Below the pieces are notes generated by a model that searched no databases, had not been told where the DNA came from, and was given only the letters and a program-made list of their open reading frames with translations. The position numbers were made by a program, and so were the translations under genes. Positions 1 to 64,000 of a stretch of 64,000 bases of DNA are shown piece after piece. Origin of the DNA: Somniosus microcephalus (lineage: Eukaryota); assembly GCA_052327205.1 (NCBI GenBank), contig CM126224.1, forward strand, positions 28,892,001 to 28,956,000, written 5' to 3'. The stretch's first letter is position 1. Each line of letters starts with the position of its first letter.

Positions 1-530
1 CCAACCTGTCCAAATCATCTTGTAGTTTCTCGGCATCCTCCTCACAGCACACACGCCCACCCAGCTTTGTGTCGTCTGCAAATTTGGAGATAATACATCT
101 AGTTCCCTTGTCTAGATCATTAATATATATTGTGAATAGCTAGGGTCCAAGGACCGATCCCTGCTGTACCCCACTAGTCACTGCCTGCCACTCGGAAAAA
201 GACCCGTTTATTCCAACTCTTTGCTTTCTGTCTGCCAACCAGTTCTCTATCCAAGTCAGTACCTTGCCCCCAATCCCATGTGCCTTAACTTTACACGCTA
301 ATCTCTTATGCGGGACCTTATTGAAAGCCTTCTGAAAGTCCAAATACACCACATCCACTGGTTCTCCCTTATCTATTTTACCAGTTACATCTTCAAAAAA
401 TTCCAGTAGATTAGTCAAGTATGATTTACCTTTTGTAAATCCATGTTGACTTTGTCCGATCCTGTCACTGTTTTCCAAGTGCTCTGCTATTACATCTTTT
501 ATAATGGACTCTAGCATTTTCCCCACTACC
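1..530 (-). mobile_element. CR1 (HER1-like) LINE ORF2 reverse-transcriptase fragment, runs off the window edge
   Basis: ORF 140..526 has CR1 RT motifs QHGFTKGKSYLTNLLEFFE, DVVYLDFQKAF, WIENWLADRKQRV and TSGVQQGSVLGP, then a stop. Confidence 0.93.
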
Positions 531-534
531 TACT

Positions 535-1110
535 ACATATCCTTTCTCAGATAAGGAGACCAAAACTGTGCACAGTACTCCAGGTGTGGTCTCTCCAAAG
601 CCCTGTACAATTGTAGTAAGACTTCCTTACTCTTGTACGTCAACCCTTCAGTAATAGAGGCTAACTTGCCATTTGCCTTTCTAATTGCTTGCTGCATACT
701 AATTTTCTGTGTTTCTTGTACGAGGACACCAAATCTCTCTGAACACCAACATTTATTAGTTTCTCACCATTTAAAAAATATTCTGTTTTTCTATTCTCCC
801 AACCAAAGCGAATAACCTCACATTTCCCCACATTATACACCATCTGCCCACCTTATTCTGCACTCACTTAACCTGTCTATATCCCTTTGCAGGCTCTTTA
901 TGTCCTCCTCACAGCTTACTTTCCCACCTAGCCTTGTATCGTCAGAAAACTTGGATACATTGCATTCAGTCCCTTCATGTAAGTCATTAATATAGATTGT
1001 AACTAGCTGAGTCCCAAGCACTGATCCTTGCAGCACCCCACTAGTTACAGCCCGCCAACCGACCCGTTTATCTCTACTCTCTGTTTTCTGTTCGTTAACC
1101 AATCCAATAG
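535..1110 (-). mobile_element. Second CR1 LINE RT fragment, degenerate
   Basis: ORFs 833..1132 and 661..843: VTSGVLQGSVLG, YINDL, SKFSDDTRLGG, LQRDIDRL, NVGKCEVIRFG; frameshifted. Confidence 0.9.
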
Positions 1111-1349
1111 AAGACACCAAGTAAGCTTTCAAAAGTACTAAAAAAAATAAATCTGATTTCTACCACAAACATGGCTCCAGCACATGGTTTAGTTTAATGT
1201 GTTTGAAGACGGATGGACATATTTTCAGGCCAGAAGAAGCCCTGTCCAGGATTTCAAAGGCCCAGAAAGGATCTACAGCAAGTACATTGTTGTTGGGGCG
1301 GGGGTGACGGTGGCGACGGTGCTGGGGGAGCAGCTCCCTGCTACATCTA

Positions 1350-1583
1350 ATAGAAAATGATGGATACCCTCTGTAGGTCCAGCAGCATCTGTGGAGAGAA
1401 CAAACAAGCTAACGTTCAAGTGTGCGCACTCTTCTTCAGCACTGCCAGTTCGAATAAAGAGTACCCATACTCAAAACATGAACTTATTTGATCTCTGCAC
1501 AGATACTGCCTGACGTGCTGATCATTTCCAGCATTTTCTGCCATATTTTCAGATTTCCACCATCTGCAATATTTTGCTTTTTG
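1350..1583. mobile_element. Two decayed Penelope pseudo-LTR fragments in inverted arrangement
   Basis: Left arm agaaaatg...cagcatctgtggagaga...aacgtt...cttcttcagcactg is the imperfect reverse complement of right arm cagttc...tctctgcacagatactgcctgac...ccagcattttctg. Both resemble the Penelope 3' terminus at 9620-9725. Confidence 0.75.
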
Positions 1584-4500
1584 TCCCTATTGCGTCTGTC
1601 TCCTTTGCACTACCATAGGTTATAGGTGGCAACTCCAGTTTGGGACAGTTCAGCACAGTAAATTTTTAGCGCTGCTGTGCTATAAATGAGTGGGTCTCAA
1701 CATTTAGATCTTAAGCCCACTTTGGTACAATCCTGTTTGTATGTGGTGTGGACATCAGGTGAGGATAGGATGAGTTTGATTCCCATTTTCTTCACCCCCC
1801 CCACCCCCTCTCAAAGTATTGCCAGTCAACAGTTACTGTCTAGTGGCTGGAGGGCTGCAGAGCTGTGGAACTGTACCCAAGTAACAGTCACCACTTTTAG
1901 CAGAGGAGGAAGGTAAAGCGAGAGTATTTGGAAGAAAAATTATGATCACACCCCTGGTTATTAGAACTGAAGTTTGTTCTGTGAACTGGATGTAACTGTT
2001 ATATACGGTTTTGTGATGGAAGATGTGTGTATTCAAAGAGGGCACCATTGATATTTGCTCAGTTACTTGCAATGAATACTTTCTTTGTGCAAATGGTAAT
2101 GAGGCTATTAGGAACATGTTCACCTGAAGTGCAGCATTGTGCAGTAGAGGTAATTAAACACCCCCAGAGCTAAACACAAGGGTTTGGCAAGGTTAAGTGA
2201 TGAATAATCTAATGCACAGGTGGTATAGCCTTTTTGGAGCAGAAACAGCTTTAGACAGATGCAGCTATCTTCAAAAGGACCTAAATGTCAGATGGATCAG
2301 TAGCACTATTTCTGCAGTGCGGATTTTTTTGGATCCAGAAAACTATCGCTACTATGGAAAGCTAGTCTAGAAACAGCAGGGTGTGTCTAGTATTCAATTT
2401 AAAATGTTTATGGAAGTAAAATAAATTGTACAATATTGATCAAAAATATGATAGAAGTCAAGAGAGAATGCATTGTATACTGAGGGATACTGTTTTACTA
2501 CTGTGTTGTAACATTGGTTAGAAATACTATTTTTAACAATTTTTATTTCCTTGGAGGGGAGACAGATATTGTTCTGGACTGTCCTGAAGGTTATAATGGA
2601 ATGGTCAGATATTCACTGTGACTAATTACTCAAGCAGGCATTTATAATGTGGAACGGTGTTGTATTCCTTCAGATCATCTGAATCCCATGACAGATGAGT
2701 AGTAAGTCTCAAGATGGAATAAAAACCCATGTAAAATAAGTTACAGTAGAGCTGATAATATATGGCTAAAGCTAAGTAATTAAGAACCTGGTGCCAAATA
2801 CATCTACCGATCAGAACATTCTCCTTAAACCTGAAGTTCAGAAAGCAAAGATTAAAATAATGAAACACGAACAATAAACTTTGACCATATTTATACATTT
2901 TCTGCATGTCAGTATAGCACTGTAGATTCTGACGGTAACCATTGCCTAAAGTTGTTCATAGCCCCACCAATTTTCCTACATTGTGTTACAGTCCTGAGAT
3001 TTAGAGCCCATCATTTTTTATACCTCGTCATCTCCATTCTTGTTTCCTTTTTCAGTTACTTTAAAAAAAAAAATTAAAAAAAATTATTCCACTATTTGAT
3101 TACTGGGAGGAAAACTTACTTTTGCCAAAAAGAAATCCATTGTTTATGTTGTAGATTTTTCTTTTCACCACAATGCATTGTGATCTCTGTTGTTATTTCA
3201 AATTCACTGCACTGTTATAACACGGCCCTGTTGACAAAGAATGGGAGTCTCCCAGCAGGAAAATTGCAGCTAGTGTCAGGAAAATTGCAGCTAGCCTCAG
3301 GCAAGGTGGCGTTTGCAGGCACACTCATGCTTCCACTGTTTTGAAGGAGAGATGAAAGTACTGCCATAAGGCTCGCCACCACTATTTCACTTGACATTTT
3401 TTTGAGCTACATTGGCTATAGGGAATGAGAAATGCTGCATGCAAAATAATCATATATTACTCACTGGACAGATTGCAACATGATCTTGGTTCTAAACTCA
3501 GTCCTGATCAGTGCATTCATTTCTAAGGCATCGCATGCTTCTTATGATAATTTGCTCCTGACCTAATGTCCTTTATTACTTTTATTTGCCAATAGTTTTA
3601 CGTCTTCTACCCTGTGTGTGTAGCTTATTTCAAAGTGTTCAAATCTGTTCTTCCAGTGACTATAACAAGTACTGTAATAACCCCATTAACCTTACAAGGC
3701 AGCTGTGCTACAATCTAAGACGAGTGTCTGCTGAGAACAAGGCAGAGCCAGCAGATCCAAGTTCTGCTGCCTGCTTCTTGAAGTTGCTCACTGGCCGTTG
3801 ACTAACTGGACCTTTTTAAATATACCTTCACTCCAATTGCGGTTATGTTGCAGTGAAGCTGTAGCAAAGTGAAACTACTTTTCACCACTTGTCTAAATTT
3901 GATTCAGACAATTTCAGTGCCAAGTTACACAACATGGTTTGCATCAAGCCAAAACTGTTTTGCATCAATGCAAATTTGTAATACTACTGGTGTGTAAGTA
4001 AACTGTTACTGACTTTTCCCATTCATGCAGATGACAGTTCCTGCCAGATAGACTTTATAGTTAGTTATGTATCTATTACAGCTAAGGCATCATCATCTGA
4101 CTTCATTCTAGACCTATTCCAGTCTGTCAAGCAATTGAACTACATCTGTAAAGCGTATGAAATGCCACCAGTCTCCCACACAGTTTTAATTTATCTAGCA
4201 GCTGCTTTTGCCTGCTGACTTTAATGCTCTGAATTGTGGTCCATATGTAAGACACTCACAGCTTTCGTGAAATGTCATTTTTCAAATTCTCTAGCATTTG
4301 AATCCTTTCCACTATCTTCATAATGACCTTTATTACTTACTATTTATTTGTTTGCAGTCAATTCAAGTTTCTAACCTCCTATTTTACAATTCTTTCACCT
4401 TTCTCTACGTATAGTATATGACTTAAGCATCTTAATACAAACCGATATAATTGGACTACTGTCAGGAACAATAGATGGTTTTCAAATTCACTGAACCAGT

Positions 4501-5364
4501 TTTCTCATTTACAGACTTATTTAGAGCACTTGCTTGGATTTGTGTGATTTCCTTCCAGTCTTCAGGAACATGTTTTACAAATTGTGCTGAAGCCTGTAAG
4601 AGTCGGGCTGCTTTTTGTTCTATAGTTTTATGCCCACCCTTAATATTTTCCAAAGATGTGTGATTTATGCAAAGTTGTGGTGTAACATTTTACTTCTGTT
4701 GAAGCGAAGCTTTTCCTATAATCAGTAGCTCCAAATGATGCTTTCTTTTAGGACACAACTTTGCTTCATGAAGCTTTGCCGTAACTTTAAGTGATGGTCT
4801 GTGAAAGACGCTGTAACTTCTCCAGAAAATTTGTCAGATCAAGATGGACAATGCAAAAGATTCCAAATGGAGAAAGCGCAGGTTGGCAATATGTTTTCCT
4901 TCTCCATGCCTTCTCGCATTCCTGTGTGGAGAAATTGGCCAAGAAACATTTGGAGAATGTATGTCAATACAGGTCTTCCTTGATGTCCAAATCTGCTGCA
5001 TTGTTGCTGATGCGGTCAGCTTCTGGTAATTGCAACCACAAAACTAAGTAATTTGAGGAAGAAACTGACCTTAACAGGTTGATTTTGCGATTGCCCCCTA
5101 GCATACATACAGGCTGTCTTAGTTTGGCAACAAGGAAGGAAATTGCTGTTAACACTTCATGATAATTTAGCAAAATTCTCTGAAAGGTGTACCTTGCTTC
5201 CCAATGTCAATACTCGTGACTGTTCATCCAAGATACTACTATTGTCAAGTTAGAGGAATCTATGTGTTCTGGGAATATCTTGGATGAAGTTTTCACTGGA
5301 CACTGCATGTAATGCTCTAACAATTTCCTTAGGAGGTTGGCATTGCCTCTGTTAAGATACCATA

Positions 5365-5705
5365 TATCCACCAAATTATTATCCTTTGACTTGATAAGGT
5401 AAATAGAGACGAACTATTTCCACTGGCCCATGCGTTGGTAACTGGAGAATATAAATTTAAGATCATCATGAAAGAATGAAGGAAAATGTTTTTTTTAATG
5501 CAGAGGCCTATTAGGATATGAAACACCCTACCAGAAACAATGGTGGAAGCAGAATCCAGAACTACTTTTTAAAAGGAAGGTGGATAAATATTGAAAAAGA
5601 AAAAATTAAAAGGGTGTGGGGAAAGAACAGTGAAACGAATGAGGTGAAGTGAATCGCTCTTTCAGAGTGCAGGCACTCCTGTGCTGTAAAATGTTACGCT
5701 TCTAT
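5365..5705 (+). mobile_element. Old CR1 3' end (ORF2 C-terminus and 3'UTR)
   Basis: gataaggtaaatagagacgaactatttcc ... aaaaggaaggtggataaata ... ctcctgtgctgtaa resembles the other CR1 3' ends in the window. Confidence 0.75.
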
Positions 5706-6686
5706 CATCGCCTCTGGCTGAATGTCTTAGGAAGCAAAAGGATTAGAAAAATCATGAAAATCTGAGTCTTGAGTGCAGCAAGACCCTTTTAAAGAGGAGG
5801 AAATGCTTGTATTGCAGACTCTCTCATGTGTCCTGGTGTCGGTGTTACTCTAAAACACAAATGATACCAGAGCAGTGCTGTTTCAACCAGTTTATTGCCC
5901 AGATGTGACACAGTTTTGGTGAATACACTCCTGCTAGCCTTGAATGGCAGACCACTTCAGTTTTGGACTTATTGGAACTTCACATCTCCATGGGATATTC
6001 TAGTTCTATTTTACATCCTTTGTCACATGCCAGAAATTTAATTTAGAAAGAATTGCGTCATTTTTTTCACCCCAGCCAGAATGGAGAAACTCTTTTCAGT
6101 TATGGTATGTGGCAAGTAAGCCCTTCTGACTTCCCATTTGTTGACACATCTACTGTAAAGACAAAATACTTGGGCCCATATTTTCCGATGCCTATGGGTG
6201 TGTACGAGCTGTGTACACACCCGTAGGGACATTGGAAATGCCGGTTTCAGGCATGCGAAGCGCATGCGCTGAAAATCGGCATTTCCGATCTGTCAAGAAT
6301 GCTCTTGACAGATCGGACGCCTGCCCTGGAGAAGGGCCTCTGTAGGGGGGAGAGTTCCGCTTTCTGCAGAACCACCGCCCACTGAGAACCCTTAGAAATC
6401 TTACGCCTGGTAAAAGCAGACAAAAAGGCCTGATTTTACCAGCATAAGAGTTGAAAAAAGTTTTTTATTAAATGTTTCACTCATTTATAATTTTAAAATA
6501 CTTTTTAAAAAAAAAGTACGTTTATTTTTAGCCCCGTTAAAAAAAACTTAAATTTTTTTCAAAAAATTAAATTTTTGTTTAAAATATTGAATTTAATGTA
6601 ATTTTAAATCATTTTAAAAACGTGATGGTTTTTTAAAAATGTTTTTAATGTTTTAGTGTCTTTTTGGGCTGACCTCCATTCATATA

Positions 6687-6984
6687 CAGGAAATTCTCTT
6701 TTTACCGGCACCTAAATAACCGGAAATCTCTTTTAACCGGAAAAGTTCAGGAGTAGGTTCAGGTAAGTTTTACTTCATATTAGTGGCCGTGTAACCGGGG
6801 TTCCTGGATCTGTGGCCGTGTAACCGGGGTTCCTGCACCTGTTGCCATGCAACAGGGACGCCTGGATCTGTGGCCGTGTACGGGGCTCTCGTACCTTAGT
6901 AAGTATACCTCTCTGTAATCCGGACTTTTTGATCAACCGGCACCACGCCGGTCCCGACGGTGCCGGATAAAAAAGAGTTTCCTG
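6687..6984. mobile_element. Tc1/mariner/pogo-type MITE with TA TSD
   Basis: TIRs CAGGAAATTCTCTTTTTACCGGCACC and GGTGCCGGATAAAAAAGAGTTTCCTG; TA at 6685-6686 and 6985-6986. Confidence 0.9.
6783..6890. repeat. About 29-bp minisatellite (~4 imperfect copies) inside the TA-MITE
   Basis: Unit gtggccgtgtaaccggggttcctggatct repeated with variation. Confidence 0.85.
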
Positions 6985-7009
6985 TATTTGACAGGTCTAT
7001 CTGTCACAC

Positions 7010-7160
7010 TACAAACAGCAAAGGACCCAGCACCGATCCCTGCGGTACACCACTGGACAAAGGCTTCCAGTCACAAAAACAACCTTCGACCATCACCCTC
7101 TGCCTCCTGCCACTAAGCCAATTTTGGATCCAATGTGCCAAATTGCCCTGGATCCCAGAG
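7010..7160 (-). mobile_element. CR1 RT fragment
   Basis: ORF 7004..7210: WIQNWLSGRRQRVMVEG...SGVPQGSVLGPLLF. Confidence 0.88.
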
Positions 7161-7195
7161 TTTTTAATACTGGTTGTGCCATTGATCACTATATT

Positions 7196-7745
7196 AACAA
7201 CAACTTGCATTTATATAGCACCTTTAACATTGTAAAATGGCCCAAGGTGCTTCACAGAAGCCTTATCAAATAAAATTTGACACCGACCCGCATAATGAGA
7301 TATTAGGAGTGACTAAAAACTTTGACAAAGAGGTGGGTTTTAAGGAGTGTCTTAAAGGACAAGGGAGAGATAGAGAGGTTTAGGGAGGGGCTTCCAGAAC
7401 AGGGCCTAGGCAGCTGAAGGCACGACCACCAGTGATGTGGCGATGGAAATCAGGGATGTGCAAGAGGCCGGAATTGGAGGAGCGCAGAGATCTCGGAGGC
7501 TTGGACATCTGGAGGAGGTTACGGAGATAGGGTGGGCGAGGTCATGGAAGGATTTGAACACGAGGATGAGAATTTTAAATTTGAGGCGTTGCCAGACCAG
7601 AAGCCAAAGTGGATCAGCGAGCAACAGGGGTGATGGGTGAACGGGGCTTTGAGAGAATTAAGACATAGGCAGCAGAGTTTTTAAGTTTATGGAAGGTGGC
7701 AGGCTGGCCAAGAGAGCACTAGAATAGTCAAGTCTAGCGGTCGTC
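7196..7745 (-). mobile_element. L2 LINE 3' end
   Basis: ORF 7406..7624 LWLLVWQRLKFKILILVFKSFH; L2 tail aacaacaacttgcatttatatagc is the reverse complement of the 16380-16420 tail. Confidence 0.88.
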
Positions 7746-7765
7746 ACTATATTAATAAAAAAAAA

Positions 7766-8125
7766 TAGACTTGCATTTATGTAGCGCCTTTCACGACCAC
7801 CGGACATCCCAAAGCGCTTTGCAGCCAATTAAGTACTTTTGGAGTGTAGTCACTGTTGTAATGTGGGAAACGTGGCAGCCAGTTTGCGCACAGCAAGCTC
7901 CCACAAACAGCAATGTGATAATGACCAGATAATCTGTTTTTGTTATGTTAGTTGAGGGATAAATATTGGCCAGGACACCGGGGATAACTCCCCTGCTCTT
8001 CTTTGAAATAGTACCATGGGATCTTTTACGCCCACCTGGAAGAGCAGACGGGGCCTCGGTTTAACGTCTCATCCGAAAGAGTGCAGCACTCCCAAAACAC
8101 TGCACTGAAGTGTCAGCCTAGCTTT
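7766..8125 (-). mobile_element. Deu-domain SINE (SacSINE1/AmnSINE1-related), 5' truncated
   Basis: Reverse-complement match to the full copy at 51897-52509 (aaagatcccatgg..., tggccaatatttatccctca, L2-type tail). Confidence 0.88.
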
Positions 8126-8989
8126 GTGTTTATAGTATAATCATCGAACCTTTTGAAGAGTTCTGGGTTTGCTGATAGATATTTTTAATAGTAGATTAAT
8201 AGTTATTCTCACTGTTATTTATCAATGCATCTAGTTTTATATTACTGTATGCTGGTTGCTCAGCAAGTATGTTTGGTAGCTATGGCTTGAGTTTACTGAA
8301 GCTCCTATTAACTCCAATTCTGTCTTCTCTATCAGAAGCTACGTGACAGTTAATTTTCCCATCGGAATATCCTGTACCTCTGCTTTTCTTTCTCTGTCAT
8401 AAATGCTGTCATTTCAATCATCATCTATCCTAACAACCCCAAGTACATCTCTATTATGTTCTACCTCAATTCTGAACCAGACTACTACATTACAACTTCA
8501 AACCTAATAACAGAAAAGATGTATAATACTTGACACTGTTGCATCTTTTAAAAGCCTTATTACTCCTCAGTTTTCATTGAGTTAGTATTATTTGATCTTG
8601 CACGTTTTTCTTTGGTGTTTCAACACCATCACAAATTGTGCGTCTAATTTCATCTGTGTCAGCTACATCAAATTCTGTTTCCTGCACGAGCTATCTGCTA
8701 AGTACGTTCCTCTCTGTTGGCGTATTTTTTTTAACTTTACAGTACAGATTATTTTCTTCTGGAAGAAGAAACTTGACCTGCCGACCCATAAGATATTTTG
8801 AATAGTTAGTGAATCAGTTACTTTTCACTTGTACCCTTTTGGAAGGAGTGTTTTTCCTGAGAAATGGAGAGTTTGTCACACACGCTGGTTGCCTCAGTTA
8901 ACTATCAGCATCCACCCATAGTTACTCGGATGCAATAGTCATACCTATGTGAAACCGCTGCTGTACTACTGGACTGTTGTGCAGTCAAA

Positions 8990-9075
8990 AGGTCAGCTTT
9001 TGATTTGTCATCATTTGCGCCAACATGAATCACTACCACTGGATTCTTTCCATTCACTTTAATAGCGTTCTCTGT
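8990..9075 (-). mobile_element. Remnant of a CR1 ORF1 SGNH-esterase domain
   Basis: Peptide GKNPVVVIHVGAND resembles the PVVVVHVGTND block of CR1 ORF1 esterases; short match only. Confidence 0.55.
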
Positions 9076-9177
9076 GACGTAGATTGGTTTTGTGTGTTTC
9101 CCCAAGAGAAACAAAGGACTGCCACTTAGATTTTTTTCTGCCTAATGAACCTTAATATCTGCCTACTAAACCTTATT

Positions 9178-9725
9178 AGTGGTCTCCTCTACATTGGGGA
9201 GATCAAACGCAGATTGGGTGACCGCTTTGAGGAACACCTCCGTTCAGTCTGTAAGGGTGACCCCGAGCTTCCGGTCGCCTGTCACTTTAATTCTCCGCTC
9301 CACTCCCACTCTGACCTCACTGTCCTCGGCCTCTTGCGCTGTTCCAATGAAGCTCAACGTAAGCTCGAGGAACAGCACCTCCTCTTTCGATTAGGCACTT
9401 TACAGCCTTCTGGACTCAACATTGAGTTCAACAATTTCAGACCCTAACCTCTGCTCTATTTTTTCAGGCAGCAGTTGTTGATGATTCTGCCATCCCCATT
9501 GCAACATTTAATCACTCCTGCCCTCCACCCTATCCCAGACCCTCCCTTTTGTTCTTTCCTCCCCTCCCCCTTTCCCTGCCTCTGCACCTACTTAAAATCT
9601 GTTACATCTCTAACTTTTTCCAGTTCTGACGTAGGGTCAAAGACCTGAAACGTTAACTCTGTTTCTCTCTCCATGGATGCTGCCTGACCTGCTGCGAGTT
9701 TCCATCATTTTCTGTTGTTATTTTA
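9178..9725 (+). mobile_element. Penelope-like element 3' end: GIY-YIG endonuclease plus pseudo-LTR
   Basis: ORF 9145..9447: LLYIGEIKRRLGDRFEEHLRSV...VACHFNS...RKLEEQHLLFRLGTLQPSGLNIEF, typical PLE GIY-YIG C-terminus, followed by the pLTR. Confidence 0.93.
9622..9658 (+). ncRNA. Minimal type-I hammerhead ribozyme motif of the Penelope pLTR, A9U variant, probably inactive
   Basis: AGTT-CTGACGT-AGG(GTCAAAGA)CCT-GAAACGT-T-AACT: helix I AGUU/AACU, helix II AGG/CCU, palindromic ACGU helix III. Confidence 0.75.
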
Positions 9726-10402
9726 AACCTTATTATCTGTTTCACTTGCTATAATAATTGTCTTAGGTTAACTTCAGTTTGTCGTACAAAACTGTAACTT
9801 TGACTGTGAAAACTCTAGATGAACATGTTGGAAATATAAATGCAAGAAGAAGAGTGCTTTTCATAGTGATTCTAAATACATTACCAGAGAAACACACACA
9901 GATTAGGTGGTCACTCAGTCCTTACTTGACCTAGTAACATATGACAAAGTTGAGCGATTCTTGTACTTCAAACTTTTATCTAATGAGTATAGAGTGTTGA
10001 CAAATATCCCTTAATTATAACTAACTATTGTAAATGGTTTCTTAGTTTAATATCAAATGAATTACAATGAATTAACATTGCATCTATGCTACCAATTTTG
10101 GAGTTCAGGTAATGGATATAGTTGAAGGCACGGTAAATGGCTGCTGTGGATATTTATTTGTGGCAGCTCTATTTGGATCACAATAATGTGGTAGCTTGTT
10201 TTGCAGGTGTATTAGGAAAAGCATAGCAATGTAATTACTGGCCCAATTTAAGACCTGGCTACCAGAGCAAACCTTTATCTTGGGCTTGATTAGAGAACAC
10301 TGCATAAGCCAATTCACAGTGCCACTTGATTTTTGAATTACTTTAGATTCTTCAGTATGCTGATGCTTTTTTTTCCTTCCTTATTTTCATTTAAATATGC
10401 AG

Positions 10403-10528
10403 TTGTCAACACTAAAGAACAGACTTAAGAAAGTGTCAACAACTACAGGAGACGGAGTTGCTCGTGCATTTTTAAAGACTCAAGCAGCCCTGTTTGGCAG
10501 CTACAGAAATGCTCTGAAGATTGAACCT
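10403..10528 (+). CDS. DENND1A: Internal coding exon (126 nt, phase 0/0) of DENN domain-containing protein 1A (connecdenn-1, Rab35 GEF)
   Basis: Pyrimidine tract and tgcag acceptor at 10402, gtaagt donor at 10529. Translates LSTLKNRLKKVSTTTGDGVARAFLKTQAALFGSYRNALKIEP. Recalled human DENND1A reads ISSLKNRLKKVSTTTGDGVARAFLKAQAAFFGSYRNALKIEP, closer than DENND1B (KKQSTATG...ALRYKP). Confidence 0.93.
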
Positions 10529-10887
10529 GTAAGTTGAACAAAATTATTGCATTCTTACTGCCATACAAATGATACCTATGTTATTACGACATGCTTAATA
10601 ATGAGCCAGCTCTCCCCAGCCATACTAATCATGCAATGGCCAATCCTTCCAGTATTACATTTTGTGTTGTACACAAATGCATTTTTCATATTCTAGTATT
10701 TGCATGGAAGATCTTATGTAAAATTTGCTTTTAGTAAGAATAGTTTACAGTGTATAAGCAACATTTTTTTATGATATTACATGGGAAACCAGTGTTAAAA
10801 ATTACCCTTCTTATTGTGCAATAGAAAGCTATAGTGAGGTACAAAGAATTAATTAAGTTGCAGTAGCAAAACAAATAACTTATATTT

Positions 10888-12225
10888 GTGAAAAAGGATA
10901 AGGTGACTGAACACCTCAAAAATTTTCAGTTGATCAGAGAGAGCCAGCATGGATTTGTGAAATGCAGGTCATGCCTGACAAACCTAATTGAATTTTTTGA
11001 GGCGGTGACTAAAGTAGTGGACAGGGGAATGTCTATGGATGTTATTTATATGGACTTCCAGAAGGCATTTGATAAAGTCCAACATAAGAGACCGTTAACT
11101 AAGGTAGAAGCCCATGAAATTGAAGGCAAATTATTGACCTGGTTAGGAAATTGGCTGAGCGGCAGGAGACAGAGAGTAGGGATAATGGGTAGGTACTCAA
11201 ATTGGCAGGAGCTGACTAGTGGTGTCCCACAGGGATCTGTGTTGGGGCCTCAACTATTCACAATATTTATTAATGACTTAGATGATGGCACGGAAAGTCA
11301 TATATCCAAATTTGCCGTTGACACAAAGATAGGTGGAATTGTAGGCAGTGGAGATGAAAGCATAAAATTACAAAGCGATATTGATAGGTGAAGTGAATGG
11401 GCAAAACTGTGTCAAATGGATTTCAGTGTAGGCAAATGTGAGGTCATCCACTTTGGATCTGAAAAGGATAGAACAGGGTACTTTTTAAATGGTAAAAAGC
11501 TAAAAACAGTGGAGGTCCAAAGAGACTTGAGGGTCCAGGTACATCGATCATTAAACCGTCATGAACAGGTACAGAAAATAATCAAAAAGGCTGATGGATG
11601 CTGGCCTTTATATCTAGCGGACTAGAGTACAAGGGGGTAGAAGTTAGGCTGCAGCTATACAAAACCCTGGTTAGACCACACCTGGAGTACTGTGAGCAGT
11701 TCTGGGTATCACACTTTAGGAAGGATATATTGGCCTTGGAGGGAGTGCAGCGTAGGTTTACCAGAATGATACCCAGACTTCAAGGGTTAAGTTATGAGGA
11801 GAGATTACATAAATTAGGGGTGTATTCCCTAGAATTTAGAAGGTTAAGGGGTGAACTGATCAAAGTTTTCAAGATATTAAGGGGAACAAATAGAGTAGAT
11901 AGAGAGAAACTATTTCCGCTGATTGGGGATTCTTGGACAGGGGGGCATAGTCTAAAAATTAGAGCCAGACCATTCAAGAGTGAAATTAGGAAACACTTCT
12001 ACACACAAAGGGTGGTAGAAGTTTGGAACTCTCTTCCACAAACGGCAATTGATGCTAGATCAATTGTTAATTTTAAATCTGAGATTGATAGCTTGTTAAC
12101 CAAAGGTATTAAGGATATGGGCCAAAGGCGAGTATATGGAGTTAGGTTGCAGATCAGCCATGATCTCATTGAATGGCGGAACAGGCTCGAAGGGCTGAAT
12201 GGTCTACTCCTGTTCCTGTGTTCCT
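10888..12225 (+). mobile_element. CR1 (HER1-like) LINE, 5'-truncated, RT to 3' tail
   Basis: ORFs 10888..11391, 11416..11625 and 11598..12227 are consecutive RT and C-terminal blocks; tail atcagccatgatctcattgaatggcgg...ctcctgttcctgtgttcct. Confidence 0.95.
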
Positions 12226-12639
12226 AACTTTTAGCGCATGTAAATATTTAGTCATTTATTACATTTTTTTTCATTTAGAATTTCATTGTCTTGCCCAATC
12301 AATTTTCCTCTTTAATTTCTCAGCTACAATCCTCCACCACTACTGTGCCTTATTCTGCTACATGAGAGGGTTGGGAAAATTCATGTCATCCCTCATGTAC
12401 TTATCACAAATTTTCCCTATCAGCTGTAGGAATGAATGCCATAAAAATTAGCATTGTGTGAAAATAGATTGATTTATGGTATCTTGCCTGCAGAGCAATG
12501 GTTGGATTTGCATTCAGAACTCCTTGTCATATTGATTCTGCGTACAGAAACGAAATACTGAAAGGCTGCCATTAGAACTGTCATGATTAGTACGTATCTT
12601 GTTTTGTAAAAAAAAACCTGAAGTTTTGGGATCATGACT

Positions 12640-12960
12640 GCTTCATAACCCCTTGATGGTTCAGCTTGCTAAGGCACTGAATAACTGGAGAAGGCTCAGC
12701 TATTCATTCTCTGATTCCTAGTCTATGCTGAGTCAGTTCATCTCAGTGGTAGTGTTGGAGTTGGTCTCAATGCCAGTGGGCTAACAAGGGGAAAACATTT
12801 CCATGGGTTCCTGATTGTTATGCAACACCCCAACTGAAAGTGCATATGTTTGAACAGGATCAGGCTTGACTATGAATCTGCCTCCACCTCTGACCTTCCC
12901 ATGCTGGTCACTATTTTAGCTCACATATAAGTGAGGTACCAGAAACATCTCCCAGCAAGC
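12640..12960 (+). mobile_element. Degenerate copy of a second SINE family (family B, see 59390-59800)
   Basis: gatggttcagc, tgctgagtcagttcatctcag, gttcctgattgttatgca, gctcacat...gtgaggtacc are collinear with the 59.4 kb copy. Confidence 0.6.
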
Positions 12961-13249
12961 AGTGACCAGCTTCAAAGGGAGAGATGGGGATGGAATTGGT
13001 TAAGAAAAAAACCAATTGCCTATTTTTGACCAGAAGATACATTGATGACTCATCATAAAGGATTATATTTTATTATTAATGCTCCAAAATGAACTGTTCT
13101 GCCCATTCTTGTAGTAACAGCTCCAATCCCTGGATGGTGTTGCATTAGCTGATCCCAGCTAAGGCAGCTATAGGAGAATTACAATTGACCTCGGTTAGGG
13201 GAGGGGGAAATTATGCCAGGAATCCTGCCTCTAATTGCTAAATGATATA

Positions 13250-13515
13250 AGTACAAGAAGGAGGTGTTATATGATGCTTTTAATGTAGAAAAATACCCCA
13301 AGACATCACAGTGGAGAAATAAAAATGGACAGATGCCAAACCTTAACTTTACCATATTTTTGTTGGGAAAGTTAGGAGAGGTGACTGAAAACTTGGTCAA
13401 AAAGATGTTTTTTAAGAAGGCTTTTAAAAGGAGAGAGGTCCAGGGAGTGGGGCTTGAGGGCTCTGCTACCAATTATGGGGAGAAGGGAGAGGATGCACAG
13501 AAGGCCAGAGATGGA
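13250..13515 (-). mobile_element. L2 3' tail fragment
   Basis: ttttaatgtagaaaaataccccaagacatcacag...ggtgactgaaaacttggtcaaa resembles the reverse complement of the L2 tail. Confidence 0.7.
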
Positions 13516-13524
13516 GAGCCATCA

Positions 13525-16420
13525 TCACCCCTCTCAGCCATCAATGACCCTCTCCACATCTCCCTCCAGAATGCCCGTTCACTTGGGAACAAGGCTCTTG
13601 CCATCCATGAGCTTATCGTGGATGATTGCATCAACATCATGGCCCTGACAGAAATCTGGTTGAGGGGTGATGACACCTTACCTTTAAATGAAGCCTCCCC
13701 GCCTGGCTATACCTTCCACCACTTGCCCCGCTCAGACCGCTGTGGTGGCGGTGTGGCTCTCATCACCAAATCACACTTTGGTCTGTCCCCCTATTCCTCC
13801 GGCACTTTCTCCTCCTTTCAGCAACTCGCCTTATTCCACCCCTCTCACCCCTCATTTAAAATTTTGTTCTCTACCGCCCACCCAAGCACCATAAAAATGT
13901 CACTACCGAGATATCCTCACTGCTTTCCTCCCTCAGCCTCTGCACTGAGCGACTTCTCACCCCCGGTGATTTCAACCTCAATCTCAATTCATCATGCTCT
14001 CTCACCTCTGAGTTCCCTAGCCTCCTATCACCCCTTAATCTCTCCCTCCATGTAAACTCCCCAACCATTTTCATGGTCACCCCCTTGTGGCCTCGCTACT
14101 CCCATCGTGTCAACTGCAGATGAAGCCATCTCTGACCACTTCCTTGTATCGCTCTCCACCCACATCACCTTTCCACCCCTCCAACCCCATTTCCTTCTGT
14201 GTCCGCCCCTGGAATAAACACTCTCCCAACTCTCTTACAACCGCATTTATGAAATCCCAACTGGCCAGCCTTTGGCCCTCAATTCACAACAACATTTCTG
14301 CAGCTACCGATCTGCTCAACCACACCCTCACCACCACCTTTGATGCCCTAGTCCCTATTAAAACAATTACACACTCTCACCCTGACCGGTCCCCTTGGTA
14401 CAGCCCTCATCTTTGCTCCCTTAAGTTCAAGGGACGCAGACTTGAACGGATATGGCGGACAACTGGTTTAACCATGCACCGCCAGATCTGGTTGGACCAC
14501 GTAAAGCATTATCGGGTCCTGCTCTCGTCTGCCAAAATTGCTCACTATTCCAGAATGATTCTGGAATACAAAGATAAACCCCGGCTTCTATTCTCCACTG
14601 CTAACTGTCTTCTTAAACCCCTCTCCCCTGTCTCCTCACCTCCGACAAAAAAGTGTGAGAAGCTCATGGACCTCTTTGTCTCTAAGATTGAGACCATCTG
14701 TTTAGCTGCCTCTGCCAGTTCCCTTCCTTCCGCTAGCCCACCGGGCCAAATTTCCTCTAAGGTTCCCCCCCTGCCCTAGCCCTGAATTTGCATCTTTCTC
14801 CAGTTTCTCTCCAATCTCCCCCATGACCTCTCCACGCTCATCTTGTCCATGAGACCCACTTCCTGCTCCCTCGACCCTATTCCCACCAAACTGCTGACCA
14901 CCCAACTTCCTTTTCTGGCTCCAATGTTAACGGTTCTCTCTCCTCGGGTACTGCCCCCTCTCTCTCAAATCTGCCGTCGTCACCCCTCTCCTCAAAAAAC
15001 CAACCCTTGATCCCTCCGTACTTGCAAACTACTGCCCCATCTCCAACCTCCCTTTCCTCTCAAGTCCTTGATCGTGTTGTCGCCTCCCAAATCCGTGCTC
15101 ATCTTTCCTGCAATTCCATGTTTGAATCCCTCCAATCAGGTTTCCATCCCTGCCACAGTACTGCAACGGCTCTCATCAAAGTCACAAATGACATCCTTTG
15201 AGACTGTGACAAAGGTAAACTATCCCGCCTCGTCCTTCTTGACTTGTCTGCAACGTTTGACACAGTCGACCACTCCATCCTTCTCCAACGCCTCTCCACC
15301 ATCGTCCAGCTGGGTGGGACTGCACTCGCCTGGCTCCATTCTTATCTATCTAATCGTAGCCAGAGAATTGCCTGCAATGGCTCCTCTTCCCGCTCCTGCA
15401 TCGTTACCTCTGGTGTCCCCCAAGAATCTATCCTTGGCCCCTTCCTATTTCTCATCTACATGCTGCCCCTTGGCGACATCATCCGAAAACACAGCATTAG
15501 TTTCCACATGTACGCTGATGACGCCCAGCTCTCGACCCCTCTACGGCCTCTAAATTGTCAGACTGCTTGTCCGACATCCAGTTCTGGATGAGCAGAAATT
15601 TTCTCCAATTAAATATTGGGAAGACCGAAGCCATTGTTTTCAGTCCCTGCCACAAACTCCGTTCCCTAGCCACTGACTCCATCCCTCTCCTAAACATCTG
15701 TCTGAGGCTGAACCGCACTGTTCGCAAACTTGGTGTCATATATGACCCTGTAATGAGCTTCTGACCACATATCCGCGTCATAACTAAGACCGCCTTTTTC
15801 CACCTCCGTAACATCGCCCGTCTCCGCCCTTGCCTCAGCTCATCTGCTGCTGAAACCTTCATCCATGCCTTTGTTACCTCTAGACTTGACTATTCCAATG
15901 CACTCCTGGCTGGCCTCCCACATTCTACCCTACGTAAACTTGAGGTCATCCAAAACTCGGCTGCCCGTATCCTAACTCGCACCAAGTCCCACCCATCACC
16001 CCTGTGCTCGCTGAACTACATTGGCTCCCGGTTAAGCAACGATTTCAAAATTCTTATCCTTGTTTTCAAATCCCTCCATGGCCTCGCCCCCTCCCTATCT
16101 CTGTAATCTCCTTCAGCGCCCCCCCCCCCCCCCCCCCGAGATATCTGCGCTCCTCTAATTCTGCCCTCTTGAGCATCCCTGATTACAATCACTCAACCAT
16201 TGGTGGCCGTGTCTTCTGTTGCCTAGGGTGTAAGCTCTGGTATTCCCTGCCTAAACCTTTCCTCCTTTAAGATGCTCCTTAAAACCTACCTGTTTGACCA
16301 AGCTTTTGGTCACCTGCCCTAATTTCTCCTTATGTGGCTCAGTGTCAAATTTTTTGTCTTGGGACGTTTTACTATGTTAAAGGCGCTATATAAATGCCAG
16401 TTGTTGTTGTTGTTGTTGTT
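13525..16420 (+). mobile_element. L2-clade LINE with near-complete but broken ORF2 (APE endonuclease and RT) and (GTT)n tail
   Basis: LQNARSL, MALTEIWL and GGGVAL (APE); QSGFHPCHST, LDLSATFDTVDH, SGVPQESILGP, YADD (RT); LHWLPVKQR; tail aggcgctatataaatgcca(gtt)n. Confidence 0.95.
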
Positions 16421-16695
16421 GAAGGGAGGGAGACCCCAGACTTTGTTACTTTAACAAAAATTGTGGGGAAGTTACTGGAGTTGATCATCAGAGAACGAGG
16501 GAGCAATTTTAACAAACAGACGGGATTGGGTGGAACGCTGGATTTACACGCCGCCCGATATTACTCTGCATTCACTGCAATAAATACCAGTTGTTGTTGA
16601 AGGATACAGGAAGAGATACAAGCCTGGAGGATTTTGTCACGATAGGTTGTGGCAAGGCTGTGGAGGGATTTGAAGAGAAGGAATTTATATTCAAT

Positions 16696-17474
16696 GGCCC
16701 GGAATTTGCGGTCGGGATAACGGCAAACTAGCAGCGTGCGCCATCGTTCCACCTTTGAAACTGACCGCAACTTTGGGATTTGGCACATGCATAAATCCTG
16801 AAGTTGCGATCTAGCATTGACAGCTCCGACACAGGCTGCGCCGTGCCCTCTCCCCACTGCACCCCACCCCCACCGAGCCGGCAATCTGTGTAATCACCCA
16901 AATCCGGGAAACTGACACAAACTTCGGCTCTTCCGCACTAAGTACGCTGTTAAATTCCCCCACTAAAAATTAGACCCGAAGGGATTAGGTGTAACTAGGG
17001 TTTTGACAGCGTTATTACTGCTAAACAAATGTTAAGGGCCTGGAAAACTAATTTTAATTTTCTGCAATGTGAAATTTGTCCATTTTAATAAAAATTCTAA
17101 TTATTAAACTTTAAAAAAAAAAAAAAAAAAAATGTTTTTAAGTTTGTCCATCTTTATTTCAGGTTTGTCTTTTCCCCATGTGAGAAAGCCAATCTTTGTT
17201 TTGCTCTAACATTTTTAAAAATTTAGAATTTTAAGAGCGTGCTCACTTCCTTGTTCGCTGTCTGTGAGAATTCTGCATTTCGATTGGCTGCTGAGACAGC
17301 TTGTTGACGTCACAGTTCGCACAAGGAAGGGGATCCCCACGATACTTTGTTGATTTGACTTGAATGTTGGAAAACCCCAAGCTCTCGACACGGATTGCAA
17401 GATCCTTGTGCGAAGCGTACTTCAGGGCCAGCGGCAAATGCCTTTGCTTCGCCGCTGACTGCAAATTTCGGGCC
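16696..17474. mobile_element. GGCCC-terminal MITE (PIF/Harbinger group)
   Basis: TIRs GGCCCGGAATTTGCGGTC and GACTGCAAATTTCGGGCC; flanks AAT and ATA (imperfect TSD). Confidence 0.85.
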
Positions 17475-17764
17475 ATAGTATTAAAGGACAGGCAGCGAGT
17501 GCATGGATGGGTGTAGTCAGCCTGTGGGACAGGATATGGATGGCTGAGTTTTGAACAAATTGAATTTTACTGAGGTAGGAGGCTAGCAAGGAAGACGAGA
17601 AATCAAATCTGGAGGTAACAAGAGTATGGACAAGGGTTTGGTAGCAGTGGGGGTGTAGAGGTAGAGGCAGGCAATATTACAGAGATGGAAATGAGCTGTC
17701 TTGGTGAGACAGGATGTGAGGTGTGAAATTCAACTCTGGGTAGAACAGGTTGCCAATAAAAATT

Positions 17765-18475
17765 TAAAAAATCAAATCAACTTTTATTGTCATTGTTAGT
17801 GCACAAGTGCAGTACAGCGAAATGTAGGCTTGCGGCTCCCGAGAGTGGACATTTAAACATTCAACATACATTTGGCTTGTAATACATTAACATAAACATA
17901 ACCATAATAAAGTGCATTGGCAGATGTGCAGGCTTTAGAGTTTATTTGTGGAGTTCAGTAGGATGACAGCCCTGGGAAAGAAGCTGTTCCAAAATCTGGT
18001 CGTACGGGTGCGAATGCATCTGTAGCATCTCCCAGATGGCAGGAGGGCAAACAGACTGTGGCTGGGGTGGGTAGGGTCTTTGATGATGGACCGTGACCTC
18101 CATAAACAGCGTTTCTGGTATATGTGCTCTATGGTCGGTAGCTGGGTGCCGGTAATGTGTTGGGCAGTTTTGACTACCCGCTGCAGGGCTTTCCGGTCAT
18201 AGTAGCTACAGCTGCCATACCATACTGTGGTACAGTTTGTCAGGATGCTCTCTATTGTGCAGCGGTAAAAGTTAGAGAGGATCAGGGGTGACAGGTTACA
18301 TCCCTTCAGCCTCCTTAGGAAATATAGGCGCTGCTGGGCCGCCTTCACCAGAGAGGAGGTATTGAGGGACCAGGAGAGGTCTTCCGTGATGTGGACTCCG
18401 AGGAACTTAAAGCTGTCCACCCTTTCCACCACAGCCCCATTGATGTGGATGGGGGTGTGACTTCCGCCTTTTGCA
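17765..18475 (-). mobile_element. Rex1/Babar LINE 3' fragment with open C-terminal ORF
   Basis: ORF 17935..18567: VERVDSFKFLGVHITEDLSWSLNT, AQQRLYFLRRLK, FYRCTIESILT, DRKALQRVV, DPTHPSHSLFALLPSGR. Minus-strand tail atgacaataaaagttgatttgat. Confidence 0.9.
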
Positions 18476-19962
18476 CGGCTTGATTCAGACTGAGTGAATG
18501 ACCAGAGCAACAGATGGAATCGGTGGCAAGAGAACGGAGCTTTTGATGGATGGGGGGGGGGAAGCAACAGCTTTGGTCTTTCCGTTGTTCAATTGGGGGA
18601 AATTTTCACTCATCCACAACCTAATGGCAGTCAGGCAGTTTGACAGCACAGAGGTGGTTGTGGGGCCAGGGAAGAGGTAAAGAGTTCGACCTGGGTGTTG
18701 CCAGAATACATGTGGATACCAAATGAAACCAGATTAGCCGAGACGCTTGCTGATTCCCTTGTCTGAATATTCTATTCATATTGATTGTCCAGACTCAACC
18801 ACTAAAGAATAGAATCATGGCGAGGAACCAAAAGGCAGCCGCTGTTCATGGCACTGCACAATATCTTGCGTTGCCATCATCAGTAGAAATGGTTATGAGA
18901 AAGGGGGAAAAAAATTATGATGTTCTTTGTCTGCCCTCCATATATAGACCTACTTAGGTTGTGTATTGTAATCCAGTGATGCCATAAAGCCAAAATAATA
19001 GTTGGTATTCCTTTTACTGACTGAAACAGCAATCTCTTAACATTGTCTTAACTATACCCTAACATTAGTGTAATATTCAAGGATGATGATACAATATTTC
19101 AAAAATAATCTCTCCTTTGATTTAGTGCTTGTAGAAGTTGCATTAAAATTTAATTTTTTTAACATTTTTTCAAACTACACTAAAATGTGTACATTCCAAT
19201 AACCTTCACATGCACTGTAAATAGGGCACATTGTCCCTTTATTAGCATTCTATTACTTATCCTGCTCTATTAATACAATTTATGGTATTTTTGCTAAATT
19301 TAGTGAAAGATTACGCTGCCTTTGCAGAAAACAGCCATGATCTTAGCCCATTAAAACATGCCCTCAAGCATCCAAACCATTTGTTAGTTCCTCCCTTTCC
19401 CCTCGTTGCAGAGACGAGGAGTTAATGATATTGTGTTTTCTATTAACAATCTCTCCTTCAGACAATTGCTTGCAACTTCAGTAACTGCCAAGTTCGTTAG
19501 TAGATTGCGGCAAGCTTCATCAAATGGTTTCCCTCACCAGGCAGTCCATTGAATCGTGGGATTGCTCCAGCTAACTTCAAAAGTTTCATCCTTTTCACTT
19601 TAGATTTTGTTGTCCTAGAAGTTTGTATCAAATTATAGTGTGTAGATATTTCAGCATTAAGTGGATTCCTTATAACTATTAGACTTGTTCTATGGAATTG
19701 AAGATGTGTTGTCTTTGCCATTTTTGATTTTAGTTTCACTGCCACAACTTGAGAAATCTGACAGATTTGAACATCATTTAACATTTAATTATAGTCAATT
19801 ATTGTTTGAATTTTTTTTAGTTCCATATTTTTAGTGACAATATTTGCAAGTGGGCAAAACTATGGCAGATAAAATTCAAGGTCTTAGACATTGGAGGAAA
19901 AACTGGGATCAGATGTAAGGAATAATGCTGAGACTGAAAGAGATCTGGGAGTGACAGTAGTA

Positions 19963-20314
19963 CAGGAAAAGTTCTGATATCCGGCACCGACGGGACCGGC
20001 GTGTTGCCGATCTCTCAAAAGTGCCGGACATGCAAAGTCAATGTTGAAGCATACGGAGATGAAAATCTCCTTATTTGACAACAAACACTGTTGCTCGACA
20101 ACAAACACTGTTGCTCAGCAACAGCTCGTAAACACTCGGCCCGTACCTTGGAGCGTCTCTGAAGCTGTTGCTAAGCTACAAAGACGATTTCCAGAGCCTG
20201 CCTGTTAACAGAATGCTAGGAGAAGAAAAAAAAACTAACTAAAACGGCTGCTGATTTCTGCCGTTAGAGCAAAGTTTCCGGCCATACAACCTCTGGATAA
20301 ACCAAAGTTTCCTG
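19963..20314. mobile_element. Tc1/mariner/pogo-type MITE with TA TSD, related to 6687-6984
   Basis: TA|CAGGAAAAGTTCTGATATCCGGCACC...CTGGATAAACCAAAGTTTCCTG|TA. Shares ccggcaccg.cgggaccggcgtg with the 6.7 kb element; internal 20-bp tandem repeat at ~20078-20125. Confidence 0.85.
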
Positions 20315-20465
20315 TATCAGCATGTCCAGTCATTGCAGAGCAGCAATTAACAAAGCAACTGGACTGGAGTAGAGTGCCAATTCAGTAGAGTATAAGTTTG
20401 AAGTAACAACAGAAAATGCTGGAAAAACTCAGCAGGCCAGGCAACATCTGTGGAGAGAGAAACAG

Positions 20466-20501
20466 AGTCAACGTTTCAGGTCGAAACCCTTTGTCAAGAC
20501 T
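20466..20501 (-). ncRNA. Minimal hammerhead ribozyme, U3:A8 compensatory core
   Basis: Minus strand AGUC-UUGACAA-AGG(GUUUCGA)CCU-GAAACGU-U-GACU. Confidence 0.75.
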
Positions 20502-20815
20502 GAAAAAGCACCGGAAATGAAACAGATTAAAAGGCCAGTTTGGGGGCTGGGAGTGAACAAGAGAGAAGTGAAGAGACATTAAGAGGTAAGGGAAACTGAA
20601 AGTAATGAAGATGAACAAAGTTGAAGAGCTAAACGGCGATCCCGTCGAAGAGAAGAGCAGAACTTCTTCAAGGTAGGCATTCCTAGAAGAGGTGTGGCAG
20701 TGAACCAAACACTAGTACGACAGCAAAATACTGCAGATGCTGGAAATCCAAAATAACAACAGAAAATGCCGGAAAAACTCAGCAGGCCAGGCAACATCCG
20801 TGGAGAGAGAAATAG

Positions 20816-20851
20816 AGTCAACGTTTCAGGTCGAAACCCTTTGCCAAGACT
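20816..20851 (-). ncRNA. Second minimal hammerhead copy (U3:A8 plus A6G)
   Basis: Minus strand AGUC-UUGGCAA-AGG(GUUUCGA)CCU-GAAACGU-U-GACU. Confidence 0.7.
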
Positions 20852-21429
20852 GAAAAAGCACAGGAAATGAAACAGATTAAAAGGCCAGTTTGAAGTCATC
20901 ATTGCTAACGCTATATAGTTCTCTGATCAGGTTGTATCATGAATACTGTGTTTAGTTCTAGTCACTGAGGCAGTAAGGCAACATCTGAGCATGAGAAGTG
21001 GTGCAGAGAAGGTTCAAGAAGCTGATACCTAATATTGGAGGACTAACTTATAAAGAAAGTTTAGGAAAACTTGTACTCGAACACTGAATGGCGATGAAGG
21101 AGAGGTGACCTAAGATATTAAAGATAAGATATAAACAGGTTAATGTTGAGCACTATTTCAGTTGACTGTTGGATAGGGGATTAGATACAAACTGGTAAAA
21201 GTTAAGTTCAGGACTGATGTCAAGAAGCACTTTTTAACACAAGGAGTAGTTAATATTGGAAGCGTCTTTCAGGTAGGGTAGTGGAGGCAGAAAGCCTGGA
21301 GTGATTCAAGGGGCAGTTAAACTCTGCTGGGGAGGAAATTGTAGGTTTCTGTTGAAGGAGGAGCTCGATGGGTCAAATGGGCTTCCCTCATTTGTACTTT
21401 GTTTCTGCTTATCAAGAAATGAGATGTTT

Positions 21430-21680
21430 TAGAATCATAGAATAGCACAGCAAAGAATGAGGCCATTCGGCCCATTGAGTCTGCGCAGGCTCTTTTGAAG
21501 AGCAATCCAGTTAGTTCCACTCTCCCGCTCTTTCACCCTTTTTCCCTGCAATGTTTCCTCCTTCAAGTATTTATCCAATTTCCCTTTGAAGGCTACGGTT
21601 GAATCTGTATCCACCACCCTATTAGGCAGTGCATTCCAAATTCTAAACACTCATTGCGTAAAAAGGTTTTCCCTCATGTC
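21430..21680 (-). mobile_element. CR1 3' end
   Basis: ORF 21435..21650 RIWNALPNRVVDTDS..AFKGKLDKYL; tail tagaatcatagaat on the + strand. Confidence 0.85.
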
Positions 21681-21785
21681 ACTAATTTTGCCTCATCAGT
21701 GCTGAAAAATGAAATACCTTTCCACTTTGAGCTTCTACTGTCGACATTTTGTACTCCCAGGCATAGCACAAACAGATTCGAGAAT

Positions 21786-21950
21786 GGGGTAGATTGTGAC
21801 TTTGTGCGATAGTATAAAACAGGGGATAGTGAATCAGCCGTCTGTTTTGCATCTCATTCAATTTTTATTTCTGTTGTCTTCAATGGAAATAAAAATCAGC
21901 CCAACCTTAGAACATCACCCCTTGCTGCATCAGTGTTAAATTTTCATTTA
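21786..21950. mobile_element. Decayed short palindromic MITE
   Basis: AAT|GGGGTAGA start; central hairpin atttttatttc-tgttgtcttcaatg-gaaataaaaat. Confidence 0.5.
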
Positions 21951-22384
21951 TCGTACCAGCCATCCATGTCGCCTGACTGAGCAAGTATCAATTTGTGTGG
22001 CCTACACCTGATGGGAATTGGCTGAGACTGCTGAAACTCATTTTAACTTCAAGGCTTCCAGAAAAAGTAGGGCATTTGCCTTACTAGCGGAGGGATGTGT
22101 ACAGACATTCAACAGATAAACTTGTAGCAGTGACTGCTGGAGCCATGTGAGCAGTGGGGAAATTGGTGCCAAAAATATGGTAAAGTTAAGGTGGATGTTC
22201 TGCAACAATGGAAGAATAGACTAATCTGTGAAACTGGAAATCAGAAATAAGAGGTAACAATGAAGTGATAATTGGAAAAAGAACTCCTGAACAACTGAAC
22301 GCATTTTTGTTTTAGTACATTCAATTTTGACTTCTTTATATAGTCACTTAGCTATCTTCTGCAGTCTGCTTCTGCAGTAAATAG

Positions 22385-22965
22385 AACGATAGACGTTTAC
22401 AGCAGAAAGGGGCCATTCAGCCCTTGATGTTTGTGCCAGCTCTTGGTTGGAGCAATTCAAAATGAATCCCATTGCCCCGCACCCTCCCCAAAGCCCTGCA
22501 CATTTCTCTACTTCAAATATTTATCCAATTTATCCCTGAAAAGATGCAATGGTCTCTGCCTCAATCAATCCCTGTGGCAAAGCATTCCATGCTCCACTAA
22601 TATTGTACCTTAGGAAATTTCTGTTAACCTCTCTGCATTCTCTTAGTGACAATTCTAAATTGATAATGTCTTGTCACTAGCCCCCCTTGCCAGAGGAAGG
22701 AGTCTTTCCTTAATCACTCTATCAAAACTCTTGATAATTTAAAAAACTTCTGAGCCTTCTCTGATCCAGTGGAATAGTCCCAGTATCTCCAGTCTCTCCT
22801 CATAACTATAGTTTCTCATCCCTGACATTGTCTTGGTGAATCTATGCTGTACATACACTATGGCTTTAATATCCTTTCTATAATGAGGCACTCAAAACTG
22901 TACACAGTTCTCTAACTGTGGTCTAACCAGAGTTTTGTATAAATTTATCATTACTTCTTTACTGT
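22385..22965 (-). mobile_element. Old CR1 3' end
   Basis: ggccattcagccc, aaatatttatccaatttatccctgaa, ggtgaatctatgctg and caaaactgtacacag match the CR1 reverse complement. Confidence 0.8.
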
Positions 22966-23001
22966 TTATACTTTGTTGCTATTTATAAGATCCAAAGTAT
23001 T

Positions 23002-23723
23002 GGGCCAGATTTTGCCAAAATAATGTTGAGGCTAATGGCGCTCACTGTTCTTTATGCATAAATGGTACAGCAACTTCAGGCGAGGAGCAGATGCGAGATT
23101 AAATGTCAATATCCAAAAGTTGCTGTCCAAGTTGAGCCACTCCGCTGTCAGCTTCTCAAAAACAGCATTTCGCTGTCTGTCTCATCATTGAAATGCATTG
23201 AATGGCGTGAGGTTGCTGTATATGCACGGTAGATACAAACTAAACTCGCCACAGAAAGTTCAGTCTTGTCATTTCAAGTCTAAGTAACCTTTTAACAATG
23301 TGATAAGTGTTAATTACTGCCAGTCAACCTCTTCTACACTGAAAATTAACTAACGTGAAGTTTCATTCCTTAAGGTATCAATTGTTGGAGATTGAAAAAA
23401 TGTCATTTAAAATGTTTACTTTATTTAACTTTTCCTTTCTGTCTCTTTTTCTCGCTCTCTTAATCCAATCTTTCTTTCCCTCTCTTTATTTCTCTTTCTA
23501 TACCAGATTTGACATTGAATTCACATACTCTAATTCACCCTCCTGCTCAGTCTTTCTGCTGTTTATTTCTCAGTCCTTGAATTTGATTGGTTGAGGAGAT
23601 GCACTGTTTGGTTGCCCTGTTCACTGAGGTCTCAGATGCCCTGTTTCCCTCGCTGCACTGTTATTTTGAAGGAGGCAAGTCTAACACACAGCAGCGATGC
23701 CCTACTACAGCAAATTCTGGCCC
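23002..23723. mobile_element. MITE with 14-bp TIR and ATT TSD
   Basis: ATT|GGGCCAGATTTTGC...GCAAATTCTGGCCC|ATT; internal homology to 38623-39150 and 45885-46563. Confidence 0.9.
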
Positions 23724-24404
23724 ATTGTTTGCCTTTTTTGTGCCTTTTTCAACTTGCACTTCCAAGGAATTACATTTTTAAACCTGTTACAAGTTTAGGA
23801 TCTTGCCTTACATTTTCTCTAAGCACAACGATGCCAGCCACTCCCGTTAGCATTCTGAGCATCTTATGTTTTGGGGTATGCCCGTACTGCCCAATATCTA
23901 ACTACACAATAGTGTAACCCAGAGTTGTAACTGGATTTTACTATGATATAGTTAAAAATTGAGCAATATGGGTGCACCCATAGTAACAATAGTACCCCCT
24001 TGTCACCCAAACCGGATATTTGTGTCTTTCCCACTTGCCCCAATCTGCTTCTACAGTTTTTTAAAGGCCACTTGAGAAAACACTTAGCAAGGAAAAGCCA
24101 AATACAAATTATTAAGCTGTTTTATCTCACAGGCAGCCAATTAACATACATAGTAACAGTTGAGTTTGGACTCGCTTAATTCAATCAGTACAACTTGTCT
24201 TCACGTAACAACACAAAATAATGAACACGCTACACTACCCATATCAGTGGGTCTTCTTGCTTGACTTAAACAAAATAATTTCTAACTGCTCTCCTGCATT
24301 TCAACCTTCTCGCAGCCTTTGCTGCCCTTGCAGCTTCCTGTTTATTTAATAAAAAATCTGACTGCCTGTGTGTCTTTTTCTTTAACTCTGTGTTCACAGT
24401 CTGC

Positions 24405-24710
24405 ATTTTTGGAGATGGTATCTTTCAGATAAAACATGAAACCGAAGTCCTCTCTGCCTATTGAGGTGGATGGATAAGATCTCATGACACTATTTGAAGA
24501 AGAGTTCTCCGACTGTCCTGGCCATTACTCCTCTCTCAGCCAACATCATTTAACACAGATAACCTGATCATTCGTCTCATTTGTTGCCTTCGAACCTTGC
24601 TGTGTGCTCCATTTGCCTGTATGACAACAGTGACTATACTTCATTGGATGTGAAGTGTTGAGGAACACCCTGAGGACATGATAAGATATTCTATAAATGA
24701 AAGTTCCTCT
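24405..24710 (+). mobile_element. Degenerate Deu-domain SINE
   Basis: aaaccgaagtcc, ggtggatggataagatctcatgacactatttgaagaagag, caacagtgactatacttca. Confidence 0.75.
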
Positions 24711-27700
24711 CCTTTCATATCTCTTCTGATGGAAAACATCATAGTCTGTTCCTTATATACCCTCTCTTTCTGCTTACACTGCTGCCTACCATACCTGTTG
24801 ATAGAATTGAGTTTTTCATGAAATTTTAAAGTTAAATTACTTTTGGAGAGATTGGTTTGAAGAAAAAATTTGATATTGTACACAAAAATCAATTTATTTT
24901 AAGCATTGCTGATAGTTGGACTATCAACAACTATATGTGCATTATACTATGATTGTATCTTTTGTCGGAAATTCAGTTATCTATCTGCATGTATGGATAT
25001 ACTTGACGCTTAACTTTGAAACACTAAATAGTGTTATTAATGACTTAAGAATCATTATATTTTAGAATACATTTGCCAACTCATAACCAACTAGTATAAG
25101 CTACACTAAACAGGTGGAAAGGTTCCCAATTCTTTTAACAAAAAATCTGAAGAAAGTGTAAGCCTACAAACGATAGCAAAAATAAATACAACAGGAGTAT
25201 ATGAACAAAAACCTATATGAAGATGAGCAGGCAAATCTTCTCCTTTCCAATTGTACCTTTAGGTTTGGAGTAAATTGGAAAGAAAGTGAGAGAGAACTAA
25301 ACGAAGCAAGAAGGAAAATGGGTCCCTATCATTTTGTGGGGGGTGCTGCTGAGGACAAGGCAGGGTCGTTTACTGGAGAACTGAACAATTTTCAATGCAG
25401 TGACGTGATCAGTACAAAAGGGGAGTGAAAAATAAGAGACTCTGGAATGCACTGACTTCCACGTATTCCTTTGATGGTTCCTCTTTTGGTTAGCCCAAGA
25501 GTATAATAAAATACTTATTAACTACAGCTTTTGGTCTGTAAGATAAATTATTGCCTCCAGTTGCAGAAGTGACTGCTAGTGTGAAATAATGCCCTTGCAC
25601 TTTTGCCTTCTATTATAAATCATTCTTGTCTCTTCTCTAACCTTTGTTGGTCTAAACAGATGCTATGGTCAATTTTTTAGCAGTTCCATAATTTTAATTG
25701 GTAGCCTGAAATGGTTGGACTTAAAATTAAACTGCTTCACACAAGGCGTAGTGATACCATGTGTTGGTGGACACAGGTTTGTCCCACAGTTCTTCCAATT
25801 TCTACCGTACTCTGTGGTAGGTGCTGAGTATGGGCTTTGGTGTTTTCCCAATAGATGGGAGCTCGTATCAGTAGGCAAGTTGTTTTGGGCTGTTTATTAC
25901 CACTTCCTGACAGCCAGCTCAAAAACAGCATAGGGAAAGACTTAGACTTGCTTCCTCTCAGCCAAGAATGATCTGTTGTCCACCTTTATTGTGAAAGATA
26001 GTACAATTTTTCAAAATATGAGTAAAGGGGAGGGAGGAAAAGTGTGGTTAATTAACATTTTACTTAAGTTAGAACACACAGTTTGAGGCTGCATTATACT
26101 TTCTAGTGCGTTTTCAAGCCGTACTCCATCAGGCAAAGGCTATTAATCATTCAGAGCAGAAACATAAACATTGGGGAATTTTACAGTATTTGTACACCCC
26201 AATTACAAATGTAGTTCTCTATGTTTAAATATAAATATAAGTAGAGTGATTCAATTTATATCTATCTGATCTGAATCTAGCCCATTTGTCATGTGCAATT
26301 GGGACTTCAGTGATATTAGTAATCATAGTTAGAACTTCATTTATTGCTAACATTTTCTGTACAATTTGATTTTCTTTTTGTATAGCCAATTTAATTTCAA
26401 TTGTGCTGTATGCAAAATGCTTAGCAATAAAAGTGTGCCATGTATGGCCTGTTGTGCCAAAATATTACATCTATCATAAGTAACACAATTGAAGTTCTGG
26501 TTCACAAATATGTAGTACATCATAGGCTTTAAACTGTCAAAGGACTGCCAAAAACATGCATGTAACATTATGGTTCTATGTAACTCTACAGTATTGCTTC
26601 GACTACACATAACCCATAAAGCTAAGAACAGAATGTTTTGTCTAAATTTACTCTTCCAAAAATTATACCTGGAGTACGTTAAATACCAGTTAAATTGCAG
26701 GATGCGGATAACGCTTAAAAACCACTCAACCTTTGGTCTTCTGGTTTCATCTGAAAGCCTTCTAACTCATTCTACCTATCAGTAATTGTAGATTAGTTTG
26801 GTGCCACACTACGGTCTGAATATAATATTAAATGAAACATGAATGCAAGTATAGCTTATTTTATAATCGCAGGCTGCCAGAGTTGAAGATTGATGTTATG
26901 GTTTATGTTTTCACTGATCTCATATATTTGAAAATTGACATTCTAGAAAAAAAACTGTGCATCTTAAATACAGAGTGGTCCCCTAAACAACTTGTTAAAG
27001 AAACCTTACAAATAACTAATTTGGAATAAACTAAAGATTTTGTGCAAGAACAGGTCAACAGGCAACTGCTAGTGAATACATCTCCCCTTAGTGGAATTGA
27101 AATGCTTTGTAAGGTTTTCTCTCTGAACTATTTGGCTGCCTGACCATGTGTCCTAAGGCACTTAAGTTGTCCTGCAATCATTTATCAGATTTCCCAACAA
27201 ACCTGGTGAGTAACTACTTCACTTAAGACTGGGTTCCCTTGATTCCTATTTGTTATTCTCTTAAGAACTCAAAGGCACTTTTTTTGCACTTTTGACCATA
27301 CTCTTCATGCTAGAAGGTGGAAATGTAGGGAAGCTATTTGGAGGTACTTCTGTCAATCTAGTAACTCAAAACATTGTCACACGCTACTGCAACAAATTTT
27401 ATTATATTTTTGCATATATCTGAATATTTAGCAATTCAGAACTTTACATATATGCTATTTGCAATTCCCAGAAGAGAATGTCTATCATATTTGGCAGAGA
27501 TTTATTAGCCTACAAATCTTCCAACTATGTAATGCTATCATTGCATCAGCTGAAAGAAAAATGAGTCCCAGAAATTACAGTTGTACCAGCAATTATGTAT
27601 TTTGTCTGTTGGCATTTTGTATTTAGCTAAATCCTATTTAGATACATTTTGCACTTGTTTAGTTCTATCAAATCAGATTGTACGGTTTCATTAAGATACA

Positions 27701-28282
27701 GCTGCTTCACTTATGTCAAGTTATCATGCTGCCTATAGGGACTTCAGGATAGCAGTGGAGCTGGTTGAGAAGCTTCAAATGGAAGATCTGGGATCAGAGC
27801 AGGAAAGCTGGAGAAACCGTATCAAGGGAATAGGTAAACTAATAAAATGACAACGTAGCCAGATTGTGTTTGGAATGAAGTGAGACCAGGACTGTGTATC
27901 TAACGTGGAGGATGTTGGCTATCAGCTATTGGGCCAATCAGGTTGGCAGTGGGGGAGGGGGTGGAGTGATTATGAACCACAGATTTAATTTTTAAAAATA
28001 AATAAACAGGTAAGTGATCGGAAAGAGTTGAGAACAAGAAGAAAAAAGGGATCAATATTCATCAAAAATGACGCTTATTCAGTTACATCATAATGTTGTA
28101 AGTATTGAATGGGTTATCCCTTCCTGGTATCTCTGTAATCTCCACAAGGCTGACGAACAAAGATATCAGAAATTGATTATCATCTGCATCATGAGTTAAA
28201 AGTATTTTTCTCATCAAACTACTGTCATTTATATCACTTGGAGTATATTTTCAACTGAAATTTTAAAAAACTTAAATTTTGA

Positions 28283-28720
28283 GTGTGTCAGCCGTGGTAG
28301 CACTCTTGCCTTTGAGTCAGAAGACTGCGGGTTTAAGTCCTGCTCAGGAGACTTGAGCACAAAATCTAGGCTGACACTCCAGTGCAATACTAAGGGAGTT
28401 TTTCGGATGAGGTTAAACCGAGGCCCCGTCTCCCCCCTCGGGTGGACATAAAAGATCCCATGGCACTATTTTGAAGAAGAGCAGGGGAGTTCTCCCTGGT
28501 GTCCTGGCCAATATTTATCCCTCAATCAACATCACTAAAATATATCTGGTCATTATCACATTGCTGTTTGTGCAACCTTGCTGTGCACAAATTGGCTGCC
28601 ACATTTCCTATATTGCAACAGTGTCTACACTTCAAAGTACATTGGCTGTAAAGTGCTTTGGGACGTCCTGAGATTGTGAAAGATGCTATATAAATGCATG
28701 TTTTTCTTTATTTCTTTCTT
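28283..28720 (+). mobile_element. Deu-domain tRNA-SINE (SacSINE1-like)
   Basis: tRNA-like head (gtcagccgtggtagcactc...gggtttaagtcc), Deu core aaaccgaggcccc...aaagatcccatggcactattttgaagaagagcagggg, L2 tail. Confidence 0.9.
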
Positions 28721-28941
28721 TGTATTTTTCTTGTCTTTGTACCGCTAAGAAAATGGTTGAAACTTCTTTATGGTGCTGCTTTTGTATTGGGTGTTATATC
28801 AGCAGAAGTACTTTTATTTCTGTTGATATTTTTCCATATGTGTAATAGAAATAAAATTACAGGGGTGTATGTGTGGCATTATAAACATCAGCCAAACCCC
28901 AAGAATCTGTGCAATCCAGAAATACATTCCAACTTTTAAAT

Positions 28942-29330
28942 TTGGAATTTAGAAGAATGAGAGGTGATATTGAAACATATAAGATACTGAGGGGGCTCGA
29001 CAAGGTAGATGCCCCTCATGGGGGAACCTAGAACTCGGGGGCATAGTTTCAGAATAAAGGGTCGCCCTTTTAGAACTGAGATGAGGAGGAATTTCTTCTC
29101 TGAGGGTCGTAAATCTGTGGAATTCTCTGCCCCAGAGAGCTGTGGAGGCTGGGTCATTAAATACATTTAAGGTGGAGATAGACAAATTTTTGCAAGATAA
29201 GGGAGTGAAGGGTTATGGGGAGCGGGCAGGGAAGTGGCTTTGAGCCCAAGATCAGCCATGATCTAATTGAATGGTGGAGCAGGCTCGAGGGGCCAAGTGG
29301 CCTATTCCTGCTCCTATTGCTTATGTTCTT
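28942..29330 (+). mobile_element. CR1 3' end
   Basis: gaatttagaagaatgagaggtgat...aatctgtggaattctctgccccagag...atcagccatgatctaattgaatgg...cttatgttctta. Confidence 0.9.
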
Positions 29331-30199
29331 ACGTTCTAACACGATAGAACTGGTTATCTCTGTGGTAAATTTAAATTCTTGTTTATCACCAACAAAAATA
29401 AACTTAGCACAATTATATCTAGTTTTGAAGCAGTGTTTAAATTTACTGCAAAAATGCACACCCCAAATCCCATGAGGATTTTCTAAAGAGATTTTAAAAA
29501 GTTTCACAATGTTCAGATTCCCAGTTCAGTGCCTAAACTTCTAAGAAATATAAATAAGAACAAAGAACATTTAGCCCATCGATCTTGCTTTATAATTAAC
29601 TTTCTATTGCAGGTCCTAATCTGACTGTTTTGCAGCGTCTTCAATCTCAAACACATATCCCTATTTTCTTTGCTGAATCAGGAATTGATCCATTCCCTTT
29701 TGAATGTGTCAATATATACTGCACTCGTTGACCATTAGTCAGTGCTGTAAGCACGAAGTCTGAAATCACTTTTTTAAATTATAAAATAGGCTGTGAACCT
29801 CGGGGGGTGATTTTACTTTATTCAGCATTATGTCTGCTATTTCTGCTGCAGTCCTTAGCACAGATGTCCCTGCCCAGTGTGCTATCATTGATGTATGGAT
29901 GACAATGCATGTTGAAGGATCAACAATTGTGACCATGTTGCTATAGAATAACCTGTGTTGACTACAAGAAATAATATGGCCAGTGGACAATCATACATAA
30001 TATGTGGTCTATGCTGTGCTGCTGCCTATAGTTAAACTGAATTATGTAGTCATATATTTATGTGTATCCTATTGATTGTGTTGTCTAGGTGACATTTTGT
30101 TTTATGATTTTGTTAAAATAATTCTTTAGCAATATTTTAAAAATATATTAATTTAAATGTATTTGAATTTTTACTAATCTGCCTGGCTTCCTCACATTT

Positions 30200-31150
30200 T
30201 CATGCAGCACCTACACAAGAGTCCATCAGAAAAGTATGCTTGCCTCCATTCTTTTTGCCTTCAGTAACATAATGAGTGTCATTAAAGGAGATTATTTTTT
30301 TTGCAGACAGCACCAGCCTCTACAGAGTGGTTCACTCTCCATCTGAAGGGTGAGCAGCAACTGAATCACTTTAGGCAGATATAGACAGAATTGGACAGTG
30401 GACTGACAAATGGTGTGTGATCTTCAGCACTAGGAAGATCGTCAATAATAATGTCAAGAAAGGTTAGGTGTGATATTGTCCAACTATCTCTTGATTGTAG
30501 ATACTCTCTTCAATCACTAACATCTAGCACCTTAGCTTGGTAATCATGTCTGAGCTCTGCTGGGACAAATAGGAGATGAAGACAGCTATAATCCTCAGTC
30601 AGCAGCATCAGTCTTTTACACACCCTGCTTGGCAGGCTGCTGAGGAAAATACATTTCTTGTTCGCAGACTTTGTGCACTCCAAAAATATCAAAGGCATTT
30701 AATGGATGCGGGTAGCATGCTCCATGCAAGAATCCATTCTCAACAGTACTGTGGAGACAAAGCAAAGCTGTTAGTCCTCTTTTAGGATAATAACCAGAAC
30801 AGTACTCATTGGGTCCCTAGTACGGAAATAAGATTTCCATCTTTGTGGCAGGGAAACGGGAGATGTTGAAGCTACATGTTAACATTCGGTAACAATTCAA
30901 AATATCCAGACATGGCATCAACAATAAACCTTTTGTATACAACTTCTGCTCCCTGTGAAACTCTTCCAGACAGCTTGGTTCCATGCAGCACCACGGTGTT
31001 TAAAACGGGTATTATGCCATAGAAAGATTCATTCTCACCATTGTCACACCTGACCAAGATCATGTGACTTTTGGACTCTTGGCAAGCACCATGATCAATC
31101 CCATAAGATATTTGTTGCTATTGCAGTTGCCACGGCTGCACCTTTATTAT
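30200..31150 (+). mobile_element. Very old CR1-group LINE 3' remnant
   Basis: ttttttgcagacagcaccagcctc (FADD-like), tggactgacaaatggtgtgtgatcttcag, ends in aataaaaaa; similar to 47250-47560. Confidence 0.5.
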
Positions 31151-31535
31151 GCTAATCTATGTTGCAATAAAAAACATTTATGTGAGTAGCAATTTGAATT
31201 TCTATAGCCTATGACTTAAGAAAAACCTTAATAATCAAACTTTAAAAAAAATTATATAGATATTTCACCTTGTGCTCTGACTTGCAATCTGAAGAACAAT
31301 TAACTCTGGTTGTCCTCGCCCTTTGCAGTTCCCCCAGCACTTGATAAAACCATGATTTACCTTTGGCTCTGTTTTACTTGAGAAATTGTGGTCTTAAAGG
31401 ACCACAGATCCCATCCTAACAGAAGAATAATAAATTGTGTGTTTCATAGTATAAACACTCCTGTCCTTTTTAAAACAGCGCAACATCTGACTTACTATTA
31501 ACAACATCGGAGTTCCACTAGTATGTATAAACACT

Positions 31536-32078
31536 GGCCCTGAAATTCCTGGGCAGGAGAGAGCAAAAAGTCTGATTTCTGTAAGGGAAGGGAGCAGAAT
31601 TTGTGACACAACCCACCATTGCCAGGATTTTGCTTCATTTGCCCCGGCCTTTTAAATTGTGGTGTGAGGGGTCATGCCACCTACCTCAAAGGGGCCTGTC
31701 AGGGAGATTACAGGATTCCCTGAGAAATAACACCCTTTGCAAGCTTGAAAGACCTCAGCAGAACTCTGCCACAAGTCTCTTTGAGGTCTGAAAGGGCTCG
31801 AACCTTTATTAGTCTAAGCTAAGTTAAATGGCCTCTTTGGAGCTGAAGACTGAAGAAAAGTCTCTTATTTTTGTTTTCCTCTTTGAGCCTTGAGTGATCT
31901 CTGGCAGAGTGGAGATGGATCAAGCTGAGGCGAGCGCCACTAATGCAGACTTGCAGGCATCGGTGACCCTCTCCTCATTATTTGGAATGGGGTCTCTTGC
32001 CAAAAGTGAGGGGAGTCAGGGGTTCTGCTGCTCTGCATTTGCACTAGCAGAGTGAACCTCCCCAGGAGTTTTGGGGTT
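31536..32078. mobile_element. Older GGCCC-terminal MITE with ACT TSD
   Basis: ACT|GGCCCTGAAATTCCTGGG...CCCAGGAGTTTTGGGGTT|ACT; 13/18 TIR match, all mismatches are transitions. Confidence 0.7.
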
Positions 32079-33039
32079 ACTGGGTTTAGTGTGCATTTTG
32101 TCCAGCATGTCACCCATCCTGCATCACACTTAAGGCATCACACCTTTGTGTTGAGATTTCTTGCAGCTGAGTGGCTGCATTTATTGATAAAATAGCAGCA
32201 AATTGTGACTGAACAGGTAGGAAACTTGCCAATCAGCAGTGCGTGGGATTGCAAATCACCCATCATGAAGTTCAAAAAAACAATCGATCAATACTGGGCA
32301 GTCAGCAACTGTTACCAATGAGGAAGGTGGAACCAAACAAATTAATCCAAATATTTTTTGAAAATCCTTTCAGCTTTCTCCTTGGTTTCCCTGTTAAACT
32401 GGCACTTACAACTGAAAATAAGGTTTGTCACATAAAAACATAAAAATTACAATAAAATAATGGAACTTATTTATTCAATACCAGTTTCTGTGCTTGTAAT
32501 AGTGGTATCTGTTGGAGAGCTGAGCCCTGAGTTCGTGCAGCTTTTCAAGCCCATCACTGGTAGCTGCAGAGATGCAAGCTAGCAGACCACAATTCCCAGG
32601 ATGTACCTGTGCATACAATTCAAGAAATTGTATGATTTACAGCAAGGCTGGCTATCTACAGAACACAGCAGGATTTGCTATTTGTAAGCTCCACCCCTCC
32701 AATGAAAAATTACCGAGAATGGAAGTCTCCAGGGAAAAATATCTTTAGGTTATCTTGATATTTCTAGCTACTGCTAAAGACTGAATTTTTCAACTTTTTC
32801 TGAGGTATCTTCCAAACCAAAAATGTGTAGTGTATGCTAGCTGATGTCCTGCAACTACAGTCGATAAGTACAGTAAGAGAACCAAACCTGAACACAGCTG
32901 AGAGGTCTAGTGAATAGAGAAGGACTGAGAGAAGATCTCCACACTTTGTAATGCATTTTAAATGCGTACAGCAGCTGATTCTTATTTATGTTTATTTGAG
33001 CAATGGTTGTTTTTATATCCTCCATCCACTGTACCATCA

Positions 33040-34130
33040 GTCACTGGCCCTCCCACAGCAGTCCCAATTGTCTTATCCCCTGTCCTGACGAGTAGCGTGC
33101 CGGTTCCATCTCTCGGGTTAATCTTTTGAGCCTTCACCCCAACCACCTTTCCTTTTCCATTGCCCCCGACTAGTGGGTCTTCCACCACCAGTGTGACGTG
33201 CATTGCTCTCCAGAATATTTGCTGTTTTGCAAACACAACCATCACCCATATGCATGTGGAAAACCAGCTCTACCTTTCCACAACTTTCTTCAACTCCACA
33301 ATCATCTCTGTCCTGTGGTTGAGCCAGAATTTCCCCCTAGTTGTTGGAAGACTGAAGCCCTGCCAGAATCTCTGTGTTTTATAGAATCCATCGCTCCTCA
33401 CTCAGTGCACTCTAACAGCCCTAATTGATTCTGAACTGAACTTCAAACCCCACGTCCTACCCATCAGCAAGATCATTTTGTTCTATCTCCACAGCATTGC
33501 CCTCCTCTACACATAACCCACTCCCATTGTTACTAAAACTCTCATGCATGCTATCAATACCTTTAGTTTCATTACCTCTAAAACCAGCACAGGCACAGTA
33601 GGTTGAATGGCCTCCGTTTTTGCTGTCATTTCAATGATTCTAGACTTCTCCAATACCCTCATTGACAACCTCCTGAGCTTCACCCTCTACAAACTCCAAC
33701 TTGTGCAAAGATTTGCTGCCTGCATCATCTTCTGCACTGAGTTCCGCTTGCTTATCAAGCTTGTCCTTATCAATTTGCATTGGTTCCCTGTTTCTCAATG
33801 CATCAAATTTAAAATCCCTCCATGGTCTCGCCCCACCTATTTCTGCAACTGTTGGCGGTCTTAAAATAATCCTGTGCCCTTTGATGCACTGACACCTGTT
33901 TATCTCCTCCCATCAGTGATGAAAGAGCCTTCAGCTACTTTACCCTACTCTCTCAACCTCCTTTTCTGAATCCTTCCACCTTGCTGCTTCTTTCCCCATC
34001 TTTGAAAATGTAGTCATCGGCTTTAAGACGGTTTTCAGTCACTTCTCCCAACATTCTCACTGCTGCTGTCTATTTTCTCCTCTTTAAAGTGCCTTGGGAC
34101 ATTTTCTGTGTTAAAGAGGCTGCATAAACA
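33040..34130 (+). mobile_element. Degenerate L2 3' region
   Basis: cagaatttcccc, tagacttctccaat, aaactccaacttgtgcaaa, ttgcattggttccctgtt...aaatttaaaat, gccttgggacattttc. Confidence 0.75.
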
Positions 34131-34577
34131 ATAGGAAGGACTATACCAAGTTTGGAGGGAAGTTCTGAAAAATAAGTTTAAAAATTAAAACATTTATTTC
34201 AGTTTATTTTCGTAACACTGCTGCTGCATTTGAAAAAGAAGGAAATTAGTTTAGTATTTTCTTAATTTTTTTTTGTCTTTCTCTAAAAATCTACATTATA
34301 ACCACGTGCTTAGTGAAGACATTACATGTAGTGACTTACTTATACATGTAATTGTGAGGGGACAATTTTATTTACCTACCTGCATGGTAATGAAAATAAT
34401 ATTTATTCATTTTCCAGGAACTAATAAAAAAAACAATTACTTCACTGTCTCTTGGGTGATCTGTTACAAAATTCTTTCCATGCAGATCACCATCCCTCCG
34501 CCTAGCAACAGCATAATCTCTGACTCACAGTGAGCAACATCACAGCATATGAAAAACTTTCATATAATCGATATCAA

Positions 34578-35012
34578 GAAAGAACTTCCATTTATATAGC
34601 GCCTTTCGTGATTTCAGGATGTCGCAAAGCGCTTTGCAGCCAATTAAGTACTTTTGAGGTATAGTCACTGTAGTAATATAGGAAACGTGGAAGCCCAATT
34701 GCACACAACAAGATCCCTCAAACAGCAATGAAATAAATGAGCAGATCATCTGTTTTTTTAGGTGTTTGTTGATGGATGAAAATCTTGGCACACACACTGA
34801 CAAAACTCCCCTGTTCTTCAAATAGTGCTATGGGATCTTTTCGGTCCACCTAAGAGGGGGCAGAGGAGGCCTCTGTTTAACATGTCATCTGAAAGACGGC
34901 ACCTCCAGCAGTGCACCACTTCCTCAGTATTGCACTGAAATGCTAACTTTAATTATGTGCTCAAGTCTCTGGAGTGGGGCTTGGGAGTGCTACCTCTGAG
35001 CCAAGCCTGATA
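34578..35012 (-). mobile_element. Deu-domain tRNA-SINE
   Basis: Reverse-complement match to 51897-52509. Confidence 0.88.
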
Positions 35013-36525
35013 CCTATTCTACCAGGTATCTTTGTATATGCCTGTAATATTTTGATATTCTTACAAGGCCTTCATTATCCACAGCCTGATCTTGAATAAG
35101 CCTCTACATCCTGGGCCTGACAGAAATCTGGCTCACAGGAAGCAATTCCAATCCGCTCAATGAAGTTGCTCAGTCTTGCTATACATTCCACCATGTCCTT
35201 TGCTCAAACCCTGGTGGCAAGGCTCTCATTTGTTAGTGATTCAAAAGTTGAGGTATTTTCTCTTACTACAGAGAGTAACACTAAAATACTTGTATATGAA
35301 ATAAAGAATAAATGCAAAGAGAGGATCACGAATTGCAATGATATTTGCAGATCTGTACATTCAGTTTCTCTCATCGATTTCCAATGGTTTGTGAGTAGTT
35401 TCGGAAACCTCATTTAACACTCTCTTTATGCCAGATCTTTGTGAGCATTATTCACTCTCTTGCAGCATGCATACTTTACACTCTACATACCAGGAGATTA
35501 GGAAAATGTTCTGTTAGCCGAGTCCTCAACTGGTAGGAAGGTAGCTGTAGTTTTATTGGTGATAGATATATCTCCATTCCTTATCGGAGATCATTAATGA
35601 ATAATGCATTGTTTTCGAGAGAGCAGATAAATTAGCCAGTTTCGTTTGTGAAGAAATATTTCAGCTTTGACTTGTACCTGTTCTTCATTGCTACATATTG
35701 AAATTCTGTATGTAGACACAGTCTTTTATCTGAAGCCGTTCTACGTTAATCCAGCAGCTTTGACAGCCTGACATAACCTATTTTGTCATTGACTGTGTAA
35801 ATCTGACATGTTAATTCATTTTTGTTTTTTCCCTGGGCAAAAGTTTGCTAATGGCAAAATATGTTTACAGTAACAAACCAGACCCTTATTTTTTCCACAG
35901 CTTTCTAAAGTACAAATCTTTTTTTTTAAAAACATGGTAATTTTAGATTATTACAAATAAAACCTGTTGTTTTTCCCCGAAAATTGGATTTGAATATGTT
36001 TTGTTGAATAGTTGCCATGTAGACTAGAGTAAATGACGAGATTCTCATATGAGCTAAAACTATAACCCATCCGGGAAAGGTTGGAATATGACGAATGGTT
36101 GTACATTCAACTTTTATATTTGTAACACATTTTTGAGAAATAACCTTCTAGACTCTTGCCAGGTAAGTAGAAAAGTGAACCGTGCCCAAATCAGGAGTTC
36201 CTTCAACTGCCCACCCCAAGCTTTGTATATCGACATGTTCTACGGATGTAGTTAAGATTTGGTTTAGAGAATTCAGAACTGCTTTTGTTTTTTTATTTTT
36301 TAAAGCTTTACGTGTGCTGTGCAGCTTGAATTCAAGGTTTTATGATCACTCATTGCTAAAGCACCAGAAAATAAAGCACCAGCAAAAAAGTAACTTAAAT
36401 GTTCTCACCTTAATAGTTCAGATTTGATTGATATTGTTATACGCAGGATGGTGTAAGTGTCTTTGTCAATCATATAATCCTTTGACTGTGACCTCATCAT
36501 CTCCTTCGCAGCACTGTCTTTGCTT

Positions 36526-36557
36526 GACTGACATCTAGTGGCCACTGTTAAATTACA
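36526..36557 (-). promoter_or_regulatory. Candidate CTCF site
   Basis: Minus strand TGTAATTTAACAGTGGCCACTAGATGTCAGT fits the CTCF core CCACYAGRKGKCAG; motif match only. Confidence 0.45.
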
Positions 36558-38622
36558 ACTCTGTACCTTACTGATTAATATTTGGAAATATTCTACAGAT
36601 GTTCACTTCTCATTTTAGCTACCAATATTGATTGCATTAAAATTACATTACCTCACGATTTGCATGACACTTTATTTTGCAGCACACAAAATGAACCAAC
36701 ATTCAATCACTGATTTTTATGTAACAGTCAGCTTTCTTTAGGAGACTTAGAGGGTGCGTTGTGGTTCTGTTTTCAGTAAGCACCATTTTCATGTTTTCTT
36801 TAATGTTGATCACGAATTACTCCATCGTAGCCCTTGGATAAATTATAACTAGGTTAGAGTCTTGGAGAAAACTAACTTTCTGAGTTTAGATATTAATTCA
36901 CCTTGAGATTTGCTCTTACAGATTATGACAGTGACTGAACCTTTGATTAGATTACATTCTTGCAATTTATTTAAAATGTTATTCTGAATTTTCTACTAAT
37001 GGGAAAGTGGCTACATTTATATTTGTCTTTGCACATTTCTACTTTGAGCACCTCATTTAATTCAGTGCACTATTATTTTAGAGATTCTGGTCTCGGACTC
37101 GTCAGTATCTGTAAAGTGCACTGTAGAGCTAGCACAAGTTACAACTGCCAGCTGCATCTTGCACTCTGCTTAACACTCCAAGACCAAATAATTATTAATG
37201 TTAGGAGAGCACAGGTGGGAGTGTTGGCTCTCTACTAAAACCAAAACAGTTCAAAAGTAATTTTATAAAGTGCTGAAGAAATGCAGTTGTCAGCCTAAGC
37301 ACTTTTAAAACATGGCTTTGTATTGAGTTAGAGTTACACTACATTCAGTTCAAACCCCAAATGATGTGAAACAGCCTACTAGAGGTGGTCCCATACCTCC
37401 AGGCTTCAGCATGCTGGATAGAATCAGAGTTTATCTTCGATATATCAGCAGAGTCTGAATTGGACACAGTGTAGAATGAAGAGACCTTTTTTTTGGTTAG
37501 ATGGGTACCTTAACACCCGTGGAAAGCCATCACCATCTGAACCAAGCTATTGAGATATCTATACCTGTGCAATTTTGATTTACCTGATAGAGTGCACATT
37601 CTCTCCACATAGAGGCACACCCCGCTTACCCAAGTCTAGAGAGTTTAGGTGAAGGTTCGCCGAGCCTATGTTTGGGAACTGCAAGGGTTTGGAGAGTAAC
37701 TGCTGGAGTATAACCAGTGTAAAACACTGTCCAGCTTCCTCGTTCTTTTAGGACCACCTGTTAGAATATATGCTTGCAGGGTTACTTGGAACTGAATGGG
37801 AAGAACCACAGCCCTTAGTGACAAGTCTACCTCTCCAGATTCCATTAATAAACCAGATTGGCTGGTCAATCATCAGTAGTGTCCTGGGTTACTGAGATGT
37901 GCCTGATGCAGGTGTCTGATTACCAAGTCTGCTCCAGAAGGATGACATAGTCCCAAATTTCCATCATCTGGCGTGTCTTATTGGAGCCACTTGACCCACT
38001 TTCCCTCCCCTCGTCCCACCAAAGAGGACAGCCACTAGCTGGCCATTAAACAACTAAGAAATTTGTGTTTGAGCCTCACCAGATGGTCAGCAGGCACCAG
38101 GGGTTACTCGTGAGCAGCGCAACTCTTCATAAAATGTGTTAGTGCATCATCATCCTCCTCCTGCTGTTACATAGACGCACAACGGTGTTTCTACCAGCTG
38201 AAGACCTGGTGCTGCTTATCTTTGACACCCAGTCATGGTAGGCACCAAGCTTCAGGTGTTTGAGCACATTTTCTCATACCTGGTAAAGCGCAGTATTCCC
38301 AGAGTATGCTTTCCAAGTTAAGATTTCAGACTTTACTGGCATTTAAACTCACTTGCCCTCTGAATGAGTTTTTGCAGTTCTGGGCCAGGCCACTGGATGG
38401 AGCATTTTTCAGCACCGAAATGCTTTATCTCAAGAGGAATGAAACAACTGTCAGGTCTAATGTTGGTCCCAATCAAACGCCATCAGTGGACTAGCTTAAG
38501 AATTGAGCAATAACATTAAATCCATAGCCCAGGTAATCTTCCTCTTCTAGTGGAAGGCTGGAGTGTGGGGTATCAGTAAGAGATCTAGAAATGAGACGTA
38601 TAGATTTTCTCTAAATTACATT

Positions 38623-39150
38623 AGGCCGGAATTTGCTGAAGAAATAACGGTGTGTGAGCGACGCACATAATTATTAATGTGCAAATTGGCCAGCAACTTG
38701 TGGTGTGGAAGAGATACCCCATGAATTGGGAATTGCCACAAGTTGCTGACCGATTTGTGCCGCTCCGCCGTTAGCTTCACGAAAATGGCATCTCGCCGTT
38801 TGAAACTGTGGAATCTTATTCCTTCAGGTAGTGAATTGTTGTTGGAGGTTTTAGAAATGTTTGCTTCCCTCTCTACTTCTCTTTCTGTACTTGATTTGAT
38901 ATTGAATTCACCCACTCTGATTCACCCTCCTTCTCCGTCCTTGCTCTGTTTATTTCTCAATCTTTAAGACTCATTGGTTAAGGTTCACTGTTGGTCCCAT
39001 CATTCGCCATGGTCCCAGATGTCCTGTTTCTCTTGCTGCGCCGTTATATGTTTGCACTTCCAGCAACTTTGTGGGCAATTCTAAAGTGTGCAGCAACAAG
39101 TCTAACTAACAAGGCACGCTCGATGCACTGTTCCAGCAAATTCCTCAAAT
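38623..39150. mobile_element. MITE of the 23002-23723 family, right TIR eroded
   Basis: ATT|AGGCCGGAATTTGC...CCAGCAAATTCC; shared internal aagttgctgaccgatttgtgccgctccgccgttagcttc. Confidence 0.85.
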
Positions 39151-42009
39151 ATTGTCTTTTGATAAAAGCGTAAACTTCAAAAGTTGTTCTAAAAATGTAT
39201 GTGTGGCTTGTATTTTTGTATGGAGAACAACTACGGAATCCAGAAAGGGATAAGATATAGAACAAAATAGAGGGTGACATGCTTGCAACAACAAAATTGT
39301 GCAGTTAAAATGACCCATCATAGTAAATAGTCAAATAAAATGAATGAGAAAATATCCATCCTGTGAAGATGAAGAATACATGTAAATGATTACAAAGCAC
39401 TGAGTCAGTCAATAGATTTAAATTCTATCCAAGCAACTTATGTTCCTCTTTTTCAAGCACTGAGATTGAATCAATACCCAGTAACTCACTTACAGAAATT
39501 AGTTCTTTTTATATAATGATATACTAGCAGAATTCCCGAGGCATTGTTGATGGTGAGTCAGAGGTTATACTGTTACAAGAGGTTGCTGGAGTATGGGAGG
39601 GATGAGAGGTTCACGTTGCCGCTGAAAGGATTTGGACAGAAGCGTGCAAGATGTCCTGAAAAATACATACTATTTTCCTTACCCACAGCATGTCGATAGA
39701 TAAAGAAATACATTTATTTCCTTCACATACCTTGTATGAATAAATAAAACTTTGCATTTAACAAATGGGAGAACCTCTTATGCATCTGTTTTAACCTATG
39801 TGATTTTATAACGAGGGCCAAATCATACAAAATTTCAGAAAAAAATGAATGTGCATCTTTCTTCCTTTTACTATATCTTATTAAAAAAAAAAGCATTATG
39901 ACTTAAATAAAAATGTTTCAATTCAGAACTTAAGAACCTCTCTTCATCTTTGAATAATGGAGCAGTTCTTCCAGAATTTCTGCTGCTAATACTTACTTTG
40001 CTGATTAGTTTCGATACTAAGATGAACTTATTTAAAGAAATGCAGTTCTGTAACCATTTAGAATGCGTTACAAAATATAAAGATTTGCCAATGCCAAATT
40101 TAAAAATGAAATGTTTCATTTCTCACATGTAGCATGTTGGCCTTTGAATGTAGTAAATTAGATTATTTTTTTCAGGAATGTTAACTTCATCAAAGGTTGA
40201 CAAATTCATGCTTTACCTTTTATATTTTATACAAAAAATCCAGTTACTTTTATTGCTTCTAAAAATGGTTTCCTTGGGAGCTTTTATCCTCAATTTTTCA
40301 TCAATATGCAAGAAAGCAGCACATGACAGGGCTTACAAACAGTAAATTCCAGCACACGCTGTGAATGACCACTCTTGCTGTCAAAAAAAACAATTCTGGG
40401 ATATGTAGGTACAAATGCATCCTCACAATTGTAGCCTGCTATCTTATTGAGTCTCTTCAGCTGATGGTGATGACTGGTTTGCCCCAAGAGCCTATGCTTT
40501 TCAGAGAGGCAAAGACCTCCAATCAGCAACAAACCAATCAGCTGCAAGTGTAACACACAACTTGCCTATGATTTTTGCCTGTAATTAAATGTGACAGAGG
40601 TATGGTATGACAGACGGGCATTAACTAGTTCTTAAAAATTGAATTCAACTGTGGCCTAAAAATTAATTTCTGTATAGCCACAATGATTTGGAGAAAAGGA
40701 GCGAGTAAAATAGCTTATTTATGTTCAATAACACAAAAGGTGTTGGTTATGCTCATTTAAAAAAAAAAAAAGTTTTAATTGGGTATTAAAAATAAACAAT
40801 ATCCTAGATGTCCAGTATACTGTATAATTAGACTGCAAATGTTCATATGCTGTAATACAAACTAAGCCAAAAATACACAGCACAAGTTGTTACTTGTGTT
40901 TCTGATTATGTAAAGAGAGATGTTGGGCCATCCATAATTTTCAGAGCACTTGGGCCGCTGCAAGTGAACCTCTGTTCCCTTTGTTATAAAAGCAAGGATA
41001 TTAGATCGATCTTTTTATGCCACTGTGACAGTTTGTTAATGCGATGAGACAATATGCAACACCTGAACAGTGCTCTGTATTAAAAAGGCTTAATGATGGG
41101 AGTGATGGTAATTTGCTAGAATTACACAGGTGATTAGTCAGGATTTCTTCAGAGTCCATCTGTGGCTACACAGGTGAGGTCCAGCTTGGATTTAGGAGTT
41201 AACGATATAATGAAAATACCCGAGGGATGTTTGGGTTTGAGTCTTACTGTCAGACCAGGTGGTGCAGAAGGGTATAGTGCAAAATAAATAATGACTAGCT
41301 TTGCCAGTTCCCACATCTGCTCTACAGCTTAAGAAAATTTGGATCATTGCTTTCTATTTGCTAACAATTTAAGATTAATTTGATATTTTCCCTCATTGTT
41401 CAATGTACGGAAGCTATGAAAATGCCTCCTTGTCTAACTTGTACATTTTATTACTGTTCCAGTTCTTGAACGACCGAGTAATATCTCAACTTTACTTAAA
41501 TCATTGCAGCCTTAAGGGTGATATTTATCCATATGGTTTCCATACAGAAGAAAATTTATCTAAAAAGAACCCATCCAGATAAGACTGAAATTCCCCATGA
41601 ATAAGAGCTTTTAAAATGCAATTGTTCCTTTTCTGACAGCATCTACCCACCATTCTTGCTCCAACTGCAGTAGACATTTTCTGTAACAATTTCCTTGGAA
41701 GGCAGCCAAATATATTCTAGCACGGTGTGCGTCAATGCCAAGTCATAGAAACAAGGAATTACTAGGCCACCTGAGAGCAGTTTGTGCAGTAGCCCTTCAA
41801 AAATTTAGTAGTGCTGTATTTTATAACTCATGCTCTACAGCATTTTCTTCAAAATACATTATTATCACATTAGCTTGTGCAGAAACATTCTCTTTAAGCT
41901 GCTTTCATATTACGGTCACATATGTCCCCTTTCCGAATCACATGTATTCTTTTTCTGTTTTCTCCCTCCCCTCCCCTCCCCCTCCATGGGCACCAGTTGC
42001 TTTTCAGTA

Positions 42010-42300
42010 CCTTACCCAAGTGGTCATTATTCATGTGTGCAATTTGGACAGTGAGAGTTGCTACTTTACAGGAGAAGCTTCACAGCCAAGTCCAATCCTG
42101 TCCTCACCCAACGTCCACACATTCTCACTTTCAGCAGAAGTGTCTCCATAGCAGGAATGGAATCCCTAGCTGGTATCTAGGGGCACTGAGGTCAACTGTC
42201 CCTACCACCACCCTGGCTAGAATCAGCCAGCACACACACAACCTGTGATCTTCCTGGTCAGTATGGCTGGACTATTCTTCATTGGATAAGCTCACTGTGC
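42010..42300 (-). mobile_element. SINE family B copy, degenerate
   Basis: tacccaagtggtcattattc, cacagccaagtccaatcctgtcctcaccc and ttcagcagaagtgtc are reverse-complement matches to 59560-59710. Confidence 0.65.
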
Positions 42301-42414
42301 AGTTTTTGGGCTGCTGCTCAGTTCTTTGCTCTACAAGCACTCTGTTATTTTCTTGAACCTAAACAGTCTCATTGTTGACTGACTGGCCTCATTTTTCAAA
42401 ATTCCACTTCCAAC

Positions 42415-43860
42415 TGCACTCTCACCTCCAAGAACAAGTCTGAGGCGCTTGTGGACTTCTTTGTCACTAACATTGAGACCATCCGTTCAGCTGCACTTCC
42501 CCATACCACCAAGCTAAGTGTCCCCAAGTTTCCCCCCAGCTCTAGTCCTGAACACATGTCTTTCTCTCGTTTCTCCTCTATCATTGTAAATGGTTCTCTC
42601 TCATCATCATCACCCCCCTTCTCAAAAGAGCACCATTGATCCCTCTGTTCTTATAAACTACCGTCCCACCTCCAACCTCCCTTTCCTCTTCAGAAGTCCT
42701 TGAACATGTTGTCGCCTCCCAAATCCGTGCCTACCTGTCCCATAACTCCATGTTAGAATCTCTCCAATTAGGTTTCCTCCTCTGCCGCAGCACTTAAATA
42801 GCACTAATGAAAGTCACAAATGACATCCTCGGTAACTCGCCATGGTGTGCACTATCTCTCCTCATCTTTCTCAACATCTCTGCAGCCTTTGACACAGTCA
42901 GCCACACCATCCTTCTCCAAAATATCTCCTTTGTTGTCCAGCTCAGTGAAACTGCCCTCGCTTGGTTCTACTATTACCTATCCGATTGTAGCCAGAGAAT
43001 CTTTACCAATGACTTCTCTTCCTGTCCCTGCACCGTTACTTCTGGAGTCTTTCAGAGATCTATATTTGGCCTCCTCCTCTTCCTGATCAACATGCTGCTC
43101 CTTGGCGACATCATCCAAAGACAGGGGTTCGGGTCCCACGTGTATGCTGATAACACGTACGCAGCACTACCACTCCACCACCTCTCTCGATCCCTCCACT
43201 GCCTCTCTGTTGTCAGACTGCTTCTCCAACATCCAGTCCTGGATGAGCCACAATTTCCTCCAGTTAAATATTAGAAAGACCAAAGCCATCGTCTTTGGCC
43301 CTTGCTACTAATTCCATCCCCATTCCTGGCCAGTGTCAGGTTGAACCAGACTGTTCACAATCTTGGTGTCCTATTTGATCCTGAGCTGACCTTACAGCCC
43401 CATATCCTTTCCATCACAAAGACCGCCTACATCCACCTCCATAACATTGCCCATATCCGCCCTGCCTCCACTCATCTGCTATTGAAACACTCACCCATGC
43501 CTTTATCACCTCCAAACTTGACAATTCCACTGCTCCCCTGGCTAGCCTTCAATCCTGCAGTCTCCCCTTGCCTCTTGTACATCTCCCACTCCTTCGCTCC
43601 ACCAGTGACACTGTGCTTTCAGCCATCTAGGCCCAAAGCTCTAGAATTTCTCCCCCCCCCCCCCCCCACTCAAACCTCTGCACCTCCCTCTCCTCCTTTT
43701 AGATCATCTTTAAAACCCACTTCTTTGATCAAGCTATTAGTCATCCTTCCTAATATCTACTCCTGTGTCTCGGCATCGATTTCTGTCCGACTGGTTTCTG
43801 TGAAGCACCTTGGGATGATTTTCTACATTCGAAGGTGCTATATAAATGCAAGTTGTTGTT
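42415..43860 (+). mobile_element. L2 LINE RT and 3' end with internal deletions
   Basis: ORF 42807..43274 KVTNDIL, NISAAFDTVSH, TSGVFQRSIFG, VYADN; tail tgctatataaatgcaagttgttgtt. Confidence 0.92.
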
Positions 43861-44404
43861 GAATTTGGCAGCAACGGGCTGGAGGTGCCAGAGTTTTGGC
43901 AGCATGGGTGAATCTTTGTGTACCCCTCAGTTGCATAAATGAAATGTTAAACTTTTATGCTGTTTATGTGGCTTGTTAGCTCCTTGAGAAGTGTTAACAG
44001 GATCATTATTACACATGCATTGTGATTTCTTTTTATTACCACCAACAAAATCATTTTCTCAGGAAGCACACATTTCAAAACCACACATTTCCACAATGCT
44101 GTTAGTGGGTCAAAAGCAATGTTAAAAAATGAGTATTTAACTTATTTTTCCGCAAACGAAGAAAATATATCCCATTAGCAAAGAGGCCATGTTATTGTCT
44201 GCTCTAAGAATTGATTCTATTGCTGCCAGCAGAAACTTTACACACTAAGGTTTCCAGAACAGTAGTTGAAGACTGGGAACTCAAATACTTATTTTCACAT
44301 TCCAATCTGAGAAGGTGGACAAGCTCAGAATATTCCTGTGAACTGCAGTACTCTTAACCCTGAGGATGTTCTCAAGATATGTCAACCAGACCTACCCATG
44401 TTTA

Positions 44405-44535
44405 TTGTGTGAATAGATTTTTGTTAATTAAGGGAATCGAGGGATAGAAACAAAGGCAGGTAAATAGTTGAGGTACAGATCAGCCATGATCTAACTGGCT
44501 CGAGGGGCTGAATGGACTACTGTTCTTATGTTCCC
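44405..44535 (+). mobile_element. CR1 3' tail
   Basis: gatcagccatgatct...gctcgaggggctgaatggactactgttcttatgttcc. Confidence 0.8.
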
Positions 44536-44644
44536 ATTTCAAAGGATTTCATGTGTGGCTTATCATAGTTATAGATGCACCTTCCAAGGACATGTCCAAA
44601 CAGTAACTATGTTAGAAACTCAGATATGTTAGATTGGTTTCATT

Positions 44645-45330
44645 GGGCCGTATTTTCTGATCGGAGGCTTCTTGCGTGCGGAGGCCTCCGATCTGGGAAA
44701 AAAATCTACGCTCTTACCTGAGGGCCCCCGAGGTCCGGACACTTCCGCTCCTGGGCCTCTCCAACTCCAAGTGCGCAGGGCCCACGTATCCCAGAGGCGC
44801 AGGCGGTTCGCAAGCGTCCCTGGGATCACGTGGACCATGGGGAGCCAATAGAAGGGAATCTCCCTTCATACACTTGACAGATAGACCTGTCACACATATG
44901 AATGGAGATCACCCCAAAAACACTGTAAAACATTAAATACATTTTTTAAAAATCACATTTTTAAAATTAGTTGAAATTACAGTAAATTAAATATTTTAAA
45001 CAATTTTATTTTTTGGAAAAAAAAAAAAATTTTTTTACGGGGCTAAAAATAAACGTACCTTAATGATAAATGAGTGGGGGGAATTTTTTTTTTCAAATCT
45101 ATGCTGGTGCAAACAGGCCTTATGTCTGCTTTTACCAGGCGTAAGATTTCTAAGGGTTTTCTGCAGGTGGAGGTTCTCCAGAAAGTGGAACTATCCACCC
45201 GCAGAGGCCCTTCTCCAGGGCAGGCGTCCGATCTGTCAAGAGCTAGGCATGCCCGAAACCTGCATTAGTGATGTCCCTACGGGTGGGTACACAGCGCATA
45301 CCCACCCGTTGGGATCGGAATATATGGCCC
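44645..45330. mobile_element. MITE with ~18-bp TIR and ATT TSD
   Basis: ATT|GGGCCGTATTTTCTGATC...GATCGGAATATATGGCCC|ATT; GC-rich arms around an AT-rich core; paralog at 6172. Confidence 0.9.
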
Positions 45331-45884
45331 ATTATCCCTGATTCTCTAATGCATGCCTGTTAATTTGACTGGGTAGAAATAGTTTCATCTCAGGTTGATG
45401 ATTTAGATATTATACCAAAGAAAGTTTAAAATCTAGGTTGTATGGGAAGGATTTAGTAAGATTTAATGGAAATTTATGAGACATACTGCGGAGAGGAGTA
45501 AAGCCTAAATGGTTTGACCTTTAGTGATGGAGATCACAAAGAGCATCTTGGACTCTGTCAAGGCTCATTTGCCATTTCAACTTTCTTTTATTCTATTCAT
45601 GACATCCTGGTAGTAATATTCCTGCTGATGCTCTGTTTTATGAAAAGGATTGGAAAAATGAGATTGCTTCAAAGCCCTCAGTCTTATGAACCTTTTAGCA
45701 AATGTCACCTGAAGTTCCTCATTGAACGGTGTTGGTACGGAGGATAAGTGATTGACAGGTTTGTTAACTGCCAGTATACACACACACATATATATAGTAA
45801 ATTGGCCGGGACATTTCCCACAGTCAGTTGAGGAATACAAGTTGTTTTATATATACACAAGATGACGGAGTTGGGAAAGATATT

Positions 45885-46563
45885 GGCCCAGAATTTGCAG
45901 GGAAAATAACTAAGTTCAAGGCACTCAGTGCTATTGGTGCGTAAAAAAACTCAGCAATTTGTGGCAAGGAAGAAATGTGTTGAGTTATTACAGATCAGCA
46001 CACATTGCTGGTGATTTGTGCCACTCTGCCGTTCGCCTCGCAAAAATGGGAGTAAAAAGTTAGGGCTGGTGTTTCAGAAAGCAAGGGCCCTTTTAATGAC
46101 GAGATTTATGTTCCTGCAATGCCACTCAGCCTCGGAGGCCCAGAAAGGGAACAATTGAAACTGTGGAATCTCACTCCTGTAGGTAGTAAATTGTTCCTAG
46201 AGTTTTTTTTAGAAATTTTAAATTGTAAGTTTAAAAAAGAATTCATTCTTTTCCTTTCTGTCACCCTTTTTTTTTCTCTTAATCCAATCTTTCTTTACCT
46301 CTCTCTTATTTTTCTTTCTGTATCTAATTTGATTCTAATTCACCTTATTTCCTTCTCCGTCATTCACCCTGTTTCTTTCACTATCACTAAATCTCACTGG
46401 TTAAGGAGATAGGTCGTTCACCAAGGTCCCAGATATCACCTTTGACCTCGCCACGCCGTTATCAGCACGCATTTCCAGCAATTTGTGACGCAAAATTAAC
46501 TGGAGGTGAAGGGTGAGGAAAAAGATCCAACTTGCAGTGCACCGCTCCAGCAAATTCTGGGTC
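45885..46563. mobile_element. MITE of the 23002-23723 family with ATT TSD
   Basis: ATT|GGCCCAGAATTTGC...GCAAATTCTGGGTC|ATT. Confidence 0.9.
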
Positions 46564-46745
46564 ATTATTTCAAAGACTCGTTCCACAGAGCCACCGAGTG
46601 ACCAGAGCCTAATTCATGACATTTGAAATAGCAAAATTGAATGGAAATGTTGATACCGCAACTTACAATGGTAAATGTTGATGGTAAAAAGTGAGATTAA
46701 AAATAGTGACAAGAAATAAGATTTGTAGACAGAAGATGTGCACCT

Positions 46746-46780
46746 TGTGTGTGTGTGTGTGTGTGTATATACACACACAC
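46746..46780. repeat. (TG)n-ATAT-(AC)n compound microsatellite
   Basis: Read directly; 46757-46780 is a perfect 24-bp palindrome. Confidence 0.95.
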
Positions 46781-47249
46781 TCACTAAAATGTTTGTACTT
46801 AAGATAGTGTATGTGTTCCACCTCCCATAGACTACCACATAAGAATTCTTTTTCATCCTTTCTCTAAGTGGTTATCTATAGAATTTTAGATTTCTTTTTT
46901 TGGTCGCACTAAATCATTATGAAAGTTATTTTATGTCTATGAAGATGACAGCCAGTTCAGTTCTTTTTGAAACACGTCTGTTCACAGATTGTTCTTGAAC
47001 TCATTTGCTTTTTAAAAATCTCTGTTGAGTTTTCCTGTTCGTAGATGAGAGCAATTCAGTTGACTTGTGATGTTGATCACATGATCCACATATGGAATGA
47101 TTTTCTTGATGTGCTCAACATTTTAGAGACATTGACATCCTGGCCTTATTGAAAACTTGGCTTCTTAAGGCATGTTTGCTATTGAACTGAACTGTGCTAC
47201 AAGCATTTGGTGATGATGAATGAATGTTAGTCTTTTTCTACTAGTAACT

Positions 47250-47560
47250 CAAGTAGGCACTGTTGGCCCCATTCTGTTTCTCATCTTCAGCGACAGTCTG
47301 GTGGATGTCATAAACCGTTAGTATTCTCTTTGCTGATGATACCACCCTCGTCTGGAAAGTGGTTAACTCTCCTCAAAGATGTTTGGCAACTGAATCACTG
47401 CAGTCAAATACAGATAAAATTAGATAGTCGGATTGACAAATGGCTTGCTGTCAAGCACTGGGAAAACCAAATCAGCTGTGGAAGAAATTTGCTGTGATGT
47501 TGCCCACCCATTTCCACTCTTAAGTTTAGTAATCTCTCTTCAGTAACAAATGTTCAGCTT
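47250..47560 (+). mobile_element. Ancient CR1-group RT remnant
   Basis: gttggccccattctgtttctcatcttc (GPILFLIF), tttgctgatgataccaccctc (FADDTTL). Confidence 0.6.
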
Positions 47561-47699
47561 GATTATCTGAGCTTGCACTTAGTTTTTCTGTGTCTGTGTT
47601 GCTGCTACACAGTCGCACAACCATCTAGAGTAGAACTTGCACGCTTCAACCTTGCCTTCGATCACCTCCCACTACTGTTGAAATGCTCAACTGTCTTTT

Positions 47700-47960
47700 A
47701 TCCTCTCGATGCTCAGCTTCCTGAAATTTACCCTACACAAACTCCAACCAGCTGTACTGTGTCAATGATATACATCACTTGTCCTCACCAATCCCCACTG
47801 GCTCCCTAGCGCTCCTCCTTCCCCGCTCAAGTGTATTGATTTCAAATTCTCATCCTTGTTTTCAAATCCTTCCATGGTCACGCTTCACCTTGCCTCTGTA
47901 GCCTCCTCTAACCCTGCATCCAAACTTGCAGCCTCTTCTGAGTTCTCTGTCCATCCCCTA
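47700..47960 (+). mobile_element. L2 3' remnant
   Basis: ccctacacaaactccaac, ccactggctccc, tgatttcaaattctcatccttgttttcaaatccttccatgg. Confidence 0.75.
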
Positions 47961-48189
47961 TGTTTTATCATGTGTATATGGGTATGTTGTGTCCTGCAGA
48001 AGTTATTGATATGTGCAATATGATGCACCACTTCAGGTCTTGACTGGGTGGCAGAGCTGGGTTTCTGAATATACAAATGCTGGACTGTAAGCTGATTACG
48101 TGCAACTCACTCATGTAGCTTCACAAGTACACTGTTTACTTGTCCTTCAGGTATATCTGCACCAGTGCCATTTCCTTAGTGGTTGTATA

Positions 48190-48840
48190 TAAGAACATAA
48201 GAAATAGGAGCAGGAGTAGGCCATTTGGCCCTTTGAGCTTCCTCCGCCATTCAATAAGATCATGGCTGATCTTCTACCTCATCTCCACTTTCCTGAACTA
48301 TCCCCATATCCCTTGATTCCCTTAATATCCCAAAAATCTATCAATCTCTGTCTTGAATATACTCAACAACTGAGCCTCCACAGCCCTTTGGGGTAGAGAA
48401 TTCCAAAGATTCACCACTCTCCGAGTGAAGAAATTTCTCATCATCTCAGTCCTAAATGGCCAACCTCTTATTCTGAAACTGACCCCTGGTTCTAGACTCC
48501 CCAGCCAGAGGAAACATCCTCCCTGCATCTACCCTGTCAAGCCCTGTAAGAATTTTGTATGTTTCAATGAGATCACCTCTCATTCTTCTGAACTCTAGCG
48601 AATATAGGCCTAGTCTACTCAATTTCTCCTCATAGGACAATCCCCCCCCCCCATCCCAGGAATCAGTCTGGTGAACCTTCGTTGCACTCACTCTATGGCA
48701 AGTATATCCTTCCTTCGGTAAACTGTACACAGTGCTCCAGGTGTGGTTTCACCAGGGCCCTATATAATTGCATTAAGACGTCTTTACTCTTATACTCAAA
48801 TCCTCTTGTAATAAAGGCCAACATACCATTTGCTTTCCTA
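48190..48840 (-). mobile_element. CR1 3' end
   Basis: ORFs 48452..48730 (LSYEEKLSRLGLYSLEFRRMRGDLIETYKIL) and 48322..48528 (RNFFTRRVVNLWNSLP); tail aagaacataagaa. Confidence 0.93.
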
Positions 48841-50329
48841 AGCTCCATGGTAATAATGGTTAAAGATCACTTGCATTAACGGATTAACGCAGAAGATCAC
48901 AGCCTCAATTCAGAGCAACATTTGATCACTGGACATCTAGATATGCTTTCAAGACATGGGAGCAGATTGTATTTCATTAATGATATGAACAAGCATTTAA
49001 AGTTGCAGCCCCAAATCTCTGACAGCTAATTACTAGACTGTACATTGGTAATAAACAATTAGAATTTGTACGACAACCCTTACTAGTGAACAGAAAGCTT
49101 TTGGTCGAGGTTAAATAGGAAAAGCAAAAGGCATGCCAAATTTTAATGATAGGTACCGAATATAGTTTGCATCTTAGAAAATATGCACATTTGCTCTTGC
49201 AACATTGAGAAAACAATTTTCTGTAAATTTGTAATACAGTACGTAGGAACCAGTGAACATGAGCCTGAAAGGTTATGTATGGTTTGGAAAGGTTCCTTGC
49301 AAGATCATAGCTCCACAGTGCTTAGAATCATAGAACCGAACAGCATAGAAGGAGACCATTCGGCCCATCGTGTCTGTGCTGGCTCTTTGAAACTGAAGAA
49401 AGTCATGATCGCTATAATTTACCAATATTTCTGAAACTGCAGAGTAAAATATTCCTAAACAATATCAATTACAGCAAATATAATTTTTGCTGCCATGTTA
49501 AATTACCCATTTTCAAACTGTGAACTGTTTTTATCACCCAAGCCCTTTCAGACACATCCAAATATAATATTCCATGATCTATTTTTTAAAATGTTTGTGA
49601 TTAACTTAGTACTAAAATGCTACCACAGTACTCAGCAAGTTAGTGATATATCTTTGCAAAGAAGTTGTTAAAAAGAACACTTCAGGCTGAGGCTGTGCAG
49701 TGGCCTTATTCCCATGTATTCAAGGAAAAATATAATCTTCCACCCATGCCTAATTGAAGAGAGACTATATCTCTAAGTAAAAGCATTTTTTTTTTTAAAC
49801 TTAGCGCACAGTGGCTGGCCTCTTTGTCAGACTGTCATCTTTTTGGCATTTCCAAGAATGTGGATACATGACATTTCTGCAGTGAGACTCACTTCCCAGC
49901 ACCACCAGCTGGAAGTAATGAGCAGTGAGGTTGGGAACTGGAGCTAAAACTTAGAAAAGTAACCAGCTGATTTTTTTTTCTCCATCCTGTAAATGGGTTG
50001 AGATGTGTTACTGTACACAAGAAATACTGTCTTAATGTCTCGATCTTTGGCTCTCTGTCTTTTTTTAATCTGATTACTCTCTTGTGAAGTGCCTTGGGAT
50101 GTTTTACTGCGTTAAAGGCACTATATAAATGTACTATGTTGTATAGAAACGCAAGTGGTTGTTAGAATGCCTCATATGTTGGAAGGACAGCCACCACTGC
50201 GAATTTTAAATTATTCTTTAAACTTTAGATGAACGTTATGTATAGAGATTGTTGAAAGCTATGGCCATTGTAAGGTCCTGCCCTTTCTAATGTTATAAAA
50301 TAGATTTTTTTTAAAAAGTTTACAATAGT

Positions 50330-51080
50330 AGGTAATCCAGTATTTTCTTAATGGCAAGAGACTCAGAACTGTGGAGGAGCAACGGGATTTGGGTGTCCAC
50401 GTACACAAATCACGAAGAGCTAGTGCACAGGTACAAAAAAAAGTATCAAAAAACCTAATGGAATGTTGGCTTTTATCACGAGGCTGGAATACAGTGGGGA
50501 GGAAGTGATGCTTCAGTTGTACAGAGCTTTGGTCAGACACCAGCTGGAGTAGTGTGTTCAGTTTTGGGACTCACACCTCAGGAAGGATATATTGGCCTCA
50601 GAGGAGGTACAGTGCAGATTCATCAGAATGATACCTGGCCTTAAAGGATTAAATTGAGGACAGGTTGCGTAAACTTGGCTTGAGTTTGGAAGGTTGAGGG
50701 GTGATCTAATGAAGGTGTTTAAAATTATAAAAGAAAAGGATAGGGTAGATACAGAGAAGCTATTTTCTCTGGTGGGGGAATCCAGAACAAGGAGAAGTAA
50801 TCTTAAAATTGGCGCTTGGTCATTCAGCAGTGAAATCAGGAAGCACTTCTTTACACAAGGAGTAGAGGAAATCTGGAATTTCTCCCCAAAAGGCTGTGGG
50901 TACTGAGTCAATTGAAATTTTCAGGACTGAGATCAACAGATGTTTATTAGGTAAGGGGATGGCAATATCAAGAGATACGGATCAAGGGCGGGTAAGTGGA
51001 GTTCAGGTACAGATAAGTCATGGACTGATTGAATAGCAGAACAAATACGAGGGGCTGAATGGACTAGTCCTGTTCCTACG
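50330..51080 (+). mobile_element. CR1 3' region
   Basis: ORF 50694..50906 RGDLMKVFKII...RKHFFTQGVEEIWN; CR1 tail. Confidence 0.9.
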
Positions 51081-51896
51081 TTGCTCATCGGTTGTGTGGG
51101 GCCTTGAGGGTTTTCTTTATTACTGCAATGGATGATACAGTGATATAATTGTGTATTCCATATAAATACAAAGCAAATAATAAAGAAAAGGTCAAACAAA
51201 CCTCTTAAGGAAATAAAAACTGGAAATTATTCACTGCTGTAGAAAAGTGGGAAAAAGATGGAAAATACATCTCAATCACACATGCACAGACTGAATTTCA
51301 TTTTTGTGGTGAATTATGTCATTTTTGTCTGTATTATTTTAGAAACGTTCAATTTGTTGCTGTAACCCCAGGTTATACTGAAAATAAATGGATGGTGCAA
51401 GACATTTTGAAAAAATATTTCGAGCAATTTCACTGGTTTCCCTTCATCTCCTTGCCAGTGGTTTATTGGCTGTAGTTTGTTGATTTCCCTGTCGGTAGTT
51501 TTCCTGCCAGCTTGTTATTTGTTCATTTGTTTCAACGGAATTCTTTTCTGTTTAGAAATATTCCAGGTAATCAGCATTGTTCAATTAATAGTGATTTGTT
51601 GCTTTTTTATGAATATAATATTTAAATCTTTCAATTATACAGTTTCATCTCTCTTTGAAAAAGCTGTAGTGACCCATATTTGAGATTCTCAATATTTTAT
51701 TCGAACATGTGAAACCATTAAAGCCGGCAGAACTGTCTATATTTAACATACAGTAATTGTACTAAAAAGAAATAGATTGCCATGCAGTTCTACCTTGTTA
51801 AAGTAATGAATTTATTCATGTGGACTTAATTTAAAGAGTTTGATACTTAATTTGAACAAAAATGATGCGTTGCATTTTAATGTGTGTATAAATGAT

Positions 51897-52509
51897 GTGT
51901 GTCAGCTGTGGCTCAATGGTTAGCACTCTCACCTCTGAGTCAGAGGTAGTGGGTCCAAAGACTTAAGCACAAAAATCCAGGCTGACACCCCAGTGCAGTG
52001 CTGAGGGCATGCTGCACTGTCGTAGGCGCCATCTTTCGGATGAGATGTTAAACCGAGGCCCCGTCTGCCTTCTCAGGTGGACGTAAAAGATCCCATGGCA
52101 CTATTTCGAAGGAGAGCAGGGGAGTTATCCCCGGTATCCTGGCCAGTATTTACCCCTCAATCAACATCACAAAAACAGATTATCTGCTCATTATCACATT
52201 GCTGTTTGTGGGAGCTTGCTGTGCGCAAATTGGCTGCCGCGTTTCCTACATTACAACAGTGACTACGCTTCAAAAGTACTTAATTGGCTGTAAAGCGCTT
52301 TGGAACGTCCTGAGGTCATGAAAGATGCTATATAAATGCAAGCAATGTTCCTGTTAAGCTGCATGGCTGTGCAGCGGTTTGGAGGTCCCGCGCAGGCCAC
52401 TCTGGCTTTAAAATGGAAAAACCATGCATGGAAATTTGAATGGGACGCGCACCTTAAAAAAAAAAAAAAAAAAAAAATTAGCAGGAACATTGATTGCAAG
52501 TCTTTCTTT
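51897..52509 (+). mobile_element. Near full-length Deu-domain tRNA-SINE (SacSINE1-like) with a hAT MITE in its tail
   Basis: A-box-like tggctcaatgg, Deu core, L2-derived 3' end gctatataaatgcaag, (tctt)n tail resuming at 52501. Confidence 0.9.
52343..52492. mobile_element. 150-bp hAT-type MITE
   Basis: TIRs CAATGTTCCTGTTAA and TTAGCAGGAACATTG; 8-bp TSD AATGCAAG / ATTGCAAG (7/8). Confidence 0.85.
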
Positions 52510-52654
52510 AATACAGCTGTAAAATTTTTGATCTGATATAACCATATGAGACAGAGACTAAATACAAAACACAATATAGCTGTCATGTAAACAGATAGAA
52601 TATTTAATCTGTGTGCGAAGTATAATGATGGCATTTTAAGTGTTATATATGCAA

Positions 52655-53840
52655 AGGTGAGGTGAGAGTGACTGCCCTTGACATCAAGGCAGCATTTGAT
52701 CGAGTGTGGCATCAAGGAGCCCTAGCAAAACTGAAGTCAATGGGAATCAAGGGGAAAACTCTCCATTGGTTGGAATCATACCTAGCACAAAGGAAGTTGG
52801 CTGTGGTTGTTGGAGGTCATTCATCTCAATCACATGACATCACTGCAGGAGTTCCTCAGGGCAGTGTCCAAGGCCCAACCATCTTCAGCTGTTTCATCAA
52901 TGACCTTCCCTCCATCATAAGGTCAGAAGTGGGGATGTTCGCTGATGATTGCACACTGTTCAGCACCATTCGAGACTCGTCAGATACTGACTCAGTCCGT
53001 GTCCATATGCAACAAGACCTGGACAACATTCAGACTTGAGCTGACAAGTGGCAAGTAACATTCGCACCACACAAGTGCCAGGCAATGACCATCTCCAACA
53101 AGCGAGACTCTAACCATCTCCCCTTGACATTCAGTGGCATTACCATTGCTGAATCCCCCACTATCAACATCCTGGGGGTTACCATTGATCAGAAACTGAA
53201 CTGGACCAGCTATATAAATACTGTGGCTACAAGAGCAGGCCAGAGGCTGGGAATTATGCGGCGAGTGTCTCACCACCTGACTCCCCAAAGCCTTTCCACC
53301 ATCTACAAGGCACAAGTCAGGAGTGTGATGGAATACTCTCCACTTGCCTGGATGAGTGCAGCTCCAACAACACTCGAGAAGCTCGACACCATTCAGGATA
53401 AAGCAGCCCGCTTGATTGGCACTCCATCCACCACCTTCAACATTCACTCCCTCCACCACCGGCGCACTGTGGCTGCAGTGTGTACCATCTACAAGATGCA
53501 CTGTAGCAACTCGCCAAAGCTCCTTCAACAGCACCTTCCAAACCCGCGACCTCTACCACTTAGAAGGACAAGGGCAGCAGATGCATGGGAACATCACCAC
53601 CTACAAGTTCCCCTCCAAGCCACACACCATCCTGACTTGGACCTGTATCGCCGTTCCTTCACTGTCGCTGGGCCAAATTCCTGGAACTCCTTTCCTAACA
53701 GCATTGTGGGTGTGCCTACACCATATGGACTGCAGCGGTTCAAGAAGGCGGCTCACCACCATCTTCTCAAGGGCAATTAGGGATGGGCACTAAATGCAGG
53801 TCTAGCCAGCGACGCCCACATCCCATCAATGAATAGAATA
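52655..53840 (+). mobile_element. Young CR1-group non-LTR retrotransposon (DRVWH-type RT, distinct from the HER1-type CR1), 5'-truncated
   Basis: ORFs 52662..53039 (LDIKAAFDRVWH, AGVPQGSVQGP, FINDL, FADD) and 53085..53780 (ILGVTIDQKLNW, YKAQVRSVMEY) are in the same frame with one stop between them. Confidence 0.92.
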
Positions 53841-53929
53841 GTAATGTTTGGCCAATTAGCCATTCTGAGTGGGCTTTTATTTTAACACTTTGTACTTTTT
53901 TCCCGCCTCTCTTAAATCCCACTATCACA

Positions 53930-54560
53930 TAGGGGTCAATTTTGGAACGTAACAAGAGCTTACCCACTCCTTCCTGGCCGACTGCAATTTTAAATTGCAG
54001 ATGGCAAGGACATCCACCCTAAGCCAGTGGTGTCCTCTTTACATTTGCAGATCAGGCTCTGATGACATCATCGGGACCCGATCTGCTATTTTGACCTGAG
54101 GCCTGAGCAGGGGAACAGTGGTGGCTTCCCCTCTAGGCCAAACCTTCTGGGGACAGCAGCCAGGGCCAGAAGAAGCCCAACAAGACAAGTTTAACATTTT
54201 TTTTTTTACAAGTTTCCTTGTGGGCCAGGGGGAGCTGGATTGCTTTTCCTTGCCCCACAAGGAAACCTTGGGCCTCCCTTGCCCTTGGCTTCACCCCCTC
54301 CCCCAACTGGGATTCCCTTCCCACAGCACTTACTTTGTGGTGGGAACTGTTCTTCTGGGTCTTTGGCAGTGTCCTCCTGCGGCCCGATTTTAACCTCCGC
54401 CGACCAGGCTGGCATGAAACTCCTAGAGTCCTGCCAGCATTGCCAATAGGTCACATTGGTCAACTCACCCAAGCTCTCTATGATGAAGCACTTTCCCTCT
54501 GCTCAGCATCCTCCATACCAGCCCAGCCGGCACCATTAACTCACCAAATGGGGAAGTATG
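53930..54560. mobile_element. Probable decayed MITE-like element
   Basis: Starts aggggtcaatttt; GC-rich block unlike its flanks; right TIR not found. Confidence 0.4.
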
Positions 54561-57500
54561 GACATAAACCAGTTACACCACACCGTGGTATTTCACATTG
54601 TTCCAGCAGCCAGCTTCTAATTAATGTGCTGGTCACGCTCATTTATTTCTGGATAATTAATATTGCACATTTTATATTCAGGAGACTATTTGGAGATCGA
54701 TTGATACTTGTTGTGACTGATGTTGAATCTATCTCTTTGATTTTTTTTCTTTGTCACAACAGAAGATAGCCTTTTCTCATCTTACTGTGCTTTAATCTAT
54801 ATGTAAATCATACAGATTTTTGCATTTTGCATGATGCATGAAGAGCTCCCAAAAAGTTCACCTATTCTCACTAATGTTAATGTTCTCTATTTTGAAATGG
54901 CGTACATTTTATAAAAAAAAAAAAAAAAAAATTATTTCTACAAAGAATAATACATTCTACCTTTGGCAGACATTTTCGAAGTATCTCTTGCATAAACTCA
55001 AAGTTTGTGTCTTAAGATCAATTTGCAAAAGGTACAGAATTATTGATGGATATGCTTCTGTCATCTGACGTTTTAACTGGTTTAATTCTACTGGAAGATC
55101 TCCTTGGCATTGCTCACCGTGAATCAGCGCATACACTTTTTTTTGCTAAGTATCATATAAAAATGATCAGAACCACTGATATATGGTGAATGAATAAGTG
55201 AACTTGGGTTTTTGTTGCAAATTATTATTGGAATATTAGTGGCCATTTTGGGTACAATTTATGTGATTATGTCCATATTTTATAGAAATTGAAAACCAGT
55301 GGCTTTAATTATTATTTACCTATTTACTCAATTTTTTATCTTGCATTTTTAAAGTACAAGATATGTAGGAGGATGGCAGGGACGATGTTCTCGGTTATAG
55401 GCAGGTATGAGGCATGTATCAGTACTGGTGAGGGGTGGGTAGGGTGTAAAATCATGTAGTTTGGCAGTGTGGGCGGGTGGTCCAGGGGTTAGGAAGTAGC
55501 GGAAGGGGCTCATGGGGTAGTGGTAGGAACAGAGGGAACTTTGGGCTCTTGGAGTATTGGAGAAGGGGATTCTTGGGGCTCAGAATATTGAAAGGGGAGG
55601 TTCATGTCCTGGCAGTGATGTGTTGGGAGGTTGGAAATGAGGATAGGGAGATCCTAGGATGTGAGAGCATTGTGGAGGTGAATTGTTGAGTATGGGAGTA
55701 CTGGAAGAGGTGTCTCAGGAATGGAAACAGTGGGAGGGGAGTTTCAGGGCCTGGGAGCACTGGCAGCAAGTAATATGTCAGGGACCTGGGAGAAATGGCA
55801 GGTGAATGGTGGGGTTTTAGAGCAACAGACGGGTTGCTGAGCTCTAACTGCATTGTGGCAGAAGGTGCATGGGTATGGGAATACTGGAAGGGGACTGCTT
55901 GCACCTAGGACTATTGGAGAGGTTGTGGAATGGTGGTGTGCAAGGATCAGGGATGTTCAGGGAGAGCGATCTTGGGGTCTGAGAGAATTGGGGCAATGGG
56001 TTGAGGGGGGGGCGCGCGCAGTTGTGGCCTAGTATTTTTTTCGGAGGGGGGGGGGGTGGAGCTAAGCATTCGTAAATTCCCCACAAGTGTTGCAAGAGTA
56101 CGTTCCCAGCACTGAGCTGGGAATCCTGTTTAATTATTTAAAGTACTTGCTGCTCTGTACTATAATTGCTGACCATATGTTGGGAATTACAGTACAAACA
56201 CTTTCAATAACTAATCTACAACTTCTGGCTCAGTGGTGGGAAAACTATCTCCAGAAACTCACCCCAGAAAAGGCGTGCAGCTGCATTCGTGGCCATGACC
56301 TGGAACTGCCTTGAAGTGCTTTAAGATGTTTATTGCACTTTCACTATCTTAGTTATATTTATCAAGTATCTCTACTTCAATAGTGTTCTTGTTTAACCAG
56401 TTTTTAAAAACCTATTTAAAAGTTTTGTGACTAGCGCGCATTCATCACACCTCAATGTATCACATTTGAAAACGTCACACTTGAAAGTTTCACACATGCA
56501 AAGTGTATGTGTCACTTGATTGACTCAAATATATTCATAAATCTCAGTGTCCAGCAAAGCGCTCATGTCATTCAAAATGAGCTGTTATTAAACCAGCTCG
56601 TTGCTTTCCCGAGCCCTGCTGCAAGTCTTCTGGCTCTTTTCCTAGTCGATGCCGTGAGGAGCTCAAAAATATCCCCTTGCATAAATTTTAATGAGCACTG
56701 GGATATTTAATGCACAAGTGATGGGATTAAAGTGGCTGCTTCTCCACAGCGATGTCAGGTGGACAACTATTTACCAGAACTCAAACCTATGTTTGATAAC
56801 CAAATGACATTGTTAGCAACCTAAAAGGTAGACCCTCTTTCAATGTGACTGGGGATGGGGGGTTCATTGCTAGTTGCAGGCCTCTGCAGATTTTGAGTTA
56901 GTAATTTAAGTGGTCCATTGAAGTAAGTCTATACTTGGTATAAAATCTGTTAATCAGAGAGTTAAAAATGACATTACAACTGTGGTTTAAAAAATGGCCA
57001 GTTCTACAGTTGTTTTCCTGTTAAACTGCTTATTTGTCTCCATAGTCATGAAATGGACAGAACCGTGTCAGTAACATTACAAGAGCTTGTTGGGCCACCC
57101 AGTAGTGCTTACATTAGAAACAAGACACCTGTTCAGACTTCACCTTCTCGTGACATTCAAACTCGATTCCACTATGTTGGTGTGTTTCACCAATTCTGAT
57201 ATTATCCCCACGTGATCACCCTTTGTAATAAGAGACTACTTCATCTGATGGGGGGGGGGGCGGTTGGATTACAAATGCAGCGGGTGCTGGCCCCATTTCC
57301 CCCCCCCCAACCCCCTCAGAGGCATGAATCTTCTGATGGCCAACTACAGTGTGGCATTAACAGGTCTGGGAAAGTGCATCATCTAGATTGTTACACAAGT
57401 GAAAAATCAGAACAAAAAGGGTAAAAGAAATAAACACACATAAGCCACTGTCTTAAGTGAAAAGTAAAATGTTGAATGTCTTTTTAATGTATCATCTAAG

Positions 57501-58379
57501 TGCACTCAGAGTTTATTATAGCAATTGATTTTTTTACAAAGCCAAGAAATAACAATAGAAATGTTTATGGGATTTTCTTCCATTTTACAAATAAACCTCA
57601 AGATTTTTTTTGTATTTCTGGAAAAATCTGATGTCCCCTTTTAATTTGTGATTCAGCTTCAGTTTCCACAGTTACTTAACTAATTTTAGTGCCTGCCTTA
57701 CATAGACTACCTTTAAACAGTTCTCTTGAGTTGTATATTTATCCCTTTGCAGAATTATTCTCATTTGTAAAATTTGTTGAAGTTAGAAATTGTATAAAAG
57801 TTAACATGGCCAGTAGCAGTGTAAGAAATATCTGAGATGATCTACCACTGAAGCTGTTAACTTGGAGTTGGTGTGTGTGAGAGAGATGTGCCATTTCCTG
57901 GCATATAGCGGAACTTGCACCAGCTGTGAGCGTCTGGTGCCATATCCTTAGGGTGGCTGAAACATTATACCAGCCAGAAAATGTGTGAATATGACTGCTG
58001 CACTAAATCTGAATGTCTACTCTGATGTCAAATCATATTCTCTCCTCTCCCCACCCTTTACCCTCTCAGTTATTTTAAGCGCAGAATTGCATCTGCAGAA
58101 TTTAAATGGGTGTGATTACTTGTGCTGAGGATAAACCTGTATTAACTACATCTTCTGTTTGCTTTTTATTCAGATGTGGATTGACATTTTATACTTTACA
58201 AAAATATGTCTCTGGTTTTGTGTAAAACAAAATCAAATATTTGAATACACCACACCCTGCACTCTATGAGCACCATCCAGAAATATAAAGCAAATGCCCA
58301 GTCTGAATAATTTGTACCCAGTCAGCGATATCAAACTTTTGCTTCAACTCATTGTGTTAATCTGTACGAAGTGTCCTGT

Positions 58380-59110
58380 CCACCAATCTTAATTAAAGAA
58401 CACCTTTTTGTCATTTATAAATGATCATATAATGAGCTACTTGATGCTGTCAGCACCGAGAGGGTTAAGAGGTTTTTGTGTTGTTCAAATGACTTTGTGG
58501 TCAGGTGCTCAGGTGTCTGAGCCACCCTCAGCGACGTCAGTCACATAGGAGTCAGGTCAGCTGTTGTTATATGGTAGAGATTACACAGTTTAGTCATTAG
58601 CTGTGATAAGCTGCAGCTGATGCCAGATTCTAACCCTTTACACCTAATTAGCCTCATTAATGAGCTTTCCCACTCTCCATAGAGTGGTTTCTTCTATGGG
58701 ACAGGAGGAAAAAATATATACCTTGTCCAGGTAGATATGCCTTACCCTTTAATTAATGCCTACACCTGCAAGCCCAGTGATTTGCTTTGTTTGAGAGCTG
58801 TGTCGGATGGGGAAAGTGAGCACTGTTTCATCGTTGGCAGTACCCAGCCTTATCATTTTAAATCTCGAGTTCTGTTTTTATTTATTGTGCTGTGATTATT
58901 TGCTCACTTTAACCCTTTAACCACCAAGCTAGCAATTCACAGCATGGCTCTGTTTCACGTTTCTTTTCAGACAGCTTTTTAAAAAATTGCACAGAGAATA
59001 CTGGATACCCAGGAGTGATTACCAAGCAGTAATCTCATGGAGGGGTTCAGATAAACCGCAAGAGTGAAGCTGAAGCTGTTTGTAATTGTCACCTGATCCC
59101 TCCGATGAGT
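58380..59110. promoter_or_regulatory. Candidate conserved non-coding element / enhancer
   Basis: No recognisable repeats; dense TAAT palindromes, E-boxes and a TALE site (see findings); conservation not verified. Confidence 0.45.
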
Positions 59111-59389
59111 CTGCTCCCAGGGAATCACTCTGAGTTACCACTTTTCTGTAATGTTTTTGTATATATTAATAATGCATAATAAAAATACATACACGCGCAC
59201 ACACACACTGGACTCATTAGACAGTTTGTTTTCATTTCCACTCTTTTTTTGGGTGATGTATACCATACCATGAGGTATACAAGAGGCCAGAGCATTCTTC
59301 TGAGCTTGGGCATTTTAATGCTCTCATTGAAGAATTTAACAACTGTAATGTATTCACTGAAAATTTATTGAGTAATGAGAAATTACAGT

Positions 59390-59800
59390 GGGCAGCTTCC
59401 CCCGATGGCTTAGTTGTAACTGTGCCATACAGAATAGCTCCGATTCAGTTTGTGCTGAGTTAAGCGACCTCAGCAAACTGGTAATAAGGGTGCTACATTT
59501 GGCCTCCGCACGCCTGGGTAAAAAGTGGTAAGGTTAGCTCGGATTCCTGCTCCTGACCGTTATCCAGTGACCTCTGCTGGAAGGTGCGTGTGTGCTGACA
59601 GAGGGTGAGGGCGGGATTGGGTTCATGCTGGGATGCCCTACCACAGAGTAGTAACCTGCCAACACTTGTGCAGGCTCACGAAGAATCAAAGAATGACCAC
59701 TTGAGTGAGGTACTCATGGTGGGGGTGGAGGGGAAACTGCCACCTGTGGAAGCATCATCCCAGCTGGAGTAAGTGTCTTTGGGGACACAAGTGCACAAAA
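59390..59800 (+). mobile_element. Best-preserved copy of SINE family B (tRNA-like head, non-Deu body)
   Basis: gatggcttagttg head, tgtgctgagttaagcgacctcagc, ttcctgctcctgaccgttatccagtgacctctgctggaagg, gaatgaccacttgagtgaggtac; paralogs at 12.6, 13.1, 18.7 and 42.0 kb. Confidence 0.7.
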
Positions 59801-61672
59801 TTGGTCAACAAAATGAAAAAACACTTCTGGTGATTAAATAGAACAAATGCAAATTAAATACAGCATGCTCATTTTGATACAGTACAAAAATGCTGCAGGG
59901 AATTTTGAACATGGCTGTAAAAATAGTCAGTTTTATTGACATCTGTCATAGTTTAAATATTTCTTTAAAGTTTTGCACCTACTGATAAGGCCACGCACTC
60001 TAACTACTTAATTGTGCATACCTGTATTAATGAGTTATTTAACAGCGCATTTTACAGTTGTAGGTTGAATCAGCAAACATAATGTAGTTCAAAAAACACA
60101 TCTATACATTTAGTGATAACCAGGGTTATTCAAGTCTGTTTCTAATCATTATCGGGTAACTTTATTTTAAAGTCACTTGAATAATTAAGAAATGGTAACA
60201 TGCACTTAACAATACAATTATTACAGATTCATGTTAATACCTTATTGTTGCAGTATTGATAACTTAAACAAGCTTCCAATTGTAATTTAAGAGCTCATCT
60301 CAGAGCTGAAACTCTTGACTCTAAATAAGTTTACTGGACTCGTGACTGGATTTTCAAAATTTAGAAAAACGTTCTCTCTCACACTGTACATACTTATCAG
60401 AAATTTAAGTAAGAACAAATACAGCATCAACTTAAATATTATTCTTTTAAACCAAGCATTACTCTTTATTCGGCCCCTTCACTCTTCCTCCCCAAAACAT
60501 GTCCTGTCAGCACTGTGGCTGTGTGTATCCCTCCCCCTTTTCCACACACGCATTTTGGGAACTTGGTTCTGGCCCAGGAATTTAAAATATCTCACACTGG
60601 AATACTTAGTCCCAGTTGGTCAAGAGCACTGTAATGATTTATAATAAACCTTGAAAAGTGACCTGAGAGGAATTAACACCACTGTTGCATGACAGTTAAG
60701 TGTTGCGCAATTGTTATTATTTGTCTTCAATTCACAGTGCAGCACCCACGAGTGAATGTGGAAGGGAGCAGTTTATAGTAGAGGTTAACTTTCCACAGCC
60801 CCTTTATCTGATAAGCATGGATAACTAGTAGGAAAAAAAATCTCCTTCAGGGTTTTCAGATTTGCTGTGTTTATAAACTTTCCAGTGTTCTTACAGTTAT
60901 TGATATTGTTGCAGAATTAAGATACCAGTCTGTGAAAATTGCCTTGTCTTCTATTAATCAAATTTGAACAGCACCATACACATCAGAGGATATTACAGTC
61001 TAGGTCAATAGGTTCAGCTTATCCAGGTCTAACATTTTACATTATAGGATAGTCTACTACAGTCGCATATAATTTTTTTAATATATTGACCATGTTGTCA
61101 TTTAACTTTTTTTAAATAATCATTTTGAGTTTTGTAAACCATGTAGACTGTACAGTGCTACCCTAGAAAGTTAGTTCATAGGCACTGTTCAAAAAGAAAA
61201 ACTACTGTGTGGCATTAAAGCTAATAAATGTTAATGTGTGAGACAAAAATGATCACAAAATGCAGGTAGGCCTTGAGGGTAGCAGAGTTGGCAGTTTCTG
61301 GCCTTGTGAAAAGCTGCCCATCTGCTCACTGTCAAAGTAAGTTAGTGGTGCATTTGGATTTGTGCCCTAGAGTTTCAGCTCTGAGCTAGTCATGTGACAG
61401 TCGCCACGACAACTCGACAAGACTTGTAAACTGCTGCTTGCAGAGCCAGATGCTCCAGTGCACATGTGGTCTAATTATATGTCGTTTTCTTTGCAATTAT
61501 CAGAAAATTTGCACTGCTGTCTACATGCAAATGCTTAAAGATATTGTTGGCTCTTGCCTTAAATGTACACCATATAACTTGGGTTTTAATTGTTTTCAGT
61601 AAGGTACCTTTGCCTCACACCTGCAATATTAGAGATTGTGCTTTAAACTGTAGAACTCAGATTTGGGATGTG

Positions 61673-62025
61673 AATCATAGAATGATACAGCACAGAAGGA
61701 GGCCATTCGGCCCATCGTGCCTGTGCCAGTTGTTTGAAAGCTGTCCAATTAGTCCCACTCCCCTGCCCTTTTCCCATAGCCCTGAAAAATTTTCCCTTTA
61801 AAGTATTTATTTAGTTCCCTTTTTGAAAGTTACTATTTAATCTGCTTCCACTGCCCTTTCAGGCACTGCATTCCAGATCATCATAACTCGCTGCGTAAAA
61901 AAGAATTCTCCTCATGTCGCCTCTGGTTCTTATACCAATTACATTAAATCTGTGTCCTCTGGTTACCGACCCTTCTGCAACTGGGAACAGTTTCTCCTTA
62001 TTTACTCCATCAAAACCCTTGATTA
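61673..62025 (-). mobile_element. CR1 3' end
   Basis: ORF 61859..62089 IKGFDGVNKEKLFPVAEGSVTRGHRF; tail gaatcatagaat. Confidence 0.88.
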
Positions 62026-62164
62026 ATGTTTTGAAAAGAGAAGAACGTTCCACATATATTGAGGAAAAATGAGCAGCTTGAACCCCCAAAATACAGCAAG
62101 TTTAAGTAATGAAGTTATATTAATGACATTAAAATAAAACCCAATATTAAAGATCACAAAGGGC

Positions 62165-63115
62165 AACAACAACTTGCTTTAATATAGTAAGCATCCCAAG
62201 ACCCTTCACAGAGGACAAACGAACACTGAGCAGTATTGGGGAAATGACCAAAAGTATAGTCAAAGTGGAGGTTTTGAGGAGGTGCTTTAATGTGAAGAGA
62301 AATTTAGCAAAATAGGGGGCTTTAGGTAGGGAGTAGGGCCAAGTCAGCTAAGGCCCTGCCAATAATAATGGCTCATAGGGAGGAGGCAATATAGAGGCAG
62401 AACAGTCGGAAGACTGAAAGACACAGGCTGGACGAAAGAATTGGATGAAATTGCAGAAGTAGGATGGGTGAGGCCATGGATGGGTTTGTAAACAAATTCA
62501 GTGTGTTGGAGGACGGAAAGCCAGTGAAGATTGGTGAGGAAGGGGGTAATAGGAGGCCAAGATGCAGTTTACAATGAGTTGGAGTTTATGTAGGGTGACG
62601 CCCAGGAGGCCAGTGAGGAGAATGTTGGAGAAGTTAAGTAATGAAAGCAGGAATAAGGATTTTAGGAGTGGTGGGTTGAGGTGAAACCACTTGAGAAGTG
62701 GAAGTAAGTCACCTTGGTTTTCGATAGGGTAAGGGGTTTGAAGCTCGGCTGAAGGTCAAACAGGGCACCAAGGTTGTACACCGCCGGATTCGGCATGAGC
62801 GATCAGCCTAGATGGGGCTACAGCTGGGGGGTTTGGCAGGAGCTGAACAAAATAGCTTTGATTTTTGCCAATGTTAAGTTGGAGAAAGTTCTGGCTCATC
62901 CATAACCTCATGTCTGACGATAAATCTGGCAGCAAGTTGGTCAGGAGATTGAGCATAGTTACAGACAGATAGAGCTGGGTGTTAAAGGCGTACATGTGGA
63001 AGCTGATCCAGTGGCTACAGATAATGTCGTCAAAGGGCAATGCGTGAATGAAGAAAAGGAATGGGCAACAAATGGAACCTTGTGGTACTCCTAAGATGAC
63101 CATGAAGGTGAGGGA
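62165..63115 (-). mobile_element. Degenerate L2 RT and 3' end
   Basis: ORF 62756..63103 GVPQGSI, FHMYA, WMSQNFLQLNIGK; tail caacaacaacttgc. Confidence 0.88.
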
Positions 63116-64000
63116 GAAATGACCAGTATTCAGTGCTCACCCACAGAACTTTCTCTGTGCAGCATGACATTTCAGTTGAAATTATCACAGAGAATGTTCA
63201 CAGTTGCCAATACACATTTAATAAAATAATATTTTATGAATTCACTGAAAATGGTGGTGGTATTTACTGATTGTAGTTTAATTGCTTAAAGTTTCAGAGT
63301 GATGGTTAACTTCGGAAAAAATTAAAGCAGGCAATAAAAGATGCAGCAAGATTAAAATCAGTCACACCTCAATCGGAACACTGATTTTGCTAATGTGTTG
63401 AAGTTAACAGACTGCAAGGTTTAAAATGTTAACTATAAAAGGGAACTGATCATATCAGAGGTGAACTGCTTTGCAATTTATGAATTCCCAGAGATTGTTG
63501 TGGAGATGGTGACTGTCATACTGATTAGATATTTCTGGTTGACAATGTTACATGAGAAGATGTTTGTTAACCCAGTGACAGTGTATGTAAATGATGAGGT
63601 TACATTTTGCTGAGTTTATAATAATAAACTCGGCAGAAAATAGTATGCGGTATATTTTCTACTTAGCACAAAGTCACTTCTGACTTACGATTGAATGCCC
63701 CTAGTTTTTGCCATTCTGTTTTTAAATAAACAGAATGTGATGGCACAGTTGAGTCCTGAGATCTAACGATAGAAGTATGGTCATCATTTCCTTAATTTTA
63801 GTTCTGTTCTCTTAATAAGAGGGTGTGAACACTCCCCCGCTGAGGCTGCCTGAACCCTGTTAGAATGCACAGACATACACTGCTGCAGTAATTGTTGGGT
63901 TCTTTTGTATTACTCACCTGTATTATATTCTAGAAGTTGATCTGTAAACACCATTTAGTTTTTTCTAGAAGTCCTCACTTATCATTCCTTGCAAAAATGA

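Follow-up and report, generated by a model that had tools for sequence, protein, structure and literature searches.

What kind of element carries two hammerhead motifs exactly 350 nt apart at this locus, and by which route was it copied into the genome? A sequence-only reading of the 64,000-nucleotide stretch of Somniosus microcephalus DNA analysed here (the window, in whose positions all features are given) had taken a short insert for a non-autonomous retrozyme or mini-Penelope whose transcript could release a 350-nt monomer and possibly a circle. The insert is a non-autonomous Penelope in kind, and retrozyme status is not supported for the present copy. The explanation that we favor, held with as much doubt as assent, is that it is a fossil copy of a member of a short, internally deleted, non-autonomous Penelope-like family, and that it was copied from uncut RNA.

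The insert (20405–20886, 482 bp) lies within an old CR1 fragment on the plus strand, of which 20317–20394 remains on the left and 20897–21288 on the right. Direct repeats of 142 nt each (20401–20542 and 20751–20892) are 96% identical and spaced by exactly 350. Inside the insert, 20405–20536 and 20755–20886 align without gaps and differ at 5 of 132 positions (20420, 20449, 20463, 20494 and 20512), a Jukes-Cantor distance of 3.9%. The layout is that of a partial tandem with direct pseudo-LTRs (pLTRs), amounting to 1.38 units of 350 nt; TRF does not report it as a tandem repeat, either with default parameters or with those of Li et al.

The sequence AGTTTGAAGT is found on the plus strand both at 20395–20404, as CR1 sequence at the 3′ end of the element, and at 20887–20896, an exact match of 10 nt that extends no further. 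Of 9029 control positions, 5 gave an end-anchored 10-mer match by chance. In the right duplicate, its leading 6 nt (20887–20892) belong to the element as well, being identical to 20537–20542, and form a 6-nt microhomology at the element's 5′ junction; the other 4 nt would match by chance at 488 of the 9029 positions. The case for a true target duplication rests on the full 10-mer match together with the restored CR1. When the insert and one duplicate are taken out in silico, the empty site aligns unbroken, in pairwise comparison and BLAST, to the CR1 copies of the window at 11623–12055 (E 5e-11) and 48797–48374. It is this alignment that identifies the left flank, while the right flank also shares 46% of 56 amino acids with a window CR1 ORF and 58–59% DNA identity over about 400 nt with window CR1 copies. 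The exact 10-mer and the continuity of CR1 once the insert is removed bear out the claim of a duplication-bounded insertion, and the claim of two direct repeats with a period of exactly 350 holds as well; the duplication itself is exact over 10 nt, with the reservation that 6 nt of its right copy double as element microhomology. The label CR1 is based on the likeness of the window ORFs to CR1-type RT and not on a named database match.

The old CR1 also contains another insertion, at 19961–20316, which is about 356 bp long, has 22-nt terminal inverted repeats (73% complementary) and is flanked by TA; presumably it is a MITE of the Tc1/mariner/pogo type. One of its ends recurs at 6919–6986 (78% identical), and a 20-nt tandem duplication lies inside it (20077–20123).

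Read on the minus strand, the two repeats of the insert are Penelope pLTRs. The 3′ pLTR occupies 20405–20542 and shares 102 of 124 aligned nt (82% identity) with the pLTR of a 5′-truncated Penelope at 9167–9735 on the plus strand; the 5′ pLTR (20755–20886) is the start of the truncated second unit, and element homology runs on to 20892 through the microhomology. The copy at 9167–9735, which is not part of the insert, has a GIY-YIG end followed by a 3′ UTR and a single pLTR, with a duplication of 12 nt. Its open GIY-YIG C-terminus of 89 codons is 72% identical to a Leucoraja erinacea protein, and its ESM Atlas features match GIY-YIG clusters at 0.95. The 3′ pLTR of the insert ends 65 nt beyond the predicted hammerhead cut, at a position common within 5 nt to two other window copies; the end of the 9167–9735 copy lies within those 5 nt. 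Of the four terminal pLTRs known from the window, three therefore stop at nearly one place, to within about 5 nt, and the fourth continues into a 35-nt tail. We infer that the position is the RT start site; the pLTR ends of the window match the two-start-site pattern of PMC11167929. The 10-nt duplication is in line with the 12 nt of the 9167–9735 copy and with the 8–10-bp cases described in PMC3846280. With a pLTR so close to that of a GIY-YIG copy, a similar duplication length and a common 3′ end, the proposal of one insertion of a non-autonomous mini-Penelope, made by Penelope machinery, is supported.

Two older pLTRs lie back to back on opposite strands at 1349–1580, an inverted arrangement typical of Penelope. 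Their hammerheads are degraded (about 1402–1446 on the minus strand and 1445–1490 on the plus strand), the plus copy bears a 35-nt tail, and a convincing target duplication was not found there.

The spacer between the pLTRs had been described as non-coding. This is correct in that coding for RT or GIY-YIG is absent from the insert, and tblastn with Penelope RT/GIY-YIG fragments matches 9178–9444 instead. Nevertheless, the spacer retains a minus-strand ATG at 20680 and, from there on, 31 codons with homology to a peptide derived from a shark repeat, and the idea that the spacer is anonymous non-coding DNA is rejected on these codons and on a Penelope tail. The order of parts on the minus strand is pLTR, tail, leader, ORF start, large gap, 3′-UTR-like end and pLTR. 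The tail, an optional pLTR extension of about 35 nt, occupies 20720–20754: the stretch 20755–20720 aligns to 1544–1580, where an older pLTR copy extends about 35 nt beyond the end that the others share, and none of 500 shuffles scores as well. PLE tails of 30–40 nt are described in PMC8557442, PMC3846280 and PMC11167929. A 5′ leader of 39 nt (20681–20719), defined by its position between tail and ATG, has no significant match in the flank of the 1492 copy (150 of 500 shuffles as good). Within it, 20682–20700 on the minus strand reads as a pyrimidine tract followed by AG, two bases ahead of the ATG and, judged by eye only, splice-acceptor-like; the horn-shark gene-model match starts at the glycine just before that methionine, as if an exon began there. 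The tract may mark an intron of a Penelope 5′ leader.

The remnant reading frame (20579–20680, minus strand) has 33 codons, the first 31 of which (20588–20680) are identical at 24 of 31 residues, ungapped, to residues 73–103 of XP_067869940.1 from the horn shark Heterodontus francisci. The horn-shark peptide is shark repeat-derived; its frame is open for about 75 codons, about 45 beyond the stop of the insert, and its homology to the insert ends after codon 31. With this shark and the skate Leucoraja erinacea as their sources, the named protein matches point to a chondrichthyan host. Because they follow directly on pLTR and tail, codons 1–31 are probably the N-terminus of a Penelope ORF. When the frame that crosses the deletion junction (about 20580–20588) was searched against 1.84 billion proteins, eight matches came back, comprising five repetitive, chance-like ones, two pLTR-like translations and the horn-shark peptide, and none of the eight covers the junction region. 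Full-length RT-EN proteins beginning with the remnant peptide were not found at E up to 10 among 53 candidates, nor, with the horn-shark peptide as query, at E up to 1 among 19 candidates; the remnant peptide gave no usable Atlas feature match and no meaningful PDB match, and six proteins gave no Pfam family. The pyrimidine-rich tract at 20543–20587 (minus strand), defined by position only, probably derives from the end of the parental 3′ UTR, although 409 of 500 shuffles align as well to the 3′ UTR of the 9178 copy. The 64-kb window contains no second copy of the spacer or of the junction. Stop-free minus-strand frames also run through the pLTRs at 20579–20926 (115 codons) and 20382–20711 (109 codons), probably as a by-product of a U-rich, A-poor strand.

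A descriptor scan of both strands, with a minimum of 3 bp set for helices I and II, places minimal type-I hammerheads on the minus strand at 20466–20501 and 20816–20851. In both, helix I is short, an unpaired base precedes helix II, which closes with G-U, and a palindromic ACGU stands in place of helix III. The downstream motif, with its predicted cut at 20470/20469, has an intact U3-A8 core, helices I and II of 4 bp each and a UUCG loop, and the minimum-energy structure of its 36 nt is that of helices I and II, at −6.3 kcal/mol. The upstream motif, with its predicted cut at 20820/20819, has a U3-A8 core altered by A6G at 20844, and only one of the two hammerheads matches the strict core pattern. 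The residue numbers follow hammerhead convention. A relaxed core pattern finds three matches in the window where 0.34 are expected, a count reached in 1 of 100 shuffles, the third match being the motif at 9626–9653 in the 9167–9735 copy. Rfam gives no hammerhead at its gathering score in the whole window, and at E up to 10 it gives two chance snoRNA matches and no hammerhead in 20300–21000. Both motifs thus lie where they had been proposed, whereas the cores are U3-A8 and not C3-G8, and one of them carries A6G.

The hammerhead of the 9167–9735 copy has a C3-G8 core with A9U, and its helix I pair and helix II loop differ from those of the insert. Relative to this comparator (near 9620), the core pair (U3-A8) and a helix I pair (C-G for U-A) of the insert both covary. 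Since the cores differ as C3-G8 and U3-A8, the two belong to different subfamilies, and the 9167–9735 copy represents a sister subfamily of the insert. That the 9178 family was the parent of the insert is rejected because hammerhead and 3′ UTR differ. Its suggested role in mobilizing the insert fares only partly better: it is a relative, but not clearly the mobilizer, given the different core pair and helix I.

A minimal PLE hammerhead type of the same layout is known, with U3-A8 covariation in Schistosoma and with dimers that cleave poorly (PMC4209133). In a mutational scan of a type III hammerhead, every single or double change tried in the CUGA region left activity low, the G3-C8 swap excepted (PMC9901934); a direct activity measurement of A6G was not found in the literature. 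Judging from this general statement and from hammerhead mutagenesis at large, A6G probably impairs the upstream core here, and it may be decay that followed the insertion. The hammerheads of the insert are expected to be pLTR motifs inherited from a U3-A8 subfamily, weak and dependent on dimer formation and protein.

Could the present copy nevertheless release a 350-nt monomer in cis? When the pairs of the double hammerhead are built, each core acts on the cut site of its partner, so that the damaged upstream core would act at 20470/20469. The cis-dimer fold is nested and possible, but its −73.7 kcal/mol is about 19 kcal/mol less favorable than the −92.5 kcal/mol that the transcript reaches without constraint. 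As an isolated dimer the two motifs reach −9.1 kcal/mol versus a minimum of −19.1 kcal/mol; this does not single out the insert, because the dimer of the 9620 comparator also lies above its minimum (−8.5 versus −25.7). The hypothetical cut-to-cut monomer (20470–20819, minus strand; 44% GC, 40% U) is poorly structured. Its linear fold has a z of +1.62, with 95 of 100 dinucleotide shuffles as good, and its circular fold reaches −53.2 kcal/mol versus a shuffle mean of −61.7 (z +1.8; 100 of 100 shuffles as good) with 42% of bases paired. By these models the present copy should not release a 350-nt monomer and would make at most one cut, because the A6G upstream core would have to cut the downstream site. 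The cis release of a 350-nt monomer or circle, as envisaged for this copy from sequence inspection, is therefore not upheld, in view of the A6G core, the cost of the cis dimer and the poorly structured monomer.

The boundaries of the insert bear on its template. The 5′ end lies 67–73 nt before the first cut site, and the 3′ end lies 65 nt after the second. Since the insert thus reaches beyond both cut sites, a doubly cut linear monomer is rejected as template. The template was uncut RNA or a circle, or a template jump was involved; the geometry does not favor a circle, because every ordinary Penelope partial tandem has it. Uncut RNA is preferred because of the results for an anole element in PMC11167929, where hammerhead mutants insert equally well and uncut RNA is the main substrate. 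The hammerhead of that element cleaves only with protein, and no RNA-seq read ends at the cut site. Its RT starts internally and needs RNA downstream of the start (PMC11167929); in the mini-unit, about 167 nt follow the RT start. The anole enzyme, our comparator for mechanism, is of the Poseidon clade, which may not be the clade of the insert.

A route by which the insert may have arisen can be proposed in four steps. In the 350-nt unit, pLTR, tail and leader would be followed by the first 31 codons and these, without anything between, by the end of the 3′ UTR, and a master locus with this unit in tandem or partial tandem would have been transcribed. An RT/GIY-YIG protein acting in trans, by analogy with the anole enzyme, would then bind the RNA just downstream of the pLTR, nick AT-rich DNA and begin cDNA at an internal site that lies 65 nt beyond the hammerhead cut. 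As the anatomy shows, the copied 1.38 units extend through both hammerhead sites, are joined to the target by the 6-nt microhomology and are flanked by a 10-nt duplication in the old CR1; the template was most likely uncut RNA. Today the repeats are 3.9% apart, and the upstream hammerhead carries A6G. Speaking for this explanation, the parts of the insert map to Penelope anatomy, all in order, the unit length comes close to the 363-bp mean of the chondrichthyan families in bioRxiv 10.64898/2026.07.22.740005, other short non-autonomous Penelope families exist, and in a window taken at random one would sooner expect a copy from a multi-copy family than a unique rearrangement. Speaking against it are the single copy in the window, the junction uncovered by protein matches, the failure to find a full-length RT-EN protein that begins with the remnant peptide, the derivation of the mechanism from a Poseidon-clade enzyme, and the 3′-UTR origin of 20543–20587, which lacks statistical support.

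The resemblance to Penelope-like elements is extensive. As described in PMC3846280 and by Frangieh et al. 2024 (PMC11167929), these elements show direct pLTRs in partial tandem, a 30–40-nt tail, 8–12-nt duplications and microhomology at the 5′ junction, as does the insert, and their hammerheads are minimal motifs with an extra base before helix II, palindromic ACGU and a U3-A8 variant. Unlike them, the insert is without RT and GIY-YIG coding, its hammerheads lie 350 nt apart rather than about 3 kb, its helix II closes with G-U instead of the conserved G10.1-C11.1, and one core is mutated. Four marks of a PLE derivative are present, namely partial-tandem pLTRs, a minimal hammerhead on the sense strand, a tail and a duplication of about 8–12 nt; of the single ORF with RT and GIY-YIG that marks an autonomous PLE, a 33-codon remnant is all that is left.

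Short non-autonomous PLEs are on record from Chlamydomonas (PMC8557442) and Heliconius (PMC6685494). Like MRC1 and the Chlamys derivatives (PMC8557442) and the Heliconius families (PMC6685494), the insert is short, forms pLTRs and has a 3′ end similar to that of autonomous relatives. Those families are described as non-coding, and the insert is so too, though it keeps the ORF start, by which its origin through internal deletion becomes visible. It differs from the MRC1 and Heliconius families in clade and host and in being known as one copy in 64 kb. A described shark Penelope or a matching element was not found in the literature, and the supplements searched yielded no shark entries.

Metazoan non-LTR retrozymes (Cervera and de la Peña 2020, PMC7229834) share with the insert one type-I hammerhead per unit and Penelope ancestry. 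The 350-nt unit, the GC content of 44% and the 10-nt duplication fall within the ranges given there (150–450 nt typical, GC below 50%, duplication longer than 4 nt). In contrast, the 350-nt monomer is not predicted to form a highly self-paired circle, and the insert has a 4-bp helix I with no helix III stem or loop, whereas validated coral and axolotl retrozymes have a canonical type-I hammerhead with a 6-bp helix I and loop-loop contacts (PMC7229834). Minimal motifs are also accepted by Li, Clavereau and Pollet 2026 (bioRxiv 10.64898/2026.07.22.740005), by whose definition a retrozyme has at least two consecutive full units, each with a complete hammerhead; the insert has 1.38 units, with one of its two cores intact. 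The same study reports Penelope-related retrozyme families in one chondrichthyan, with a mean consensus of 363 bp, and cleavage in only one of nine Xenopus dimers. Under that scheme the locus could rank no higher than a 'monomer' of one of these families. The name retrozyme, proposed for the insert on inspection, is not supported for this copy by two published criteria, at least two full tandem units and a highly self-paired circle.

Alternatively, an autonomous Penelope in partial tandem may have lost its ORF once, through an RT template jump at insertion or a later deletion, the 350-nt period being an accident of the breakpoints and the unit never mobile. We regard this as somewhat unlikely. 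The layout is exactly that of pLTR, ORF start, gap, 3′ UTR and pLTR that such a deletion would leave; the window holds a single copy of only 1.38 units, missed by TRF; and from rotifers single Penelope derivatives are known that have 10-bp duplications and have lost internal sequence through microhomology (PMC3846280). However, two uncommon events would have to meet at one locus, a full-length partial tandem and a near-complete loss of the ORF sparing both ends, and the unit size agrees with the chondrichthyan families of bioRxiv 10.64898/2026.07.22.740005. Neither point is decisive.

A true retrozyme, in which paired hammerheads cut out a 350-nt monomer that is ligated into a circle and copied 1.38 times by a Penelope RT, appears quite unlikely to us. 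An insert that extends past both cut sites could come from a circle and could not come from a doubly cut linear monomer, but uncut tandem RNA would leave such ends too, as it does wherever Penelope inserts in partial tandem. Size, GC below 50% and a long duplication fit PMC7229834, yet the monomer is less structured than its shuffles, against the 'highly self-paired' circles of that paper. Core and helix I covary relative to the 9620 hammerhead, a sign that the fold may have been under selection in the parent subfamily; topology permits the double-hammerhead pairing, and A6G may have arisen after insertion. Against these points, dimers of minimal PLE-type hammerheads cleave poorly and need protein (PMC4209133 and PMC11167929), eight of nine Xenopus dimers did not cleave (bioRxiv 10.64898/2026.07.22.740005), CUGA-region mutants other than the G3-C8 swap have low activity in a different hammerhead (PMC9901934), and this locus carries A6G.

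Decidedly doubtful is also the reading of the insert as the footprint of a shark mini-Penelope family midway between Penelope and retrozyme, in which a protein-assisted double-hammerhead cut would yield a small circle that the RT copied for more than one turn. That such a unit had shrunk to the 350 nt needed in cis, namely the pLTR with its U3-A8 hammerhead, the RT start, the tail and a protein-binding region at the ORF start, is no less doubtful. Barely credible is the view that two independent pLTR fragments or a local duplication came to lie 350 nt apart with a 10-nt match by chance: six of the ten duplicated bases are element sequence and the remaining 4-mer is common (488/9029), but the empty site gives continuous CR1, the full 10-mer is rare (5/9029), the repeats are 96% identical with common subfamily-specific changes, and the spacer is Penelope sequence in the expected order.

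As it stands, the locus is of little consequence, being a single decayed derivative of Penelope in a shark genome with many repeats. Non-autonomous Penelopes, minimal hammerheads of the U3-A8 type and Penelope-derived retrozymes in a cartilaginous fish are already in print. The locus may serve as a worked example, in which the deletion origin can be read from the kept ORF start and the boundaries show that the cDNA crossed both hammerhead sites. If it belonged to a family with a common junction and multimer arrays, it would provide a structural link from autonomous Penelopes to retrozymes beyond pLTR similarity, and likewise a 350-nt test substrate for what Penelope hammerheads do. Were the unit midway between the two, it would be a compact natural substrate for asking whether Penelope partial tandems arise from circular templates.

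Elsewhere in the window, no host gene that would fix a direction of transcription was found: the 150 stop-free frames of at least 62 aa (from 179 listed) gave two Pfam matches, both to retroelements. Scans of bacterial and archaeal genomes for carry-over of host DNA found nothing. On the minus strand, 17935–18588 holds a frame of 217 codons resembling the C-terminus of LINE ORF2 (Pfam PF09004, ALKBH8_N, E 4.5e-15), by its look a fairly young non-CR1 LINE. On the plus strand, 52629–53780 is a LINE RT fragment (Pfam RVT_1, E 5.3e-21) of 136 and 246 codons in one frame with a single stop between them. SINE-like interspersed repeats of about 370 bp, 66–86% identical, occur at least five times, at 7754–8129, 28349–28716, 34570–34973, 51959–52342 and 24402–24705.
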